Part shown: one piece after another, positions 1-64,000 of the stretch
Layout of the letters: the number at the start of each line of letters is the position of its first letter
How positions within the stretch are numbered: the first letter of the stretch is position 1
From: a virus
Taxonomy: Duplodnaviria > Caudoviricetes
Strand: one strand, 5' to 3'
DNA: 64,000 nt
Virus record (IMG/VR): IMGVR_UViG_3300031993_000037
Coordinates: 1 to 64,000 of that record
Translations under genes and position numbers: made by a program
Notes under the pieces: model-generated
What the model saw: only the letters and a program-made list of their open reading frames with translations
Told to the model about the DNA's origin: nothing
The model's database searches: none

Positions 1-973
1 GCACGCCTTTTGCCCAACAATACTGACCGTTATAGAGATAACGGTTTACCATGTGTAATGCGGATTTATAGGAGTTTGCTTTCATACAACGGCTTAAGAT
101 TTCTTTCTGAAAGTTCTTAAGACGTTTCTTTGAGAGAGAGATTTCAGTTCCACGAATCATAAAGCCCAGAAACTTGAAGAACCTGTCCTTACTGAGAACT
201 TCAACCTTTTTTGGATTGAGAACGAGTTCCTTTTCGTTTAATCTGCGTTCAAGAATTTCTTTCCCTTTTTCCCATTCATTTCCAATGATGAGAATATCAT
301 CCGAATATCGAACGTAGTAAACGTCAAGAAGTTTGATCTCCTCGTCCATTTCATAAAGAACTGCATTTGCCAGGAATGAAGCAACGGCACAACCTTGTTT
401 TAGTGACTGAAAGTGTTCAATGACTTCGTTCTGTTCATTCAGACATTTATCACATCTGTAATAACGTCTGAGCAAATCGACAACCGCAGATTTACCACAG
501 ATTCCTTCCACCTTATCAAATACTTCTTCAATAAACCGCAATGGAACACTGTCGAAATACTTTGATAAATCTGCCTTAATGCCGATTGTCTGTAGCTTGC
601 ATGACGAAATACGACTTACAACTTCTTTCACAACCTTGCCACATGACAGGTCTGTCTGATACGCTTTTGAACGTTCAGAAACCAATTCACCACAGAACTC
701 GAACAACATATCGTTGATGATAGACAGGATAATTCTGTCTAAGTTTTCATTGATGTATACAACACGAACTCCACCGTCATCTTTAGGAATACTCTGCTGA
801 TGTGGTGGAATAATGCCGTACTCACCATCTCGAATGAGAATGTAAAGTTCTGCTAATGTTTGGGGATTGCAATATCGTTCAAGTTCGTCATAAGGCATAT
901 TCTTATCAACTGCAATCTGAATAGCCTTTTCCCAACGTTCACGCTTGAACATTTCCTCTAAAAGTTTGTCCAT
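1..973 (-). CDS. Reverse transcriptase, 3'-truncated by window edge (unclassified-group type; not DGR-like)
   Basis: Manual translation from ATG 973 (SD AAGGAG) is open to the edge: MDKLLEEMF...IPKDDGGVRVVYI..DRII...KADLSKYFDSV...SLKQGCAVASFLANAVL...YYVRYSDDILII (YSDD at 296-307)...LNPKK...FKFLGF. These are the conserved RT motifs in the expected order. Missing from ORF track because no stop codon lies in the window. Confidence 0.95.
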   Translation of the reverse strand, partial: MDKLLEEMFKRERWEKAIQIAVDKNMPYDELERYCNPQTLAELYILIRDGEYGIIPPHQQSIPKDDGGVRVVYINENLDRIILSIINDMLFEFCGELVSERSKAYQTDLSCGKVVKEVVSRISSCKLQTIGIKADLSKYFDSVPLRFIEEVFDKVEGICGKSAVVDLLRRYYRCDKCLNEQNEVIEHFQSLKQGCAVASFLANAVLYEMDEEIKLLDVYYVRYSDDILIIGNEWEKGKEILERRLNEKELVLNPKKVEVLSKDRFFKFLGFMIRGTEISLSKKRLKNFQKEILSRCMKANSYKSALHMVNRYLYNGQYCWAKGV

Positions 974-1045
974 TACTTACTCCTTACTGTCATTACAGCT
1001 TCTTCAAACTTTAATTTGAAAATGGACTTAATTCTGAAAACTTAA

Positions 1046-1063
1046 AGACAAACTGAATTGTCT
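1046..1063. promoter_or_regulatory. Palindromic operator AGACAA-N6-TTGTCT, copy upstream of RT
   Basis: AGACAAACTGAATTGTCT; identical copies at 12504-12521 and 61813-61830, variants at 54831-54850 and 60634-60652. Confidence 0.7.
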
Positions 1064-1345
1064 CTAAGAAACCAACTCCAATTTGTCCGCGATGTGTTTA
1101 AGCGAACGTTTCAGATTTCCGCCGTCTGTTTCATGTGTACGCTGTTCCAAGTGACCACTTGCAATAACTTTCGGATAATCCTTATCGCAAATCTGCTGAA
1201 ACATTGCTTCAGAAAGAAACACAGAAAGTTCTACGTCTCCAGTCTTTGAAGCACCCTTAATGGTGATGTTTCCTCCGTATCCATCACCGAAATCTTTCTT
1301 ACGGACAACTTCGCCACCGAACGTCCATCCGTTCTTAAGAATCAT
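1064..1345 (-). CDS. Small OB-fold/SSB-like protein
   Basis: 93 aa; N-terminal N.W...G.V, V...GHLEQR.....G and IADKLEL resemble the SSB beta-strand pattern. Confidence 0.45.
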   Translation of the reverse strand: MILKNGWTFGGEVVRKKDFGDGYGGNITIKGASKTGDVELSVFLSEAMFQQICDKDYPKVIASGHLEQRTHETDGGNLKRSLKHIADKLELVS

Positions 1346-1557
1346 GAGACCTCCTCAAATAAAAACGGCTCTCGTTTTGAGAGCCGTTCACGTTCAATAA
1401 ATCTTTTACCTGCTTCCAACATCCGAGTCTTGTGTTCGGGTGGAATAGGGCAAATCCAAATTTCCAATGGGTAATTATTTCGTAAGCACACAAGCAAGCA
1501 ATTCCAAGCAACCTGGTACTCTTTTTTCATAACTACTTTCTTACTCCTTACCACCAA
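1342..1557 (-). CDS. Hypothetical early protein
   Basis: ORF track; overlaps neighbours in operon; start may be the internal MKKEY. Confidence 0.55.
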   Translation of the reverse strand: MVVRSKKVVMKKEYQVAWNCLLVCLRNNYPLEIWICPIPPEHKTRMLEAGKRFIERERLSKREPFLFEEVS

Positions 1558-1904
1558 TCTGAATAGATGAAGTGGTCATCTTCTTTTGCAGCGTCTACAA
1601 TTAGCTGTAATTTTTCGACAGTCTCTTTCAAGTCATCGAAGTAGTATTCGTCATATGCTTCGCTGCCGAAGAAGAAGCCTTGTGTTGTAGGCATAAGTTC
1701 TTCTGCAAGATTGTGATTTGCGAGAACCTTGTTGCAGTCTTCAATAAGGTCTTTCAGATTCTGAACTGTAACAACCCTGTCCGTGCAGTTATCATCGTCT
1801 TCAATGATATTATGACTTACAAGCCATCCACGAATCTGATTCGCCTTACGCCAATACATAACTTCTTCTTTCTCTTTGTTGTAAAGATACATATCCAATC
1901 CCAT
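1548..1904 (-). CDS. Conserved phage hypothetical protein (MGLDMYL...YWRKANQI family)
   Basis: SD AAGGAG precedes ATG 1904; motifs YWRKAN, GFFFGS..YDEYY and C-terminal Y.DWW are typical of a common phage family. Confidence 0.7.
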   Translation of the reverse strand: MGLDMYLYNKEKEEVMYWRKANQIRGWLVSHNIIEDDDNCTDRVVTVQNLKDLIEDCNKVLANHNLAEELMPTTQGFFFGSEAYDEYYFDDLKETVEKLQLIVDAAKEDDHFIYSDWW

Positions 1905-1914
1905 AGTTATCTCC

Positions 1915-2893
1915 TTAATAATTGGTATACATAACGATTTCTGCATTGTAGTGTGCCTGGTTACTATCTGGATGATTGATAGAGTAGAGTGATTTCAATT
2001 CCAAATAAATAACAAAAACACCGCCCAAACATTCAACTTCCTTTTTGATGAGTTTCATGTTTTCTTTGATGCAAAACTCATCTGTGAAAGCATCAGTACA
2101 CGAATATCTCTTATCATAATCGTGTCTGTCTTTTGGCCTCCAACCTATGCAAGGTGAACAGAAAAATATACTTGCGACTTTCATATAATCTCCTTAAAGT
2201 GGAAACTCGAATGCCCACATATCAATTATGTCTTTATCTTCTGAAGATAAAGACCCGGCAAGTTCTTCCTTAATCTGAGCAGCACGTCTTTTCTTATCAC
2301 GTTCTGCTTGTTCAAGTTCCTTTTCAATTTCAGTCATGCAACCACCTCGTCCTCTTCGTGAATACAGTTATAACTGCACCCCTCGAAATCTGTACCTGCA
2401 TATCCAACAGAACACTTTTTGTAGTGCTCACACTGAATATCCAACATCTTGTCGAAGTCTTCTTTTGTTCCACCGTTTTCAAGATAATTATTCAGGTAAT
2501 GCTGGTAACGAGTTTCTTTATAACAAGTACCAGACTCTGAAAAGAAACCTTTTACACCACCATAAGCGAAACATGAACTAAGCATACTTAAAGCCCAATA
2601 CATACTTTCAAGCAGCTTTACTTCAGACCAATCACCATTTCCGCAAAATGGATTACCATATTTTTCAAACCAAGATTGTCTTAGTTTATCTAATTGCTTT
2701 GAAGAGCAACCATTAGGAAATATTTCATGCATTTTCTGCATAACTAACTCCTTACAACTTCAGCATAAGTTCCGAAAAACTGTTTCTTCATTACAGAAAC
2801 ATCCAGCCACAATTCATTTTCAGATGAAAAAAGGTTGTCTGAAGTATAGACAACCTTTCCATTAACCCAAGATTTCAAAACGTATGATTTCAT
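1915..2893 (-). CDS. Four small early hypothetical genes (1915-2184, 2194-2337, 2334-2741, 2744-2893)
   Basis: Tightly packed ORFs with SD or ATGA coupling; two are <60 aa and were translated manually. Confidence 0.6.
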
Positions 2894-3513
2894 TTTGCAC
2901 TCCTTACAACTTCAACGCTGTCGAGGTTTTTAAGAGTTTCCAAACCAAGTCTATAAGGCTTGGTATAGAAACCGCCGGTTACATTATCATGCTCTGCAAT
3001 CATGTAAAGTTTAGTAGTTCGTGAACGTGTTCGATGTGGTTCAACTTTGATAAAAAAGTCTGAGTTCTCAGGTATCTTAAAACCACTTCCCCATTCGATA
3101 TGACCACGACCATTATGGCATTTAAGAACGTTGCCAATTTCAAAGTTGTTCTGCTTTTTCTTAGCAATGAATTCTTCACGACGCTTAAACCAGTCCTGTG
3201 CATACTGTTCGTCTTTGTAAGTGTCTTTAATCAAAGGTATCCATGAAGCTGGCATGTCATACTCATACGGCCCCATGCTCAATTCGATTTCCTTGTAGCA
3301 AAACTCATGTCGTTTACTGTCACGAGAACAAAGAACAACCATTGCGTAAACCTTGTTTGTTTCCTTGTTCTTGTAAAGACACCAAGTATGACCACCATTG
3401 CCAGACCATTTGAGAGCTTCATACTTACGTTCAGCACTTCCAAAAAATTCACGATTAAGAATATCCTTGTTCTTTTCAGAACTAGACCAATCAAACATTC
3501 CTGTCCAACCCAT
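2890..3513 (-). CDS. DUF6927-like phage/plasmid early protein
   Basis: MGWTG N-terminus and YKEI..SMGP..YD.P motif; SD AAGGAG. Confidence 0.55.
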   Translation of the reverse strand: MGWTGMFDWSSSEKNKDILNREFFGSAERKYEALKWSGNGGHTWCLYKNKETNKVYAMVVLCSRDSKRHEFCYKEIELSMGPYEYDMPASWIPLIKDTYKDEQYAQDWFKRREEFIAKKKQNNFEIGNVLKCHNGRGHIEWGSGFKIPENSDFFIKVEPHRTRSRTTKLYMIAEHDNVTGGFYTKPYRLGLETLKNLDSVEVVRSAK

Positions 3514-3523
3514 AAATTACTCC

Positions 3524-5527
3524 TTAAATTGTTGTGAGGTCATCGTGATAACCCGGAATACGTTCAACTTTAATCTTGTAGGCAGTTTTACCATAAAGAA
3601 TAAAGATTTCATTTTTGCCATAATCAACAAACTGGTCATTAACCTTGCTGAAATCTAACTGCGGATATTGAGTATTGCCAAAGAGAGTATCATAAATACG
3701 TTCTACGAAAGTTGTATTTCTTTTCATTGCAACTCCTTAGAACAAAATGTCCATAAGATAATCAGGTTCAAGACCTAAGTCGTTCATAAGAGCGTCTTCA
3801 ACGTCTTCTAAGCTTAAACCCATGATTGAGTCCTCAATGTCTGCCTTGAAGTCGTCAACTTCACGTTTAGCGTCTTCTTCAGACAATCCATCTCTACGCA
3901 TTAAAACTTCTGTGATACTGTCCATAACTACCTCACTTTGACATCCGAACTGTCAATCTGCTTTACGATAGTCCAATCCTTAAAGATATAGACTCCATTG
4001 TCATAGTTGGCACAATCAAGACGTTCAAGGCGATCAATGCCCATACTGAGTTCATAACCGCCAATCTCTTCACCGATAACCTGGCAAAGTCTTGCCCAAC
4101 CATAACAATCGTCTTCGGGTTTACGAACACCCTTTGACTTTGCAAGGTTAAGAAAGCTCTGAACATCTTCAGGACTTCCATGCCAATGAAGATAAATGCC
4201 GATTTCGTTTTTAATTAACGAGCCATTCTCTCTAAGAGCGTTTGTTGTTGTAATTACTGCTCTATTTCCCATAAAATACTCCTTGCCGATTTATTCGGCT
4301 AATTAAAGTGTTCTGTAATTATTTTCAGATGCCATTTCGACAATCTGCTTAGTACGTTTTTTAATTGGTGTTACTACGGCCTCATCTGTCATAAAGTTAT
4401 AGTCTACACGTCTAAAGTCAGTACCTTTCCACCAATTATCAGTTCCCCAATATCGAACAGTATCGCCACAAAAGTAGTAGTAAGTAAAAACATCACCGTT
4501 CAATTTGCCGTCAAATATTCCAAAAGTTTCAGAAATCATACATTCCTTGTCTTCCTGTGAAGCCTGGCAGAATGCAATCATGTGTTCTTCAACTTCTTCC
4601 TTGGAAAGATAACGTGACCAAGAATTAATTAATTTCTTCATACGCTATTCCTTGTTCTTGAAGTTGCAGTCGTCGAAATAGTCCGGTACTTCTACAACGA
4701 AAGCACCAGTTCCATTTGCATTAAGCCCGAAACAAACGTCTTCGGCGTAATCTCGACTTTCAAAGAAGAACGCCTTTTCGCCGTTGTTCCATTCACAATA
4801 CTTGTGCGGCACAACCTGGACTTTTGTAACATACTTGAAAGTATTGTCTGTGTTTAAGATTGCAATGACATAACGTACATTGCAAGTTGCCATTGTTCCA
4901 AATGTAGCCTTTTTTCTAGCCATATAAATCTCCTTACCGTACATTGACGGCCAATAAAAAAGGACTAGCCGTAAACTAGTCCTCGTTAAGTTCTCTTCGT
5001 GAAATCAATCTTTTCGGTGCTGAATCTGCAATTCTGTATTCCTTGATGTCGTGTCTAACATCTGCATAGGAATATTCCTTTTTGTCATATTCTGACAAAT
5101 CTTCCCAACAACCGCCGTAAAATCCTTGAATGACCCAAAGATAATTGTATTTGTTTTTTCTCATTTAGAACTCCTTGTCATCTTTAAGAAGACTGTCGGG
5201 AATATCATCGTTGTTACAGTCGCAGCCGACACCATGCCAATTAGTTCCCCAATGGTCTACGCAAAGCACAAAGCAGTCGAGAACATCGGAATAAGTAAAC
5301 AGAAGTCCAAAACTCTTTTCGAGGAAGCGGACATCACCTTCTGAAGCGTTAGTGATAAACCACTGATAAATTTCTGTTTCGTGTTCGCAGCCGTCTTCGT
5401 CTTCCCAAGTGAGAGAAGAACGGATATTATCCCAAACGTTCGGGTCAATACTTGGAACGTTATTGCACAACACAAAATCGTTATGCAACCAATGAACAGC
5501 GTTATAATAAGTTGTACGTCTAGTCAT
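3524..5527 (-). CDS. Seven small early hypothetical genes (3524-3727, 3737-3925, 3928-4272, 4303-4641, 4645-4923, 4976-5164, 5165-5527)
   Basis: Co-directional, abutting ORFs, most with AAGGAG; 3928 has MGNRAVI...IYLHWHG and 5165 has EIYQWFIT, both common phage families. Confidence 0.7.
4955..4983 (-). terminator. Intrinsic terminator
   Basis: AGGACTAG-tttacgg-CTAGTCCT followed by TTTTTATT on the minus strand. Confidence 0.75.
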
Positions 5528-5537
5528 AATTTACTCC

Positions 5538-6420
5538 TTACAAACCGAATTCAGCTAAAATTGCATTCAAGGATTTAGACTCCTTAAAACAAACATCATC
5601 TTCTGAAATCTGAGGTTCAGAAACCAACTTAATGAAATCTTCATGCGAAATGTATTCGCAAATTCCATCATTAACTTTTACCTGTGGCATAATAACTCCT
5701 TACGGTTCAAGACCGTTCCACAATAAAAAAGGCTTACACGAAACGAGCAAGCCCTAAACTAAACTCATAAAAACCGACTTCGCAGCTTTATGACTTGTAT
5801 AAAAATACTGTCTTACTTTACGACCCGACGAGTCGAAAATGGTAATGACAGAACCAACCAAACTTAAACGATAACCGTTGAAATCAGCGTAATAGTGCAT
5901 AAAACACCCCCTTTAATCAACTTCGGAAACCGACATTAAAATTCCCCATCGCTCGCTAAAGCGTGGAGATAAAGCAACGGCTTCTTCCTGAGAATCAGCC
6001 AAGAGATAATGAACACTTCTTGAGTAAACAGCCTTAAAGAGTTTCATAAAACACCCCCTTAAAGTTTCAATAAGATTTTCAAACCGTCAAAAAACTTTTC
6101 GATAACTGTTTTCTTTCTTGCATAGTTGCCGATAAGGTAGTAATCACCGCCGAGATAATAAGACTCTACGAAAAGATAACAACCGAAAAGCACCAAGAGA
6201 AAAACAGTCATAAAGATAGTGTAAAATAATCCTATACTCATAATTCACCGCCTTAAAATCTTGCATTCTGTCTTGCAAGTGCAATTTTCTTTTGAGTAGA
6301 CTCTAAAGCCATTGCACGCCATTTAGGTTTCATTTCTTCTTCTAAAGAAAGCCCCTTAAACTTAGCCTTAAAATTCTTTACCGCTAAGTCGCCCTGGATT
6401 TTCAATTCATTTTCTGACAT
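5538..6420 (-). CDS. Five very small early genes (5538-5690, 5754-5900, 5913-6047, 6059-6241, 6253-6420)
   Basis: Manual translation; each has an SD-like purine run; 6059-6241 has an N-terminal TM segment. Confidence 0.55.
5722..5754 (-). terminator. Intrinsic terminator
   Basis: GGCTTGC...GTAAGCC hairpin followed by TTTTTTATT on the minus strand. Confidence 0.65.
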
Positions 6421-6459
6421 AAAAACTCCTTACCGCTTAAAGCGGATTATTAAAAATCT

Positions 6460-6812
6460 AAAGTGCGAAAACGCACCCGGAAACAACCGCCCACTATTGA
6501 AAGTGGTTTTATCTTGCTATCGATAAAAGCTGCCTGCACGGTTGTATGTTGTAGTGTATAGTCCTACTTTGAAAAAGCTCCGCCCTTAAACGTGCCTTTT
6601 CCGTGCCTTCACGTTAACCGAAAACTTCGATTAAGGTTTTCTATACTTCCGAGAATGTTTCTATCTGGGTACATTCTAAAACCCTTGCTAAAACTTGCCC
6701 GGTAAAGTCAAAATTTAAAACCTGGCTTGAGTTTTTCTGCAATCGGTTTTACTCCGCATTCCGTTTTTGTTTCGGGGGAAAGTCCTACCGCATTCAATCT
6801 TTCAATGAAAAA
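6460..6812 (-). ncRNA. Candidate structured ncRNA, block B
   Basis: No ORF >=60 aa. Stems: AGAATGT/ACATTCT, GAAAAC/GTTTTC, AACGTG/CACGTT, ACAACCG/CGGTTGT enclosing TTTTATC/GATAAAA and CCACT/AGTGG, and GTGCG/CGCAC. Confidence 0.55.
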
Positions 6813-6914
6813 TTTCTCTTTTGTGGATTTCAACCCATTTCGAGTGTCGAAAAAATTAGCATTTAAAATGGTAACCCTAAAATGACGTTGAGAATTTTCA
6901 AATCAGATTTACTC

Positions 6915-6941
6915 GAATAGAAGTCTTAAACGGTATACCAA
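6915..6941. repeat. 27-bp inverted repeat, left arm (partner 7788-7814)
   Basis: GAATAGAAGTCTTAAACGGTATACCAA versus reverse complement of 7788-7814; 26/27 identical. Confidence 0.9.
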
Positions 6942-7071
6942 AAAGTTTGTGTCTTAAAACTTAAAACGCAAACCTTAAAAACGGAGTCTTAAAAGCAAAA
7001 ATCAAAAATCTAAATCCAGGTTTTAAATCTGGAAACCACTGCATTTTTAAGAATTTTGAAAATTCAAAAAA

Positions 7072-7112
7072 GCAAAAAAAAACGCTAGAGATAAAATATC
7101 CCTAGCGTTTTA
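7072..7112 (-). terminator. Intrinsic terminator after 7130 ORF
   Basis: AAAACGCTAG...CTAGCG followed by a long T run on the minus strand. Confidence 0.75.
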
Positions 7113-7129
7113 TTGGTACTCATCAGCAA

Positions 7130-7708
7130 TTAAGCCGATTTTTCTTTTTTGTTCACTATAACCAATTCTTTGTTATAACCTACTCCAAACATACCATTAA
7201 AAGTAGTTTTTAATTGGTTTACTTCACTTTCATTGATTGGGCGTACACCCTTGGAAATTTTCTGTTTGATAGTCTTTTTTACATTACTATCAAAGGCATT
7301 TTTTACTTCTACCGATTTTTCGGTAATAGCGTTTTTATCCCTAACAAGTATAGTTTTAATAAACTTGCTTTTAGGGAGTACGGCAAGAATAGGCTGATTT
7401 TGTTTGTTGTGAGATATAACAAAGCATCTATCAACCATAGTAACGGACAAACATTCAAAAAAGTTGATAACTTCGGCAAGTTTCAAAATCTTTGAATTGT
7501 CGTGGTAATCATAGTTACAACCATCCAAGGCTTCATAGTAAGTGTCACTTGAATATTCCATATTCAATACAAAGTTACAACCAATTCCAAGTTTTAAAAC
7601 AATGTTTGCAATGTCAACTATGGATTGATTTTTTTCACTATAACCACCCTTTGAATTTTTCAAAGTGTCAATTACCTTTACAGAACGGATAAAAATTGGA
7701 TTATTCAT
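7130..7708 (-). CDS. Hypothetical protein, first gene of the early transcript
   Basis: 192 aa ORF with SD AGGAG; enclosed by the 27-bp inverted repeats. Confidence 0.7.
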   Translation of the reverse strand: MNNPIFIRSVKVIDTLKNSKGGYSEKNQSIVDIANIVLKLGIGCNFVLNMEYSSDTYYEALDGCNYDYHDNSKILKLAEVINFFECLSVTMVDRCFVISHNKQNQPILAVLPKSKFIKTILVRDKNAITEKSVEVKNAFDSNVKKTIKQKISKGVRPINESEVNQLKTTFNGMFGVGYNKELVIVNKKEKSA

Positions 7709-7787
7709 ATTATTACTCCTACACGCTTAAAACGTGTTATATAGTGATTTTTGCTTATTAGGTAATTTACAACCGATTTTATATATA

Positions 7788-7814
7788 TTGGTATACCCTT
7801 TAAGACTTCTATTC
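7788..7814. repeat. 27-bp inverted repeat, right arm
   Basis: TTGGTATACCCTTTAAGACTTCTATTC. Confidence 0.9.
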
Positions 7815-8080
7815 CCTAGTTTCTACTTGGTAACTTACTAGCACGATTTTTCGGTTATCGGCTTAGACAATCCCTTGGCTTTCCGTAGTGTTTGACTTGC
7901 TTTCCCTTTCGGTACTCACCACTACTACTAAGTGTGGATAATCGGAATTACTCCCTAATTCAATAGGTATCATTACCCGTGTGGGTAACTCTTCATTCCC
8001 TAACCTTTACCCCGTCCATTTTCGGACGTGCTTTCAATCCCTTTCAATGTCAAAGAACTAGTTAGCATATCTATCTAACT
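7815..8080 (-). ncRNA. Candidate structured ncRNA/leader, block A
   Basis: Closing helix AGCACG/CGTGCT (8027-8032 with 7840-7845); stems CGTCC/GGACG, TTACCC/GGGTAA, GAATTA/TAATTC and GTAGTG/CACTAC; loop-E-like AGTA-CC-GAAA-GG-GAA at 7901-7916. Confidence 0.6.
8047..8058 (-). promoter_or_regulatory. boxA-like antitermination element
   Basis: GTTCTTTGACAT about 25 nt after the predicted start, directly behind a TAGTTAG/CTAACTA hairpin. Confidence 0.5.
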
Positions 8081-8086
8081 ATCTTT

Positions 8087-8115
8087 ATAGTATCACAATA
8101 TTAGAGATAATGCAA
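8087..8115 (-). promoter_or_regulatory. Strong sigma70-type early promoter
   Basis: TTGCAT-17 bp-TACTAT with extended TG and an upstream T-rich UP-like tract. Confidence 0.75.
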
Positions 8116-8691
8116 GAGAAAAAAGAAAAAAAATAAAAGAAAATATACAATATTAATACTACTATAAAAAATACTATATATATGTACAACCTACCCGCCC
8201 AGTAGGGAGAAGATAATCCGGCCGGGGGCTCTTGTCCTTCTCTGTGCGGAGTCAAATTTTTTCAAGGCCAAAATGACACAGTGATATGAGTAAAAATGAC
8301 ACAGTTATTATAAGAAGAATGTGTATAAAACTGAGGTATAAAGTGGGTAAAATGCATAAAAAGTGTATAAAAATTGTATATGAGTCTTTGGCAGGTCTAA
8401 AAAGGTATCGAAAATCACCGGGAAAATACAAGATTTTAAGCTATTTTTATGGTTTTACGGAAATAGTATGTATAAATATGCAGAAAGATGAGGTTTTATT
8501 GCATAAACGGCTGTTTTTATGGGGTGTATACGTTATATATATGCCTTATAGCAGTATATAGGCTTTTATAGGATAGTGAAGGAAGGGTAAGTGCGATGTA
8601 GATGATCGCTTATAGTCTGGAGGTAAAGGTTAGTGTGAGGGAGGGGTACCTTTATATATACGCGGAGAGGTTAGTGTGAAAATGGCGGAGG

Positions 8692-8892
8692 TCAATTTTT
8701 CTGAGGGAGTTCCATAATGTCCTGGGGCTGCAGGTTGAGGGCGGAGCATATCTTTCCTACAGAACCCATAGAGACGTTCTTGTCGTAGAAGAATGAGTTG
8801 ATCTGGTTTAATGAGAGACCTGTCAGTTCACTAAGCTGCTTTCTCGATATGTCGTTTTCTGCCATATACCGGCGGAGCTTTCCGAAGTTCAT
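8692..8892 (-). CDS. Cro/C1-type HTH regulator
   Basis: 66 aa; ISRKQLSELTGLS...KICSALNLQPQDIME pattern. Confidence 0.85.
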   Translation of the reverse strand: MNFGKLRRYMAENDISRKQLSELTGLSLNQINSFFYDKNVSMGSVGKICSALNLQPQDIMELPQKN

Positions 8893-9338
8893 ATGTAGTC
8901 CTTGCAGTCTGTTCCGATTACCTTCGCTATCTCCTGGACAGTAGTGAGGGCAATGTGCTTAAGTTTCTTTTTGCGGACCAGAAAGTTCTGTGCCTTATCC
9001 ATCGCCTTTGACACACCTGTAAGTGACATGCCGGCTTTACTGATGTCCTCTTCAAGTTTTTCCCAGTTTACCTTCACCATGTTCTCACCACCTCTCTCTC
9101 GTCTGATGACGGTAGTCTTGTGTTCAATTACAGTTCCGTCAGGCACATTCTCTATGACATCTTCAATACCGCATTCCAGTACTTCACATATCTTCTGAAT
9201 GGTAGTTGAGGTAAGGTTTTCCTTTCTGGAAATACATGAGCCGAGTGATGTGGCTGCAAAGCCGATTGCTACCGACAGTACATTCATCGGCATCTGCTTC
9301 TTTTCAAGTGTTCTGTATAAAGGTTCGTATGAAATCAT
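8889..9338 (-). CDS. Tandem Cro/C1-type HTH regulator (two HTH domains)
   Basis: MISYEPL...KICEVLECGIEDVIE and a second domain ...TVQEIAKVIG. Confidence 0.85.
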   Translation of the reverse strand: MISYEPLYRTLEKKQMPMNVLSVAIGFAATSLGSCISRKENLTSTTIQKICEVLECGIEDVIENVPDGTVIEHKTTVIRRERGGENMVKVNWEKLEEDISKAGMSLTGVSKAMDKAQNFLVRKKKLKHIALTTVQEIAKVIGTDCKDYI

Positions 9339-9342
9339 AATT

Positions 9343-9394
9343 TACTGTACCATTTAATTTAGAGGTTGTCAATCTCTAATATATGTGATACTAT
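9343..9394. promoter_or_regulatory. Overlapping divergent promoters
   Basis: Minus: TTGACA-17-TACAGT. Plus: TTGTCA-17-TACTAT, whose spacer ATCTCTAATAT..GTGA closely matches the 8087-8115 promoter spacer. Confidence 0.6.
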
Positions 9395-9412
9395 ATTTGT
9401 AAGGAGATTTAT

Positions 9413-9760
9413 ATGAAGAAGGGTATTTTAATTGTATTGATGATGATTATGGGTGCTCTGTGTTTTGCAGATACTATGTATGTTACTGATAAGATTTCCT
9501 GGGGTTTACAGGAAGATTTTAAGACGGTAGCAGCAGGAAAAATAAAAGGCATTTATCCATTATCTGGTGACAATTATATCATGGAAGTGGATGATGAAAA
9601 ATTTGTAATATATAAAGGTCTGATTTTTTATGATTTAGAAGATACTTATAAAAATAATATTCAGCATGTTAAATACTGGAAAATTGCGATAACAGAAGTA
9701 CACCCAAACTACTTTGTTTATACAAAGATTCTGATAAAAGAAGAAGATAATAAATTATGA
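9413..9760 (+). CDS. Exported protein with signal peptide (possible superinfection exclusion/lysogenic conversion)
   Basis: MKKGILIVLMMIMGALCFA signal peptide; AT-rich. Function is inference. Confidence 0.6.
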   Translation: MKKGILIVLMMIMGALCFADTMYVTDKISWGLQEDFKTVAAGKIKGIYPLSGDNYIMEVDDEKFVIYKGLIFYDLEDTYKNNIQHVKYWKIAITEVHPNYFVYTKILIKEEDNKL

Positions 9761-9999
9761 TCAATACCGATCCGTTTTTTAGGCTGCTCGAAGAACGTAA
9801 CCTCACCATGACGGTAGTCTCTCAATTAAGCGGTATTCCACCTAAGGACCTTGTGGCGTTCTCTAAAGGTCGTAAGATTACTGCTCACCTTGTCGGGCAG
9901 CTCTGCAGCGTTCTGAAATGTCAGCCGTGCGAGATTATAGAGTTCTCTAAAAGTGAAACAAAAGGTCACTGGGAATGGATTGCAGATAAGACAGAGTAG
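9757..9999 (+). CDS. Cro/C1-type HTH regulator
   Basis: LCSVLKCQPCEIIEF motif. Confidence 0.8.
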   Translation: MINTDPFFRLLEERNLTMTVVSQLSGIPPKDLVAFSKGRKITAHLVGQLCSVLKCQPCEIIEFSKSETKGHWEWIADKTE

Positions 10000-10215
10000 G
10001 TGTATAATGACTGTATGCTTACATTAAAGCCTTTGTTCGGCTACTTGGCATACAACAGAATCTCTGTAAAGGAACTGGCTCATAAATCCGGAGTCGGTTA
10101 TCCGGTCCTTTTATCTATGCGTAAAAACAATACCTTTAATAAAAGAAATCTTGATAAAATCTGTACCTGCCTTAATATCGGTATTAAGGATGTAATGCGT
10201 TACGAAGAAGATTAA
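10000..10215 (+). CDS. Cro/C1-type HTH regulator
   Basis: ISVKELAHKSGV...LDKICTCLNIGIKDVMRY. Confidence 0.8.
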   Translation: MYNDCMLTLKPLFGYLAYNRISVKELAHKSGVGYPVLLSMRKNNTFNKRNLDKICTCLNIGIKDVMRYEED

Positions 10216-11214
10216 TAAAGAATAAGTTCGATTTTACTGTCCGGACTGATGGACAGATCATTTATAATTGTTTTAATCTGTACGCCACAGATAAAGTCAT
10301 CTTTGTAGAAATACTCATGTCTGCCGTCGGTATAAATATCTGCACGACCGTCACGAGACCAGTCAATAAAAGAAAGATGGTTGTCAGATAAATATTTACG
10401 TATTTTTCCTTCAAGATACTCGTTCATCTTTCTGTTCAGTTCTTTTGCAGCCTTTATTTTTTCATCAAAGAAAGTCTCTTTAGGAACGGTTTCAAGTTCT
10501 GCAATAGCCTCTTTAAGTTTTTCGATGGAGACTCCACTCCAGCTTATTGTGCCGCACTGTTCCTTATCTGCTTTAGAAAAAGAGATAGGACCGTCTTCTT
10601 TTAATCCGACTTCAAGTTTATCCGAGATTACCTTTGAGATTGGTTTACCGTTCAGAAAGAAGTCATAATCTTTCATTCAGTTTTCTCCAGTTCTTCGTGA
10701 AGCTTTTTTATTTCTTTGTCACGCCAGAAGATTTTGTAGCGGAAGTAGATATTTTCAATAACGAGAAAAATTATGATACCTGGAATTATTGCAACTGCTG
10801 TCATTTTTCCACCTTCTCAAACCACTCACATCCGGCTTCTGAACAAGTCCAGTCAAGCCAATCCCATCCTTCGTGATATGGACCAAACTGTATGTAAAAG
10901 GATTTTGTATCTTTGCAGTGTTGCAATAAACCGTCCATAATAAGTGTATATCTATCCTTAAAGTTTTCCTCATACCATTTTTCTACAAACTTAAATTTGA
11001 CTTTATCCCCATGACAACACGGCGTTCCGTTTCTGTCTTGGATATAACCACCAAAACAAAGTTTATTTTCAATCTCTGGAAGAGAGTTGAGGAAAGTAAA
11101 CGCTTTATTACGGTCTTCTTGCCAGTAAGGTAGAGATGCGTCAGTGACACAACCACCAGCAATCATTATTTGCTTTTTTATCCAGTCTATAAGTTCTTTA
11201 GTTTCTTGTTTCAT
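10212..11214 (-). CDS. Hypothetical proteins (10212-10676, 10801-11214)
   Basis: ORF track; 10801 contains a YopX-like DRNG...GD.V fragment. Confidence 0.55.
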
Positions 11215-11437
11215 AAGTCTTCTCCGTTTTCCATAACAAGACCAATGCTTTCTTCAATCTCTTGAAAAGCAGCTTCGTATTCAGCGAGTTCCTTTTCGCT
11301 CATTGCGTTTCCGTGATGACACTGTTCTTTTGTTTCTGTTTTCTCTTTTTCCATTGTTTTCCTCACAACTTCGAGTTCTTCCTTTTCCTAACTGGGAAAA
11401 TAAAGGTCGATCTATATCAAACGGTATTTCTGTAAAT

Positions 11438-11989
11438 TCAATCCCCATAAGCCATCCTGTTAAACCAGACTGCTTTACCGCCACAAGATTTAAATTCCTT
11501 ACATTCATGTACATACTTGCACATTGGTACTAAAAACTCTTCAAATTCTGGATTTGTCTCAATTACAAGTTTACGAATAGTGTACATAGTCTCTTGCATT
11601 CGCTCTGACGCAGCTCCACAAAGTCTTTTATTCATTAAAGTCATAAGCGTTTCTGCATTAAGGTCTATGATTACATTTACCGGTGCGTCCTGTGGCTTTT
11701 TGTCTCTTGAAATTTCATTGTCGTTACGGTCATCACGCTGGCTTTTTACATATTTTTCAATTCCAACATGATGTCTTACAAGTTCAACGTGTAACCAATA
11801 AGGCATGTCTTCAATATAAAAAGCAAACGGTAACTTACGGATAGGAGAGTGTCTGCATCTGAGCATTTTTACTTTCCAATCATAATCTGGTGGATTTACA
11901 GCTTTTTTTCCTGCTGTAACCAATGCTCTTACTTTCGCTTTCATCCAGTCTTCTTCCGTTGGGTGTTCCCACATTTCAATTTTCATCAC
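11438..11989 (-). CDS. ThyX-like FAD-dependent thymidylate synthase family protein
   Basis: RHSPIR, ELVRHH...SQR and RLC motifs; shorter than cellular ThyX. Confidence 0.7.
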   Translation of the reverse strand: MMKIEMWEHPTEEDWMKAKVRALVTAGKKAVNPPDYDWKVKMLRCRHSPIRKLPFAFYIEDMPYWLHVELVRHHVGIEKYVKSQRDDRNDNEISRDKKPQDAPVNVIIDLNAETLMTLMNKRLCGAASERMQETMYTIRKLVIETNPEFEEFLVPMCKYVHECKEFKSCGGKAVWFNRMAYGD

Positions 11990-12446
11990 TTTACCTCTGT
12001 ATCAATTACAAAATAGATTTCTTCATTTTTACCGACAGACACTTTTAGTACATCACTAATGTTATAATGTGCATCTAAAACCTTTACACCAACAGGGTGA
12101 TTGGCCCAACCGTCATGGCAAAGTGTCTGTAATCTCGTTGTAAGCTCACCTAATGTAATAGATTTCATGCAGAAACCTCACTTCCAACAGTCAGAAGTTC
12201 AATACATCTAAGTAAGTCACCTTTTACTTCTTCCATACCATCAGTAGTCTCTGTGGCAACTTCATCTGCAATAGACATCATTACCTGTGCCAGGCGACTG
12301 TCCTTTAAGTCTGACTTTTCGCATGTTTTCTGAAGTTCATCCTTAGAATCTTTAAGTTTGCTTAGACTGTCATTAATTCTTTCAAGGTCTGTTCTAAGAA
12401 ATCTGAGGATAAAGTCTGCGTCTTTTGTGTTTAAAGTAATATCCAT
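11986..12446 (-). CDS. Two hypothetical proteins (11986-12168, 12165-12446)
   Basis: SD GGAGG supports the start at 12446 rather than 12509. Confidence 0.6.
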
Positions 12447-12503
12447 TTGTCCTCCAACTATCCGAATTATAGCCTTTGATGATTTTTCAGTTCTGTAAGT
12501 CTT

Positions 12504-12563
12504 AGACAAACTGAATTGTCTTTAAACGTTTCTTTTAATCTCAACTTTTTTTAAGTCTATCTT
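12504..12563 (+). promoter_or_regulatory. Operator palindrome (12504-12521) plus putative late promoter TTTAATCT-N16-TATCTT
   Basis: Both motifs recur elsewhere in the window; located immediately before the packaging operon. Confidence 0.65.
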
Positions 12564-12569
12564 TGAGTT

Positions 12570-12974
12570 ATGGGATATATCACACCAAAGAAAAATGAAG
12601 TTTCTCAGATGAAGAAAGTGGACCGCCATTTTCTTGACAACGCTCTTATGGATGTTATGAACGCAACGAGTAAAGACGAAGAGGGAGTTATTCGTACTAA
12701 TGCCCAGCGTCTGGCAACTTCAATTGTAAATGATGCTTTGTACGCAGAAACAGTAAAAGATCGTGCAATTATGGCAAAACTTATTCTTGAACGAGTTGGT
12801 GGAAAGCCTTCAGTTCTTGTTGATGATGAAAAAGAAGAACTCCCAGAGGTTGTATTCAGAGTTAATGCCAATGACGCACAGAAAATTAAGGCACTTAAAG
12901 AGCTGCCTGTTGATGAAGAACCGGAAGATAAGGTGGTAGTCGAAATAGACGGCGAACCAAAGATGGAGTTCTAA
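12570..12974 (+). CDS. Probable terminase small subunit
   Basis: Directly upstream of TerL; ILERVGGKP motif. Confidence 0.6.
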   Translation: MGYITPKKNEVSQMKKVDRHFLDNALMDVMNATSKDEEGVIRTNAQRLATSIVNDALYAETVKDRAIMAKLILERVGGKPSVLVDDEKEELPEVVFRVNANDAQKIKALKELPVDEEPEDKVVVEIDGEPKMEF

Positions 12975-14261
12975 ATGACAATAGAATACACACTTTCGGA
13001 AGCACAGCAAACTATCGCTTTATGTAACAAACGTTTTAGATTGGCGTGTACCGGTCGACGTTTTGGTAAAACATTCCTTGCTTATGAGGAAATGTTTCGT
13101 ATGGCAACCTCAAAAGAAGCAACAGCAAAGGGCGGATATAACATCTGGTACATAGCGAATACCGCTGATAACGCTCGCCGAATTATGTGGCAGGCATTTC
13201 TTACACAGGAGAAATATGTTCCATCTGCATATATAGCGAAGAAACATGAACAGCGAATGGTTCTAACTTTTAAGAACGGTTCAACCATTTCTGTGTTCTC
13301 CGGCGAAGAACCAGACTCACTTCGTGGTAGTTCGATTGACCTTTTAGTAATGGATGAGTGTGCGTTCGTAAAAGAAGCTGCCTGGACGACTATTTATCCG
13401 GCCCTTACTGATAAATTCTGCGAAGGAAAAGCTCTGCTTATTTCATCTCCGGACGGTTATAACTGGTTCTGGAAAAAGTATTCAGAATATATTGACGGCT
13501 CAGACCCTGATTGGGCCGTATTCCATTATACAACTCTTGACGGCGGTAATGTTGACCCTAAAGAAATTGAAAGAGCAAAGAAAACCCTTAGTAAGAAAGA
13601 GTTTAACAAGGAATACCTTGCCTCATTCGAGACAATGGCAGACCGTGTTTACGAAGATTATGACAAAGATGCAAATGATTTGAAAGAAATTGATCCAAGA
13701 TGGGGTGAGGGTGACATTCATGTAGGAATGGACTTCAATGTTCGCCCAATGACTGCAGCAATTTCTAATATTACAACAGACAAGGAAGGAAATGACATTA
13801 TCAGCTTCTTTGATGAAATTGTTACATCTGGTTTCTCAAATACACAGCAGATGTGCGACAAAATTAAGGCCCGATATCCGAAAGCAACAGTATACGTTTA
13901 TCCAGACCCTACCGGAAACAAACATCAGCCGTCAGCACCAATTGGTGTAACTGATATGTCAATTTTGCGTGATAACGGATTTATCGTATGTGCTCCATAC
14001 GCTCCTTATGCAAGTAAGGATAAGTGGAACACGGTAAATACAGCAATGTGCAGTGCTGATGGAACACGAAAAGTGTATATAAGCAAAGAAAAATGTCCGC
14101 ATTTGTCGGATTCACTCAATGGATTTGTATTCAAAGAAAACGGAGAGCCTGATAAATCTCAGGGCTTCGACCATATAACAGACGCTATGGCATACGAAAT
14201 CTGTTACAAGCTGCCAATTAAGAAAGGACGGCTTTACAGACCAAGGATGTACGGTGCTTAA
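12975..14261 (+). CDS. terL: Terminase large subunit
   Basis: Walker A GRRFGKT, LRG..Walker B LLVMDE, SSP coupling motif, nuclease GMDFN and DHITDA. Confidence 0.95.
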   Translation: MTIEYTLSEAQQTIALCNKRFRLACTGRRFGKTFLAYEEMFRMATSKEATAKGGYNIWYIANTADNARRIMWQAFLTQEKYVPSAYIAKKHEQRMVLTFKNGSTISVFSGEEPDSLRGSSIDLLVMDECAFVKEAAWTTIYPALTDKFCEGKALLISSPDGYNWFWKKYSEYIDGSDPDWAVFHYTTLDGGNVDPKEIERAKKTLSKKEFNKEYLASFETMADRVYEDYDKDANDLKEIDPRWGEGDIHVGMDFNVRPMTAAISNITTDKEGNDIISFFDEIVTSGFSNTQQMCDKIKARYPKATVYVYPDPTGNKHQPSAPIGVTDMSILRDNGFIVCAPYAPYASKDKWNTVNTAMCSADGTRKVYISKEKCPHLSDSLNGFVFKENGEPDKSQGFDHITDAMAYEICYKLPIKKGRLYRPRMYGA

Positions 14262-14271
14262 GGAGTAATTT

Positions 14272-15834
14272 ATGAATGAAACATTGGGAGTAAAAACTCA
14301 GCATCCAGAATACACAAAACGAGAACGTCAGTGGAAAATTATGCGTGACGTTATGGAAGGTGATGACGCAATTAAACAGGCCGGAGAAGATTATCTTCCT
14401 CGTCCTTCGACTGCTCATGAATGTTTTGATAAATATGAGCAGAAACAGTATGAGGCATTTAAGGAGCGTTCTATATTTGCGAATTATACAGCACAGATTC
14501 ATGACTGTCTTCATGGAATGGTTGAGAGTCGACCAGCTAAAATAGACGTTCCAAAAAACATGAAGGGAAAAAAGTTCCTGAATAATGTTGATAACCAGGG
14601 AAATTCTGCAGACCAGTTCTTTTCAGATTGTTTGGACGACACTCTTGTTACAGGTTTTGGTGGTATTTTGCCAGACCTTCCAAATGTAGACCCAAATATG
14701 TCGAAAGCGGTCGCAGAAAAGAAGAATATTCATCCTTATCTCACTTATTACAAGGCAGAGTCAATTATTAACTGGAAGTACAAACTTGTGAACGGCGTAA
14801 ATAAACTCAGCTTGGTTGTGCTTAAAGAAATGGTAGAGAAGGGTGAAAATCAGTTTGCTCACACTCTCTCTGAGCAGTATCGTGTACTTAGTCTTGAAAA
14901 TGGCGTTTATTACATTCAGATTTACTCTTTTGCAAAAGGAGATGATGGAATAGAAAGATTGTCACCTGGTCCGAAGAAACCATTTATGGTAAATGGCCAG
15001 ACAATAGATTTTATTCCTTTTGTAATGCTTCCATTTGCAAAACCTGTAAAACCTATTTTGTATGATATTGCAAAACTGAATATTCATCATTATCAGGTTA
15101 CTGCAGACTATCAGAATGGTGCTCACCTTACTTCAAGACCAACCGGCTACTTTACTGGTCATGAGCCGGAAGTAGACCCAAAAACAAAAGAAGTAATTCC
15201 TGTTTACGTTGGTACTGATGTATTCTGGCAGTTACCAGAGGAAAAGGCAAGAGTAGGTGTATGTTCGTTCAGTGGTGAAGGTATCGAGCATCTTGAACAT
15301 GCTTTGAATCGTGATGAATCTCAGATTATTATGCTTGCTTCTCACATTATTGCTGCAGAGAAGAAAACTGCAGAAAATAAGGACGCCATGAACATCCGTA
15401 AGGCCGGTGAAGACGCTAAACTTGCTACTTACGCAAAAAATCTGTCTTACTCATTTACACAGGTTCTGCAGATTGTTTCAGACTGGATGGGAAATAAGGA
15501 TGCAGAGGTATGTGTTCAGCTTAATAGCGACTTCTCTAATCTTGCATTCGACGCTAACGCAGTCAACTCTATTGCAAACATCTTCTCTCAGGGTAAACTT
15601 CCGCTGCGTTGTCTTTACTATCTGTTGCAGCAAAGCGGTTATCTGGAACCAGACATGGCTTATGAAGACTTTGTATATCTTCTTGACCTTGAAGCTGCAA
15701 AACTTTCTCCAATGGAAGTTGATGAAGCATACAAGCAGTACAAACGTAACGGAGACCAGAAAAAACTTCCTCAAAAAGATTGGTATTCACCGAATGATGA
15801 TGACAAGGATGATGTAAATAATGACGGACAGTGA
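14272..15834 (+). CDS. Portal protein (DUF4055-like)
   Basis: Follows TerL; HPEY...W....D...G...K.AGEDYLP and IINW motifs. Confidence 0.9.
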   Translation: MNETLGVKTQHPEYTKRERQWKIMRDVMEGDDAIKQAGEDYLPRPSTAHECFDKYEQKQYEAFKERSIFANYTAQIHDCLHGMVESRPAKIDVPKNMKGKKFLNNVDNQGNSADQFFSDCLDDTLVTGFGGILPDLPNVDPNMSKAVAEKKNIHPYLTYYKAESIINWKYKLVNGVNKLSLVVLKEMVEKGENQFAHTLSEQYRVLSLENGVYYIQIYSFAKGDDGIERLSPGPKKPFMVNGQTIDFIPFVMLPFAKPVKPILYDIAKLNIHHYQVTADYQNGAHLTSRPTGYFTGHEPEVDPKTKEVIPVYVGTDVFWQLPEEKARVGVCSFSGEGIEHLEHALNRDESQIIMLASHIIAAEKKTAENKDAMNIRKAGEDAKLATYAKNLSYSFTQVLQIVSDWMGNKDAEVCVQLNSDFSNLAFDANAVNSIANIFSQGKLPLRCLYYLLQQSGYLEPDMAYEDFVYLLDLEAAKLSPMEVDEAYKQYKRNGDQKKLPQKDWYSPNDDDKDDVNNDGQ

Positions 15835-16759
15835 GAAAGAGCAGTGGCAGAAATACATCGACAATACAATTTCTCACGCTATTGGAGCTGTTGAGTACGG
15901 TAATTACTTTTATGATGAAATAAAAGGACTTGCCGACGAAGCAAAAGACGATTGTCAGCTCATTCTTGAAGAGTATGGCAGATGTGGTACTAAATCACGT
16001 TGTAATGAGCTAAAGAAAGAGATTGATAAACGTCTTTTGGAACTTGAAGAAGATATTGCTGCTTTTATTGCTCTTGAATTACCCAAAATTATTGAAGATG
16101 AAAATAAATGGCTAAATAAAAATATGAAGCCATATTTTGACATTAAACTTATGGATAATGCTAAAGCTTTGAGTAAACTTGCTATTATTCCGATTGCTAC
16201 TGCTGGGGCTGCAATTGGATTTGGAGTATTAATTGCTAATCGACTTCGAAGTATATATAACTCTGAAATTACTCAAGGATATGTTACAGGTATTCCATTT
16301 AAGGAATTACAAAGTGATTATGTCTCGAGATTAAACAGTTTTGATAATAATCTTGAAGCAGATGCCGAAACTCTTGGTTCTTCCCTTGGAAATCAGTACG
16401 AACGAATTATTTTTACCAAGAATAGAAATGCAATAAAGCGATATATATGGTCCTCAATGCTTGATACTTCCACATGTATTGTATGTGGTTCTTTAGACGG
16501 ACAGATTTACGATGATGTTACAAACATTCCGATTTATCCACCACATGATAGATGCAGATGTCGTATTATACCGTTACCAGACTTTGTTGAAGACGATGAA
16601 GCAAAAGTTACTTATTCAGAATGGTTTGAACGACAGTCAGATAAAAATAAATACAAAATACTCGGAAAAAAACGTTTTCAACTATATGAAAACGGTATGA
16701 AAATTAAACAATTCGTAAATAATGGCAAAATTACTCCTTTAAAAGATATGAAAAAATAA
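15821..16759 (+). CDS. Minor head protein (Mu gpF/SPP1 gp7 family)
   Basis: LD..TC..C..LDG...PP.HDRCRC and TYSEWF..Q...LG..R motifs. Confidence 0.9.
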   Translation: MTDSEKEQWQKYIDNTISHAIGAVEYGNYFYDEIKGLADEAKDDCQLILEEYGRCGTKSRCNELKKEIDKRLLELEEDIAAFIALELPKIIEDENKWLNKNMKPYFDIKLMDNAKALSKLAIIPIATAGAAIGFGVLIANRLRSIYNSEITQGYVTGIPFKELQSDYVSRLNSFDNNLEADAETLGSSLGNQYERIIFTKNRNAIKRYIWSSMLDTSTCIVCGSLDGQIYDDVTNIPIYPPHDRCRCRIIPLPDFVEDDEAKVTYSEWFERQSDKNKYKILGKKRFQLYENGMKIKQFVNNGKITPLKDMKK

Positions 16760-16874
16760 ATCGCATTTTAATCTCATTTTTTTTCAAGTTTATATTTGCT
16801 CTTAGAACGATAGAAACAGATGTTTCTCCCTCAGACGAGGCGGTTCAATTATTTATTTATTTGCAGGAGCAAAT

Positions 16875-17651
16875 ATGCCAGATACAAATCTCACAGATGA
16901 ACAGCGTTTAGCTGAATTTCAGAACAAGTTGGCTTCATTCAAACCAGAAGGATTCGATGAAGAAAAGTTTGCAGCTTTGACAAAACAGGTTGTCAGTTTT
17001 CATGAGGACGAAATCAAAGGGCTGAAAATCAATTCTGCCAAAATGAAAGAGGAAAAAGATGCTCTTTCTGGTAAGTTGGCAACACTTCAGACTTCTTTTG
17101 ATGAGAACTCAGCAAAAATGAAAACCCTTGAAGAACAGTTGGCGGCTAATCAGCCGGAAGAACTTAAAAAAGCGTTCGAAAACAACAAGAAAGAGCTTGA
17201 GGACAGATATGCAAAAAGTCTTTCTGAACTCAATAAGAGTCTTGCTGAAAAAGACGAAAGAATTAAGTTACTTGAATCGGGAGTACTCGAAAGAGATGTA
17301 CTCGCAGAATTCAACAAAGTGGCTGCAGATAAACAGTGGCTTGGTGGTGGGCGTGAAATGGCTCAGTCGTTTATCACTGGTGAACATGGCGAAAAATTCC
17401 GCCGTTTGAAGATGCCAGATGGAAGCGAAACTCTTGTAAATAAAGATTCATTGGATATGCGTCAGGCACTTGATAAGTTCCTGGACACTGAAGTTGGTAA
17501 AAACTTGCTTAAGTCTGGTAACAGCGGCGGAGGAGCAGACGGTTCCGGCGGTGCTACAGGTGGTGGCAAGAGATTAACCAGAGCTGAATACGATGCCCTG
17601 TCACCAACTGATCGAATGAACTTCGACATTGATGACGGTCAGATTATTTAG
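16875..17651 (+). CDS. Capsid scaffolding protein
   Basis: Coiled-coil, Gly-rich linker, C-terminal TRAEYDAL; precedes the capsid gene. Confidence 0.8.
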   Translation: MPDTNLTDEQRLAEFQNKLASFKPEGFDEEKFAALTKQVVSFHEDEIKGLKINSAKMKEEKDALSGKLATLQTSFDENSAKMKTLEEQLAANQPEELKKAFENNKKELEDRYAKSLSELNKSLAEKDERIKLLESGVLERDVLAEFNKVAADKQWLGGGREMAQSFITGEHGEKFRRLKMPDGSETLVNKDSLDMRQALDKFLDTEVGKNLLKSGNSGGGADGSGGATGGGKRLTRAEYDALSPTDRMNFDIDDGQII

Positions 17652-17680
17652 GTCTGAAATATATCATAGGAGAAAACACT

Positions 17681-18829
17681 ATGCCTTCAAATCAGAATCT
17701 TAATTCTTGTCGTAAAGACATCATGCTTGGTTTGAGAGAAACTGGATATCTTCCATTTGGTTTCCTCAAAGCAGTAAATACAAACACCGGAGCAGAAGTT
17801 GCTGCAAAAGGTGACGTTATCAAGGTACCTATCGGAAAAGCAGGTGCCATGATTGATACTCCAGTTGGATTCAACTTCCCTAACGCTGCTGGTTCAGATG
17901 TTGATTCTATCAACATGGAACTCCAGTATGCTAAGACAGTTCCAATCGACTGGAATGGTGAAGACCAGAAAGCAATGCTTAACTCTGGTGCTTGGGGTAC
18001 TGTTCTTGCTCAGCAGTTTGCTGATGCTTTCGGACAGATTCGTGATGCAATTGAAAAGTCTGTAGCACAGGAAGCTGTTGCTGCCGCTTCTCGTGCATAT
18101 GGTACAGCCGGAACAGCACCATTTGCTGATGGCTCAAAGATGGGCGATCTTGCAAACATGAAGGGTATCCTTGACCTTAACAAGGCACCTGCTTCTGGAC
18201 GTACAATCGTTCTTTCTTCTGAAGCAGAAACAAGCCTTCTGACAAACCAGGCTAACCTCATCAAGGTTAACGAAGCTGGTTCTGCAGAAATGCTCCGCAG
18301 CGGTATCATTATGCCAGTTTATGGCTTCAATGTTCGTTCAAGTGCACAGCTTGAACAGCATGTAAAGGGTGCTGCTACAGGTTACTCAACAGACCTCACA
18401 GCAGCTCTTGAAGCTGGTGCTCGTGACATTACAATTGACACTGGCTCTGGCTCATTCAACAACGGTGACGTTGTAACATTTGCTGGTGATACAAACAAGT
18501 ACGTTGTAAACGCAAGCACAGCAGACTCAATCACAATCGGTGAACCAGGTCTTCGCAAGACACTTGCAAACGACACTGCAATCACTCTTGGTGATTCTTA
18601 TACTCCATCAATTGCTCTCCACAAGTCAGCAATTGCACTTGCAATCCGCCCTCCAAAGGCACCAAACGAGGGAGATATGCTTTCTCGTGAACTCGTAACT
18701 GATCCATATTCTGGAATCGTTTACGAAGTTGCTCTGGTTAAGGGTATGCGTACTATCCAGTACCAGGTATCTGCAGTTTGGGGTGTTAAGGCAGTTAATC
18801 CAGCTTGGATTGCTACTTTGCTCGGCTAA
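17681..18829 (+). CDS. Major capsid protein (P22 coat-like, with insertion domain)
   Basis: 382 aa; position; C-terminal WGVKAVNP..IA.LLG. Confidence 0.9.
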   Translation: MPSNQNLNSCRKDIMLGLRETGYLPFGFLKAVNTNTGAEVAAKGDVIKVPIGKAGAMIDTPVGFNFPNAAGSDVDSINMELQYAKTVPIDWNGEDQKAMLNSGAWGTVLAQQFADAFGQIRDAIEKSVAQEAVAAASRAYGTAGTAPFADGSKMGDLANMKGILDLNKAPASGRTIVLSSEAETSLLTNQANLIKVNEAGSAEMLRSGIIMPVYGFNVRSSAQLEQHVKGAATGYSTDLTAALEAGARDITIDTGSGSFNNGDVVTFAGDTNKYVVNASTADSITIGEPGLRKTLANDTAITLGDSYTPSIALHKSAIALAIRPPKAPNEGDMLSRELVTDPYSGIVYEVALVKGMRTIQYQVSAVWGVKAVNPAWIATLLG

Positions 18830-18890
18830 CAGAAACAAGACCGTATCTAATCTTATGGGTTGGGTACGGTCTTGGCTTAAGGAGACCAAT

Positions 18891-19178
18891 ATGGCACTTG
18901 TAAAAATGGTTCGCAATGAACCAAGAGTTGCAGGCGGAAATACTGAGGGAATGTTCGATGAAGCTCTTGTTGCTGATTTGAAGAAGCTCGGATGGAAGCT
19001 TGCAGATAAGGGAGCTGAAAAGGAAGAGCCTAAAAAGGACGAACCAAAAAAGGAAGAGCCTAAGAAAGACGAACCTAAAACAGAACCTAAAGTTGAGCCA
19101 AAAGCAGAACCTGTAAAGGAAGAAGTAAAGGCTGAACCAAAGAAAGAAGAAAAGGTAGAAAAGACCTTTAAGAAATAG
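18891..19178 (+). CDS. Small head-associated protein with EPK repeats
   Basis: SD AAGGAG before ATG 18891; repeated (E/D)EPKK units. Confidence 0.7.
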   Translation: MALVKMVRNEPRVAGGNTEGMFDEALVADLKKLGWKLADKGAEKEEPKKDEPKKEEPKKDEPKTEPKVEPKAEPVKEEVKAEPKKEEKVEKTFKK

Positions 19179-19187
19179 GAGACCTTT

Positions 19188-19847
19188 ATGCCATTAGGAA
19201 GCAATACAAATACAACTCCAACTTCTCAGACAACAACATCTGCAGCCGAGGTTGTAGAAGAAGTAGTTACAGAAGAAGTTGTTAATGACAATCTCCCAGA
19301 TGTCAATTTGATTGTTGAAAATGGCTCTGGACTCCCAAACGCTAACTCGTACTGTGACCTTGATTATGCACTTGAGTATTGCACAATGAAGGGCTATACG
19401 AGTTGGCAGTCACTTTCTGAAACACAGCAGAAAGTATTTATTATTCGTGGTACAGAATTTATTGATAATTTTTATAACTGGCGTGGAAGAAAAGGAACCT
19501 CAAGCCAGGCTCTTTCATTCCCAAGACTTGATTTGTACGATGATGACCAGTATTTAATCCACGGTATTCCTGAAAAACTTAAGAAGGCTTGTCTTGAAGC
19601 GGCTTTCTTAAACTCTACTACTGATGCAGAAACTCTGTTTACTACAAAAGATGAAAACGGAGCAATTAAGAAACAGAAAGTAGATACTCTTGAAGTTGAA
19701 TATTTCAATAATCAGCAGAATGAAACAAACCTTGAAGCTGTTGATTATACAACCATATATGACATTCTGAACAAACTCCTTAAAGGTTTGTATAAAGAAA
19801 AAGGAGACAGCGGTTCGGTTTGTACAAGAGCGATCTGGAGGGGATAA
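19188..19847 (+). CDS. Head-tail adaptor (DnaT-like family)
   Basis: LIVENGSG.PNANSY, QAL.FPR, IP..LK.A..EAA and KVD.LEVEY. Confidence 0.85.
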   Translation: MPLGSNTNTTPTSQTTTSAAEVVEEVVTEEVVNDNLPDVNLIVENGSGLPNANSYCDLDYALEYCTMKGYTSWQSLSETQQKVFIIRGTEFIDNFYNWRGRKGTSSQALSFPRLDLYDDDQYLIHGIPEKLKKACLEAAFLNSTTDAETLFTTKDENGAIKKQKVDTLEVEYFNNQQNETNLEAVDYTTIYDILNKLLKGLYKEKGDSGSVCTRAIWRG

Positions 19848-20195
19848 ATGGGTTTTGAACAGAACATGAAATCCGTTGCAAGAAAGCTCCTCACTAAATT
19901 TGGTAATCCAAAGAATTGTATTCTTTATCATGCAGAAGGTAAGAATATTACTACTTATAAAGGCGTTGGTGTAAAACTCGGATATAGTTCAGAAGCCATT
20001 GGAATGAATGCAAATACCATTAAAGCTGGTGATGCAAAAATTATCTGCATCTTCGATGTTATGCCAATTGAGAATACAGATGTAATCGAAATTGAAGGTG
20101 AAAAGTTTAATGTACTTGATTCTGGAGATACCAGTCCAAGTAATGTGACAAAAATAATATTCACCTGTCATTGTAGGAGAGGCGGAAATGGTTAA
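19848..20195 (+). CDS. Head closure protein
   Basis: Position; A..LL.KFG and IKAGD.K motifs. Confidence 0.7.
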   Translation: MGFEQNMKSVARKLLTKFGNPKNCILYHAEGKNITTYKGVGVKLGYSSEAIGMNANTIKAGDAKIICIFDVMPIENTDVIEIEGEKFNVLDSGDTSPSNVTKIIFTCHCRRGGNG

Positions 20196-21042
20196 AGTAA
20201 TTGTAAAAACTCCTACAAGAACTTGGACTCCAAGACAAGGTATTTTGTATGGAGAGATTTTTGAAAAACAAATAGAAAATAACGCCGCAATGGTAGCATT
20301 GAAAAACGTTGCAGAAATGAACAGCACTGGCTCAAATTACATATCTGTAATTGATCAGAGACTTTCTATATTTGCAACATTTTTCCAGAGAGTTGTAGCT
20401 CGAACTCCTCTTGATGAAAAGTATACATATTATGTTGAAAGCGAAAAAACTGGAAAGATGATTAAAAAGGTACATATTCCAGACAAAGGATACCATTCAC
20501 AGTGTAGATATGATTGGTTTATTACAGATGGAGAGGTAGAAGTAAGTGCACAGGATTTTCCAAAAAAGTACTTTGATGTGGTTAATGATAAAACTGCGAT
20601 TGAAGCTATTAAAAAGAAATTTAAAAGTACTTTTGCACCAAGACTCGCAAAGAAAAATGCAGAGATTGCATTAGAAACACTTGAAGGTTTGTATATCAAG
20701 AATAATAACCCACATTATCAGGTTCTTGAATTTGGTGGTGGATGGAACTGGAAAAATAAAAGTGAGATTAAAGAAGGAAAAAAGTACGAACACGGTGTTG
20801 AAAACGAACATTCTGTACAGGCCCCCGTAGGTATGTACCGTATTTCATTAATGGAGTTGCAAAGAGAGTCAGCCAGAAATGTAAAAACCAATTTGGCTAA
20901 AAGATATAAAGGTAATGGACTTACAAAGCGAACCAAATTAGCAAAAGTTCCAAGTGATAAGGACCTTGAAGATTTTTGGAAATTGATGAAAAAGAAGAAA
21001 ATCAGTTATGGCGATATTAAACGCTATATAGGAGAAAGGTAA
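20188..21042 (+). CDS. Neck/tail-completion protein (HK97 gp10-like)
   Basis: RTP.D, NN.PH..VLEFG and SVQAP.GM motifs. Confidence 0.7.
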   Translation: MVKVIVKTPTRTWTPRQGILYGEIFEKQIENNAAMVALKNVAEMNSTGSNYISVIDQRLSIFATFFQRVVARTPLDEKYTYYVESEKTGKMIKKVHIPDKGYHSQCRYDWFITDGEVEVSAQDFPKKYFDVVNDKTAIEAIKKKFKSTFAPRLAKKNAEIALETLEGLYIKNNNPHYQVLEFGGGWNWKNKSEIKEGKKYEHGVENEHSVQAPVGMYRISLMELQRESARNVKTNLAKRYKGNGLTKRTKLAKVPSDKDLEDFWKLMKKKKISYGDIKRYIGER

Positions 21043-21491
21043 TGGTTCAAAGTTATGTTAATGATGTATTAGTAGAACTCTTTGAATCAGCCACTCAAGA
21101 GGATGGAACTTCACTGTTTTTATCGGACAAGTCTGACATCAATTATGAGTTCGAAGCATTTAATAGACCTGCTAATGGATGTTGGTATGAGCTGCATTTT
21201 TTGCCAGCTCAACCTTTAATGGTGGAAATTGGTCGCTCTGCTATGAATGAGTGGAGTGGCGTATTTCAAATAAACATATGTGTTCTTAAGACTATAAGAA
21301 CAATAACACCCCAGTACGGGGTAAAAGATTATGTAGACAACGCTTATGCGAGCATTGCAGAAGTGATGAAACGCGGCGTTATCAAGGATAGAGTACACAT
21401 CACAGGAGTCGGTAAATCGTCTGCAATCGACAACGGAGATTACTACGCTATCCCGATATCAGTTTCGTGGTATGCGAACCTGGCAAACTAA
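21042..21491 (+). CDS. Tail terminator
   Basis: G.FQINI and PISVSW; precedes the tail tube gene. Confidence 0.7.
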   Translation: MVQSYVNDVLVELFESATQEDGTSLFLSDKSDINYEFEAFNRPANGCWYELHFLPAQPLMVEIGRSAMNEWSGVFQINICVLKTIRTITPQYGVKDYVDNAYASIAEVMKRGVIKDRVHITGVGKSSAIDNGDYYAIPISVSWYANLAN

Positions 21492-21505
21492 AATAGGAGA
21501 ATGAT

Positions 21506-23629
21506 ATGATTGATAAGGAAAACATACAGCACAATCTGAAAACTGGTGCTGACAGTGACATTATCTACACAAGAGAAGTTACTGACAAGAAATCAGTTAA
21601 TTTCAGCAAGCTGAAAACTCGTGACGGTCTGTATAAATTCCCTCTTCTTTCACGTTCTACTGGAAACAGCATTTCAGGTACAACTGAAACAATCGAGTCA
21701 AATGAGTTGCGTAAAGGACGTACTAAGTCGGCTCCTCGTAGAGGTAACTCTTCTGCAGAGGGTTCACACGACTTGGAACTTTCTCCAACAACTTTTGATG
21801 ATTTGCTTGAAGCTGCTCTCCGTAACAACTGGAAGAGATGGAGTTCTGATACTGACTCTGCAATCAATCTTGATCACACCGCTTTCAATCCTGGCTTCTT
21901 CTTGACTCGCTGTGTAGACCCAGAAGAGAAAGAGTATAATCACGATAAGAACTTCGGTGCCCGAAGACTTATCAACGATGGTGCTCTTGGACATGAAGAT
22001 GGTATGCTCAAAGTACCTGCTGGTTGTATTGTTCATGAATTGACTTGTGGTTCAGCCGACATCAAATATTCATTACTGAAGAAATTCGGTGGTGTTGATG
22101 GTGAAGACTTGTATCAGGAGTTCAAGCACATTGCAGTAAACACACTCTCACTTTCTGTACAGATTGGTGCCATCGTAACCGGTTCATTCGGTATGATGGG
22201 GAACAACAATCCAAAGATTATGACTGAGGACGTTGCTCGTGCTTACTTCGGAGGCGAGGATTCAGACAGATTTGAAGACGGCGTTACTACAGGAAACTCA
22301 TTCATTGAGAATCTTCCAGTGAAGTCAACAGACACAGACCAGTTCACATCTCGTGAAGGTGACTTGTGGATTAATGGTAAGAACATTACTTTTGCCACAA
22401 ACCTTACTCTTGAATTGAACAATGGTCTTGAAAAGAAATATGCAATCTTTGTAAAAGATGCTATTTCAACTCAGCCTTTGTCACTTGATGTTACAGGTGA
22501 TCTTACAACTTACCTCGTTGCAGGTGAGTCAGATGAGCTGTACAACTCAGGTATCGACGATGAGACAAATGAAATTATCTTCCAGTTCCAGAACAAGGAA
22601 GTGGACCCAGACTTCATTTACCTCTTCCAGATTTTCCAGACAAAGATTGGCGATCAGAATCTCCAGGCAAATGGAGCAGATACATTCGACCAGAGCGAAC
22701 CTTGGAATTCATTCGGAGAGCGAGCACTTCGTATCTTCCGTGTAGCTCTTCCAAAAGTTCGTGATATTGAATTTATCGCTGACACAACAACTTGGACAGA
22801 CCCAGGTGAATTGGTAGTTACTCCAAATGCTGCAGTTATTGATTCTGACATCACTGGAAAAATTACAATTCTTGATTCGTTGAAAGACGAAAACGGAAAT
22901 GTAATTGCAGAACAGACAATCAATACCGCAACAGTTGATGATTACGGTTTGATTCATGTTACTGAAGCTGCTTTCTCTACAGTAACAAATGGTGTTCTTC
23001 GTGAAATTGAAGTAACTCTCAACGGCGAAACAAAGAAGATGTCATTTGCATATACTGAATCAGAAGCTCCAGACCCTGTTACAAACGTTGCTATCACAGT
23101 CAAGGCTAAGAAAGCAACATTCACTTGGACAGACTCTGCATCTACAGATGCTGATCACGTTCTTGTTGATGTACAGGATAACACAGGTGCTTCAGTTATT
23201 TCTGCAAGTGTTCCACAGGGTGAACAGAGTTACACAGCAACTGGACTTTCAGTTGGTGCAACATACATTGTTGACCTCATTGCAGTTGATAAGAATGGTA
23301 ACAAGTCTACAAAGGTTTCAAAGACCTTCCAGACTTCAGATATCACTCTTGGTTCTGTTTCTAGTCTTGCTGCAACAGCAAGCGGACAGGTTATTACTGC
23401 TACTTGGACTGACCCAACATCAGACCTTGACGGTGTGCGTGTAAGCGTATACGACGGTGATACCCTGGTTGAGACAGACGATGTTGTTAAGGCAACTGAA
23501 ACCTTTACAACTACTGCACCTCTTACAGCAGATCATCAGTACAAGATTACTGCAGTGCCATACAAGACACTCACAGACGCAGTTCTTCTTGGAACATCTT
23601 CTTCTGTAAACTGCACAACAGAGGCTTAG
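21506..23629 (+). CDS. Major tail tube protein with C-terminal Fn3-like domains
   Basis: ESNELR..R and FDDLLEAAL motifs; two Fn3-like repeats (TWTD...Y.V...A.D). Confidence 0.85.
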   Translation: MIDKENIQHNLKTGADSDIIYTREVTDKKSVNFSKLKTRDGLYKFPLLSRSTGNSISGTTETIESNELRKGRTKSAPRRGNSSAEGSHDLELSPTTFDDLLEAALRNNWKRWSSDTDSAINLDHTAFNPGFFLTRCVDPEEKEYNHDKNFGARRLINDGALGHEDGMLKVPAGCIVHELTCGSADIKYSLLKKFGGVDGEDLYQEFKHIAVNTLSLSVQIGAIVTGSFGMMGNNNPKIMTEDVARAYFGGEDSDRFEDGVTTGNSFIENLPVKSTDTDQFTSREGDLWINGKNITFATNLTLELNNGLEKKYAIFVKDAISTQPLSLDVTGDLTTYLVAGESDELYNSGIDDETNEIIFQFQNKEVDPDFIYLFQIFQTKIGDQNLQANGADTFDQSEPWNSFGERALRIFRVALPKVRDIEFIADTTTWTDPGELVVTPNAAVIDSDITGKITILDSLKDENGNVIAEQTINTATVDDYGLIHVTEAAFSTVTNGVLREIEVTLNGETKKMSFAYTESEAPDPVTNVAITVKAKKATFTWTDSASTDADHVLVDVQDNTGASVISASVPQGEQSYTATGLSVGATYIVDLIAVDKNGNKSTKVSKTFQTSDITLGSVSSLAATASGQVITATWTDPTSDLDGVRVSVYDGDTLVETDDVVKATETFTTTAPLTADHQYKITAVPYKTLTDAVLLGTSSSVNCTTEA

Positions 23630-23659
23630 TTTAATCTAGGATTTTTCTGAGTCTAATAT

Positions 23660-23698
23660 ATAGTCAGTCGGACGTATGTCTGGCTGACTATTTTTTTA
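23660..23698 (+). terminator. Intrinsic terminator after tail tube gene
   Basis: ATAGTCAGTCGGAC/GTCTGGCTGACTAT followed by T7. Confidence 0.8.
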
Positions 23699-23711
23699 TG
23701 GAGACCATAGA

Positions 23712-24131
23712 ATGAAAAAAATTAACATCGAGGACTTCTTTACTGCAGATAACGAAGTTTCGGGAATCTGGTTTGAGCCAAGAATTAAGGGAACACCTTG
23801 TGGGCTTGAATTTCTTGTAACCGGTAAAGATACCGATGAAAACATCGCAGCTACAGAACGCTACGAGAAAAAAGTTGCTGAACTCGAGGATTTAAAAGAC
23901 CCAGTAGAGAAAGCAAAAAAAGGAAAGGAAATGGATGCAAAACGTGTTGCTGAGTTTGTAAAGAGCATGCGTGTTGTAGAAGGATATGAAGTAGATTTTG
24001 GTGGTAAAAAAATTGAATATACACCAGAACTCGTACAGCAGATTTTCCTTAAGTCACCTTTGATTAAAAACGAAGTTGTCAAATTTGTGATGGACACCGC
24101 AAATTTTATCAAAAGGGAGAAAAACGCTTAA
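23712..24131 (+). CDS. Tail assembly chaperone (G-like)
   Basis: Between tail tube and tape measure; slippery A-AAT-TTT at 24101-24107. Confidence 0.8.
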   Translation: MKKINIEDFFTADNEVSGIWFEPRIKGTPCGLEFLVTGKDTDENIAATERYEKKVAELEDLKDPVEKAKKGKEMDAKRVAEFVKSMRVVEGYEVDFGGKKIEYTPELVQQIFLKSPLIKNEVVKFVMDTANFIKREKNA

Positions 24132-24577
24132 AAGAAGCTGTTGAGCGTTATTTCTTCCTTTATCATTCACATCCGGTCACAAAGAAAGTTGTTGATAACG
24201 GGAAAAAGGTTGACAAGACTGAATATGTAAGGAACGTAGATGAACGAGAACATCTCATAGAGTTACGAAGTGGTCCAAAAAAAGACCGCAAAAGAGGAGA
24301 AAAGTTCTTTTTTGAACTGGGGGAAAAAGATGAGAAGTGGAAGAAACTTCGAGATGTTCCTATACCTCCTGAATACTCATGGATTTTTCGGCATTTTATG
24401 GAAATTTGGCGAGGTTGTGAATACGATTTCGGTGGTAACATAATTTTTACATTCAGAACAGTCAATGACTATGTAGAATGTATGAAAGTTCCTCTTACTG
24501 TAGAGGATAAAAAAATGCTGTTCAAAATGAAAGCCTGGGCAGTAAATACTATTTCAGAAATGAAAGAGAATAAATAG
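24101..24577 (+). CDS. -1 frameshift extension of tail chaperone (GT-like)
   Basis: The -1 frame is open for 158 codons from 24101 to TAG 24575-24577 (..RLKEAVERYF...IPPEYSWIFRHFMEIW...); not in ORF track. Confidence 0.8.
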   Translation, partial: KFYQKGEKRLKEAVERYFFLYHSHPVTKKVVDNGKKVDKTEYVRNVDEREHLIELRSGPKKDRKRGEKFFFELGEKDEKWKKLRDVPIPPEYSWIFRHFMEIWRGCEYDFGGNIIFTFRTVNDYVECMKVPLTVEDKKMLFKMKAWAVNTISEMKENK

Positions 24578-24585
24578 GAGAAGAT

Positions 24586-25011
24586 ATGATAAAGACAATA
24601 AATATTGAAGATTTTTATACAGAAGAAAATGAGAAAAAAGGAGTTTGGCATGAACCGGTGATTGACGGTGAACCATGCGGATTGGAGTTTTTACTTATTG
24701 GAATTCATACTGATGAAGCTGTAAAGAATATGGAATATTATGATGGTCTTGTCGATGAACTCCAGAATGATAAAGATATTTCAGAAGAAGAACGAGAGAA
24801 AAAACTTCAGGAAATCGATGCAGAACGAGTAGCTTCTTTAACAAAAGGGATGAGAGCCGCAAATGGAGCTGTTTTACAGAAAGACGGTAAGGATGTTGAA
24901 TTTTCAGAAGATTTAGTAAAAGAATTTTACTTAAATGCACCTTTTATAAAAATGAACAACATAGAATTTTCTTTAAAGACATCAAACTTTATGAAAAAGA
25001 AAACATCATAA
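24586..25011 (+). CDS. Second tail chaperone paralogue
   Basis: Shares INIEDF.T..NE..G.W.EP.I.G.PCGLEFL..G..TDE and DA.RVA with 23712. Confidence 0.75.
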   Translation: MIKTINIEDFYTEENEKKGVWHEPVIDGEPCGLEFLLIGIHTDEAVKNMEYYDGLVDELQNDKDISEEEREKKLQEIDAERVASLTKGMRAANGAVLQKDGKDVEFSEDLVKEFYLNAPFIKMNNIEFSLKTSNFMKKKTS

Positions 25012-25036
25012 TAAAAAAGAAAATAAAGTTCTGATA

Positions 25037-25064
25037 TAAACTCCGCTTCGTGAGGCGGAGTTTT
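25037..25064 (+). terminator. Terminator-like hairpin before tape measure gene
   Basis: AAACTCCGC-ttcgtgag-GCGGAGTTTT. Confidence 0.65.
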
Positions 25065-25081
25065 GTATACAGGAGGCATGT

Positions 25082-28000
25082 ATGAGCGACACAAACAATT
25101 CTCAGACAACAAAAATGATTAATCAGATTTACTTTGAACTTCATGGTGGTAATTATTTGAAGCAAGCTTCAAAAATGGTTACCGAAGATATGAAGGAGAT
25201 TAAGAAGTATGCTGATTTAGCAAACGAAAGTGCTGAAAAAGTAATAAAGAATTGGTCTACTCTTGCAAGAATGTCTCCACAGATGACAAATATTTCTTCT
25301 GCTATTTATTCAAAAAGAGAGAAAAAACAATACACAAATGTCTTTAGAACAATACATGCAAAAGAAACTGGATATTCATCAAATATTTCAGAGGGTACAA
25401 TAGATTATAAAGCTGCAAGGACGGCATGGAGGTCTATTGAGATCGAGAAGAAAAAGCAGCTTCAGTTAGAAGAACAGGTGACAAGAGATTATCAGAATAT
25501 TATGAAACTTGTCTCTGCTCGACGTGCGTATGAACAAAAAATAACAGAAAAATCTAAGTCTCGTGCAATGACTGAAAATCAGATTGCAAAAAATCAGAGA
25601 GCTATTGAGAGAAATGCAATAAATCAACAGAGAGCAAATACACTTCAAAAGGATTATGAAAGACGTAATAGAGTTGACAATGAAAACAGAGGTTATCGTC
25701 TTTATCGTTCACAGCATCCAGAATTATTTGCTACAGGCGGTTTATTACATAGTGTAAGATATCAGTCTGGACGTGCTTTAAGTTCGTTAGGATCAACAGC
25801 ATCATCATTTGGAACAGGTGGAAGATTATTGGGTATTGTTCTTGATTCATTGGGAACATTTGTAAAATCTCCAGTTGCAGGTGCTGCGGCTGCAGTTGCA
25901 AACCTTGTTAAAGGCATTTCTGATTTGGGAAAAGAAGCTGTTCAAGCCTATGCAGAGATTGAAGCAATAAAAACACAGTTAGGTGTCGTTTTCTCAAACC
26001 AAACTCAAGCAGATTCAATGTTTGGACAGATTTCTGAATATGCAGTTCATTCTCCATTTGGTGTTCAACAGACATCAGAGTTGGCTGTTCTCTTAAAGCA
26101 GTCTGGTGTTTACGCTTCTGATTTAATGGATACTCTTAAGATGCTTGGAGATACAGCCGGCGGTAATATGGAGAAGATGAAGCGTATTGCCAATAACTAT
26201 GCTCAGATTGTTTCCATTGGAAAAGCCTCTATGCTTGATATGCGTCAGTTTGCTTATGCAGGTATTCCGATCTTTGAGGCTGTATCTAAAGAACTTAAAG
26301 TTTCTCAGCAGGAACTTCGCAAGATGATTTCTGATGGAAAAGTAACTTCAGATATTATTGAAAAAGTTTTTAAGGACCTTACTGGTATTAATGGTATCTT
26401 TGAAAATGCAACAGAAAAAGGTGCAAAGACTCTTAAGGCAAGATTACAGAACTTGGCAGATGCAAAGCAACTTGCTTTTTCTGCTATAGGAGAAAGTATA
26501 ACAGGTATTGGTACTCAAACAGGAGGTGATTCCATTGCTAATACTCTTGTCACCTCTGCAGAAAATATATATCAGTGGTTACATGATAATGTAAGTACAA
26601 AAAATATTGAGGCAGATGTTCGTACTATTGCACAGAGAGAAAGTCGAATTACAGAATTGTCAGACCTTATGTCTCAGTTTAAAGATAATAAGATTATGGC
26701 AAGTATTGTTGGGCTTGCATACAGTTCTCAGACAGGTTTAAGAGATGTTGATATAGAACGAAATATCTACAACAAGTCTTATGAAGCTAAAATGAAAGGT
26801 CATAATGATGCTGTTGAGCGTTTTGGTATGACAGATTTAAAACAGGCACAAGAGCTTGAGGAAGCCGTAAGATTCTTTACAAGTGGTTGGAACCGTTTTA
26901 AGTATAATTTATCTCCAAATGCACTGGACGGCGGAACAGCAAATACTAATACAGATAAACAAGTTGTAGCAATGAGAGAAGTTGCAGAAAGATTTGGACT
27001 TGATTTAGATTTTCTTGTATCTACAACATCAAAAGAAACAGAGGCAATACTTGAAGCAATGACAGCGATGGTTGAGGCTTTAAGCGATGCTTCAAAGGTT
27101 ACAGAAGAAGAAACAATTGCTCATAGAGAGACCAATATCATTAATGCTCAGCAGTTACAGTATGATAGGTCTGCATCTGCAGCTGGAAAAGGAACTTCTT
27201 ATCAAAGTTCTTTTGAAGAGTTATACAGTCTTGCTACTAATAGCGATGAATATAAACAGAAACAAGAAGAAGAACATATAAAAACTTTAAAGGAAGCTAA
27301 AGAAGTATTAAAAGAATTACTGTCTTATGCAGATAAGAATGGTAATATTGATATTACAAAAATGTCTTATGACAAATTTGTAAAATATCTTGATGAAGAA
27401 AAGCGTGTTCTCGATGAAGGTGAAAAATTAACTGTAGTAAAAGGAAAATCTGATTTAAAAATGTCAGAAGACAGAAAGATTCTTTCTGAACAGTGGAGTA
27501 AAGTGTCTGATGACGTTGTAAATGAACTTAGTAAGATGGGAAGCTATCAGGCTGCATCTGAAATTGAAGCAATGATGAAGTCTTATGATCTCACCGGTGA
27601 CAACAAAAGCTTCTTTGAGAATTTTAATAAGATGCTTGAGTCTCAATTAGGATTGTTAGAAGAACTTGCAAATTCATCAAGTGGAACGAAACAGCAGGAA
27701 TATCAAAATATGTACAAAGCTATAATGGCTAGTACATTCAGATATAAGCAAGGGTCTGAGGGGTTAAATGGAAATCCTGAAGACATTGCTAAAGGCAGAT
27801 ATGATTTTGTTCCTCTTTGGAAACGTATACTTTCATCCTCTACCGGTCTTTCTACACAGGGAATGACAGGTACTTTGCAAACTCTTGGCAATTATCGTGA
27901 TGATATGGCTATTCGCAATATGGCTTCAAGTGTTCTTTCTGCAACCATGAAGTCTATGGGAATTGATTCAGCAATGAGTCTTGTAAAAACCGGTGGAGTC

Positions 28001-30046
28001 GCTAAACAACTTCGTGGTGACACTGGGGCTACATATCAAGTAGACTGGCAAGCAACTAAAAAAGCAATTAAAGATTTTGCTACTCAGTTATCAGCTTCAA
28101 CAGAAGTTATTACTGCTTATAAAAATGGACTTGAGCAGGAACTTGATGTTTATGAAAAACTTATTGCCGCAGGTTATACAGAGGCAGAATCTCAAGACCT
28201 TAAAAATCAGAAAACAGTAAGCACAAAGACTCTTGAAAAACTTTCTATGGATGCCGGTGATCAGTTGGTCAATGCATTTGGTGAGGGTCTTAGAACTGCA
28301 AGTGGTAAAACAGCATTCTTTAATGGTGCAGAGTTTGTTGATGAACAGGGTAACAAACTCCAGGAAGAAGAAATAATTCTTACTGGCAATCTTTATGAAT
28401 TTATTAAAGGTGAATTACCAAGACTTAGAGAAGAAATTCATGAAGCAACAGCAGCTGAGTTGAATAATAAATTATTAAATTCTTTGTATAATCAAATTGC
28501 ACCAAACGCATATATGCAACGTTATACGCAACTTAATGGATTTAATAGAAACGCTGCTTTAGCATTGCAAAACCCGGATTATGTACAAACATATCTAGAC
28601 TCACAATTAACACAGTTAAAAACTTCAAAAAGTTTTAGTTCCATTTCTTCTTCTAGTAATGAAGATATTCTTATTAGAAGCTTATTTGCTCAAGACAGAA
28701 TTAAACAGATTGAGCAAGAAATTGCTGACACAAAAGAAAGTATCAGGACAACACCTTCTGCAATAGACGATTATGACGAAAGAAAGTCTCGAATAAATCT
28801 TCTTAAAACAGAATTAGATGATTTGAAAATTTATGTCGATGCTGTAAATGAATCGTTTAAGGCAATGGACAATAATTTGAGTAAATTAACTTCAAATACT
28901 GATACGAATAGTATATTAAATTTAACTAATTCAACTCAAAGAGATTCTGCAGTTTTACAAGCTCTAAATCGCATTAGCGGAAATGAAACAAGACAACTTA
29001 CACCTGATATGTACGAAGGAACTCGTGGATTTAAGAACTGGTCTCTTAAGAACGTCTTCGATATTAATAAGCAATACGATATGGAAGACTTGTATGTAAA
29101 TGCAGCAAAATCTGGAATGACAAGCCTTTCAAAGGAAGATATAGCTGGTAAAACAGATGATGAAATACTTGAAATGCTTTCTGATGCTGATAAAGCTACT
29201 ATTGCATGGAAAGAAGACCTTAAAGCTGTAACAGATGAAATGAAAAATCTTGGTGCTACCGCTTTAAGTGCTGCTAAATCATTTACCGATGACTCGCTAA
29301 CAAAGACAACTGAAACTTTAGGGAAGAATCTTTTGAAAGCTGGTGATGCAACAGAGTTCTGGGATTTAACTACTCAAGACCTTCAGAATAACATGAAAGC
29401 ACTTGCAGCACAGCAGTTGCAGAATGTTGGTACTGCAATGGCAGAGGCAGGTTTCAAGCTTGTTGCTATGGGTGCTGAACAGGAGAACTGGGGTCTTATT
29501 GGTGCCGGTCTTGCACTCGCCGCTGCCGGTGGTTTTGCCCAAGGTCTTGGTGGTGCTCTTGCTGAAGAAGATAATCAGAAAGACAAGACTAATAAAGAGT
29601 CTGAGAAATTGGAAAGTCTTAAATCTGACCTCCAGAAACTTCTTGAGCAGGCTCGTACTGATGCTCTTTATTACGAAAACAACCTTAGACACCAGACTGC
29701 ACTTGGAACAAACAAAGCGTTTGCATATAAGTCTGTACATGATGCTATTCTTACTCCAAAAGGAGATGTAGTTACTACAGACCCTAAAGATTATTTGATT
29801 GCTACAAAAACACCTCAGCAGTTAGTAGGCGGTGGAAACGTTACTGTTCAGCCTGTAATTAATTGCAATGTTGTAAACAATACAAATGCAAAAGTATCTC
29901 AACAGCAGCAGATTAACGCAGATGGCTCAATTGATATCATAACAATGATCGAAGAGGTTGCCGGTGGATACATTGCTTCTTCAAGAAGTGATGATGCATT
30001 TGCTTCAAGAGATTTCCGCATGAGTGGTAAACAAGCAATAATGTAG
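25082..30046 (+). CDS. Tape measure protein
   Basis: 1654 aa helical; tape-measure domain (SPF...LKMLGD.AGG...GKA...RQF..AGIPI...GKVT). Confidence 0.95.
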   Translation: MSDTNNSQTTKMINQIYFELHGGNYLKQASKMVTEDMKEIKKYADLANESAEKVIKNWSTLARMSPQMTNISSAIYSKREKKQYTNVFRTIHAKETGYSSNISEGTIDYKAARTAWRSIEIEKKKQLQLEEQVTRDYQNIMKLVSARRAYEQKITEKSKSRAMTENQIAKNQRAIERNAINQQRANTLQKDYERRNRVDNENRGYRLYRSQHPELFATGGLLHSVRYQSGRALSSLGSTASSFGTGGRLLGIVLDSLGTFVKSPVAGAAAAVANLVKGISDLGKEAVQAYAEIEAIKTQLGVVFSNQTQADSMFGQISEYAVHSPFGVQQTSELAVLLKQSGVYASDLMDTLKMLGDTAGGNMEKMKRIANNYAQIVSIGKASMLDMRQFAYAGIPIFEAVSKELKVSQQELRKMISDGKVTSDIIEKVFKDLTGINGIFENATEKGAKTLKARLQNLADAKQLAFSAIGESITGIGTQTGGDSIANTLVTSAENIYQWLHDNVSTKNIEADVRTIAQRESRITELSDLMSQFKDNKIMASIVGLAYSSQTGLRDVDIERNIYNKSYEAKMKGHNDAVERFGMTDLKQAQELEEAVRFFTSGWNRFKYNLSPNALDGGTANTNTDKQVVAMREVAERFGLDLDFLVSTTSKETEAILEAMTAMVEALSDASKVTEEETIAHRETNIINAQQLQYDRSASAAGKGTSYQSSFEELYSLATNSDEYKQKQEEEHIKTLKEAKEVLKELLSYADKNGNIDITKMSYDKFVKYLDEEKRVLDEGEKLTVVKGKSDLKMSEDRKILSEQWSKVSDDVVNELSKMGSYQAASEIEAMMKSYDLTGDNKSFFENFNKMLESQLGLLEELANSSSGTKQQEYQNMYKAIMASTFRYKQGSEGLNGNPEDIAKGRYDFVPLWKRILSSSTGLSTQGMTGTLQTLGNYRDDMAIRNMASSVLSATMKSMGIDSAMSLVKTGGVAKQLRGDTGATYQVDWQATKKAIKDFATQLSASTEVITAYKNGLEQELDVYEKLIAAGYTEAESQDLKNQKTVSTKTLEKLSMDAGDQLVNAFGEGLRTASGKTAFFNGAEFVDEQGNKLQEEEIILTGNLYEFIKGELPRLREEIHEATAAELNNKLLNSLYNQIAPNAYMQRYTQLNGFNRNAALALQNPDYVQTYLDSQLTQLKTSKSFSSISSSSNEDILIRSLFAQDRIKQIEQEIADTKESIRTTPSAIDDYDERKSRINLLKTELDDLKIYVDAVNESFKAMDNNLSKLTSNTDTNSILNLTNSTQRDSAVLQALNRISGNETRQLTPDMYEGTRGFKNWSLKNVFDINKQYDMEDLYVNAAKSGMTSLSKEDIAGKTDDEILEMLSDADKATIAWKEDLKAVTDEMKNLGATALSAAKSFTDDSLTKTTETLGKNLLKAGDATEFWDLTTQDLQNNMKALAAQQLQNVGTAMAEAGFKLVAMGAEQENWGLIGAGLALAAAGGFAQGLGGALAEEDNQKDKTNKESEKLESLKSDLQKLLEQARTDALYYENNLRHQTALGTNKAFAYKSVHDAILTPKGDVVTTDPKDYLIATKTPQQLVGGGNVTVQPVINCNVVNNTNAKVSQQQQINADGSIDIITMIEEVAGGYIASSRSDDAFASRDFRMSGKQAIM

Positions 30047-30086
30047 GTCTTTTAATCTTAAGTTTTTATTGCTGTATCTTCTTGGT

Positions 30087-30860
30087 ATGGCAGTACAAAC
30101 TTATATCGGTTGGGCTACTGGCGTAAACCGAACCATACTTGATTCAACCTCATTTACTTTTGGAGAAGATGCTCTTAAGAATGACGAACTTGAGAATGGT
30201 CTCAAACGTTCAAGAAAAAGAGGTGCTTTCTGTCCAGATAAATATCCAGTCAAAATGGTTTTTGATTGGGTTAATGAAGTTGTTCTTCATAGATATGATG
30301 CTCACGGTCAGATAATTCCTGGTCAGGATATACATACAGGAAAAACTGAGTTCCAGTTATTTACAGAATGGTATAAGTATAAACATAAGTATGGTTCAGT
30401 TCCATTTGAATTCCCTCGTCTTCTTTATTCTCAGAACACAGGTATTGTAATTGTAGATGAACAGGCAAACAATACTACAGTTGAATATTATAAAATCACT
30501 TCTGCAGTAAACGGAAGCAAAAGTGGTGAATGTATTGAAGTAGATATGACATGGGAGTCTGTTTATGGTGGGGTAGTTGAAATTGAACAGACCTTACCCG
30601 AAATTGCCGGTCTTGTCGCAACTCCAACGTATTGTGATGTAATGTTTGTTGAAGTAAGTGACACGGCTCCAGTTGCACAGATGTTTACTTTGTATATTGA
30701 TAACGTTCAGACAGAAATGACTGGATTCTGTTATGACGGCAGCAAAACTGCAAGAATTTATTATCCAGAAGTTGAGACTGGTCACAACACACCAATAACA
30801 TTTGCATTAGATTACGCCGGATTAATTGTTCCTGAAGGAACTTATACTGCGTATCTGTAG
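30087..30860 (+). CDS. Distal tail/minor tail protein
   Basis: Follows TMP; F.EWY...KYGSVPFEFP; ATG 30087 lies 7 nt after a late-promoter -10. Confidence 0.7.
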   Translation: MAVQTYIGWATGVNRTILDSTSFTFGEDALKNDELENGLKRSRKRGAFCPDKYPVKMVFDWVNEVVLHRYDAHGQIIPGQDIHTGKTEFQLFTEWYKYKHKYGSVPFEFPRLLYSQNTGIVIVDEQANNTTVEYYKITSAVNGSKSGECIEVDMTWESVYGGVVEIEQTLPEIAGLVATPTYCDVMFVEVSDTAPVAQMFTLYIDNVQTEMTGFCYDGSKTARIYYPEVETGHNTPITFALDYAGLIVPEGTYTAYL

Positions 30861-30869
30861 GAGTAGAAA

Positions 30870-31406
30870 ATGGTAGATGTAGTAACTCTTACAGAACTTT
30901 GGAAACAGGATGTTGATGGATACCTTCCAATTTTAATGGAGATTTATAATCCAGATATTACATGGTCTGCAGATGAAATCGCAGCTTATGGGCAGGAAAA
31001 TTGTTATCTTCGTTTGATTGCAGATGAATCAAAAGTTATTTATAAAGGAAAAACATATCTCCCTTGTGCTTTTGAATTTACTTCACCAGAAGTGGATGGA
31101 AAGAAAGTTGGAGCTGCGAGTTTGTCAATTACAGCTCTTGATTCAAGAGTAAAGAAACTTTTGCGAATTATTAAAATCCCATCTGATGTAAAGATCGTCT
31201 CTTTATTTGCAAAGACTCAAAAAGACGGAACTACCGGTAAGTTTATTTATAAATTTGCAGAACTTAATTCTACACCATTTAAGATGTCTTCCGCATCAAG
31301 TAATAAAACGACAGCTAATTTTAATCTCACGTTTGGTAAGGACCTTTCTCAAAGCATTCCTTATGACGTTGCTACTCCAGATAGAGTACCTGCGACTAAG
31401 GGGTAG
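30870..31406 (+). CDS. Minor tail protein (DUF1833/gpL-like)
   Basis: Position; G.TYLPCAFEF..P motif. Confidence 0.7.
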   Translation: MVDVVTLTELWKQDVDGYLPILMEIYNPDITWSADEIAAYGQENCYLRLIADESKVIYKGKTYLPCAFEFTSPEVDGKKVGAASLSITALDSRVKKLLRIIKIPSDVKIVSLFAKTQKDGTTGKFIYKFAELNSTPFKMSSASSNKTTANFNLTFGKDLSQSIPYDVATPDRVPATKG

Positions 31407-31409
31407 GTT

Positions 31410-31793
31410 ATGTTACTTGATACAACAGACTTACTTGGAAAATCATATAAAGCTCATGGAAGAGGTCCGGACGCTTATGACTGCTATGGTCTTGTCATTG
31501 AAGTTGAAAAACGTCTCGGTCATACAATGCCAGATTTGTACACGAGACTTTCTAAATGTGATGAATGGGAGTTTGATCCTCATAACGTAGATTTTTCTTC
31601 AGAAATGACCGGCATGGAGAAAACTGAAAATCCGGTATTTGGAGATGTAATTGTTTTTTTTAAGAAAGGAAGAATATATCATACGGCAGTTTACTTAAAG
31701 GACGGAGATTACATTCAGTGTAATCGAGAGGGTGTTCATATAAGTAATTTGAATTATAACCAGGAAAAGATAGAGGTGTACACATGGAAATAA
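31410..31793 (+). CDS. NlpC/P60 tail assembly protein (gpK-like)
   Basis: GRGP..YDCYGLV; GDVIVF....H..VY. Confidence 0.9.
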   Translation: MLLDTTDLLGKSYKAHGRGPDAYDCYGLVIEVEKRLGHTMPDLYTRLSKCDEWEFDPHNVDFSSEMTGMEKTENPVFGDVIVFFKKGRIYHTAVYLKDGDYIQCNREGVHISNLNYNQEKIEVYTWK

Positions 31794-34700
31794 AAGTATA
31801 TAACAACGTCTTTGAAAATAAATTTAGTACTTTCGAATATAATCCAGATAAACCTCTTGTTGAACAAATTGAAGAAAATCTTAATGTTGATTTTTATAAA
31901 GATACTCTGGTTGAATGTTATGACTCAGAAACAGGTAAGACTTTTTATGCTCCAATTGAAGACGAAGAAGATAGTTCTTCTATTATAATTGTAGCTAATG
32001 GACAAAGTGTTGATAAAGATTATATACCTCAAGAACATGATTTAGTATCTGTTTTTTTCACTCCTGCTAGTAGTAGTGGTGGTAAAAGTGGTTCTGGTTC
32101 TGTTATCGGAGCAGTTCTTGGTGCAATTGTTGGTGTTATCGCTGTCGGTATTATGATTTACACTGGCGGTGCTACTGCTCCAATTATTATTCAGGCATTA
32201 AGCGTATTCGCATCTTGTGTTGGTTTGGGATATGCAATTGGAACTTTCATAGACATGAAGAACCAAAACATTGATAACAAAACCAATAAACTTAATGGTG
32301 CTAAAGAAGGTGCTTCAAGTCCTGATGTAAGAGGTGCTGAAAACACTTCTGTCTTAAATGATAATTTCCCATTTGTTATTGGAAAACATTTAGTCACCCC
32401 TCGTGTAATTGGAGACCCTGTAACTACATATTCTGGAACTGATGGTGAAGACGCTTATATAAGAACCCTTTTAGTTGTGGGTTATGCTCCAATGAAGTTG
32501 ACTGACTTCAAACTTGGAGATTTTTGGTTGGCTTACAACCGTGATATGATAAATTCAGAAGGAGAACAAATCTCTCACGACACCATTATCAATGGTCTTC
32601 TTCGTGGATATTCTACTCAAAAAACTGATGACGGAGATATTCTTGATTACTGGAAGCATAATGATATTTCTCTTGAAATTATTCAGCAAAATCCAAATGC
32701 TGCAGTTGATTATGGAACTCTTTATGAATACGCTGCTGATGATCAGTCTATTAATGCAAATGTTCTTTATATTGCTGATAAGCAGCTTAATGAAAATATT
32801 CCAGTTTCTTATAAGGGAGCACAGTTCCCAAGTAAGTTCAGAACAAACGGTGTGTTCTTTACTACTCCATGTCCAAGAAAGTTTACCGTAAACATCCAGT
32901 TTCCTTCTGGACTTTATGCAAGTTATACAAAAACAACTACATCTGGCAGTACTTCTATTACTGATACAATTTATGGCACAATCCCATTGTGGATGGCAAT
33001 TCAGTGGAGAATTGTCAGCACAAGCAATGCTTCATCAAATTCAAATGGTTATGATTATGATCAGTGGAATAATATCAGCTTTGGGAATATGGAAACATTC
33101 ACAAACGAAAAAGCTGCCGCTGATAAATCTGCACATCTTGGAAATGACCTTTCTGGTCATACTCTTGAAGATATTTACCAGGGATGGCTTGGAAAGGATT
33201 TGTGCAATTTTGGTAATTATAGTGGTGAAGACCATATCTCTGAAATTAGACTTTCAAAAACAATTACTCTTACTCAAGAACAGTGTAAACAAGTAATTGC
33301 AGATACAAACCCTTCAAAGATGATTGAGATTCGTGTAATTCGTGTTTCTCCAAACTACATGAATCAGATTTCCACAGATGGACTTCCTGATGACGAAGGA
33401 ATGAGAAGTTACTCTGATTTGACAAAAGTTATATCTATAGTCACAGAAACTTTTGATGAACAGGAACTTAGAATTAATGATACTTTAGTTCCTATCAGAC
33501 CTCTTTCAGAAAGAGATATGAGAAAGTTTACTCTTGTTGCTATCAAAGCGAAAGCTGATGCAAGTGGCTATATTATTAATCAGCTCAAAAAAGTAAACTG
33601 TGTAGCTGAAAGTTTTTCTCCATATTGGGATTCAGCACAGAAAAAGATGCTCCCTGAGGGAGTAACTAAGAAGATTAAATATTATGGTTATTATGATGAG
33701 CATAATAATAAAGTAAACAGAAGCGATGACGCAATAGAACGAGAAATTACAAAAGCACAATATGAAGAAGGTAGACAGGAAGGTTATTCATGGTATCAGG
33801 AAGATGCCGGTTCTACTTTTGAAGATGTTATTAAAGCCATTGTGTTCAACAATGTTGGAACTCATAATGGCAGACCTTGTACAATTCTTACGCCAGCTTC
33901 AAGTATCTTCAATAATAACTCGGTTGCTTCTGGATTTATGTTGGCTTGTGTTGGTCCACAGAATGGAACGGTTGCTCTTGGATATGATGAAGTAAACATT
34001 CTTACAATTGGTGATTGGGCAGAAAAAACCGCAGCATTAAAAGATGGAACCACATTCAACTCAGACACTGTTTATAATGGAGTTCAATACTTAAAGGGTG
34101 ATGAAGTTCCTTTGCGAATGGAAGCAAACGGTTATGTCTGTGCCGGAATTAAGCTGGAAGGACTCCTTGAAAAACTTGCTGTTGCAGGAAGAGCATTATG
34201 GTGCGTTGATGAAACTGGAAAGATTAAGATTGTTATGGACCGCCCTTGTGATTATGTCAAGGGTGTTATCAGTGCCCAGAACTGTATTTCTTCATCTAAT
34301 GTTTTCTCTTATGAAAAGCAGCCAGCTGGTTTATTCATTTCTTTCTCTGATGAGAATGATGGTTATGATAAAAACCAGGTTTACTGTTGGAGTGACGGAA
34401 ACTCTATTTCAAATTATCACGGAGAAGTAGAGCCTTATAACATTGACTTCGTAACTAATCCTTATCAGATTTGGTCTATTGGACGCTATATGCTTGCATA
34501 TAGAATTCTGATGAAGGAAATGCTTACAAGAAAAATTGGAGTAGAAGGTAACACATATTCAATCGGCGATGTTGTTATGATTCAGAGTGAAGACCTTTTG
34601 ATTGGTGACACTTCTGGACGCATTCAAGAAGTTCTTGAAGACAATGGACGTATCTACGGATTTATTACGGACGCACCATTTGAATTCGAAGGAGTTCTTG

Positions 34701-37700
34701 ATACTGATGGAAACTCTACTCAAGGCGTTACTATTCTGCAGCCAGGATACTTAGGTAAGTCTAAAGTAGTAACACTTCCAATTGCTAAAGACGGACATCC
34801 TCAGGTAATTGGCGGCGTAACATACACCCAGAAAAAAGGAACAACAAATCTTATTCTTATTGGTACAACTGACCCGAACCATACATATTACGGAGTAATG
34901 CGTTCTGGTGATGATCCTTCAGATGGCGATGTTATTAAGTATAACATGAAAGAAGGTGACATCTGTATGTTTGGTGTAAGAGATAAAATTTCTGCTCCAT
35001 ACCGCATTATAAAGATTAAACCAGAAAAAGATGGTGGATTCTCAGAGACATTACTTCCTTACAACGAAGACCTTTATAACTCTGGAAAAATGTTACCTGC
35101 ATTCCAGAGTTACATTACAAATCCGCCGGTAGAAGATATGCTTGTATCTTTAAGTGATGTTCCAACAAACATCAAAGATTTGAATGACTCAAGAAAAGGA
35201 ATTCAAAACAGCATAAATATGATTGTAAATGGTGGGGCTAACATTGGAAGTCCTGACACAGTTACTAATATTAATGCTGTTGCCGGAATGTCAAACATTG
35301 CAATAACCTGGGCAGCTCCTGTAAACAACGGTCTTAGAAATAGTGTTAAGTGTTATTATGTTTGGCTTTCAAAGAACGAAGGTTTAACATGGGAGTTAAT
35401 CGGACGTGTTTATAAATCTTCTTTTGAATATGAATATAAAAGAGCAAATCTTACACAGGCTGTTAATAGAGGACCTTGGGCACCGAATACAGCATACGAT
35501 GTAGGTGATACTATAACATACTCTGGCACAAAATATGTCTGCGATATGGCTCATACATCTGGGGAAGAATTTGATACTGCAGAGAAAATAAAATGGATAG
35601 AGTATGACGGATATATGGAGAGAGAAGAGTTTGCTGACTGGCGAGTTAAAGTTATTACTGAAAACCAAGCAGGTCAGCAATCTGGAGATTCTGCATTCTC
35701 TCAAATAGATGTAAGTGGATATGGAACTTTCAAGCCAAGTGTACCTCAGATTATTTCTTGTGAAGCTTCAAGAGATGATATCAAAGTAAACTGGACGATA
35801 TCATTTCAGAGACAACCTTACGCTACGAACCTTTTCAAGGCTTATCTTTATAAGAAAGTGACACATGATGTTGGAGAATGGGCACCAGATACTGTTTATG
35901 ATATAAATGATCTTGTAAAGGTTACTGATACTACAACAGATACTGTTGTAAGATATTATTGTACAACTGCTCATACCTCTGGAAGCGAGTTTGATGCTGC
36001 GGAGCTTGCGAACTGGTCTTTATACGAAGGTATTCCTGTTACAATCATCAGTAACGAATATGGTACTTATACATTCAATAGAAAAACAGACGGTTATCCA
36101 GAAATCTCTGATTTAAGCGGATGGGCCATAAAAATTGTTTGTTATAACACTATTTATGGAGAAACAACAAAAGAGGCTAACTGGTCTGTTGCTGGCTCTA
36201 TAGGAACAAGAGACTATGGAACCTGGGCGTTATCTAAACCTATTATCAATGCAAAGGTAACAGACCGAACCATTATCTTAAATTTCTATCTTACTCCTAC
36301 TGCAAGTAATGTAATTCCTTACGGTGATATCAGATATCGTGTTTACATTAAGAAAACAGGAGTTAATGAAGGATATTGCAAGCCAGCTCTTACTCTTAAT
36401 CCATATGCTGAGTTTGATGTCATTACCAAACAGTGCATTCATGATAATGAGCAGAATTACAAAGATACAGTTATTATGGGTGAGTGGCAGCCTGGATATG
36501 ATTACCACGAGAATTCAATTGTCTCAGAATCTGGAACGATGTACAAATGTACAACAGCTCACTACTCAGGTGCTACTTTTGATGTAGAAGAACAGGCTTA
36601 CTGGGCTGAAAGTGCATGGCAGCCGCAAACTGTATATACAACTAATGAGATTGTAACAGTCGAAGAAAATAATGAAATAAAATATTATAGTTGTAAGATT
36701 GCTCATACATCCGGCTCTACATTTAATAATGTAGAAAAAGAAAAGTGGGAAGAATATCAGAATTATGTTATTTCTTATGACACTTTTGTTCAAACATTAC
36801 CTCTTGAGGGTCAAGGTTTGAACCAGCTTAAGAATACTTCTTATGATTATAAGATTATAGCATTTAATGAAGCTGGAGATAGTCCTGCATCTGACGATGC
36901 GACTATAACTGCTCTTTGTACTAACATTAGAGATATCGTAAAGGCAAATCAGGATTACAAGGAACTTTATATTTCTGACTTGTCTGTTCTTTCTGCAAAC
37001 ATCGGTGCTATTCTTCAGGGTTCTTTAGGAGCCTCTTCTAACCTTTGGGATTTGTCTACATTCGTTGATGATAATGGTAGACAGCATTACGAAGGTAGAT
37101 TCCGAGTTGGTGATGAGAATGAATACCTTCTGGTTGATCCAATTCTTGATGAATTTGGTATGCCAACTGGTAAGTTCAAAATCAGCTTCAAGATGGGTAG
37201 TTTTGAAGTAACAACTCAGATGTCAAAAATTAATGGTGAGTTGATTGTACAGAAAGATGAAAATTCTCTTGATAGAACCAGAATAACTCCAGAGGGTACT
37301 TTCTATGAACACAGAGGAAGTACAAATGCTGAAAGTGAATGGATAGCTGTTGCTAAACAAGAAACTCGTGGTCTTATGACACAGTCTGTTTACAGTTATG
37401 ATTCACTCGTAATAACAAACATGAGCATTGCTGAACGTCGTGCTTTAGGACATGATGTTGGTAAAACGTATCTTTCTGCAAACGCAATCTGTTATCACTT
37501 TGATACAGATGATGAAACAGCAGGAACTGTATCAGAACCAAGACACATTCAGTTACCAATGGACCAGCACCTTTATGACCATAAAGGAAATACTTTGGAA
37601 GATAATGGCGGCTCTATTGAATACTTGTCTGATTCTGATTCTTTACCAAGACTCGTAGATGAGAGCGACAATACATCTGCAAGCCCTATTGATTTCAAAC

Positions 37701-39193
37701 CTGCAATTCTTGCTTTCTCTCCATATTCGGAAATAGCAAAATCTTTGTACGGTGGCTACAAACTTGTACATCCTCTTGGAAATAACTTATGGACTGTTGA
37801 TTTCTGGATTGAATATATGTGGGCTGAAGATCAGACCTTGTTTGATGTAGGAAACGAAGGTGACCGTATTCAGATTTTAATTGCTTATGATGAACCAAAA
37901 TATAACTCACATTATGAGAACGATGACCCTCCTTATGACTATGGAGTAATGTATGAAGATTTACCGGTTTACAACGTTGCGAAACCAGGAGAACAGTATA
38001 TTTATCATACAAGCGGAACATTTGAAGAAAGTTTCATTCTGTCTGAAAAGATTGAAGAATTGTATGGAGAGACATTTAATTTCAATCCAAACACTTGGCT
38101 TCATGCAGGTTTCGTTTTAACTAATGATAAGATTCTGTTTTATGTTGATGTTTATAAAATTGAATTTAATAGACATCAGTTAGGCAATACACCTGGAACC
38201 GCAATATTTAATACAGATAAAAATAGTTTCTGTCTGGACGAACTTTATATAGATACAGTTTCAGAAACTTTTGAAAGTTTCCGACAGTCTTCTTTGGATA
38301 ATATTCCTTGGGGTAATATTCCTTATACACAGAAGAACTTTATTCTTGATGTAAAAGATTTAAGTTCTTTCTATACTAATATTTTCCAGAGTCAGACCTT
38401 TGCAGATGCAGTAGAAAGTATCACACATTCTGGAAGTAGCTGCTATTTCTTGAATTCAAATAGTATGACTGGCGATAATCTTGTTGTAGGCGGTACAACA
38501 AAGATTATGTTTACTGCAGATATTACCGGACCAAATATCTCTACTCCATTTGTAATTAATTATAATGGCGTTGATATTCCAGTTAAGCAGCCAACAAACA
38601 GTGGACTTGCAGATATCTTTGCAAAGAGCGTCAGCAGCACATATATTTACTTCAGAAATAAATCAAGACTTGATTTGGTTTATGATGGAGTTTATTTCGT
38701 ACTCTCGGTAACAGATACTATTGAATCTGGAAATATGAATCCAGTTACAAGTAATGCCATAGCTAATTCAAATGCTATGCCGGTGGACTCTGTTGCTAGT
38801 AATAACATGCATTCTGTTACCTCGAATGCAGTGGCAGACGCTTTAGGTTATCTTGTTTGGGAGAATACAGACCCTCAAGAAATTGGTGATAATGTTACTT
38901 TTAATTATGACAGACCTATTCCTAATGGTTTTACAAGAATCAAAGTAGAATGTGGAAATGTTCTGCCCGGGCTTGGTTATGTATTTTATACAGATTGTCT
39001 AATTGGTAAAAGTAATTATTTATCATTACATTTTACGTCGGCACAAGGTGTTGAATATGCACCTAACCGTATTATAGACCAAATAACAACGACAAGTTTT
39101 AGAGTTGGTATTTGTCGATTTTATAAAAGTGATGTTGGTTTTTCAAATGCTACAGATAGAATTATTCCTTTGAGGATATGGGCGATTAAGTAA
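31784..39193 (+). CDS. Tail tip/host-specificity protein (gpI/J-like) with Fn3, four CBM-like repeats and a LamG-like domain
   Basis: 2469 aa; J-like core; four W.P.T.Y...D.V....Y.C..AHTSG..F repeats; WTVDFW...W.H.GFV LamG-like segment. Confidence 0.85.
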   Translation: MEIKVYNNVFENKFSTFEYNPDKPLVEQIEENLNVDFYKDTLVECYDSETGKTFYAPIEDEEDSSSIIIVANGQSVDKDYIPQEHDLVSVFFTPASSSGGKSGSGSVIGAVLGAIVGVIAVGIMIYTGGATAPIIIQALSVFASCVGLGYAIGTFIDMKNQNIDNKTNKLNGAKEGASSPDVRGAENTSVLNDNFPFVIGKHLVTPRVIGDPVTTYSGTDGEDAYIRTLLVVGYAPMKLTDFKLGDFWLAYNRDMINSEGEQISHDTIINGLLRGYSTQKTDDGDILDYWKHNDISLEIIQQNPNAAVDYGTLYEYAADDQSINANVLYIADKQLNENIPVSYKGAQFPSKFRTNGVFFTTPCPRKFTVNIQFPSGLYASYTKTTTSGSTSITDTIYGTIPLWMAIQWRIVSTSNASSNSNGYDYDQWNNISFGNMETFTNEKAAADKSAHLGNDLSGHTLEDIYQGWLGKDLCNFGNYSGEDHISEIRLSKTITLTQEQCKQVIADTNPSKMIEIRVIRVSPNYMNQISTDGLPDDEGMRSYSDLTKVISIVTETFDEQELRINDTLVPIRPLSERDMRKFTLVAIKAKADASGYIINQLKKVNCVAESFSPYWDSAQKKMLPEGVTKKIKYYGYYDEHNNKVNRSDDAIEREITKAQYEEGRQEGYSWYQEDAGSTFEDVIKAIVFNNVGTHNGRPCTILTPASSIFNNNSVASGFMLACVGPQNGTVALGYDEVNILTIGDWAEKTAALKDGTTFNSDTVYNGVQYLKGDEVPLRMEANGYVCAGIKLEGLLEKLAVAGRALWCVDETGKIKIVMDRPCDYVKGVISAQNCISSSNVFSYEKQPAGLFISFSDENDGYDKNQVYCWSDGNSISNYHGEVEPYNIDFVTNPYQIWSIGRYMLAYRILMKEMLTRKIGVEGNTYSIGDVVMIQSEDLLIGDTSGRIQEVLEDNGRIYGFITDAPFEFEGVLDTDGNSTQGVTILQPGYLGKSKVVTLPIAKDGHPQVIGGVTYTQKKGTTNLILIGTTDPNHTYYGVMRSGDDPSDGDVIKYNMKEGDICMFGVRDKISAPYRIIKIKPEKDGGFSETLLPYNEDLYNSGKMLPAFQSYITNPPVEDMLVSLSDVPTNIKDLNDSRKGIQNSINMIVNGGANIGSPDTVTNINAVAGMSNIAITWAAPVNNGLRNSVKCYYVWLSKNEGLTWELIGRVYKSSFEYEYKRANLTQAVNRGPWAPNTAYDVGDTITYSGTKYVCDMAHTSGEEFDTAEKIKWIEYDGYMEREEFADWRVKVITENQAGQQSGDSAFSQIDVSGYGTFKPSVPQIISCEASRDDIKVNWTISFQRQPYATNLFKAYLYKKVTHDVGEWAPDTVYDINDLVKVTDTTTDTVVRYYCTTAHTSGSEFDAAELANWSLYEGIPVTIISNEYGTYTFNRKTDGYPEISDLSGWAIKIVCYNTIYGETTKEANWSVAGSIGTRDYGTWALSKPIINAKVTDRTIILNFYLTPTASNVIPYGDIRYRVYIKKTGVNEGYCKPALTLNPYAEFDVITKQCIHDNEQNYKDTVIMGEWQPGYDYHENSIVSESGTMYKCTTAHYSGATFDVEEQAYWAESAWQPQTVYTTNEIVTVEENNEIKYYSCKIAHTSGSTFNNVEKEKWEEYQNYVISYDTFVQTLPLEGQGLNQLKNTSYDYKIIAFNEAGDSPASDDATITALCTNIRDIVKANQDYKELYISDLSVLSANIGAILQGSLGASSNLWDLSTFVDDNGRQHYEGRFRVGDENEYLLVDPILDEFGMPTGKFKISFKMGSFEVTTQMSKINGELIVQKDENSLDRTRITPEGTFYEHRGSTNAESEWIAVAKQETRGLMTQSVYSYDSLVITNMSIAERRALGHDVGKTYLSANAICYHFDTDDETAGTVSEPRHIQLPMDQHLYDHKGNTLEDNGGSIEYLSDSDSLPRLVDESDNTSASPIDFKPAILAFSPYSEIAKSLYGGYKLVHPLGNNLWTVDFWIEYMWAEDQTLFDVGNEGDRIQILIAYDEPKYNSHYENDDPPYDYGVMYEDLPVYNVAKPGEQYIYHTSGTFEESFILSEKIEELYGETFNFNPNTWLHAGFVLTNDKILFYVDVYKIEFNRHQLGNTPGTAIFNTDKNSFCLDELYIDTVSETFESFRQSSLDNIPWGNIPYTQKNFILDVKDLSSFYTNIFQSQTFADAVESITHSGSSCYFLNSNSMTGDNLVVGGTTKIMFTADITGPNISTPFVINYNGVDIPVKQPTNSGLADIFAKSVSSTYIYFRNKSRLDLVYDGVYFVLSVTDTIESGNMNPVTSNAIANSNAMPVDSVASNNMHSVTSNAVADALGYLVWENTDPQEIGDNVTFNYDRPIPNGFTRIKVECGNVLPGLGYVFYTDCLIGKSNYLSLHFTSAQGVEYAPNRIIDQITTTSFRVGICRFYKSDVGFSNATDRIIPLRIWAIK

Positions 39194-39280
39194 CAGGAGA
39201 TAAAATATGGCAGTAGCACAGATTAAGACATTATTTAATGTATCAATTTTTTGGGTGTATAAAATAGTAAAGGAGTTCAA

Positions 39281-40276
39281 ATGCCAACAATAGACGCATC
39301 TTTAGACTCGATAAAGATTCCTGCTTTTGAAAATTATGACCCACCTTTTAACAATCCTCCAATTGGTACTCCTGTAGTCAGAGGTCCTGACATTGAAACG
39401 GGAGTATCAGATAATTTGGGTGGTCTCAATATAAGACAAGTAAATGACAACATCGTAGCTCCATTTGTAAAGATGAGACCTATACAGATATTTGAAAATA
39501 CAACACTGGCAAATATTGGGTATGATGCAAAAGTTGTAATAAAAGCACAGTCAACTATAGCACTTACTCTTAATACACCTGCCTACAAAGGATGTAAGCT
39601 GACAATTATTAATACTACCAGTGATTCACACTTATTAAATGCAGCAGGATATTATCAAAATAATTTTGAACTTATACCTAATATAATATTTCAAATAGTA
39701 TGGAATGGTACAATCTGGCAGAATATAACTGCTCCTGGAGTTGGGAAGACTATATCTCAATATCCATTGGAACAATCGCCGGAGTTATTATATCCTTGTG
39801 CTGGATGGTTAGAGATAACATCAAAATTTCAAGGTGCGTTTTTTAGAACAAGAGGTGGAAATGCTGATCCGTTTATAGAGGCTGATGGAACGCTGACCCC
39901 ACAGGCACAGGGTACTGCAGTAAATGGGTTGAAGTTTACTGGTACAAGAGCAAAATCTGGGAAACAAAGTGCACTTGGTTCTGTAACAGAAAGTTCAAGC
40001 CATACACACAGCCCACTTTCCTATAATGGCTATAGACAGTCTTATTCTACAACCAACTCTTGGTATTGTATAGAACAAAATGATACAGGTTCAATATATA
40101 ATACAAACGATTCATCTACTAAAATTACAGTAAGCTCAGTTTCAACGACTGTGCCAGATTTGACAGTAACTGGAAACCATACACACACTATGACGGTAAA
40201 AGGAAAATTGACTTCTACAGATACTGAAACAAGACCTATCAACTTGGCAAAAAGAATATGGTTGAGAGTTGGTTAA
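39281..40276 (+). CDS. Tail fibre/receptor-binding paralogue 1
   Basis: GAFFR, HTH motifs and ETRP.N...W.R C-terminus. Confidence 0.7.
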   Translation: MPTIDASLDSIKIPAFENYDPPFNNPPIGTPVVRGPDIETGVSDNLGGLNIRQVNDNIVAPFVKMRPIQIFENTTLANIGYDAKVVIKAQSTIALTLNTPAYKGCKLTIINTTSDSHLLNAAGYYQNNFELIPNIIFQIVWNGTIWQNITAPGVGKTISQYPLEQSPELLYPCAGWLEITSKFQGAFFRTRGGNADPFIEADGTLTPQAQGTAVNGLKFTGTRAKSGKQSALGSVTESSSHTHSPLSYNGYRQSYSTTNSWYCIEQNDTGSIYNTNDSSTKITVSSVSTTVPDLTVTGNHTHTMTVKGKLTSTDTETRPINLAKRIWLRVG

Positions 40277-40287
40277 GGAAGTAAGAT

Positions 40288-41277
40288 ATGAGCAATGAGT
40301 TAGATTTAACACTTGATTCAATAATGATTCCATCCTCACCTTTGATTCCTTCATTAGACTTTGGAACAGTAGTAACTCCTAATCCTATAAATCACGGTGG
40401 ACTTTCAAGTAGAGAAATGTCAAATAATGTTATGGCGTTTTTTACTAAAATGAGGCCTGTTGTAGTATCGAGCAGCATTGAGACTACGGTGGTTCAGTAT
40501 GATGCCCGTTTAATAATTAATGCAGGAGAACCTATTACACTTACTTTACGAAATGGAGCTTATGAAGGATGTTTGCTTACTATTATAAATCAGACGTCAT
40601 ATACACATACAATATCTTGTACATCGGTAAGCACTAATACACCAATACTTTTGCCGAATAAAGACTGTGTGTTAATTTGGAATGGAACAAAATGGCAGAA
40701 TATCAAAGCACCAGCTATTGGAAAACATGTGGTTCAGTTTCCTCAAGAAAAGAAACCAGAAAATATTTATCCTTGTACCAAATGGGAAGAAATTGATTAT
40801 CAGGGTGCTTTCTTTAGAGCTTATTTAGCAAATGTTTCGGGTGATTTTATTTCATCTGGAACTATAACAAGCCAATCATTACAACCACAGGGAACTCAAG
40901 TTTTCGAGCCTTCAGCAAACAAAGGTTTGTATTTTGAAGGAAGTTCAGCAACGTCAGAAAACGAAGATAGTCACCCAAAAGTTCCAAGTCATACAAGTAC
41001 ACATAATCATAGCTGGGAATATGCAATTTATGATAGCGGAAGTACTTCTGCTGAAAAACTTTTGTACCAAGGTAATACTGCTTCTGGTTATAATAATGAT
41101 GACCAGACTGTTAATAAAGCCACGAATGAGGTTTCTTTTTCTTTAAGATATGATGAAAATGCTGCATGTAACCATAATCATACATTATCGACGCCGGCAG
41201 GAACCGTTAGTTGTAATGGAGATGCAGAAACAAGACCAGACAATTATGCAGCAAAAATTTGGAAAAGGATTGCATAA
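40288..41277 (+). CDS. Tail fibre/receptor-binding paralogue 2
   Basis: Same motif series as 39281. Confidence 0.7.
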   Translation: MSNELDLTLDSIMIPSSPLIPSLDFGTVVTPNPINHGGLSSREMSNNVMAFFTKMRPVVVSSSIETTVVQYDARLIINAGEPITLTLRNGAYEGCLLTIINQTSYTHTISCTSVSTNTPILLPNKDCVLIWNGTKWQNIKAPAIGKHVVQFPQEKKPENIYPCTKWEEIDYQGAFFRAYLANVSGDFISSGTITSQSLQPQGTQVFEPSANKGLYFEGSSATSENEDSHPKVPSHTSTHNHSWEYAIYDSGSTSAEKLLYQGNTASGYNNDDQTVNKATNEVSFSLRYDENAACNHNHTLSTPAGTVSCNGDAETRPDNYAAKIWKRIA

Positions 41278-41286
41278 GGAGATAAT

Positions 41287-42249
41287 ATGAAAGATTTGAC
41301 ATTAGATTCTATTCTTTATCCTGCAATTACTGGCTATAATCCTCCCTTCGGAACAAGAGTAACTAGAACTGTTACTAATGAAGGAGGGCTATCTAGTAGA
41401 GAGGTAAATACAAATATATTAACTCCTTTTGGAAAAATGAGGGCTATTGAAGTAACTTCAAATGACAGTACATCTGAAGTAGAATACGATGCTAAAATTA
41501 TTATCAATAATGAAAGTGATTCAATTCAATTTACGCTAAATAATGCAACATACATTGGTTGTAAAGTTACTATTATTAATAAAAGCACTATAACCCATAC
41601 TCTTCTATGCAGCTCTGTTAGAACAACAGGAAATAATGTTTTACAGGGGTTATCGGTAACAGAGTTGATGTGGAATGGAACTGCCTGGCAAAGTTTGAGT
41701 GCTCCGGCAATAAAAGACAGGGTTATTCAATATCCGCAAGAGATACATCCACAGGACTTGTATCCTTGTACTGAGTGGCAAGAAATTTTATATAACGGTG
41801 CATTTTTTAGAACTTATAAATCTGGCGTTTCTCGTGCATTTAGTGAAGAAAACGAAAGTTTACAAAAACAAGATGCTGCAACAAATGTTAATGGCATTTC
41901 GTTTGTAGGTGAATCTACAGATTTTTCTAACACAAGACCTGACTGGAGTGTTACTTACGATGCAGGAATGCATAGTCATACAATTACAGAAATAGAAAAC
42001 CCTCATTACAGAAGTTCAGGACAAACATATTCTAACAATCCAAAAATTTATAAGGGAAATGCAATGCCTAATATATCTCAAAGGTCTTATAGCCCAACTT
42101 ATAAAGGAATTCATTTTAAGACATCAACTACAATCGGGCTTAGCGGTGATCACCGACATTACATTACTCCAAAAGGAACAATTAAATCTCGTGATTCGGA
42201 AACAAGACCAAAAAACTATACTTTTCGTGTCTGGGAACGAATTAACTAA
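41287..42249 (+). CDS. Tail fibre/receptor-binding paralogue 3
   Basis: Same motif series as 39281. Confidence 0.7.
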   Translation: MKDLTLDSILYPAITGYNPPFGTRVTRTVTNEGGLSSREVNTNILTPFGKMRAIEVTSNDSTSEVEYDAKIIINNESDSIQFTLNNATYIGCKVTIINKSTITHTLLCSSVRTTGNNVLQGLSVTELMWNGTAWQSLSAPAIKDRVIQYPQEIHPQDLYPCTEWQEILYNGAFFRTYKSGVSRAFSEENESLQKQDAATNVNGISFVGESTDFSNTRPDWSVTYDAGMHSHTITEIENPHYRSSGQTYSNNPKIYKGNAMPNISQRSYSPTYKGIHFKTSTTIGLSGDHRHYITPKGTIKSRDSETRPKNYTFRVWERIN

Positions 42250-42255
42250 TTTATA

Positions 42256-42334
42256 ATCAATTCAAGTATCAATTCAAGTCAATTCAAGTACCTTCCAAAC
42301 TGATATTGTTTTACAGTATCATTTGGGAGGTACT
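42256..42334 (+). promoter_or_regulatory. Three direct repeats CAATTCAAGT plus SD-sequestering hairpin
   Basis: Repeats at 42258, 42270 and 42280; stem AGTACCTTCCAAA...TTTGGGAGGTACT contains GGAGG. Confidence 0.65.
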
Positions 42335-42338
42335 TTAA

Positions 42339-42569
42339 ATGAGTGCTACAGTATTAAAAATTAATTCTTATTTCAAAACTGCTACTAGGGCAGATATTAA
42401 TGAGCTGCTTTCTAAGATGCTCCTTTCAGATCGTCAGACAAGAATCTTTGAAATGTTTTATTTGAAAAGACAGAATATTGGTTTTATTGCAGATGAACTT
42501 TGTATAAGCCAGACTGTAATAAACCGAGAGTTGTTTATAATCAGAGACAAGATTTTGAGATTTATTTAG
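42339..42569 (+). CDS. Sigma-region-4-like HTH protein
   Basis: LSDRQ.RIF.M.Y......IADEL.IS..VINREL. Confidence 0.75.
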   Translation: MSATVLKINSYFKTATRADINELLSKMLLSDRQTRIFEMFYLKRQNIGFIADELCISQTVINRELFIIRDKILRFI

Positions 42570-42630
42570 TAAGATTTAGACAACATAACTTTTCTCAATG
42601 ATGTTACTCTTTAACCATAAGGAGTTAGTT

Positions 42631-43174
42631 ATGTATCCATATCCGACTTATAATCAACCACCACAGCAGCAGTGGTTACCATTTCCACCACAGCCTCAGT
42701 TTCCTCAAATAAGCACACACTTTGTTTCATCAATTGAAGAAGCAAAGGCCGCTATGACAGACCCTCTTACAATTCATATTTTTATGGATTCAGCAAACGG
42801 TAAAATTTACATTAAAAAAATGGGAGACAAAGGTTTGAGTGAGTTCTTCGTTTATTCTCAGGAAGAAACTCCAAAAGACCCAATGACAGAATTTAATTCA
42901 AGATTAACGAAACTTGAACATCTCATAGGAGGCTCAAATGATAAATCCATTTCAAGCAATGCAGGCACTCAGCAACCCCAACCAGTTTTTGACCCAACAG
43001 TTGCAGAATAAGATGAACGTTATGATGAAGCAGAATCCACAGGCTTACCAGAAATGGCAGGAAATAACCGGCGGTAAGAATGAAGGAGACCTTCGTCAAA
43101 CAGCAATAAACATGGCAAAAGAACAGGGTGTAGACCTTAAGCAGCTTGCAAATAATTTCGGCATTAAACTTTAG
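42631..43174 (+). CDS. Two Gln/Pro/Met-rich hypothetical proteins (42631-43011, 42938-43174)
   Basis: SD AAGGAG before MYPYP; VSSIEEAKA...IYIK motif; second ORF begins MINPFQAMQ. Confidence 0.7.
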
Positions 43175-43277
43175 TTCATTAATATATTAACTGGGTTAAT
43201 ATTACGGTATAAAAATTAATGAGAATTAATCGGTAAGTTTTACCGTTTTTTAATACTTAATATAAAAGGAGAATGCT

Positions 43278-43937
43278 ATGACAGTAAGTGATTCAGGTAC
43301 ACCTATGGTTATGGGTGGAGACTGCTTTGGTGGCGGTAGCTTTATCTGGGCCTTCTTGATTTTCGCTCTGCTTATGGGTAATGGTGGTTTTGGTTTCGGT
43401 GGAAACAACGGAAACACAAATGCTATCCAGGCTGATGTAAACAGAGGATTTGACAATCAGAATTTACAGGCACAGACTCGTGACATTCTGACAGCCGTTA
43501 ATAACGGAACAGCTCAGAGTGTAGCAAGTACAAACCAGGTTTATCACGACATTGTAAACAATCTCGGCGATAAATATTCTGAACTTGCTCGTGACGTTGC
43601 AGGAGTTAACTCTTCTGTACAGATGGCTATTGCAAACCAGAATGAATGTTGCTGCTCAACAAAGTTGCAGATGTCAGAAGGTTTCGGACAGGTTCGTTTT
43701 GACAATGCAATGAACACAGCAGCAATCAATGCTACTACTACTGCTCAGACTCAGAAGATTCTCGATGCTCTTGCACAGAACAAAATCGAGGCTCTCCAGG
43801 GTAAGGTAAACCAGCTCGAATTACAGAATGCGATGGCTGGCGTGGTAAGATATCCACTTCAGACAACTTACGGAGCAGGCCCAAGCCCTTTCTGTAACTG
43901 CAGCGGTGCATACAATGGTTATCCATTGTACAGCTAA
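43278..43937 (+). CDS. Gly-rich TM plus coiled-coil protein with CCC motif
   Basis: WAFLIFALL-GNGGFGFGG, ECCC, TQKILD...KIEALQ. Confidence 0.8.
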   Translation: MTVSDSGTPMVMGGDCFGGGSFIWAFLIFALLMGNGGFGFGGNNGNTNAIQADVNRGFDNQNLQAQTRDILTAVNNGTAQSVASTNQVYHDIVNNLGDKYSELARDVAGVNSSVQMAIANQNECCCSTKLQMSEGFGQVRFDNAMNTAAINATTTAQTQKILDALAQNKIEALQGKVNQLELQNAMAGVVRYPLQTTYGAGPSPFCNCSGAYNGYPLYS

Positions 43938-44056
43938 TTAGTGGAAATTTCCTCTAATTACCTTTATTTTCCCTTTTTAGGTTGACAATTCCATTCGTAT
44001 GAATGTTGACATACAGGGGAGTGTAACAGCTCCCCATTTTTATTAGAGGTGACAAT

Positions 44057-44389
44057 ATGTGTTGTGACCCAAATATTGCTCAGATAAGAGCAACCTCTGT
44101 TGCAGTTGCCGCAGGAGTAGCGACAATTACCGTACCAACAACAGCAGAATTTAATGCAGGTGATATCGTTGATATTCAGTTGTTTACATCAATTCCAGAC
44201 GGAACTGATGGTGCTCAACTTGTAATAACAAATGGAACAACATCTGCTTCTGTAATGAATGGCAATGGTAATTATCTCAGATTCTACCCACTGACAAGTC
44301 GTACTGTACTGCGAGTACAATTCTTGCAGGACCCTACACACTTTCAGATTATCAATGTCTTCGGAAGGAAGATAAAGAGGTATGCATGA
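44057..44389 (+). CDS. Small beta-rich hypothetical protein
   Basis: 110 aa; SD GAGG. Confidence 0.7.
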   Translation: MCCDPNIAQIRATSVAVAAGVATITVPTTAEFNAGDIVDIQLFTSIPDGTDGAQLVITNGTTSASVMNGNGNYLRFYPLTSRTVLRVQFLQDPTHFQIINVFGRKIKRYA

Positions 44390-44772
44390 AAGATGCTGTA
44401 AAAGAATTGAGAAAAGATTTCAAAGAAATCTTATCCAACATAGACTTTAAGGAGTATGATCCATATTCCAAAAAGTTTATGACGGCAGGGTTTGTTGGTC
44501 AGATGTGGTTTCTTGTAAAGACTTTATGTGAAGATGATGATGTCGAGGAAGAAATTGATGGAGCAAGAACTTATTTCGAAAAGTATCTCGAGACTAATGA
44601 TGTTCAATATCGGGATATGGCAAGAGATGAGCTGCGACACGCCGGCATCCTTATTAAGAAACATTCAGAGTGGGCTGATGATGAAAAACAGGAACTCCTT
44701 GATAAACACGAGGAAGAACGACAGGAACTTATGAAAGCCATTGATAAAACAATGACAAAGGTAACAGAGTAG
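44386..44772 (+). CDS. Ferritin-like helical protein
   Basis: EEIDGA..Y...MARDELRHA (ExxH). Confidence 0.6.
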   Translation: MKDAVKELRKDFKEILSNIDFKEYDPYSKKFMTAGFVGQMWFLVKTLCEDDDVEEEIDGARTYFEKYLETNDVQYRDMARDELRHAGILIKKHSEWADDEKQELLDKHEEERQELMKAIDKTMTKVTE

Positions 44773-44780
44773 GAGGACAT

Positions 44781-45176
44781 ATGCAGGTAACTAAAAGACA
44801 TATCGTTGATGGTGTTGTTAAATTCATTGATGACACGTTGATACCTGAGACCTATGATGGACAGTTGAGATTTGTTCTTTCAATGATGAAAGATACAATT
44901 AAGAAAAGACCGGAGATAGTGGATACATTCCTGGAAAACCCAGTTATATCTTCTTCTATAATAGAAGAAGATGAAATGTACGAAATAGGTCACTTTGTAA
45001 ATACTATGAGAAATATTCTCGAAGAGTGTGAGTGCTATCCGATTACAGTTCCAGAAGTACCACTGTTTTCTCCGCAGAAAAAGACGGTCAAAATCACAGC
45101 TTCTGATTTCGAAACACTTGTGAATGACATTCGTGGTGAAGAACCGGTTTCTGAATCTGCAGCAGAAGAAGAGTAA
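44781..45176 (+). CDS. Hypothetical protein
   Basis: 131 aa; SD AGGAGG. Confidence 0.7.
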   Translation: MQVTKRHIVDGVVKFIDDTLIPETYDGQLRFVLSMMKDTIKKRPEIVDTFLENPVISSSIIEEDEMYEIGHFVNTMRNILEECECYPITVPEVPLFSPQKKTVKITASDFETLVNDIRGEEPVSESAAEEE

Positions 45177-46451
45177 TTATAATTTAATGTTACTCACAAC
45201 GTTACCAAAGAGCTTTTGCTGAGCATCTGTAATTTGTTTCATATCAGACTCGATGTGATGATTTTCATAGTGCTCAAGCATTTCAATCGTCTTATGACCT
45301 GTCTGCGATTGTAAAGCTCTTTGGTTTACGTTGTCACTCATATAAGCTGCGTAGAAGTGTCTCCAGGAATGAAAACAATACTGTTTCGCTTCTTCTTTTG
45401 AAAATCCGATTTTGCATAATTGTTCACGCAAGTCTAATGCAAGTTTCTTTACATCCATTGGCTGATCTGATTTAATTCCACCCCAGAACACAAAAGAATT
45501 CATATTATCACCTACTGGATTGATAGATAAAAGCCATAGCATTTTTTGAGTAATAAGAGGGAAGGGAAAGTAAACTGTTCGTGTTTCTCCATTCTTCGGA
45601 GTCTTCAAACCTTCAAGCCTGTTATAAGAATGTTTTACATAGATGCATCCATCACCGAGGTCCTGTTTTCTTAATGCCAGTATTTCACCAGCTCTCATAC
45701 CAGTGAGCATTGCAACCAGGTTTGCTAACTGAGACCGTTCATCTTTCCATTTTGTACTGAATAATAACTCAGCAACTTCCATAGTAAGAATTTTACGTTC
45801 TTTTAGATTTGTTGAAAATGTAACTATGCCGGATGTAATATCACGTTCAAGTAACTCGTCATTAAATGCCCATCTTAAAGCAATTGAACCTGAGCGATAT
45901 ATTTTTAATTTTCTGCTATTACTTAAAGGTAGAGTATCTAAAAAAGAAACAAAATCTTTAAGTTCTCTTTTTGTAATATCTCCTAAACATTTATCCTTAA
46001 AAAATGGCTGCCAATGAGCAATAATATTTCTTTGGCTTTCTCCTATATATCCGATGCCAATATGTTTATTCATTCTGACTTTTTCTTTTAAATAAGGAGA
46101 TTTTTCAAAATCCCAGAAATCTATAAGAAACTGAATAAGAGAAATAGCACTCTCAGTTTCTTTGATGGTATAACTTTTTAATATTCCCCGTCTCGAAAGA
46201 ATATCAAGCATTGATTTTATTTCATCATCATTAAGTTCTGCAGTTTTTAATTGTTCAATCGTAGAAGCCTTTTTGATTTCTGTTTCATTATACATCGCCC
46301 AGGCTTTTGCGATTGCTTTTGATTTTACAGTTTCTTTTGTTGATTTTGCAGAGAAGTATTTAATAGAAGATTTTGTATCAGGGTTCTTAAATCTAACCTG
46401 ATAGTAAGGTGATGACTTTCTTTTAGAAAGAATAAAAGGTGTTTCAGACAT
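45177..46451 (-). CDS. int: Tyrosine integrase
   Basis: TGMRAGE, KT.N, HSWRH, GHK and catalytic Y (EHY); adjacent to attP. Confidence 0.95.
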   Translation of the reverse strand: MSETPFILSKRKSSPYYQVRFKNPDTKSSIKYFSAKSTKETVKSKAIAKAWAMYNETEIKKASTIEQLKTAELNDDEIKSMLDILSRRGILKSYTIKETESAISLIQFLIDFWDFEKSPYLKEKVRMNKHIGIGYIGESQRNIIAHWQPFFKDKCLGDITKRELKDFVSFLDTLPLSNSRKLKIYRSGSIALRWAFNDELLERDITSGIVTFSTNLKERKILTMEVAELLFSTKWKDERSQLANLVAMLTGMRAGEILALRKQDLGDGCIYVKHSYNRLEGLKTPKNGETRTVYFPFPLITQKMLWLLSINPVGDNMNSFVFWGGIKSDQPMDVKKLALDLREQLCKIGFSKEEAKQYCFHSWRHFYAAYMSDNVNQRALQSQTGHKTIEMLEHYENHHIESDMKQITDAQQKLFGNVVSNIKL

Positions 46452-46469
46452 AAATTTACTCCAAAAGTT

Positions 46470-46772
46470 ATGTTACACTTTTGTGTGACACTTGAGATTT
46501 TCGGCTAAACTTATATCATTCCACTCCCACAGTGGATATTGTAAATCTATAGATTATATAGAATTACAATATTGCGACTGGCACGATTCGAACGTGCTAC
46601 CTACGGATTCGAAGTGTGACAATGATACAGTTAATAACCGTTATTACTGGCTACCTACGGTTATTTAAGCCTTTTTTAAACATATTAAGTCTGAATGTTA
46701 CACTTGTCAAGGTAATAGAGGATATGTAAGGGTAAGTGAGGATATTTAAAATGTTACACTTTGTGTGACACT
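46470..46772. mobile_element. attP: tRNA-Arg(UCG) 3'-half core at 46573-46615 flanked by arm-type repeats
   Basis: Minus strand reads ACTTCGAATCCGTAGGTAGCACGTTCGAATCGTGCCAGTCGCA (anticodon loop, T-arm, acceptor strand); ATGTTACACTTT(T)GTGTGACACT at 46470 and 46751, partial copy at 46695. Confidence 0.85.
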
Positions 46773-47010
46773 ATTTAAGGTGAAGGTTTTCTTTAATATT
46801 GATTGTTTCGATTTCTACAACGAAGCCTTTCTGTTCAAGAAGTCTTTTAACCTCATAAACTTTGTCTTGGCTTGGTGAAGAAAATACTTTAAGGGCATAA
46901 TGATCTCCTCGGGAGAACACATAACCTTTAAGTCCATAACGATTTAGTTTGGCAACATCATCTTTAGAGATAGCTGGACTTTCGTAATGTCCTACATAAA
47001 CGCAATACAT
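46771..47010 (-). CDS. SPOR-like small protein
   Basis: Y.V.VG.Y...A.L...G...V.SS......V...L...GF; probable start at MMYCV. Confidence 0.55.
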   Translation of the reverse strand: MYCVYVGHYESPAISKDDVAKLNRYGLKGYVFSRGDHYALKVFSSPSQDKVYEVKRLLEQKGFVVEIETINIKENLHLK

Positions 47011-47038
47011 CATAGCTGTGTTCTCCCGATAGAAATAA

Positions 47039-47365
47039 TTAAGCCTTTTTCTTCCAGAATGTAGCAACAAGTCCTGCAATCAAAGCTACCAGACCAGCAA
47101 CTGCTGTGGCAATCTGAATTGCAACATCTTTTGAAACACCTGCAATAGCAAGGAAGATTGCTGAAACAACGAAACAAATAACACAGATTGCTTCTTTCCA
47201 ACCTTTCTTCTCTGCTTTCTTCCACACACCGATAATGGTGAGAACGGTTCCAAGTACCTCTCCAAAGATACCGATGTAAGAAGCAAATGGAATCGATGTG
47301 AAGTTAGCGATAGCGGCTCCGGCTACCAAGGCAATTACGCCAAAAATTGTACAGAAATTTTTCAT
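47039..47365 (-). CDS. Four-TM membrane protein (holin/antiholin candidate)
   Basis: Four hydrophobic segments, basic C-terminus; within the lysis cassette. Confidence 0.55.
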   Translation of the reverse strand: MKNFCTIFGVIALVAGAAIANFTSIPFASYIGIFGEVLGTVLTIIGVWKKAEKKGWKEAICVICFVVSAIFLAIAGVSKDVAIQIATAVAGLVALIAGLVATFWKKKA

Positions 47366-47379
47366 AAGAATTTCCTCCG

Positions 47380-47643
47380 TTATTTTATTTCGACAATACT
47401 GTCGTTATAACCTTTTAATATTCCTTTTACATCTTCAGCCCATTGTTCCCAGAGCTGGACCAGATGTTCATACTGATTTATTCTTTCAGCCATATCAGCA
47501 ACAGAATGTACTTCTGGCATTTCTACTCGTTCTGGTTCAGGCGGAAGAACAATTTCGGCTTTAGGCTTACTTACGCACCCTGGCATTGTTAGCAGCAATA
47601 ACAGTGTTAACAACATCAAAAATCTCTTCGTCCGTTTTCGCAT
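47380..47643 (-). CDS. Outer-membrane spanin (lipoprotein)
   Basis: Lipobox-like LLTMPG-C, Pro-rich linker; overlaps the i-spanin. Confidence 0.75.
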   Translation of the reverse strand: MRKRTKRFLMLLTLLLLLTMPGCVSKPKAEIVLPPEPERVEMPEVHSVADMAERINQYEHLVQLWEQWAEDVKGILKGYNDSIVEIK

Positions 47644-47860
47644 TTTTTATCTCCTCTGAAACTTTCTTTTCATCTTTCTCAATCTTCGCAATTTCTTTGG
47701 CATTTCGATAAAGATATGCAATGTTCGTCTTTGCTTGTTCAAGTTCGCCCTCAAGCCTTTTGTTCTCTTTTTTAAGAGAACTCATAGTTTTAAAAATGAT
47801 TACCAGAATGAGAATCAGTACTATAATTACGGCAGCTTCAATCAGTAGGACCTTCAGCAT
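47567..47860 (-). CDS. Inner-membrane spanin
   Basis: N-terminal TM followed by coiled coil. Confidence 0.75.
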   Translation of the reverse strand: MLKVLLIEAAVIIVLILILVIIFKTMSSLKKENKRLEGELEQAKTNIAYLYRNAKEIAKIEKDEKKVSEEIKNAKTDEEIFDVVNTVIAANNARVRK

Positions 47861-48119
47861 CTTCTACCTCCGACTTAAGTAACTTTTCTGCAAAAGCAAG
47901 TCCAACTTTCTGACCAACATTTACACCAAGATACATCATTGAAATAGCAAAAAACCAGGAAAGAGCTTTCTCGGCTAATGAAACAAGACTGTCAACAATT
48001 TGTTTTGTAGCAATCATAACTACAGCACACCAAGCAATTACGAGAAGTGTAATGATGAGCCATGTCAACCAGACTACAAACTTACGGCTGTCTGTTTTTT
48101 TAGTTTCTTTTTCTTCCAT
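47838..48119 (-). CDS. Holin candidate
   Basis: SRKF followed by two TM segments; Y.G.NVGQK. Confidence 0.65.
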   Translation of the reverse strand: MEEKETKKTDSRKFVVWLTWLIITLLVIAWCAVVMIATKQIVDSLVSLAEKALSWFFAISMMYLGVNVGQKVGLAFAEKLLKSEVEDAEGPTD

Positions 48120-48130
48120 ATATACTCCAT

Positions 48131-48643
48131 TTATTTCCCACTGCTATCACCGTAAAGAACCTTTACATTTACAAGGCGTTCAATTAATTCTTTTACCCAA
48201 TTTTCAACACGCACCTTAAACTCTGGTGTTTTGAAGTCATCGTTAATTGGCTGAGCATAAATAAGATTTAATATAGTATCCTGTTTATCCTGAATGTAGA
48301 GTTGATTCATTGTGATGTGATTAAACATTATCCACTCAATAACTTTGTCGTAGACTCTTTCGAGAATATACTTTGCAAAATATTCGTTGTATTGTGTTTC
48401 TGTGGAAACAAGTTTTCCTTCTATACTCATAATGAAATCATGTGCGACTTCAATTTGTCTTCTAATCAATTCACGATCAGATATCTTGTTTCCGATGTGT
48501 ACATGTTTTGTATTGATGTGTAACAATCCGGCTTTACCAAGCTTTATAGCAAGGTAAATAATAATCAAAACAAGGATACCGATTGTAATCAGCAGCTTTG
48601 GACCATTTTCAGAAGTAAGTGTTTTTGACAGACTTTCCCACAT
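48131..48643 (-). CDS. Single-TM lysis-cassette protein
   Basis: N-terminal TM with a soluble helical domain. Confidence 0.6.
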   Translation of the reverse strand: MWESLSKTLTSENGPKLLITIGILVLIIIYLAIKLGKAGLLHINTKHVHIGNKISDRELIRRQIEVAHDFIMSIEGKLVSTETQYNEYFAKYILERVYDKVIEWIMFNHITMNQLYIQDKQDTILNLIYAQPINDDFKTPEFKVRVENWVKELIERLVNVKVLYGDSSGK

Positions 48644-48652
48644 AATGTACTC

Positions 48653-49063
48653 CTATACAACTTTGAATACACGACATGATATAATCTTTCCATTTGCAAC
48701 CGTATTAGATTTTTGGAGAGAGTGAAAATCATCACTGTCAAAATGAATGAAAGAACCGTTCTGCCATTCATTAATTATGTATTCATTTTTTTTCGCTTTG
48801 TAAGAAGGAGACTCTTTGGTGTACAGCCAGCGTTTACCAGTGAAGAGTTCAAGAATATCTGCATGTTTATTGATCAGGAAGTTTTTTTTATCTGTGAGGT
48901 CATTCCAGTTTAAGTAAATAAAACCTTTAAGAGAACATAACCAGGCTGCAGTTTCGATGTCGATTTTGTGACCGGAATGTCTCTCAGCAATATTTAAAAG
49001 CTGTAAAAAGAAACAGGCTTCATTTCCGAGACAAAGATAAACTGACTGAATTCCGTTCTGCAT
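48653..49063 (-). CDS. Putative papain-like (DUF261-like) peptidase, endolysin candidate
   Basis: Q...GNEACFF (Cys) and IHF (His); first gene of the lysis cassette. Confidence 0.45.
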   Translation of the reverse strand: MQNGIQSVYLCLGNEACFFLQLLNIAERHSGHKIDIETAAWLCSLKGFIYLNWNDLTDKKNFLINKHADILELFTGKRWLYTKESPSYKAKKNEYIINEWQNGSFIHFDSDDFHSLQKSNTVANGKIISCRVFKVV

Positions 49064-49080
49064 AACGACCTCTTAAGGTC

Positions 49081-49110
49081 ATTATGCGTTAGAAAAAAGA
49101 TGAGATTAAA
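49081..49110 (-). promoter_or_regulatory. Putative late promoter for lysis cassette
   Basis: TTTAATCT-N16-CATAAT. Confidence 0.65.
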
Positions 49111-49124
49111 AAGGGTGGGTTAAA

Positions 49125-49838
49125 TTAAACTGCCTCAGGACAATTTTCTCTCTGAGGGCAAGACTTCTTACAAGGCTTACCACATCTTCCAATTTTTATA
49201 CCTAATTCCGTAGTGTACATTGAAAGCAGCTCTGCAGTTGTTTCGCACAAATTACGTTCACGAGCAGATTTAATCTTTGCAGTGATAGTTTGTGGTGAAT
49301 ATAAATCAATTTCTTTTTGCATTTTTCCTTCAATAAGTTCGTTCAAAATCATGCGTTCATCATCTGTAAGTTTCAGTGTTGCTGCAGGTTTTACATTGAA
49401 CAACCATTCTTTATAGAAGTTGTACATAAGCCAATAGCAAATCTGGAATCCGGCAGATGTAGACGGCAATCTTTGCATATTGAAAGAGCATAACATATTC
49501 AACATAAATATAACTGTAGCCTGCGGTTTTATTTTTGGAAAAGCACTGTATGCAATTACCAGAAAAAATACGGACCCATAATTATAAAACGAGTTTACAT
49601 ATACAAGAGAGCAAGCGTATGTGAGAATAGCAAATGCAAAGCCTTTTCTCCCGAATAAAACAGATGTAAGTATAATCAAAGCACATCCGGCAACTCTCAG
49701 ATCGGCATGATAATGAATATTATATTGACCGGTAGTCATTATGTGTAAAGCAATAAGTACCAAATGCGTAAGTAAGATACGACCAAGGTATTTTTCTTTC
49801 TTTATGTTTTCTATTCGGCTTTTAATCCATTTGAACAT
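49125..49838 (-). CDS. Multi-TM protein with C-terminal LuxR-like HTH
   Basis: About 5 TM segments, then LTDDER.IL..L.EG..QKEI...S..TI. Confidence 0.7.
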   Translation of the reverse strand: MFKWIKSRIENIKKEKYLGRILLTHLVLIALHIMTTGQYNIHYHADLRVAGCALIILTSVLFGRKGFAFAILTYACSLVYVNSFYNYGSVFFLVIAYSAFPKIKPQATVIFMLNMLCSFNMQRLPSTSAGFQICYWLMYNFYKEWLFNVKPAATLKLTDDERMILNELIEGKMQKEIDLYSPQTITAKIKSARERNLCETTAELLSMYTTELGIKIGRCGKPCKKSCPQRENCPEAV

Positions 49839-49856
49839 TTACTTTCTCCTTTATTA

Positions 49857-50174
49857 CTATTTGGAAAACACAGTGTTTTTTGTAGTAGTTTGAACTAAGC
49901 TGAAAACATAATGAATGAAATATTTATAATAAATATTATCATCACTGCGTTTTCCCAGCTTTTCTTCAAGAACTTTATCCCAGAATGTATCTGGACTCAT
50001 TGGATTTGATAATGAATATATTTGATTTAAAAGACGCTTGTCTAATGTTGGCTGCTTCTTGCTTTCAGAAACCTTAAAAGCAATTTGTCCTTCTCCTTTA
50101 CAGTTTTTACACTCTCTACCTAAGAACTCTCCTGTACCATTGCAGAAGTCACAATTTACATAAACAATTCGCAT
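49857..50174 (-). CDS. DnaJ-type zinc-finger hypothetical protein
   Basis: CDFCNGTG and CKNCKGEG. Confidence 0.6.
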   Translation of the reverse strand: MRIVYVNCDFCNGTGEFLGRECKNCKGEGQIAFKVSESKKQPTLDKRLLNQIYSLSNPMSPDTFWDKVLEEKLGKRSDDNIYYKYFIHYVFSLVQTTTKNTVFSK

Positions 50175-50368
50175 TTATAACACCTCATTATTTATTTATC
50201 GGTTAAAGGAGTTATAAAATGAAGGGCATACAACCACCTTATCTTTTCCACGATTACAGCAAACTGTATCCAGGCAATCTTTGCAATTGTGAGTTGTATT
50301 ATTTATCAAACTTGCTGATATTGGATAACTATCTTTGATTTTATCAATAGATTTATCGTTTGTAAAAA

Positions 50369-50635
50369 TCATTTATTCCTCCTTGTTTCAGCATGATGTT
50401 TTGCATCATATCTTAGGTGACATGGTGCACAATACGCTTGTAAGTTTTCATCAGCACAGTTCATTGGATTATGATCTTTATGAGAAACTGTAAGAGTTCG
50501 TTTATGTGTATCAAACGGCTCTCCAGGTTTACGACATTGTTTTCCACAGTTTTCACATTTCCAACCAACACTTTCTTTTTTACGAAAAGCAATTTGTTTC
50601 CAGTCTGGCGGATAATCTTTCCAATTTACAGGCAT
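50369..50635 (-). CDS. HNH endonuclease
   Basis: CENC...LTVSHKDH.P.N...NL...C.PCH. Confidence 0.85.
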   Translation of the reverse strand: MPVNWKDYPPDWKQIAFRKKESVGWKCENCGKQCRKPGEPFDTHKRTLTVSHKDHNPMNCADENLQAYCAPCHLRYDAKHHAETRRNK

Positions 50636-53600
50636 TTACTCCTCCAACATTCCACAAGGTGAACCGTCTGGAAAAGTATATTCATTAAACAGTTCTTTCA
50701 TTGAATACCAACGGTCAAAGATATAAACAGCAAGGTTCTGATTTCCTGTAATCAAAAACTCATTAGAACAACATTTATCAACTACCCAAAGCAGCTTAGT
50801 TCCAGTGATGCTCATAAGTTCATTAAAATCTTTGAATGGTCGGTAATGCTTTTCTTCAAACTCTCTTTTAAGGTTTATTTTTTGACACGCTTTTTTATGT
50901 GTTTTACCAGATGCTATATGACAAAATTGAAATCTAGTACATTCATAGCAATAATGAGTTTCAGAAACAGAACCACTTACACTTAAAACTCCACCTTCAA
51001 CTCTATTTTCTCCTGTGTTCTGTTCGATTGTGTAGTTTTCTTCTGGCTTGATGCGGTAGTCTGTTGAATCAGAGATTATATCATCACAAATTGTTTGCAG
51101 TTCCAAGTTTTCGTCTCTATCAATCCAAGTGACTCCGTTAAATGAATACTGAATCCTTTTTCCTTCTGCTATTGCTTGAATAATCGGCAACAGTTTCTTT
51201 GCTTTTTCCTGCTCTGTCATTTTATCAACCCCTTCTTTTTAAGTTCTTCTCTTGTTATAGTTCTGTGTTCAATTTCAATTTTGAATCCTTCTTCTGAAAC
51301 AAACAGCGGTTCAAATAGTATAAACAACCAAAGCAGGAACTCGCAAAACAAGTTTCTTTCTACAACCTCATTATGTTCTGGTTGGAAATAAATAGGTATC
51401 TTGTGAAGTTTTGCATAATAGAAAATATCTTGTTTGTCCATTTCTATTCACTCTCCTTTAGTTCTGGAAGTACAATTTCTTTCCAAGCGATAGCATCGCA
51501 CCCTGCTTCCCACGCCTTATGTTTTGGAGAGTATCTACCTACGCACATTCTCCATTCTTCGCCCGAATAAACTAAAACATCATTTTCGTCTTTCGGTAAA
51601 TCTCCGTCTTTCACATAATGCCATTCATCTTTAATCGGACAGTCTGATATGGTGGTTACATTCAGCCTTGCTTTTGCACATTCTTCAAAACCTTTCTTAT
51701 AGCCTGTTCTATAGGCTAACATTCTGTCAGTCATACGGCTATCTTCCGTTCCGTTTCTTGACTTTGCATACTCATAAACTTCTTTATCAAGTTCTTTATT
51801 ATCTAACCAATGCTGATTCAGATAGTCTATTTCTTCGTGTGCTAAGTTATATCCGTATTCAGCACCTTTTTGATATGCTTCCTCAATTCTGATATATTCG
51901 GGCTTATCATCTTCCTTATGATGTAATTCTAAATCTTTGACGTGATACAGCCACTTATTTGCATATTCTTTAGATTCTTTCTCAAACATAGTTACTCCTT
52001 ATTATATTATCTTCAAGTGAAGTTACTCTGCTATTCAGTTGTGTTATCTGATAAGCCAACATCTGAATTGTCTTATCCCATTCTTCTCTCTGTTTTTTAT
52101 CTTGTTTTCTAAAATGTAAAGCCAAAACAAAATCAACCATAACTTTAATAAATAATAAAACTTCCATTACTGCAATAATTCCTAAAAATACTACTATCAT
52201 TTCTCCACCTCGCTAATCTTCATAATCTTCTTCTAAGATTTCTTCACACTTAGCAATTACATCATCTAATTCGTGATTAAGTACATACTCTGCTAATTCT
52301 ATTACTGTCATTTCTCCACCTCGCTATGTTCTCTAACAATTCTCATTGTTTCTTTGTTTTCGGGGTCGTTTACAACTATCAAGGCATCATAAACAGTTTT
52401 ACAATTAGGACAAGTAATTGTTTCCATAGGCTTCATTTCTAAACCCCATTTATGACCGCATTTCTCACATTCTGCTCTTACTGTCATTTTCCACCTCGCT
52501 ATTTAAGAATTGCTCTGCTTCTGCAAGTATTTCATCTTGTCGCTTTACATCGTCTTTTGTTACAACAGGACTGAAATATAATGCTTTAAGTTTTTTAATT
52601 ATCTCGGTTGCTTTGGTGAGTTGGTCGTTTACTTCACCATATTTTCTAACCGCTTCTTTATGCAAAACATCAAGGGTGTGGATTGTGTTTTCTTTGGCTT
52701 TCAGTTCTGCATTTTCCTTTTCAAGTTCGGCTACCTTATTTTTATAAGAACGCATTTCGTTATAGTAGTTTTCACAAGACTGCTGAATATCCTTATTTTC
52801 TTTTTCAAGTTTCCTAATCTCATTATCCCTGCCTTCTAACTGATAGTCTGCATTGGCAAGTTTATCTTCAAGTTCGGCTATTTGCTTTTCAAGTGCCTCA
52901 CATCTATTTTCTGTATACCGTTGTATTTCTTCTGCCCTTGCTATTCTATCTTTCATTTCGTCTATATTCATTTTTCTTTTATCTCCTTAATTCCCATTCA
53001 TCTTTGCAGTTTATACAGTCGCAATAAGTCAAATCACATTTAGCGTCATAACACCCACCCGTATTGACGTGGTATAAATGTTTGCAATTTCCCCCGCATT
53101 TCATTTTTTCAATCTGTGCTTCAAGTTCGGCTATCCGCTTTTCTCTTGGCTCGGCACCTGCGAGATAGGCTTGCACGCAGTTCTCTTGCTCTTTCCAACC
53201 TTTCGTGTAAAACCTTGCTTCTTTTTCAAGTTCTTCTGTCATACTTACTCCTTAAACTGTGGGATTTCACACCAAGCGATAATTTTTTGACAGGTAGACC
53301 ACCCATCAAAGTTATCTTCTGAACTTTCAACCTCATAATATTCAAAACTTCTGTATAAACTACCGTCACTTTCTGTTATTGCAATAACCTCAGTTTCGTA
53401 TTCTGGTAAATCATTCGGGTCTTTTCTCAAATCGTGCCACTGGACACCGTTCTCAGTTGCTCCTGCGATATAAGCATTATCTAAATCTCTAAGATATAAT
53501 TCATACCACCCATCTTTGATTCTGAATGGGTTTGGATTTTCAATACGTCTTGTTGCTTTAGATTGTGTTTCAATTACAACACCATCTCTTTCAATACAAG

Positions 53601-53995
53601 TTATGCCCATAGGCTTATAGTCTTTTCGCCATTCTTCTGCTTCCTTTTTCAGTTCGTCTTTAGTCATTTTCTTTTATCTCCCATTTTTCGTGTTTATCTG
53701 TTCTACAATGCTCATACTCTGTTCTTGAATGTTTGCAGTTATAGCAACACTTCATTTTCTCAATCTGTGCTTCAAGTTCCGTTACTCTGTCAGTCAGTTC
53801 TCCTTTATCTTTCTGCAAGGCTATTATCTGCTCTGCGTCTATCTGTATCTGCTTTTCTCTTGATTCTGTACCTGCAATGTAACCTTTTACATATCCTGCT
53901 CTTTCTGCCACATCAATTTCATTCCAATTAATAGGCATAGAACAATTCTGTTTAGCACTTTCTTCTGCTTCTTTTTCAAGTTCTTCTTTAGTCAT
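50636..53995 (-). CDS. Array of small accessory ORFs (50636, 51217, 51444, 51982, 52465, 52979, 53245, 53660 and <60-aa ORFs)
   Basis: ORF track; DUF551-like WH...DLP...IAW.E modules, coiled coils and Cys clusters. Confidence 0.65.
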
Positions 53996-54010
53996 AGTTT
54001 TACTCTTTAC

Positions 54011-54604
54011 TTATTGTTGATTTTTCAAAAGCCAGATATTATTTTTTACTTTTGCAAGATAAACGTAAGTTGAAGGTGGAATTGATCCGTTCATAACTGC
54101 ACCTTCGCCACAGTTATATGCCATAATTACATCATCAGACACTTTAATCTTCTGTTGTAGGAATTGGATATGATGAAGGGCAATGTATGAGTTATGTTTC
54201 CAATTAAATGGGTCCAGTTCAATATTAGAGAACCAGTAATTTTTTTTGAATGTACTCCATAGATATTTATCATTGAGTTGAAACAGACCTACGTCGATAG
54301 TTCCGTTTTCATTTTTATGAGCTGCATCTTTATCAAACTCCGGATTCTCTACCATAAGAATTGCCACGACTAAATCAGAATCAAGTTCAAGTTCAGAACT
54401 CAATTCGCAGATGTAATTAGAAATATCATCACCCAGGAATTTGTATTTGGTTTCTTCAGAAACAACCGGTTCGTTACAATTGAAATCTACTGCAATTTTT
54501 TTACCATGTTTCGTTCCTATAAAATAAGCAGCACATACAAGGCCGACAAGAATTATAATTCCGTAAATAATAATTCCACCAATTTTATCATGCTTTTCAG
54601 TCAT
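54011..54604 (-). CDS. Membrane-anchored lytic transglycosylase (SLT family)
   Basis: TM; AILMVEN (catalytic E), GLFQLN and AYNCG. Confidence 0.85.
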   Translation of the reverse strand: MTEKHDKIGGIIIYGIIILVGLVCAAYFIGTKHGKKIAVDFNCNEPVVSEETKYKFLGDDISNYICELSSELELDSDLVVAILMVENPEFDKDAAHKNENGTIDVGLFQLNDKYLWSTFKKNYWFSNIELDPFNWKHNSYIALHHIQFLQQKIKVSDDVIMAYNCGEGAVMNGSIPPSTYVYLAKVKNNIWLLKNQQ

Positions 54605-54847
54605 TTGAACCACCTACCTTTTTACTTTCCAGGTAAGAATCCAAATCCTTTACATCAAACTTTACTAAACGACCAAGCTGAATATGCGGTATGGTGTTCT
54701 GAAACTTTTTGAAAGTTGAAAGGGAAACTCCGAGATACTCTGCAGCTTCTTCTCTTGTCTTTAATTCCATATTGTTACCTCACTATGTCTTGTATCATAT
54801 AGTAGGTAACCTAAGAAAACTTTTTACTCGTAGACAATTTGGTTTGT

Positions 54848-55948
54848 CTACGAACTCCACTGTCTAAAATTAATTTCTTTCACACCACCGTTACGACAGG
54901 CTTTCTGCAGCTCTGCATTCCAATTCCGTCCTTGTGAAGGTCTGTGTCTGCTTTCAGAAAAGAAAATATAATCACTTGGAGAATAATCAGAGTAGGGTGC
55001 AGTACTTGCGTATTTTAAGATAATGCTTGTAACGTAACTTGATGTAGTAATTACTCTCGGCTTCTTATTTCTAACTAATCCTTCTTTTGTGTAAAAATTT
55101 TCTATGTTTATAGTTTTTTCATCTACATCGCACAAACGTAATGCACGAACTTCCTGGAGCTGCATTTTGCCAACGTAAGCAACAAGGTTGGCAATAAATG
55201 CCTCTTCATTATCCCAGTGAGAATTAAATATTTTTGAGATATCAACTGAGGTAAGATTATTCTGTGCCTTTTCTACTTTAGGGAGATAGAACTCATAACA
55301 TCGGGTAAGGATAAGCCCTTGTTTATATGCTTCTTTAAGAGGAATAAGTCCAGTCTTCATAATTCCATTTATGCGACTTTGTGATAAACCTTTTTCTGAA
55401 AGTTTTTCAAAGACTCGTTCAATATCTCCGGAATTTATTTCACTGACTGCTCTCTTTTTTGTCATGGACCAATAATGTATTGAATCATGATTTTGTTTTA
55501 CATATACAGGATTTAATTCCTTGCGTTTTACATATTCAGAATCTTCGGACCAGAATTTTTTAAGATATTCAAGGAAAGGTTCTTTTGACAGTCTTTTTTC
55601 AGAACCAAATTCCGGAGGATCATTAAGCAGGTTTTTGAAAACAATAACTGCCTCATCAAAAAGAGTTTTATTAATTATAGAGTTTACGTTATCCCATTCT
55701 TCTTCTGTTACATCATCACGAATAAGTGGTGAAATCGCAGATGAGATTCGAGCCTCAAGTTCTGGTATGTCGTAATGATATCGTTGTTTTACGGACCATT
55801 TGATTACATCATCATGAGGTCTAGTCTCAGGACACCAGTTCCAGATCACTCGCTCTGGTATTCCTGTAAGTGATGAAATATAAGAAGATGATTTTCCGGC
55901 GGCGGCGAGTTCCCTAACTTCCTTTTCCTTTTCTATTGTGTATCGCAT
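54848..55948 (-). CDS. HTH fused to a catalytically inactive integrase-like domain
   Basis: N-terminal HTH; similar to Int (FL..FW...S.Y, MQLQEVRALR..D) but ends at INFRQWSS without HxxR or Tyr. Confidence 0.7.
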   Translation of the reverse strand: MRYTIEKEKEVRELAAAGKSSSYISSLTGIPERVIWNWCPETRPHDDVIKWSVKQRYHYDIPELEARISSAISPLIRDDVTEEEWDNVNSIINKTLFDEAVIVFKNLLNDPPEFGSEKRLSKEPFLEYLKKFWSEDSEYVKRKELNPVYVKQNHDSIHYWSMTKKRAVSEINSGDIERVFEKLSEKGLSQSRINGIMKTGLIPLKEAYKQGLILTRCYEFYLPKVEKAQNNLTSVDISKIFNSHWDNEEAFIANLVAYVGKMQLQEVRALRLCDVDEKTINIENFYTKEGLVRNKKPRVITTSSYVTSIILKYASTAPYSDYSPSDYIFFSESRHRPSQGRNWNAELQKACRNGGVKEINFRQWSS

Positions 55949-56155
55949 TTCTCACTCCAATATTTTTTGAACACATAATCAATTCGTCTTAATGTTTCTG
56001 TAAGCGAACATTCTCTGAAACGAACCTTGTAAGGATAAATAAATATTTCCCAACCATACTTACCTTGATAAAACCTTGCAAAAAGATTTTTGTTGGTCCT
56101 GGCAAAGTAAACACCTTCGTGGTCTTTGTCAGAACTTACAAAAAGTCTACTGGTC

Positions 56156-57517
56156 TCAATAACGGACTTCTTCACGCTTATACTCCTGCTTAGTTTTTTC
56201 GTTACGAGCACCAAGGTCATCGAGAGCAGAACGATTCTGGTCTTCAACGAAATTCATACAGATTGGTTTGAAACTAAAAGTTGCAACACCAGTTTTACCG
56301 TCTCTGTTTTTGGCAACGATAACATCCGTAGGAATCATTTTCAGAGGGTTATCTCTTTCTCGTTCGTCATCAAGTTCACGCTGACGATGAAGAAGCATGA
56401 TTACATCAGCATCCTGTTCAATGTTTCCAGACTCACGAAGAAGAGCAAGGTTTGGTTTCTTTCCTTCTGCTTCACGACCACACTGTGCAAGAAGAACAAT
56501 TGCAACGTGAAGTTCACGAGCCATTTTGTGAAGTGTCTTAGTGATACGTCCTACATCAACATAACGCTGACCAGAACTGTCTGTAACTTCAATAAGTCCA
56601 AGGTGGTCAATGAATATAACCTTAGAACCTTTTACCTTTGCTTCATAACGAATACGAGAATATAAAATCTTATCGTTATCTACGCCAGTATCCATAATTG
56701 AAACTGGAAGTGAATACAACTGTTCGACAGCTCTGTTGAAACGAAGAATCATACTCTGACTTTCATTTACGATACCTTTCTTGATCTGCCACATAGGAAT
56801 ATCAGACTTGGCAGAAATCATACGGAAGTACAAAGCGAGTGCACTCATTTCAAGAGAGAATACAGAAGTCTTCACACCCTTAGCTGCAATTCCCATAATC
56901 AGAGCAAGTGCAAAAGCAGTCTTACCAATTGATGGACGAGCACCAATAACGTACATGTTATCTTCCTGGATACCGTCTACGATGTCATCGAGACCTTCGA
57001 AACCTGTTGAATAACCAGAAAGTAATTTCTTTTCCTTGAATGCTTTCTGAACTTCTTCTACTGCAGAAATTGCAAGATGTTTCATATCAAAGCTGTCTAC
57101 ATCCGTAGTGTCGAGTGCAGAAAGCTGAGACTGAATATCGCTAATCAATTCAGAAGAAGATTTCATACTGGCACTATTCTGAACTGTTGCAGTAAGTTTC
57201 AGAATGAGTCTCTTTTTATAAAGTTCTTTAAGGTTTTTAGAGTAGTATTCCCAAGCACCAGTTGAAGGAACTTCATCGGAAAGGGTAGCGAGATACAACA
57301 TGTCAAACTCTGACTCGTTTTCAGCAAGTGAAGCTGCATCAAAGAAGTGGTTTTTCTTCCAAAGCTCACACATCTTTTTGTAGATGTACTTATGCTTTTT
57401 GTTGAAGAAAGCATCCTCTGGAAATCCGGCGAGCATATCCATGATTGAATTATCCAAAAGTAAACAATTCAATAAGCATTTTTCTTTTTCGTTATCATTC
57501 AGCATTGTTTCTGTCTG
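56156..57517 (-). CDS. dnaB: Replicative DNA helicase
   Basis: GARPSIGKT, FSLEMS, FIDHLGL, LRESGNIEQDAD and AKNRDG. Confidence 0.95.
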   Translation of the reverse strand, partial: QTETMLNDNEKEKCLLNCLLLDNSIMDMLAGFPEDAFFNKKHKYIYKKMCELWKKNHFFDAASLAENESEFDMLYLATLSDEVPSTGAWEYYSKNLKELYKKRLILKLTATVQNSASMKSSSELISDIQSQLSALDTTDVDSFDMKHLAISAVEEVQKAFKEKKLLSGYSTGFEGLDDIVDGIQEDNMYVIGARPSIGKTAFALALIMGIAAKGVKTSVFSLEMSALALYFRMISAKSDIPMWQIKKGIVNESQSMILRFNRAVEQLYSLPVSIMDTGVDNDKILYSRIRYEAKVKGSKVIFIDHLGLIEVTDSSGQRYVDVGRITKTLHKMARELHVAIVLLAQCGREAEGKKPNLALLRESGNIEQDADVIMLLHRQRELDDERERDNPLKMIPTDVIVAKNRDGKTGVATFSFKPICMNFVEDQNRSALDDLGARNEKTKQEYKREEVRY

Positions 57518-58280
57518 CATTTTGTACTCCTCTAAAACTTTCACCGTTCAAGACGTTTACTACTGCGACAGATTTAATTCTGTTCATAATTACATTAGTT
57601 TTATCCAGCTCTGCACTTAAGGTTTTCTGTTCTCCCACTGTCTTGTTTGAAAAATCGACATTACACAGAAAACCCTTAAACTGGATTGGTGTAAGGTTTG
57701 TTGCCATCCACAAAGGAAGCATATTATCAAATCTTGCACTGATGATATAAGACAAGAAGTTTCGTTCTTCTTGGATATTAGGACAGGTTCCAATTTCATC
57801 AATGCACAAAAAAGGAACTGTAGTTAGATGTTTCAGAAATGCCTCTTCGGTATCTTCTGTCTTAAAATCACGAAGCATTCTCAACTTAGCCTCCAAGTCT
57901 CTGATTGTGAAGTAATAAGAGCCGCCAAGACCAACGTAGGCTCTTTCGTGAACAGCACAAGCAAAGGTTGTTGTTTTACCACAGCCTGTACTTCCGAAAA
58001 GCAGATAGATTGTATCTGAGTTCTCTTTCAGACAAAGTTCTCTTGCTGTTTCAGTAATTTCAGAAGGATAGTTGTCAAACATTGCCGACTGATATCTCTT
58101 AGGAAGATTTGAGATAGCGTTAGAGTTTGAAACTCTATCAAGGCCCTCTTTGTGAAGACGGTCGTGTTCTCGCTTCTTAAAATCTGCTTCCTGCTCCGGG
58201 GTGATCTGATTTGCAGTTTCATTCCACTCTTTCATTTTCTCTGCAAAAATCTTTTCCACAGGTGTTCCGTTAAATTCCAT
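57495..58280 (-). CDS. DnaC/IstB-like helicase loader ATPase
   Basis: GSTGCGKT, LCIDEIG, R...TNL. Confidence 0.9.
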   Translation of the reverse strand: MEFNGTPVEKIFAEKMKEWNETANQITPEQEADFKKREHDRLHKEGLDRVSNSNAISNLPKRYQSAMFDNYPSEITETARELCLKENSDTIYLLFGSTGCGKTTTFACAVHERAYVGLGGSYYFTIRDLEAKLRMLRDFKTEDTEEAFLKHLTTVPFLCIDEIGTCPNIQEERNFLSYIISARFDNMLPLWMATNLTPIQFKGFLCNVDFSNKTVGEQKTLSAELDKTNVIMNRIKSVAVVNVLNGESFRGVQNADRNNAE

Positions 58281-58289
58281 TTTGCTCTC

Positions 58290-59207
58290 CTAGAAAATTG
58301 TCGTATCATAACTGTCACGGTCACAAGTCATGTTTACGCCGCTTACATTCTTATCTGAATTAGACTGTGTTTTTGTATGCATCTGCTGATATAACTTGCC
58401 ATACTGTTTGATAAATCCATCAACACTGAAGATTTTATTAGACCACCAACCTGTCATAGCAAAATCAATTGTTGAAATGATTTCAGATTCGGATTTATTT
58501 TCACTCACAATGAAACGAGCGAAATCTTCTTGCCATGCAAGTTTGTGTGTGGCTGCGGTCTGAGAATTTTGTAGTTTGATTAAATAACTAATTAATTTGT
58601 CTGCACACTTTTCTGACAGAGTAAATATCTCAGAAGGTAATGAAGATAGATATTCTTTGTGTTTTTCTTCTGCAGTAACTCGTTTTTTCTTCTCAACTTT
58701 TTTAGTTTGGTTAAACTTTGGTGGTTCGCTATTCAACGAAGTTGAAGATGATTTATTATTAAGTTTATTATTAGATTTATTATTCTCTTTAATCGTCTGT
58801 TGATACCCTATTAATTCCTGGTTGATACCCTCATCAACTGGTGTTGATACCCTATCAACTGTGGTTGATACCTCAGAGGTGATATAAATACGTCTTTCCA
58901 CAATAATGTTTTTACATTTGCAATAAACGATATTTATATAACCTTTAGAAGCCAACTGATTAATCCATTTTGATACAGCCTGTGGAGTTCTGTCATATCT
59001 TTTTGCAAAATATGTGTTACTTGCATAGCAGTATCCATTTTTATGAGTAAGTGCAGTTATCTCTCCGTATAATAAAATTGCGTATGGAGACAAGTCAGAG
59101 TCATATCTAACATTAGCAGGAATTACTGAGAAGTAAGATGGTTGGTCTGTTTGTTTTTCAACAGTGTTTACTTCAATAATATTTGCATTTTCTAAATTCA
59201 TTGCCAT
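58290..59207 (-). CDS. Replication initiator (wHTH)
   Basis: IPANVRYD..L...LLYGEI...GYCYASN.YFA; upstream of loader and helicase. Confidence 0.9.
   Translation of the reverse strand: MAMNLENANIIEVNTVEKQTDQPSYFSVIPANVRYDSDLSPYAILLYGEITALTHKNGYCYASNTYFAKRYDRTPQAVSKWINQLASKGYINIVYCKCKNIIVERRIYITSEVSTTVDRVSTPVDEGINQELIGYQQTIKENNKSNNKLNNKSSSTSLNSEPPKFNQTKKVEKKKRVTAEEKHKEYLSSLPSEIFTLSEKCADKLISYLIKLQNSQTAATHKLAWQEDFARFIVSENKSESEIISTIDFAMTGWWSNKIFSVDGFIKQYGKLYQQMHTKTQSNSDKNVSGVNMTCDRDSYDTTIF
58750..58872. repeat. Replication origin iterons inside initiator gene
   Basis: GTTGATACC at 58799, 58821, 58843 and 58864 (21-22-bp period) with inverted ATCAAC; adjacent AT-rich tract. Confidence 0.75.
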
Positions 59208-59209
59208 TT

Positions 59210-59641
59210 TTAATTAATCTCCTCTGCACAATATTCAAAAAACTTTGAATAATTAAAGCATTTTAAGTAGTCTTCGAAGCTATGATTGTTTTTATCAAAA
59301 CAGACAGGAAAGGTTCCTCTGTTATATTCATTTTTTAATGTCCAGAAAAAAGATAGTTCAAATTTAAGTTTCCAAAATTCCGAAAAGTAAAAATCGTACA
59401 TACAAAGAACGTTATGATACTCTGGTTTTGGAGATGTTATATCAATCATATCTTTTACATTGTTAAACTGGAGTAAACAGGTATGGAACTTCTGATGAAG
59501 TTTTGCTGGAATTAGAACTAAATTATCAAAATCATTATTGTTATGATTAAGGTCTATATGATGTATCACAAAAAGTTTATGATTCCATTTTAGTCCATTC
59601 ATGTTTTCAGAGTATATTTTTTTATAATCTGTATTGTTCAT
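59210..59641 (-). CDS. HNH-motif protein
   Basis: IHHIDLNH.NND.DNLVLI...H...H. Confidence 0.75.
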   Translation of the reverse strand: MNNTDYKKIYSENMNGLKWNHKLFVIHHIDLNHNNNDFDNLVLIPAKLHQKFHTCLLQFNNVKDMIDITSPKPEYHNVLCMYDFYFSEFWKLKFELSFFWTLKNEYNRGTFPVCFDKNNHSFEDYLKCFNYSKFFEYCAEEIN

Positions 59642-59670
59642 AAAAAATCTCCCACATCACATTAAAATAA

Positions 59671-59803
59671 AAAGCCCTTTACCAAAGCGGCTCCGGCTGA
59701 GATTTCCGTAAACAGTCAATGCGACAAAACTGTTATAGAGCCACCTTGATAAAGGGTTCTTTTGTTCATCGCATTTCTGTCACAACGGTTTCTCACGCCG
59801 TTG
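59671..59803 (-). ncRNA. Structured riboregulator/attenuator (C4-antisense-like)
   Basis: Long stem CCCTTTATCAAGGTGGCTC/GAGCCGCTTTGGTAAAGGG plus T-run; upstream hairpin AACGG/CCGTT. Confidence 0.55.
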
Positions 59804-59833
59804 GGTCTGTTATAACCCAAAATAATTCTTGGA

Positions 59834-60472
59834 TTAAACATTAGTTCCTCCCTTAGTTTTATGAGGAATGTTGTTTCGTTTACAATATTTTGCCATTGTT
59901 CCGACCTTCACATTGAAAAGTGCAGCAAGCTCTTTTACTGTCAATTCTGCAGAAACTTTTAGAACTTTATCTTTATCTAAAGTTCCTTTTCTTCCGTCCT
60001 TGTCAGCTATGAACTTGATATCATGCCAGTAGACATAACTTTTCATTTGCTGTCTTGATATCCCGAAGTGAGCTGCTGATTCTGATAAAGTGTGATTACA
60101 AGAGTAATTTCTTACTTCATCCTCATTCAGTTCTTTATTACGAATACCAGATGTTTTTTCTGCTGTTTTATGCTTTGTAGTTTTATCTTCAATGGTTGGT
60201 GTGTCCCGAATAATTCCTGTCATTACTGCGTTACGTACCCTTTCATTCTCATAAGCACTTTTAATTACAGTTCTAAGAGAATTAAAAAGTTTACGATAGC
60301 TTACTTGATTAGAATATTCACAGCCATCAACCAAATCTTCACAGAACAAATCAAGACTTTCGAGTATCTTGATCGCTCCGCAATCCAATGTGTTACTATG
60401 TCTCCTTAATTCTTCAAGTTTCCCATTGTCTACATTGACAACTTCAAATCCGTTTTCAACAAAGTTTGACAT
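59834..60472 (-). CDS. Protein with two C-terminal HTH-like repeats
   Basis: SD AGGAG before ATG 60472; TLSESAAHFGIS and TVKELAALFNV. Confidence 0.7.
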   Translation of the reverse strand: MSNFVENGFEVVNVDNGKLEELRRHSNTLDCGAIKILESLDLFCEDLVDGCEYSNQVSYRKLFNSLRTVIKSAYENERVRNAVMTGIIRDTPTIEDKTTKHKTAEKTSGIRNKELNEDEVRNYSCNHTLSESAAHFGISRQQMKSYVYWHDIKFIADKDGRKGTLDKDKVLKVSAELTVKELAALFNVKVGTMAKYCKRNNIPHKTKGGTNV

Positions 60473-60729
60473 AAAGGCTCCTATCTTCAGGTCATTAGTT
60501 GAATCCGAACCGGTTCGAAAAATATGGGCAGGAAGGTTGATGAAGTCTCCCACCCCCAACAACATCTAACGGTAATCAGCCGTAAGAGTAGATTAATTGT
60601 AAATCATTAGTACTTTTTACAATTACAAGTGATGTACAAACTGGTTTGTCTATCTTTTGCTTTTTCTCTCTTTTTCTGATATGATATATTCAGACTTTAG
60701 AGAGAAGGTAAATTAACCAAGAGCTTTAC

Positions 60730-60787
60730 TTGACTTTTGGTAACCTTACCTATATTATAATATATAGCTAGGTTACCAATTTGTCAA
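60730..60787. promoter_or_regulatory. Lysis/lysogeny switch: overlapping divergent promoters with operators
   Basis: Plus TTGACT-17-TATTAT; minus TTGACA-17-TATATT; inverted TTGGTAACCT (60737) and AGGTTACCAA (60770) in the spacers. Confidence 0.7.
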
Positions 60788-60842
60788 TATAAATATTGGT
60801 AAAATAAACAATAAACAATAATTTTTATAGGTAAAATAGCTT

Positions 60843-61235
60843 ATGGAGTTTTATAATAGGATCAAAGAGCTTGTAAAAAAGTCTGGAAAGACTATGCAAA
60901 AAGCCATCGAAGAAGCAGGAATTAATTACGACTCTTATAACAGCCTTAAAAGGTATGATAATCTCCCTAGAGCAGACGATTGTGTTAAACTTGCTAAGTA
61001 TCTTGGAGTAACTTCTGAATACCTTGTTACTGGAGAGGACAGTACGTTAGACAACGATGTCCTGGAAGTAGTAAAAACATACCAGAAAATCCCTAAAGGT
61101 CTAAGAAGTGTTTTTAAGTCTGTCATGGAAGGTTTTACAAAAGCTGACGATCCTGGTGAACCTTTATTAGAAGCCTCCTTAAATCCAGATGATATACCAG
61201 AAGATTATCATCCAGACGATTCGGAATCCACTTGA
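60843..61235 (+). CDS. CI-like XRE repressor
   Basis: NLPRAD..VKLAKYLGVT.EYLVTG; divergent from the replication operon. Confidence 0.85.
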   Translation: MEFYNRIKELVKKSGKTMQKAIEEAGINYDSYNSLKRYDNLPRADDCVKLAKYLGVTSEYLVTGEDSTLDNDVLEVVKTYQKIPKGLRSVFKSVMEGFTKADDPGEPLLEASLNPDDIPEDYHPDDSEST

Positions 61236-61262
61236 ACACACTTGAATTGTAGTTTGAATTAA

Positions 61263-61676
61263 TTACTCGTATTCATCAATACAATTCAAGACCATTCGTT
61301 TATAATCCTCTTTCTCTTCCGGCTGATAGATGTATATCTTGCACCAGGCATTACCTTTGTCATACGTATTGAATACGTGGTGATGCCTTACTATCTGCCA
61401 GCGATCGTCTTTTAATGCTTTGAAATCTTGCAGCATATCGAATATTGAGTTAACACCATTATCACTGTCTCTTCTAGCATTGTCACCGTGACAAAAAATG
61501 AGAATAATAAAACACTTATCTTCAATGCATTTTCTTATCAGTGGTCTCAACGCTAACGCAGCATATTCGTGCCACGCTTTATATTTATCACTGTAAAGCA
61601 ATGTATGACTTCGAGAGCTAAAAGTTCTGCCGTTCTTTTTTGATGGTGTTTCCATTTTCAGTTCATATTTAATCAT
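61263..61676 (-). CDS. rusA: RusA-like Holliday junction resolvase
   Basis: PSKKN, RRDSDN...IFD.L...DD. Confidence 0.8.
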   Translation of the reverse strand: MIKYELKMETPSKKNGRTFSSRSHTLLYSDKYKAWHEYAALALRPLIRKCIEDKCFIILIFCHGDNARRDSDNGVNSIFDMLQDFKALKDDRWQIVRHHHVFNTYDKGNAWCKIYIYQPEEKEDYKRMVLNCIDEYE

Positions 61677-61905
61677 GTCTTTATTCTAAAGCCTAAAAAA
61701 AAATTATTTAAAAAACTGATATTTCTAGTTTTTCTCACTAAACGAAACCTAGCACAACTAGGGGTAAAATCTAACTAACTAAGGTTAGTAAGGGATATAG
61801 TTTTATTTAAATAGACAAACTGAATTGTCTATCAACTCTCTGCGAGAAAAATTTTTCTGAATTATTCTGTACTTAAGATTTGACTAACAAAAGGAGTTTT
61901 AAATT

Positions 61906-62322
61906 ATGAGTGCAGATGTTGCTTATGATGTAAGAACTGGAAGACTTACAAAAGATGTTGAGGTAAAAGATTTGAATGGTTCATTTCTTTTATCTGGAAG
62001 TTTTGCATCCAATCGTTCTTTTAAGAAGGGTGATGAATGGCATGAAGAAGCTTCGTACTTTAATTACAAGTTGTTTGTAAAGAGTCAGAAGCAGATTGAT
62101 TATTACACTAAGTACCTTAAGAAAGGTGCTCAGATCACAATTGACGGTGTAATCAACCAGGAACATTGGGAAAAGGATGGACAGAAGCAGTCTGCATACG
62201 TTTTCTATGCAAACCGTATTATCCCAGCTTTCATATCAAAGTCTGGTGGTGAAAACTCAGGCAGCTCCGGAGTTCCTTCGTATGACCCTTCAGAAGGGTT
62301 CCCAGAAGACCCAGTCTTTTAA
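61906..62322 (+). CDS. ssb: Single-stranded DNA-binding protein
   Basis: GRLTKD, YLKKG.Q..I.G...QE.WEKDG, acidic C-terminal tail; operator palindrome upstream at 61813-61830. Confidence 0.9.
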   Translation: MSADVAYDVRTGRLTKDVEVKDLNGSFLLSGSFASNRSFKKGDEWHEEASYFNYKLFVKSQKQIDYYTKYLKKGAQITIDGVINQEHWEKDGQKQSAYVFYANRIIPAFISKSGGENSGSSGVPSYDPSEGFPEDPVF

Positions 62323-62335
62323 TGTGAGGTGAGGT

Positions 62336-62560
62336 ATGGATGAGATTAAGCTGAATAGAACCCAGCAGAGAGTCTTTGACTACCTCACCAAATTCGGAAG
62401 CATTACAACACTTCAGGCATTCGTGGATTTGGGTGAGAGCAGACTTTCTGCACGCATTTGGGAGCTGAAAAGTAAGGGCGTGAATATTTCTTCAGAAACT
62501 ATTGAAGTAAAGAATAGGTTCAAAGAAGTAAGACACGTTAAGAAATATTGGATCGGGTAG
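62336..62560 (+). CDS. Small winged-HTH phage protein
   Basis: GSIT.L.A....G..RLSARI.EL...G. Confidence 0.75.
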   Translation: MDEIKLNRTQQRVFDYLTKFGSITTLQAFVDLGESRLSARIWELKSKGVNISSETIEVKNRFKEVRHVKKYWIG

Positions 62561-62569
62561 GATTTTGAA

Positions 62570-62926
62570 ATGAATATTAATGAATATCAGTTGCAGGCAC
62601 ACAGTTTTGCCGATTACGAAATGCCTTTTGTAAGTAACGGTGATTCTGCAGTACGAATTGATTATTGTTATCCGGCAATGGGATTGTCGGAAGAAGCTGG
62701 TGAAGTTTCTGGAAAGTTTGCCAAGGCTGTTCGTGATTGCGGCGGCGTAGTTGATGAAGAACGCAAGGAAGCAATCGTGAAAGAACTTGGCGATGTGTGC
62801 TGGTTTGTTGCAGAACTCTGTACATTGATGAATGTAAGCCTGGAAAGAGTTATGCAGACAAATATTGACAAACTTACTTCTCGTAGAGAAAGAAATGTCA
62901 TTAAAGGTGAAGGAGATGACAGATAG
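62570..62926 (+). CDS. MazG-like nucleotide pyrophosphohydrolase
   Basis: GL.EEAGEV..K...ELGDV.W...N..KL..R. Confidence 0.9.
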   Translation: MNINEYQLQAHSFADYEMPFVSNGDSAVRIDYCYPAMGLSEEAGEVSGKFAKAVRDCGGVVDEERKEAIVKELGDVCWFVAELCTLMNVSLERVMQTNIDKLTSRRERNVIKGEGDDR

Positions 62927-63057
62927 GAGGAAGATATGCCGGTTTCAAAGCATACAAGAAAAGGAAAGGTCAGAAAGCATGTGAAAAGACCTTTGCCAAG
63001 TATTGGAGCTGTAAGACATCCGCAGAAGTCTTACACAATTAAATATTAAAACTAATT

Positions 63058-63138
63058 GTCAGAGTAGCACAAATGGTCTAGTGCTTTCTTTATCTCCTTA
63101 TAAAAGATTTGATGCAGGTTCGACTCCTGCCTCTGGCT
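63058..63138 (+). tRNA. tRNA-like RNA with aberrant anticodon arm (no assignable anticodon)
   Basis: Acceptor GTCAGAG/CTCTGGC, D-arm GCAC/GTGC, T-arm GCAGG-TTCGACT-CCTGC. Confidence 0.65.
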
Positions 63139-63287
63139 ATAGCTGTACAACCCTCCCACTGAAACGTACAGCGAATGGCTAAACTATGTTTCTGCTCGTT
63201 ATGAGTTCCGCCACTGCACAGGGCTGCCGTCTGCAAATACCGTTGGTAGGACAGACGGAAATACTGTGCATATTTTTTGGAGTGCTT

Positions 63288-63932
63288 ATGAAAATTGTTC
63301 AAGAAGAAAACACACCTATCGGAAATTGTTTTCACGACAGTGAAGTAACAACTATTTTTAATGCCCTTGCACAGACAGTAGACGAGTTTGAAGTTGAGTC
63401 TGACCAGCTTATGGCTTGGAGTGATTTTATTATTAAATCAATGAAAACATTACAGGCTCAGATTAAAGACTGCGAGAGAAAACAGATAAAGAAAAACCAG
63501 GAAAAAGAAATTTCAGACAAGTTGCATAGAGGTGCGGAATGAACGACGCTGATTTGATAGCTAAAGCTACAAGACGCTTTGGAAAAACGAATATGACAAA
63601 GGAAGAGCTTCTTCGTAACTATGTTCCAGTTGTTCTTGAGCATATTTCAAAGCATGGTTGTTCTGGCCTCAAATGTAAAAGATGTCCTCTGAACAACGTC
63701 TGTGATAAAAACGCATTAAAGTCTAAGGAACTGGCAAATCAGATGATAGTGTATGCAAACACCCAGAGGCTTAAATGAGTGATGAATTGTACGAAGCCTT
63801 TGAGAGGTTTTCTATAATGACCGTAGATGGTTGTCTTGATGATAAGTCTGCCATTCAGAAAATAAAGGAACAGTATGGAAGAGATATCGCAACACAGGTG
63901 TGGGGAATAATTCTGTTGCATGGGGATAAGTA
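63288..63932 (+). CDS. Three hypothetical proteins (63288-63542, 63539-63778, 63775-about 63932)
   Basis: Coupled starts and stops; SD GGAG before ATG 63288. Confidence 0.55.
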
Positions 63933-64000
63933 ATGGGAAAAGCATACGCAAATAGGAAACCAGAATCAGAGAGACCTGCGGGAGATTTTTACGAAACTCC
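63932..64000 (+). CDS. Start of a possible phage DNA methyltransferase-like gene (truncated)
   Basis: MGKAYANRKPESERPAGDFYETP; D.Y.TP is typical of phage adenine methylase N-termini, but only 23 residues are visible. Confidence 0.35.

Follow-up and report, generated by a model that had tools for sequence, protein, structure and literature searches.

The reverse transcriptase (RT) encoded at the left edge of the viral contig IMGVR_UViG_3300031993_000037 is very probably part of a complete UG27 system in the ~92.5-kb genome of a temperate rumen phage, as judged from sequence comparison. The window analyzed here is a stretch of 64,000 nucleotides and corresponds to the first 64 kb of the 96,006-bp IMG/VR contig; coordinates preceded by G000 are those of the whole contig and coordinates without a prefix are those of the window. 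The locus leaves the kind of system unchanged, as the system is a known one, UG27.

The group UG27 goes back to Mestre et al. (2022, PMC9226505), who placed it among the class 2 UG/Abi RTs and found it to be frequent in Bacteroidota and Bacillota gut phages. In that work UG27 was associated with two protein clusters (346 and 337) and with a putative ncRNA, enrichment in defense islands was not found, and a non-defense role was proposed. A recent study by Li et al. (2026, bioRxiv 10.64898/2026.09.22.753630) determined that structured units of ~150 nt are arrayed at UG27 loci. When five UG27 systems were placed in E. coli, ssDNA of 50-100 nt was produced in which each unit's central hairpin is copied. 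The cDNA starts at the AUC of an AUC-N7-UANAG motif and ends after a UUYA motif, and ssDNA production needs the RT (YSDD) and the products of the genes sORF and bORF together.

Among large RT families, UG27 is the one that is chiefly phage-owned and not host-owned, and its product is short cDNA hairpins. The locus discussed here adds to this family a complete and compact example from a temperate phage of the bovine gut in which eight templates are clearly delimited, the genes are ordered differently and a homing-endonuclease gene has been inserted. Additionally, it has a clade-specific neighbor of the RT with an SSB-type fold that is mentioned neither by Mestre et al. 2022 nor by Li et al. 2026.

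The RT gene and the structure of the contig

The RT ORF lies on the minus strand and runs from an ATG at position 973 to the window edge, where it is still open after 324 aa. It contains the motifs VRYSDD and KQGCAVAS with an intact catalytic YSDD and matches Pfam RVT_1 with an E value of 9.4e-26, in agreement with a preliminary description of this DNA that had placed an RT ORF with YSDD and KQGCAVAS between 973 and the edge. The RT looks truncated because the contig starts inside the gene. The two parts of the gene are:

2..973, minus strand: N-terminal 324 codons of the RT (fingers/palm, YSDD), matching RT_UG27 profile positions 2-327 of 420
G000 92279-92550, minus strand: last 90 codons of the RT, in frame with the window part across the contig wrap

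The complete RT has 414 aa and its frame is unbroken over the contig wrap. A frameshifted, decaying C-terminus, a possibility raised in the preliminary description, was looked for and the RT gene is real, intact and without decay, with a match to profile positions 2-420 of 420.

When the contig is compared with itself, window positions 1-1535 recur at G000 92551-94084 with 82% identity and positions 1931-2908 recur at G000 94919-95897 with 68% identity. Such a recurrence would be seen if the RT module had a diverged paralogue in the phage, with one copy in the window and the other at 92.3-93.5 kb of the contig, but this reading is very unlikely in view of how the copies differ. Their identity is 100% over the first 50 nt from the junction, then 97, 95 and 93%, and falls to 60-80% further outward. 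Such a decay away from the junction is what arises when an assembler passes the start of a circular genome and continues into another haplotype. In a relative of 104 kb that is complete and has terminal repeats, there is a single RT.

Metagenome data also argue against paralogues. A bovine gut metagenome run (X1) covers 95% of the first 3 kb of the window, and one of its contigs bridges the G000 92550|92551 junction, spanning 12381-12798 of the extracted locus L004 (L004 8935-9969 is equivalent to G000 88941-89975). Over window 1-254 exactly nine positions distinguish the two haplotypes, A and B, and the X1 contig carries exactly nine differences, which are of the window type; of the differences listed, the two inside its span (L004 12696 and 12795) both have the window base. 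The stretch specific to copy B has almost zero depth in X1, while contigs 100% identical to it were found in another sample, X2. In two independent metagenome contigs, L091 and L092, the genes p189-p62-p93 are 100% identical to those of copy B, and both contigs track copy B to nt 980 of the RT gene, after which they diverge at 28 positions, exactly where the contig changes haplotype. The RT of L092 has one difference from copy B up to nt 980 and 28 in nt 981-1244, that of L091 has 11 further differences at nt 762-852, and the sORF and bORF of L091 are only 73% identical to those of the studied contig. The haplotypes switch at nt 973 of the RT gene, i.e., at window position 1. The contig thus comprises a single genome of ~92,550 bp, circular or permuted, and 3,456 bp of overhang that come from a related phage. 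Its record is therefore corrected to a circular genome that wraps around and ends in 3.4 kb of foreign sequence, which means that the apparently truncated RT is whole and that the second RT copy is an assembly artefact.

The RT was assigned to a family with the PADLOC models. The window fragment scores 431.6 bits (E 7.6e-130) against RT_UG27 and the full-length RT scores 507 bits (E 9.5e-153, profile positions 2-420 of 420), where the full-length protein is that of the contig gene G000 92279-93523 and combines the haplotype B N-terminus with the common C-terminus. The second-best model is UG26 with 114-121 bits (E 1e-33 to 1e-35). For the window fragment, the models that follow are UG26 (1.6e-33), generic RT (3e-30), Drt9 (4e-27) and UG17 (4e-26), with weak matches to CRISPR-associated RT (~1e-21) and retron-type models (1e-12). 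Because the RT_UG27 score is far above those of all other PADLOC models, the RT does not belong to an unclassified group, as had been proposed in the preliminary description, but is by its profile match a UG27 enzyme, a class 2 UG/Abi RT. It is thus a member of an already described phage family and not a new kind of enzyme. Its identity to UG27 examples from Bacteroidota is ~46%.

Accessory genes and gene order

The rest of the UG27 system lies outside the window, downstream of the RT on the minus strand at G000 ~88.9-92.1 kb. The preliminary description had pointed to the sequence left of the window as a place for partner genes or ncRNA arrays, and proteins matching RTas346 and RTas337 as well as an eight-unit array were found there. 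The genes are:

G000 92094-92279, minus strand: p61
G000 91694-92113, minus strand: p139, the sORF (139 aa), matching PADLOC RTas346 with E 8.7e-27
G000 90892-91626, minus strand: HNH gene (244 aa), matching the PADLOC homing endonucleases and PHROG HNH
G000 89985-90953, minus strand: p322, the bORF (322 aa), matching PADLOC RTas337 with E 1.1e-30

Beyond p322 there is ~1.05 kb without genes, which is the region of the array. As read from these matches, the order of the UG27 operon is p62, p93, RT (414 aa), p61, sORF, HNH, bORF and the eight-unit array. A Pfam domain was found in neither p139 nor p322, in agreement with the publication. Both proteins were compared with those of Phocaeicola coprophilus DSM 18228, from the species whose UG27 system was modeled by Li et al. 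2026 (bioRxiv 10.64898/2026.09.22.753630). In this strain the sORF and bORF homologues are the two genes after its array, and they are 35% (E 2e-23) and 27% (E 2e-22) identical to p139 and p322, respectively.

Synteny across homologues, which had been suggested as a check, was examined in 86 RT loci that include 80 bacterial UG27 loci. Homologues of the sORF and bORF (iterated HMMs of p139 and p322) are present in 72-74 of these, and most of the loci without a match are short fragments. The HMMs of p93, p61, p62 and the HNH gene each match only 2 of the 86 loci, with p93 limited to one clade. The phage also encodes an integrase.

The ncRNA array

Eight abutting tandem ncRNA units of ~128 nt are located at G000 88941-89975 on the strand of the RT. 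The motif ATC-N7-TANAG occurs there in seven exact copies on the minus strand (G000 88982-89753) with a spacing of 126-133 nt, and an eighth copy at G000 89885 is an N9 variant; twelve further matches to the motif are scattered on both strands beyond the array. Each unit is predicted to fold into a basal stem, an internal loop and a central hairpin of 14-17 bp, with UUYA on the 5' side of the internal loop and AUC-N7-UANAG on its 3' side. In seven of the eight units, UUYA and AUC are about 47-65 nt apart; the remaining unit, U4, has no clear UUYA and its length is undefined.

MAFFT alone could not align the units, and a covariance model was seeded on one unit, rebuilt from six and iterated. 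The model recovers all eight units (L004 8935-9969), and has no matches in window 1-13000 with the filters off or in the whole window with default filters. With 18 units drawn from four phages (the studied phage and three relatives), 88.6% of the cells are paired and compensatory changes are seen in 36 of 37 pairs, in an alignment that was fitted to the model and hence favors the structure; when the partners were slid by 1-3 columns as a control, 27-43% were paired. A 4-bp pseudoknot between the 5' end of the unit and the loop after UANAG covaries as GUCA/UGAC, GCAG/CUGC, GUCG/CGAC and ACAG/CUGU. Orthologous units in the relatives keep the scaffold, while the central hairpin is altered by compensated substitutions or replaced wholesale.

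The array was matched to the published motifs and architecture. None of the Rfam 15 families describes the array units; the only Rfam match in the array, mir-17, is below threshold, falls on a hairpin and was taken as chance. When the eight templates were searched for complementarity to the remainder of the phage genome, the only matches were 11-14-mers at the level of chance. The hairpins were also considered as restriction-site decoys, and this idea was dropped because the counts of 6-bp palindromes from the templates lack a consistent pattern (GAGCTC 0, GGTACC 2 and CTGCAG 58, versus 11 expected).

Signals upstream of the RT gene

The following features were located in and around the spacer of 90 bp (974-1063) that separates the RT from the gene upstream, along with further copies of the 18-bp palindrome:

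980..985, minus strand: Shine-Dalgarno (SD) sequence AAGGAG, 7 nt before the RT ATG
987..998, minus strand: pre-SD hairpin CTGT-AATG-ACAG of 4-5 bp, CTGTAATGACAG, abutting the SD of the RT
1003..1020, unstranded: second palindrome TTCAAA-TTAAAG-TTTGAA in the p93-RT spacer, kept in haplotypes A and B, L091 and L093
1046..1063, unstranded: 18-bp palindrome AGACAAACTGAATTGTCT, AGACAA-ACTGAA-TTGTCT (AGACAA-N6-TTGTCT), directly after the p93 stop codon
12504..12521, unstranded: identical 18-bp palindrome in the divergent gap before the TerS/TerL terminase/structural operon (TerL 12975-14261)
61813..61830, unstranded: identical 18-bp palindrome in the divergent gap between a RusA-like gene and the canonical Pfam SSB gene (61906-62322)
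G000 82871: exact copy of the 18-bp palindrome outside the window
54832, G000 75319 and G000 81145: variants of the 18-bp palindrome

The preliminary description had held that the spacer leaves no room for an ncRNA. This is correct for the upstream side, but the template RNA lies downstream of the RT, past the window edge. That the RT has an SD of its own was likewise right, and the 18-bp palindrome does recur identically before the terminase and SSB operons, at 12504 and 61813. With at most one mismatch, the palindrome has seven matches in the window versus 0.5 expected, and 0 of 100 shuffles reach seven. The related haplotype has a compensated form, GGACAA-N6-TTGTCC. A fair reading of the palindrome is that the RT may be under the control of the phage's own regulatory circuits by way of a sequence common to other operons.

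The claim that five other early genes share the pre-SD hairpin of the RT stands only in part. The sequence itself is unique to the RT, as CTGTnnnnACAG followed by an SD was not found anywhere other than before the RT, but other early genes do bear different small hairpins at this position: eight genes of the leftward early block have their own small hairpins ending at the SD. Hairpins ending at the SD were found for 18% of SD-bearing genes versus 8% of random windows (21-mers), an approximately two-fold enrichment. For the RT, the position of the hairpin is kept in relatives and its arms are swapped or replaced (CTGT/ACAG, ACAG/CTGT and GAAGT/ACTTC). This retention with exchanged arms argues for a pre-SD hairpin that is functional as RNA.

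The upstream genes p93 and p62

Two small genes precede the RT:

1064..1345, minus strand: p93 (93 aa), with a predicted SSB-type OB fold, directly upstream of the RT
1342..1530, minus strand: p62, a small ORF that precedes p93 in 7 of 7 p93-bearing loci

No family match was found for p62 in Pfam, the sole library searched for it. For p93 there was none in Pfam, PHROG or PADLOC, and the Pfam SSB model misses the protein. The p93 family is small, with 13 close clusters and 25 representatives at E <= 1e-3, and scanning IMG/VR with p93 alignments recovered a single contig, that of the locus L005. A profile search of the PDB with p93 gave only weak matches, all three of which are SSBs (E 0.046). 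An AF2 model from the single sequence reached a pLDDT of 42 and was discarded for one based on a 31-row alignment, which reached 95 and has the topology beta1-3, helix, beta4-5. Foldseek places bacterial SSBs at the top of the matches to this model with TM scores of 0.75-0.80, including the E. coli structures 1kaw and 1sru at ~2 Å rmsd. The protein is thus predicted to have an SSB-type OB fold; it has no acidic C-terminal tail. A canonical SSB is encoded separately in the phage, at 61906-62322.

The preliminary description had suggested that the adjacent SSB-like protein perhaps binds the cDNA. The OB fold is upheld by the model, but p93 is found in one clade only and is not a conserved UG27 partner. 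The order p62-p93-RT-sORF-bORF is seen in 7 of 7 loci found through p93 (two of which are the B haplotype and one of which is on the same contig as L005). Of five close relatives identified by way of the RT, one has p93 upstream of the RT and four lack it, and none of 80 bacterial UG27 loci has it. By this distribution p93 appears to be an addition specific to one clade of rumen phages, and since it is confined to that clade it cannot be a core UG27 component. It may be a clade-specific handler of ssDNA. A stronger proposal is that p93 (with p62) is a fourth dedicated UG27 component, which would be co-transcribed ahead of the RT and would coat or deliver the ssDNA parts of the cDNA hairpins, within an RT sub-operon gated by the packaging/replication palindrome. 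We consider this proposal improbable. If it is true, cDNA production would be tied to a defined stage of infection, which would be the first handle on the purpose of UG27 cDNA.

Proposed mechanism and alternative explanations

The mechanism published for UG27 most likely applies to this locus as well, with the chemistry assigned by homology. The system would be read on the minus strand across the artificial start of the contig. Synthesis of cDNA would start at the AUC of AUC-N7-UANAG and halt after UUYA, and the eight units would give eight different ssDNA hairpins. We infer by homology to the published systems that cDNA is made in the studied phage. The suggestion that a phage-owned RT makes cDNA from a phage ncRNA matches the published UG27 family, and a candidate ncRNA array has been recovered here. 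During infection or lysogeny the cDNAs may act as protein-binding decoys or as structured DNA effectors.

Two readings place the RT outside UG27. The RT could be of a group not yet classified, acting on some undiscovered ncRNA together with the adjacent OB-fold protein; the SSB fold of p93 would fit with this, as would its position next to the RT, which it directly precedes in each of the seven loci found through p93. Such a reading has little chance of being right given the 432-507 bits of the RT on the UG27 model, the presence of the canonical UG27 partners and array, and the lack of p93 in 4 of 5 close RT relatives and in 80 of 80 bacterial UG27 loci. That the RT is of group II intron, DGR or retron origin is extremely improbable. 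The generic Pfam RVT_1 match and the weak PADLOC matches to retron-type and CRISPR-associated models (1e-12 to 1e-21) are compatible with such an origin, but the UG27 model is better by ~100 orders of magnitude and genes are tightly packed on either side of the RT. A search of window 1-12600 and of the surroundings of the full gene gave no Rfam match (E <= 0.1) to introns, retrons or any other RNA family, which includes the group II intron domains (group-II-D1D4 and domain V) at either end of the gene. Neither an avd-like gene nor a TR/VR pair was seen in the ORF lists of the flanks, a 10-kb self-comparison showed only the haplotype copy, and DGR-type RT models are absent from the best 25 PADLOC matches. 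The preliminary description was therefore correct in setting this RT apart from intron, DGR and retron enzymes.

The more serious alternative concerns the role of the UG27 system and not its identity. The module could be a prophage-borne host defense, i.e., a DRT-like superinfection exclusion, rather than a device used in infection. UG27 is a sister of the defense RTs UG26, UG17 and DRT9 in the PADLOC match list, the phage has an integrase, and the UG27 systems that were tested sit in integrated prophages (Li et al. 2026, bioRxiv 10.64898/2026.09.22.753630). On the other hand, Mestre et al. 2022 (PMC9226505) saw no enrichment of UG27 in defense islands and proposed a non-defense role, no UG27 defense phenotype is reported in the literature examined, and the RT operon sits among genes of the early lytic type with an operator-like palindrome in common. 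We regard host defense as rather unlikely, although it is the most credible of the alternatives, and favor a role that benefits the phage because UG27 lacks defense-island enrichment, the RT module lies in the early leftward block, and its operator-like palindrome is common to the packaging and replication operons.

Comparison with known systems

The studied locus and the UG27 systems of gut phages and prophages (PMC9226505; 10.64898/2026.09.22.753630) have in common the RT family with its YSDD active site, the clusters 346 and 337 (sORF and bORF) and a phage-borne location. The array is also like the published ones, in which tandem units of ~130-150 nt each combine a basal stem and a variable central hairpin with a pseudoknot, and the internal loop is asymmetric and holds UUYA and AUC-N7-UANAG. 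The published systems come from the human gut whereas the one studied here is from the bovine gut, and its units retain the pseudoknot despite being short (126-133 nt). The gene order of UG27 is variable (Li et al. 2026, bioRxiv 10.64898/2026.09.22.753630); the commonest order in Bacteroidota prophages is RT-array-sORF-bORF, in contrast to RT-p61-sORF-HNH-bORF-array here, and the clade-specific p62 and SSB-fold p93 ahead of the RT are a further difference.

DRT9 (UG28) and DRT2 (UG2) belong to the same UG/Abi superfamily and also combine a stand-alone RT with a neighboring structured ncRNA as template. Those systems are bacterial defenses that use a single ncRNA and make long or concatemeric products, whereas UG27 needs two accessory proteins and copies a template array into short hairpins, and the PADLOC scores of the studied RT on their models are far lower (Drt9 1e-27, Drt2 1e-15). 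Retrons resemble the system in that a dedicated RT and a dedicated ncRNA give short structured ssDNA. The studied locus differs from them in having many templates in an array and neither an msr-msd nor a sign of a 2'-5' branch architecture, and retron RT models reach only ~1e-12 on the RT. The predicted OB fold of p93 resembles that of E. coli SSB (1kaw/1sru) in its beta1-3/alpha/beta4-5 arrangement and TM scores of 0.75-0.80, but the sequence identity is 10-19%, and p93, at 93 aa, is without a disordered acidic C-terminal tail.

Contig end and the second reverse transcriptase copy

The 96,006-bp contig from which the window is taken ends in 3.4 kb (contig positions 92551-96006, outside the window) that are a diverged second haplotype of window positions 1-3000. 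Two haplotypes have been fused by the assembler within the gene of the UG27 reverse transcriptase (RT), and the apparent RT copy at contig positions 92279-93523 is chimeric, with the N-terminus derived from a related phage (phage B) and the C-terminus from the phage of the window (phage A).

The UG27 operon and its upstream elements

The following features were located in the UG27 operon, upstream of the RT and, for the palindromes, also elsewhere in the contig.

Contig 90892-91626 (10886-11620 in L004, the stretch of the contig around the UG27 locus), minus strand: HNH homing endonuclease gene, between the genes of the accessory proteins RTas346 (sORF) and RTas337 (bORF)
Window 1350-1385, minus strand: strong hairpin resembling a terminator (-18 kcal/mol), with TTTTATTT after it, within the 3' end of p62, the small ORF before p93
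Window 1046, 12504, 54832 and 61813, and contig 75319, 81145 and 82871: (T)AGACAA-N6-TTGTCT(A) palindromes, in intergenic gaps

The HNH gene was found in this phage and in one relative (L008), all other relatives lacking it, and has the look of a mobile insertion within the UG27 operon. The terminator-like hairpin sits just upstream of the Shine-Dalgarno sequence of p93, the 93-aa SSB-fold protein encoded upstream of the RT, and may be an attenuator upstream of p93 and the RT. The palindromes are often directly 3' of a stop codon or within divergent promoter regions, and in the related haplotype a compensated form is present (GGACAA-N6-TTGTCC). The palindrome may serve as an operator or may form a hairpin in the RNA.

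Other features of the window

Window 6047-7130 and 7708-8286: two long ORF-free stretches in the early leftward block
Window 45177-46451, minus strand: tyrosine integrase gene
Window 63058-63138, plus strand: tRNA-like gene, called by ARAGORN, whose anticodon has four bases (ctcc)

In the ORF-free stretches, no Rfam match was obtained at E <= 0.1 and UG27 units are absent. The ARAGORN call may represent an unusual tRNA or an artefact. Because it carries a tyrosine integrase gene, the phage is probably temperate.

Relatives of the UG27 RT

A close UG27 RT was found in only two of 50,697 GenBank phage records. The cultured Bacteroides phage BS-TP1 encodes a UG27 RT (PQ571274.1, 79357-80610) with a full-length identity of 47%, which is labelled 'tail protein' in that record. 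An RT that is 79% identical (P0048) is encoded on a phage-sized 96,948-bp contig within an archaeal rumen MAG labelled Methanobrevibacter sp. at NCBI, and the placement of this contig may reflect mis-binning or may be a pointer to the host of the phage clade.

Follow-up and report, generated by a model that had tools for sequence, protein, structure and literature searches.

A covarying 27-bp helix that may loop a protein gene out of a structured phage leader RNA

Intervening sequences (IVS) carrying an ORF are found in the 23S rRNA of e.g., Coxiella, Leptospira and Salmonella, from which they are excised by RNase III without religation. The Coxiella IVS contains an ORF, and its terminal repeats pair over 28 bp, with a single mismatch, to give the stem that closes the element; it is cut out by RNase III and inherited vertically at one site, and its ORF is decaying (PMC4990558). 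Such ORF-bearing IVS of 23S rRNA are the closest known precedent for the phage locus described here, which features a stem of 27 bp with one mismatch, encloses an ORF of 192 aa and occupies the same site in all relatives. The near-perfect closing stem of an IVS is present (26 of the 27 positions are paired, with compensatory changes). However, the RNA hosting the phage insert is not rRNA: Rfam searches placed it in no 16S or 23S rRNA helix and assigned it to no family. The insert (846–874 nt) is also about twice as long as an IVS and brings its own Shine-Dalgarno sequence and a strong terminator. Furthermore, a Pfam scan of the ORF product (P0001, E ≤ 1) gave no S23p-family match, and in contrast to the decaying Coxiella ORF, this unrelated phage ORF is under purifying selection.

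The locus also shares features with the boxB-boxA leaders of rrn operons, namely a promoter, a hairpin, a boxA-like word and a long-range helix around a long RNA, and its boxA-like word closely resembles a word from the 16S-23S spacer of a Firmicute. Unlike the rrn processing stems, the phage helix encloses an mRNA with a terminator and not a mature rRNA. A gene in the loop of a helix belonging to a large structured RNA is moreover reminiscent of group I and II introns with ORFs, e.g., T4 td, where I-TevI is encoded in a peripheral intron loop. The phage ORF, in contrast, shows no homing-endonuclease or maturase signature, and an intrinsic terminator lies inside the loop. A group I or II intron was rejected, with no model matching at E ≤ 10, no exons, a promoter upstream and a separate gene downstream; the structured RNA is preceded by a promoter-like element, and the non-coding DNA on this upstream side is poorly conserved.

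Layout of the locus in the window and its relatives

The analysed stretch, referred to as the window, covers positions 1 to 64,000 of an IMG/VR phage record of 96,006 bases, and DNA of this phage is present in bovine gut (cattle-rumen) metagenomes. Four further loci were reached via homologues of the ORF, which share 94% (L004/L006), 62% (L007), 52% (L008) and 47% (L009, with the contig cut inside the ORF) aa identity with the window copy. Layout and orientation are the same in all of them, and relatives in which the enclosed gene is absent or replaced, which the original prediction had proposed to look for, did not appear among the loci compared. IMG/VR was scanned with the protein and two distant homologues as well as with three RNA words, which returned only one close relative and a chance match (L095). 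The 84 matches to a 17-mer in genome contigs were at chance level, and none of them was homologous. Among the sequencing runs listed for the locus, none is annotated as RNA, and the one run guessed to be RNA contained only pieces of 36–110 nt.

Read on the minus strand, the upstream part of the locus consists of a promoter, a 5′ hairpin, a boxA-like word, a structured block and the first arm of the inverted repeat. Then come the ORF and its terminator, a U-rich stretch in which UUUAAG is repeated, and the second arm, after which lie a 3′ block and the early genes. Transcription would start from a putative sigma-70-like promoter at 8087–8115 (minus strand), in which TTGCAT and TACTAT are separated by a 17-nt spacer and a TG lies two bases upstream of the −10 box. 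With 7/12 to consensus this element is weak in the window, yet all relatives have a promoter at the corresponding position of the alignment, with near-consensus boxes in L007 (TTGACA-17-TAGAAT) and L009 (TTGACA-17-TAATAT). It precedes a 5′ structured non-coding block of about 265 nt (7815–8081), whose hairpins covary. At its 5′ end stands a terminal hairpin (UAGUUAG...CUAACUA, 8059–8081), the stem of which is kept with changed letters in L007 and L009.

Directly adjoining this hairpin is the boxA-like word GUUCUUUGACAU (8047–8058), and the arrangement of a boxA leader, in which a hairpin close to the 5′ terminus of the RNA is followed by a boxA word, is thereby found here, with the hairpin at 8081 to 8059 and the word at 8058 to 8047. 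Only the part UUUGACAU of this word is invariant among the relatives (5/5 sequences), with L008 and L009 deviating in the 5′ half. As a control, GTTCTTTGAMAW was searched in five Firmicute genomes. One match, GTTCTTTGAAAA, is located in a Lentilactobacillus genome directly behind a hairpin, where it follows the 16S rRNA and two tRNAs, which is the position of the spacer boxA in an rRNA operon. A literature search on the word returned nothing useful. With one genomic example and only UUUGACAU invariant, the assignment of the phage word as boxA is therefore plausible but not firm.

Downstream of the 5′ block, the arm GAAUAGAAGUCUUAAAGGGUAUACCAA (7788–7814, minus strand) leads into the ORF leader (7709–7787), which contains UAUAUAAA, a small hairpin and the Shine-Dalgarno sequence AGGAG at 7721 to 7717. 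The element UAUAUAAA adjoins the helix on its inner side and is invariant in 5/5 sequences. The ORF itself (7130–7708) encodes the 192-aa protein P0001, which belongs to no known family, and is followed by an intrinsic terminator with a 15-bp stem and a run of nine U (7079–7111). As described earlier, gene and terminator are enclosed by the arms. L007 and L008 feature terminators of equal strength at the matching place, built from other stem letters; both the predicted terminator and the overall layout are conserved.

Between the terminator and the second arm lies a U-rich spacer (6942–7078), in which UUUAAG repeats occur about 14 nt apart, corresponding to CTTAAA words at 6953, 6960, 6974 and 6988. 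The window holds four copies (four or five), L007 four and L008 two, with a spacing of 13–15 nt and, in L008, of 27 nt. The original prediction had read this region as phased CTTAAAA/A-tracts; the repeats are present, but since a spacing of about 14 nt is not helical phasing, the term phased A-tracts is inapt. No conserved −35/−10 pair, as expected of an internal promoter for the 3′ block, was seen in the aligned U-rich spacer. The second arm, UUGGUAUACCGUUUAAGACUUCUAUUC (6915–6941), is followed by a 3′ structured non-coding block of about 455 nt (6461–6914), which is the most conserved segment of the locus. It ends with a weak terminator-like hairpin (6478 to 6461), located just before the Shine-Dalgarno sequence and the ATG (6420) of the next gene.

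Covariation of the arms and the flanking blocks

The inverted repeat formed by 6915–6941 and 7788–7814 was recovered as originally described (27 nt, 26/27 or 96% complementary, 846 nt between the arms) and ranked top in the repeat search. In an ungapped self-BLAST, the pair scored 46.1 bits compared to 23.8 ± 1.9 bits (maximum 30.2) in 100 dinucleotide shuffles of positions 6000–9000, i.e., about 12 sd above shuffled sequence, and no other long-range inverted repeat in the entire 96,006-base record reaches E ≤ 0.1. A lack of conservation as a pair would have spoken against the proposal, but in L006, L007 and L008 the highest-ranking inverted repeat is likewise found at this position. In L007 and L008, the letters of the arms differ from those of the window, and across the relatives 24–26 of the 27 positions remain paired. 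Over 27 nt, the L007 arm CGAUAAGUCUUUUAUUGAAUACCCGUA forms 25 Watson-Crick pairs and one G.U with its partner, and the L008 arm GGAAGUCUUUUCUAUCUAGUACCUAAA forms 24 Watson-Crick pairs and two G.U.

For the comparison of individual positions, the arms were aligned by anchoring on the common AAGUCUU word. Between the window and L007, 8 of 25 homologous positions are changed on both sides with pairing kept, which provides the compensatory changes that had been asked for; a further 14 pairs are unchanged and three fall in other categories. In L008, the middle segment counts 10 nt compared to 8 nt, in both arms alike, and the helix comprises 27 bp in every locus. Six arm positions are not Watson-Crick paired, including three G.U pairs on the ORF-sense strand and one C.A. 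Conserved at the level of sequence are the words AAGUCUU/AAGRYUU and UACC/GGUA, which would also fit a protein-binding site. The palindrome GGTATACC, to which attention had been drawn, is found within both arms of the window, but in the relatives UACC/GGUA alone persists, so that the palindrome is incidental. The ORF overlaps neither arm, as its start is 79 nt away from the upstream arm and its stop 188 nt away from the downstream one, and ribosomes would consequently not unwind them.

Taken from these alignments, the predicted pairing of the arms is under selection, and the arms probably act by pairing as RNA. The lineages carrying both arms amount to three independent ones, which are mutually related, so some of the co-variation could be inherited. 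A second, nested long-range helix (7745–7761 with 6988–7004), derived from MFE folding, was dropped, with z of −0.3 to −1.4 compared to shuffles.

The hairpins of the flanking blocks show compensatory changes as well as G.U pairs on the sense strand. In the 5′ block, e.g., CGUCC/GGACG is exchanged for GUGAG/CUCAC and UUACCC/GGGUAA for UUAUCC/GGAUAA, and in the 3′ block 11 of the 144 predicted pairs have double-sided changes. Identity of the 3′ block to L006, L007 and L008 amounts to 94, 84 and 79%, compared to 89, 67 and 59% for the ORF, and its conservation exceeds that of any neighbouring gene. The two blocks evolve at very unequal rates, with identities to L007 of 58% (5′ block) versus 84% (3′ block). 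Both are 91–94% identical to L006, where the pS of the ORF is 0.45, and are consequently far more conserved than its synonymous sites.

Folding was performed for four loci with the ORF module swapped for a short linker. The spliced RNA reached −228 to −236 kcal/mol in sense compared to −200 to −209 kcal/mol in antisense orientation, i.e., the sense strand folds 22–36 kcal/mol better than its complement, and the consensus fold reached −121.6 compared to −102.4. Together with the G.U pairs, these predicted folds point to an RNA on the ORF-sense (minus) strand. Rfam, including ROOL, GOLLD, introns, riboswitches and rRNA, gave no family match for 4000–12000 at E ≤ 1 or for each block alone at E ≤ 10. 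Apart from the 27-bp helix, no covarying helix between the 5′ and the 3′ block was found, and a single joint architecture of the two blocks thus hinges entirely on this helix.

The enclosed 192-aa protein

The dN/dS of the ORF is 0.04, 0.18 and 0.24 against L006, L007 and L008, respectively, values that indicate purifying selection, and about 30 relatives of 184–218 aa are present in metagenomes. Searches of Pfam, PHROGs, PADLOC and NCBIfam, a sequence search of the PDB and tblastn of GenBank phages were blank. The Pfam scan at E ≤ 1 listed only DUF4364 and Ribosomal_S8, both sub-threshold and at chance level, and Pfam searches with distant family members were uninformative. Across 25 family members, only M1, G21, G43, F46 and D93 are invariant, with no conserved catalytic Ser or Tyr and no acidic triad among them; the conserved residues of the family are mostly basic.

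The AlphaFold model of the protein is confident (pLDDT 87.6). Foldseek of this model against PDB and BFVD gave nothing at E ≤ 0.001, the ESM Atlas held no usable match, and VIA-align against about 48,000 chains reached a best Z of 4.3 (R3H). The weak matches of residues 23–114, all below the level that is meaningful by the tool's own calibration, are nucleic-acid-binding domains. Besides R3H (Z 4.3), they comprise winged-helix repressors and two iteron-binding initiators, namely RepE with Z 3.6 and Pi with Z 3.1. Any role of the 192-aa protein in an RNA mechanism would be conjectural.

A proposed looping-out of the gene and competing readings

The original prediction had offered, as one option, a long-range RNA stem that joins the two blocks and loops out the mRNA, and it is this option that the covarying pair and the better folding of the sense strand favour. 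The likening to the processing stems of rRNA operons, put forward alongside it, is reasonable given the conserved compensatory pair, the folding of the sense strand and the boxA-like word behind the 5′ hairpin. We give a rough probability of 0.55 to the complete chain, in which a 27-bp RNA helix loops the ORF module out of a structured leader RNA and RNase III then excises it.

In this scenario, the sigma-70-type promoter near 8087–8115 would give rise to a structured leader RNA of about 780 nt, interrupted at the helix by a module of 846–874 nt that contains the ORF leader with its Shine-Dalgarno sequence, the 192-aa gene, the gene's own terminator and the U-rich repeats. Transcripts ending at the internal terminator would carry the 5′ arm only and serve as mRNA for the 192-aa protein. 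Read-through, to which the boxA-like element may contribute in the manner of rRNA operons, would add the 3′ arm to the transcript. Once the arms have paired, the gene would be looped out and the 5′ block would come to lie next to the 3′ block. If the host RNase III then cut this duplex, the module with the mRNA would be set free, and the early operon would be headed by a structured RNA in two pieces. A near-perfect 27-bp duplex is a textbook substrate of RNase III; nonetheless, we propose this step, which is drawn by analogy, only tentatively.

The main weakness of the helix model is the strong conserved terminator between the arms, which transcripts would presumably have to read through by analogy with rRNA operons. 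Antitermination of the rRNA type is mainly known to suppress Rho-dependent termination. With a strong and conserved intrinsic terminator between the arms, the fraction of transcripts holding both of them may therefore be small.

If the helix model is true, the looping-out and cutting of a gene known from rRNA also operates in a regulatory or structural phage RNA of no described family; it is this setting, and not the principle, that would be new. The locus would then offer a test case for how very long-range RNA helices form across an intrinsic terminator, and for boxA-type complexes as chaperones of such pairing outside rRNA operons. The same applies to the task of a highly constrained phage RNA of about 780 nt heading an early operon. 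Of special interest are the 3′ block, a candidate for a large and novel structured RNA of rumen phages, and, as the candidate partner of this RNA, the 192-aa protein without known fold.

Among the alternatives, the one faring best treats the helix as a feedback device acting on the enclosed gene only, with the blocks as independent leaders. Transcripts extending past the terminator would pair and be cut by RNase III, whereby the mRNA of the 192-aa protein would be inactivated, destabilised or stabilised, comparable to the retroregulation of lambda int by sib. The location of the 3′ arm beyond a conserved terminator is in line with such a device, and so are the absence of further covarying helices between the blocks and their unequal rates of change noted above. 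Moreover, the succession of promoter, boxA-like site, small gene, terminator and early genes resembles the well-known pL-nutL-N-tL1 layout of lambda. However, nothing points to an antiterminator activity of the 192-aa protein, and sib of lambda is a local hairpin and does not pair over a range of about 850 nt. Furthermore, the helix adjoins the conserved junctions AGUAGAAAC and AGUAAAUCUGAUUUG on either side, which suggests that it is embedded in a larger fold. We consider a feedback device of this kind unlikely.

A more far-reaching version of the loop-out model, which we regard as rather speculative, would see in the locus a self-contained RNP gene of a new kind, or in the ORF-terminator module an element of a new class, which settles in the hairpin loops of structured RNA genes other than rRNA. 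As an RNP gene, the locus would specify an ornate phage RNA of about 780 nt, one helix of which would harbour the gene encoding the protein partner of this RNA, and the 27-bp stem would rejoin the RNA halves and free the mRNA.

Another option could be that the arms and the UUUAAG/TTTAAG repeats are sites for a protein, either the 192-aa product or a host factor, with the complementarity as a by-product. Such sites could act on the DNA, e.g., in operator looping or as iteron-like origin sites, or on the RNA. The words AAGTCTT and TACC conserved in the arms and the TTTAAG repeats kept in the relatives would suit this, as would the mostly basic conserved residues and the nucleic-acid-binding domains matched by residues 23–114, even though the latter matches all lie below the tool's meaningful level. 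A shared binding site would, however, not require that the variable arm positions stay complementary or that the 2-nt indel is matched in both arms, and the spacing of 14 nt is unlike helical phasing or typical iterons. These points make protein sites an improbable explanation of the arms.

The second option of the original prediction, an invertible segment or paired DNA sites, fared no better. Here, the arms would represent TIRs of a mobile cassette or crossover sites of the Hin/Gin type, and the 192-aa protein would be the recombinase. Segments of the Hin/Gin type feature 26-bp sites about 1 kb apart with an invertase of 190 aa encoded inside. The geometry of the phage locus, with 27-bp repeats 846 bp apart enclosing a gene for 192 aa, is very similar to the H segment of Salmonella and shares with Hin/Gin/Cin the repeats of about 26–27 bp, the distance of about 0.9–1 kb and the gene of about 190 aa. 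The word AAGNCTT in both arms is a possible protein site, and one protein binding both ends would also make the arms co-evolve.

Yet searches of Pfam, NCBIfam, PHROGs and PADLOC linked the protein to no resolvase, transposase or integrase. Its 25 aligned family members lack the conserved catalytic Ser of a serine recombinase as well as a Tyr or an acidic triad, and none of the structures matched by the confident model is RNase H-like or resolvase-like. Unlike the sites of Hin/Gin/Cin, the phage arms do not consist of two half-sites, and a single orientation is found in all five assemblies (window, L004/L006, L007, L008 and L009). In three runs, contigs span the two arms in the reference orientation, and no joints that change strand or skip were seen, although rare inversions would escape this evidence, as contigs drop rare variants. 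The complementarity at nearly every position and the matched 2-nt indel exceed the needs of a protein site, and the better fold of the sense strand likewise speaks against a DNA element. No direct repeat flanks the arms as a target duplication in the window or the relatives, and the cassette is single-copy in the 96-kb record. Altogether, we hold recombination at the arms to be improbable as well. An insertion sequence or MITE was rejected on the same grounds, with no target duplication, one copy, no transposase signature and no empty site among the relatives.

The comparison of the arms to the a1/a2 arms of retrons did not hold. In retrons, these arms flank an msr/msd ncRNA of about 150–250 nt directly upstream of the reverse transcriptase, whereas the phage arms are 846 nt apart, enclose a protein gene and are remote from such an enzyme. 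A reverse transcriptase is encoded at 973 to 2, truncated by the contig start and about 5.9 kb downstream of the arms; it belongs to class UG27 (E = 7.6e-130). According to a 2026 preprint, enzymes of this class work with arrays of ncRNA units, each about 150 nt long and bearing the motif AUC-N7-UANAG (10.64898/2026.09.22.753630). The structured blocks were rejected as UG27 ncRNA, as the motif is not enriched in the window (6 matches to ATC-N7-TANAG compared to 10.5 expected). The reverse transcriptase has its own array elsewhere, which is why the retron-like reading of the 27-nt arms was dismissed: seven ATC-N7-TANAG units, spaced 126–131 nt apart, are located at about 89 kb, at positions 88,982–89,753 of the record.

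Conservation of the 3' block and elements shared across the locus

Conservation within the locus is highest in the structured non-coding 3' block (window 6461-6914), with identities of 94, 84 and 79% to three relatives of the same layout (L006, L007 and L008, respectively), exceeding those of the enclosed 192-aa ORF. The gene following this block is mosaic when set against the same relatives (79, 55 and 96%). This suggests that the 3' block is an RNA under strong constraint, around which modules have been exchanged.

Furthermore, we observed a motif common to both structured blocks. In the 5' block, CAUUGAAAG(G)GAUUGAA(A/U)GC follows the boxA-like word (window 8030-8058), and a second copy is found in the 3' block as UCAUUGAAAGAUUGAAUGC (window 6785-6812); both copies are kept in relatives. 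In the spacer that separates the terminator of the ORF from the 3' arm, UUUAAG words recur with a period of about 14 nt (13-15) at window 6953-7000, as well as at 3697-3745 of L007 and 3445-3480 of L008, and are retained in relatives despite differing sequence around them. An extra copy lies inside the 3' arm of the window.

Upstream repeats and the C-terminal part of the enclosed protein

At window 8270-8315, downstream of a gene for a Cro/CI-type HTH protein (8889-9338), a 23-nt direct repeat (AAAATGACACAGT...) occurs as two tandem copies, which lie some 170 nt upstream of the promoter for the RNA and are candidate operator sites. In the 192-aa protein, residues 117-183, comprising a long beta-hairpin and a helix, match seven stretches of the metagenomic protein P0024 (820 aa), and this C-terminal part may be a repeatable module.

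Reverse transcriptase and tRNA-like gene

The reverse transcriptase encoded on the minus strand at the contig start (window 2-973) belongs to class UG27 (E = 7.6e-130). The motif published for UG27 ncRNAs, ATC-N7-TANAG, occurs seven times on the minus strand beyond the window, at record positions 88,982-89,753, with a spacing of 126-131 nt; this looks like the enzyme's own ncRNA array, parted from it by the contig ends. At window 63058-63138, ARAGORN reported a tRNA-like gene whose anticodon has four bases (ctcc) and to which no amino acid is assigned.

Follow-up and report, generated by a model that had tools for sequence, protein, structure and literature searches.

A conserved structured RNA with a boxA-like element, predicted to head an early transcript in a phage carrying a UG27 reverse transcriptase

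Layout of the locus

The window analysed here comprises positions 1 to 64,000 (64,000 nucleotides) of the Caudoviricetes record IMGVR_UViG_3300031993_000037, part of a 96-kb genome. The features described below lie on its minus strand, along which coordinates fall from the 5' to the 3' end of the RNA (Table 1). Read in this direction, a promoter-like site is followed by a small hairpin (H0), a boxA-like element and a branched domain, together called block A, and then by the gene of a protein of no recognised family (ORF192), a terminator-like hairpin and a second structured domain (block B). Judged from its sequence, block A is a folded, conserved non-coding RNA of ~250 nt, predicted to head a phage early operon or transcript. 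It occurs as a single copy, its motifs do not recur above chance elsewhere in the genome, and the block A region holds no ORF of at least 40 codons on either strand.

Table 1. Features of the block A locus in window coordinates
Feature	Position	Strand	Basis or remark
Promoter-like site, TTGCAT (8115-8110)-17 nt-TACTAT (8092-8087), TG-extended	8087..8115	-	Read from sequence
5' terminal hairpin H0, GUUAG-loop-CUAAC	8061..8079	-	Hairpin at this place in five lineages
boxA-like GUUCUUUGACAU, then conserved UGAAAGG	8039..8058 (core 8058-8047)	-	Consensus match and lineage comparison
Block A core, multi-helix domain of 193 nt closed by P1	7840..8032	-	MFE fold and comparison
P1, AGCACG/CGUGCU	8032-8027 with 7845-7840	-	Closing helix of the domain
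P2	8028-8013	-	MFE fold and comparison
Pa, enclosing Pb and Pc	7999-7995 with 7948-7944	-	MFE fold and comparison
Pb, ACAC loop	7989-7972	-	MFE fold and comparison
Pc	7967-7954	-	MFE fold and comparison
Pd, enclosing Pe	7943-7936 with 7873-7866	-	MFE fold and comparison
Pe, enclosing Pf	7925-7920 with 7890-7885	-	MFE fold and comparison
Pf, CC-GAAA-GG hairpin flanked by AGUA and GAA	7916-7902	-	MFE fold and comparison
Conserved GAUAA	7859-7855	-	Within the block A core
3' flank of block A: AGUAGAAA (7827-7820), duplex 5' arm (7816-7788), AUAUAUAUAAAA (7788-7777)	7777..7827	-	Conserved
ORF192 gene	7130..7708	-	Enclosed by the long-range duplex
Strong intrinsic terminator-like hairpin, 15 pairs and U run	7079..7111	-	3' of ORF192, inside the long-range loop
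Duplex 3' arm (6941-6915), preceded by UUUUAAG repeats pairing with the ORF192 5' UTR	6915..7020	-	RNA folding
Block B, second structured RNA domain of ~480 nt, larger and more conserved than block A	6436..6912	-	Fold and compensatory pairs
Further terminator-like hairpins	6478-6461, 4984-4960, 1389-1363	-	Downstream of 7111-7079

Homologous loci were gathered with the enclosed protein ORF192 as the anchor. This gave seven lineages on metagenomic or viral contigs, with protein identities to ORF192 of 94% (L003/L005/L091), 62% (L006), 52% (L007) and 47% (L008), and of 43-48% for L158 and L159, which were added later. Protein and pattern scans of IMG/VR returned only three related contigs and a metagenome scan four loci, and GTDB genome scans with a block B 21-mer and an ORF192 profile returned nothing. 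A 15-mer scan listed ~118 loci, all of them chance matches by nhmmer except a known relative, and blastn of the region against an annotated phage collection gave no match. The A-ORF192-B arrangement is fixed in every lineage seen.

ORF192 itself has no match in Pfam, PHROGs or PADLOC, and searches of the ESM Atlas and of PDB sequences found nothing. Its family is very small, a set of 1.8 billion proteins containing just 25 clusters of it (50% identity). An AlphaFold2 model of good quality (pLDDT 87, pTM 0.80; this was the second model, the first being poor) has no clear fold match in the PDB (none by Foldseek; Z of at most 4.4 by VIA-align).

Promoter region, 5' hairpin and boxA-like element

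From the position of the promoter-like site, transcription would start at about 8081-8079. L005, L006, L007, L008 and L159 have a sigma-A-like pair (TTGACA or TTGCAT with a -10-like sequence) at the corresponding place. The preliminary description of this DNA had spoken of a strong promoter; the site is indeed present, but its strength was overstated for the window, where the TTGCAT-17-TACTAT pair falls below the cut-off of the consensus promoter scanner and goes unlisted. A candidate second promoter at TTGACA (8053-8048) was dropped because no -10 follows it and because L159 lacks the TTGACA.

The hairpin and the boxA-like sequence that had been proposed for the 5' end of the transcript were both found. 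The stem of H0 differs between the five lineages compared (GUUAGAU/AUCUAAC, UAGCCU/AGGCUA, GGUU/AACC, ACCC/GGGU), and GUUCUUUGACAU begins 3 nt past it; GTTCTTTGACAT, at 8058-8047, is the sole exact copy across the 96-kb genome. A consensus-like sequence thus lies near the predicted transcript start, after a small 5' hairpin. The match of GUUCUUUGACAU is 9/12 to the E. coli boxA GCUCUUUAACAA and 9/11 to the B. subtilis rrn boxA GAUCUUUGAAA, a Firmicute comparison that rests on the style of Shine-Dalgarno sequences and promoters only. In B. subtilis rrn operons a small hairpin likewise comes first, with a boxA-like NusB-binding sequence right after it, and the consensus is given as AUGAUCUUUGAAA for B. 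subtilis rrn and UGCUCUUUAACA for E. coli (PMC13753749).

Among the relatives, UUUGACAUNGAAAGG is invariant in five lineages and UUUGACA is kept in six of the seven, the variant forms being GAUAUUUGACAU in L007, GUUUUUUGACAU in L008, GAUUUUUGACAA in L158 and GUUCUUUAUACAU in L159. The C of UCUUU is replaced by A or U in L007, L008 and L158, and L159 has UUUAUACA. Because this core C varies and the invariant stretch sits 3' of the boxA core and not in it, the constraint on the element may be something other than binding of NusB/S10. Tandem AUUGAAAG-GG-AUUGAAAG repeats at 8049-8033 are conserved in five lineages and absent or altered in L158 and L159.

One further sequence touches on the boxA-like element. 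GUCAA(A), complementary to its UUGAC, occurs inside block A in four of six independent lineages (7892-7897 in the window), at non-homologous positions. It may offer a competing pairing that hides boxA, or occur there by chance.

Evidence that block A is a structured RNA

The preliminary description had proposed an unannotated phage ncRNA and named several checks for it, including folding against shuffled controls, covariation among homologues and a search of Rfam. The folding check went against the proposal: as a single sequence, block A has an energy no better than that of shuffles (z-scores of -0.97 for 7780-8115 and -1.36 for the closed domain). Comparison of homologues spoke for it, as helix positions are kept and helix sequences changed across the seven lineages, so that the helices of block A covary. 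Between the window and its closest relative there are few substitutions, all of them compensatory or motif-keeping (UUACCC/GGGUAA to UUAUCC/GGAUAA, GGAAU/AUUCC to GGAGU/ACUCC, and a GAAA loop to GCAA).

Because MAFFT alignments of the variable core were not structure-consistent, we used realignment to a covariance model together with a scripted hand-check of helices. The model, R1, covers the 5' half, and all seven lineages were realigned to it, with part of Pa still misregistered. In this alignment, which was fitted to the model and whose seven lineages are too few for a formal covariation test, 71% of cells pair, compared with 62 ± 3 in shuffles (1 of 500 shuffles reaches this value), and the covariation score is 0.281, compared with 0.184 in shuffles (4 of 500) and 0.05-0.18 when partners are slid by 1-3 columns. 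We regard these model-guided statistics as supporting evidence for the fold, not as proof. The RNA-like features are also strand-specific: in each lineage, folding is better for the sense strand than for the antisense strand, and the sense strand carries 12 GNRA-capped hairpins, compared with 5.3 ± 2.1 in shuffles and one on the antisense strand.

The Rfam search matched no family. At gathering scores, Rfam 15 had no match in the whole window (including ROOL, GOLLD, group I/II, retron msr/msd and riboswitch models), a search of 5500-8600 with E-values of up to 10 returned chance-level noise only, and blocks A and B of five homologous loci matched nothing. Because its helices covary and no Rfam family matches it, block A can be considered a real, unannotated structured RNA, and it appears from these searches to be an RNA family new to the databases. 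A group I/II intron or ribozyme was ruled out, with neither an Rfam signal nor flanking exons.

The MFE fold of the closed domain and the comparison of relatives agree on the helices listed in Table 1. They bear out the domain of roughly 190 nt closed by AGCACG/CGTGCT, and where at least four stems had been counted they recover P2, Pa, Pb, Pc, Pd, Pe and Pf. P1 is rewritten as CGUGUU (with a G.U pair) in L006, UAGCAAU/AUUGCUA in L008, ACGUA/UACGU in L159 and a 12-bp helix (AUGUAGAAUAGA/UCUAUUCUACAU) in L158, and it is not seen in L007. Pa differs in every lineage (GGAAU/AUUCC, GGAGU/ACUCC, UCGGU/ACCGA, GGGU/ACCC, GUGGU/ACCGC), Pe occurs as GUAGUG/CACUAC or GUUUAUC/GAUAGAC, and Pf as CC-GAAA-GG or GUG-GCAA-CAC. 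The predicted AGTA-CC-GAAA-GG-GAA is present at Pf and its flanks. Here AGUA lies opposite GAA beside a helix, as in the sarcin-ricin/loop E motif, and the match is kept in three lineages (the window, L005 with a GCAA loop, and L006 as AGUA-GUG-GCAA-CAC-GAA) and was not found at the homologous place in L007 and L008. A loop-E/GNRA motif is therefore a candidate reading, put forward as a sequence match in these three lineages.

Block B, terminators and the long-range duplex

Block B has a fold z-score of -3.2 and 11 compensatory pairs among four sequences. It shares 84% nucleotide identity with its counterpart in L007, where ORF192 has only 52% protein identity, and the three-way junction at its core (with CCGUGCAGG-AGC and the loops GAUAGCAAG and UUCAAU) survives in L158 and L159 with compensatory changes. 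Compared with block B, block A varies much more. The sequence CAUUGAAAGAUUGAAUG, similar to the AUUGAAAG repeats of block A, is invariant in block B. Paralogy of the two blocks was considered and rejected, local alignment scores not exceeding those of shuffles. A stretch of block B, GCUAAUUUUUUCGACACUCGAAAUGGGUUGAAA (6823-6858, minus strand), resembles block A from the hairpin tail through the boxA-like element in 29 of 38 columns, with a borderline score (26, compared with 19.5 ± 2.4 in shuffles). It might represent a further boxA-like site of the kind present in rRNA spacers.

The strong terminator-like hairpin behind ORF192 is conserved in six lineages, with compensatory changes in L005, L006 and L007 and also in L158 and L159. 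Together with the hairpins further downstream (6478-6461, 4984-4960 and 1389-1363), this gives at least four terminator-like hairpins where the preliminary description had counted at least three terminators, and none of the intervals between them holds a better promoter.

Blocks A and B are also connected by pairing. The 27 nt at 7814-7788 are the reverse complement of 6941-6915, and this core grows to 43-56 pairs when folded as RNA, joining the 3' flank of block A and the ORF192 5' UTR with the region of UUUUAAG repeats past ORF192. Within the 5' UTR the duplex reaches almost to the Shine-Dalgarno hairpin of ORF192, and it loops out the gene and its strong terminator. In the window its free energy is -45.4, compared with -20.7 ± 3.6 in shuffles; values for the window, L005, L006 and L007 range from -45 to -50 kcal/mol (-21 ± 4 in shuffles; 6-7 sd), and those of L158 and L159 are -89 (-64.5 ± 5.0; ~5 sd) and -71 (-35.4 ± 3.8; ~9 sd), respectively. 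The arms have unrelated sequences in different lineages, their imperfections include sense-strand G.U pairs, and the stability of the L006 duplex is 16 kcal/mol greater on the sense strand than on the antisense strand. The long-range pairing covaries in six lineages. Such a near-perfect duplex of at least 20 bp between distant segments is what an RNase III stem would look like, and it may serve as an RNase III-type processing stem. Because this covarying duplex has to form across a strong terminator, read-through of the latter would be required.

Directly after the 5' arm of the duplex, the AU-rich AUAUAUAUAAAA is found, unchanged or with small changes, in each of the seven lineages (L006 has GUAUGUAUAAAG). 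It lies ~70 nt upstream of the ORF192 start, and its candidate roles are those of a cleavage site, standby site or DNA element.

The UG27 reverse transcriptase and its template array

The reverse transcriptase (RT) at 973..1 of the window belongs to class UG27 (E = 7.6e-130), for which an ncRNA was predicted by Mestre et al. 2022 (PMC9226505). In UG27 systems, which are mostly phage-borne, the RT is accompanied by two accessory proteins and by arrayed ncRNA units of ~135-167 nt, whose central hairpins give rise to short cDNAs that start at the AUC of AUCNNNNNNNUANAG and end after UUYA. The template signature is AUCN7UANAG, and at some loci there are further units in adjacent intergenic stretches, as well as units that escape the published model (bioRxiv 10.64898/2026.09.22.753630).

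The preliminary description had listed the RT template among the possible roles of block A, and this suggestion did not hold up. The signature AUCN7UANAG is absent from the minus strand of 7709-8085 and 6421-7129; the one nearby match lies inside the ORF192 coding sequence, and the total in the window is below chance. Nor does the single copy of block A form a tandem array. Such an array lies outside the window, at genome positions 88,968-89,753 on the minus strand (L136:2969-3754), where ATCN7TANAG recurs seven times at intervals of 126-133 nt. A complete RT of 414 aa (genome 92,279-93,523) is encoded 2.5 kb upstream of this array. By motif and arrangement, block A is not a canonical UG27 RT template. 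Besides the RT, three ORFs lie upstream of the array: one of 139 aa, an HNH-like one of 244 aa and one of 322 aa.

In three lineages the module formed by blocks A and B and ORF192 precedes a UG27 RT encoded on the same strand, at a distance of 5.5-9 kb (~9 kb in L158 and L159). Because these are related phages, the linkage may be plain synteny. Window positions 1-2900 repeat genome 92,551-95,897 in diverged form, at 82% and 68% nucleotide identity, and the cut RT at 973..1 has 85% protein identity to the complete one. Because the start of the contig is a diverged copy of its own end, the contig ends appear to overlap, and the RT in the window would correspond to the locus at 92,551-95,897. The two copies are either strain variants of a circular genome joined in assembly or a real duplication. 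Elsewhere in the window, ARAGORN listed a tRNA-like gene (63058-63138, plus strand) whose anticodon has four letters (CTCC) and to which it assigned no amino acid.

A possible mechanism and its alternatives

Tentatively, we favour a role of block A as a cis-acting leader for antitermination and processing, comparable to that of an rRNA operon, because its layout resembles an rRNA leader and the duplex requires read-through. Of the roles named in the preliminary description, antitermination is thus the one that suits the anatomy best. Transcription would start at ~8080, and in the nascent RNA the terminal hairpin would form and leave the boxA-like element exposed. The element would then load host NusB/S10, with NusA and NusG, onto the RNA polymerase, while the P1-closed domain of 193 nt folds behind it and may stabilise the termination-resistant complex or extend it, in the manner of put or EAR RNAs. 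The modified polymerase would pass the terminator after ORF192 and at least three more terminator-like hairpins, heading towards small early genes and the UG27 RT system. After read-through, the 3' flank of block A could pair with the region beyond the terminator in a duplex of 27-50 bp that loops out the ORF192 mRNA, and the product would be the kind of RNase III substrate found in rRNA precursors and phage early RNAs. Nus factor binding, read-through and cleavage are the steps of this model that we infer. The order of promoter, 5' hairpin and boxA-like element counts in its favour, being the same in B. subtilis rrn operons. On the other side, a boxA alone would not need a domain of 190 nt, the core C varies, L007 is without P1, and the fold energy of the single sequence is unremarkable.

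Several other explanations would accommodate parts of these data. It is somewhat unlikely, but worth considering, that blocks A and B are the two halves of one large trans-acting RNA or RNP scaffold of ~700 nt, from which ORF192 is looped out or excised, and which could function in a manner similar to ROOL or GOLLD or as a partner of ORF192 or the UG27 system. The ornate large RNA of the preliminary description thus stays a candidate. The far better conservation of block B than of ORF192, its z-score and compensatory pairs, the covarying duplex, the many GNRA loops and the fixed gene order would all fit such a particle, but no tertiary contact between A and B was identified, the sequence similarity between them is not significant, there is no Rfam relative, and the greater variability of block A is better suited to a cis leader than to a catalytic or scaffold core. 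That ORF192 sits between A and B in every case also raises the question of autoregulation, in which ORF192 or a host factor would bind the AUUGAAAG-type repeats at 8049-8033 and control translation or stability of the ORF192 mRNA. The conservation of these repeats in five lineages, their invariant counterpart CAUUGAAAGAUUGAAUG in block B and the extension of the duplex almost to the Shine-Dalgarno hairpin agree with this idea. We nevertheless consider it unlikely, as the repeats are missing or altered in L158 and L159 and have no further copies in the genome above chance, no nucleic-acid-binding fold can be recognised in ORF192 (best Z 4.4), and block B would be left unexplained.

Two further readings appear less compatible with the comparative evidence. 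The features might act as DNA, forming a replication origin or operator cluster with ORF192 as the initiator or regulator; the 27-bp inverted repeat ends in the palindrome GGTATACC, the phased T-rich TTTTAAG repeats could be iterons, and the ORF192 model has a weak fold resemblance to the iteron initiators RepE and Pi, among many low-scoring rows. This is very unlikely, because the local helices covary with G.U pairs, the change from GAAA to GCAA keeps a GNRA loop, every lineage has its more stable fold on the sense strand (by as much as 16 kcal/mol, in the L006 duplex), GNRA caps are concentrated on that strand (12 to 1), and the arms change sequence freely, unlike a protein-recognition site. 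Block A also shares its strand and operon direction with the RT, and the extra intergenic and model-missed units of published loci (bioRxiv 10.64898/2026.09.22.753630) would leave room for a template or guide RNA here. However, blocks A and B lack the signature on the RNA strand, a canonical seven-unit array (~128-nt spacing) lies beside the complete RT, and block A is branched and unrepeated, unlike the long interrupted hairpin of a unit, and 5.5-9 kb from the RT, all of which makes a template role extremely improbable.

Returning to the cis-acting leader, a bolder version of it would treat the whole module as a phage-built mimic of an rRNA operon, in which host rrn antitermination and RNase III excise the mRNA and leave a bipartite A:B RNP of ~700 nt, possibly with ORF192 or the UG27 system as partner. 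We consider this combination speculative and quite unlikely.

Significance and comparison with known systems

Phage early transcription in Gram-positive-type hosts is poorly understood, and few examples of RNA-based antitermination are known. If the leader model is true, a boxA-like leader with a long-range processing stem would mean that phages borrow the logic of rRNA operons. Block A represents an RNA family absent from Rfam beside a larger second one, block B, both of them upstream of a UG27 RT system, and the description of the biology of such systems has only just begun; separating block A from the true template array of the RT prevents a wrong annotation. Much of the interest lies in the whole module, with its long-range duplex and block B, rather than in block A alone.

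Among large phage RNAs, ROOL and GOLLD share with blocks A and B (together ~700 nt) their size, their richness in GNRA loops and their occurrence in phages. In contrast, A and B match no covariance model and are located in a 5' leader, on either side of a protein gene. The UG27 ncRNA array resembles block A in being structured, non-coding, absent from Rfam and located in the same phage on the same strand and in the early direction. It consists, however, of tandem hairpin units of ~135-167 nt with AUCN7UANAG and UUYA, whereas block A is single, branched, without these motifs and kilobases upstream.

Closer in position are the boxA/boxB elements of lambda nut, HK022 put and the EAR element of B. 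subtilis, which, like block A, lie just past an early promoter and before terminators and act on the polymerase, as block A is proposed to do. They differ from it in that block A matches none of them in sequence or structure (Rfam negative) and no N-like protein was identified here. The put RNAs, of ~70 nt with two stem-loops, are also much smaller than block A.

The leader of rRNA operons is the known system that the favoured model draws on. It differs from the phage module in that the RNA looped out here is an mRNA with its own terminator instead of an rRNA, in that a branched domain of 193 nt follows the boxA-like element, and in that the boxA core varies among lineages. The two agree in the 5' hairpin followed by a boxA-like sequence near the start, in the duplex between the leader and a distant downstream segment that loops out the RNA between them, and in the terminators that have to be passed. 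A further role of the antitermination complex of rRNA operons is to help the leader to find its distant partner, with which it forms the RNase III stem.
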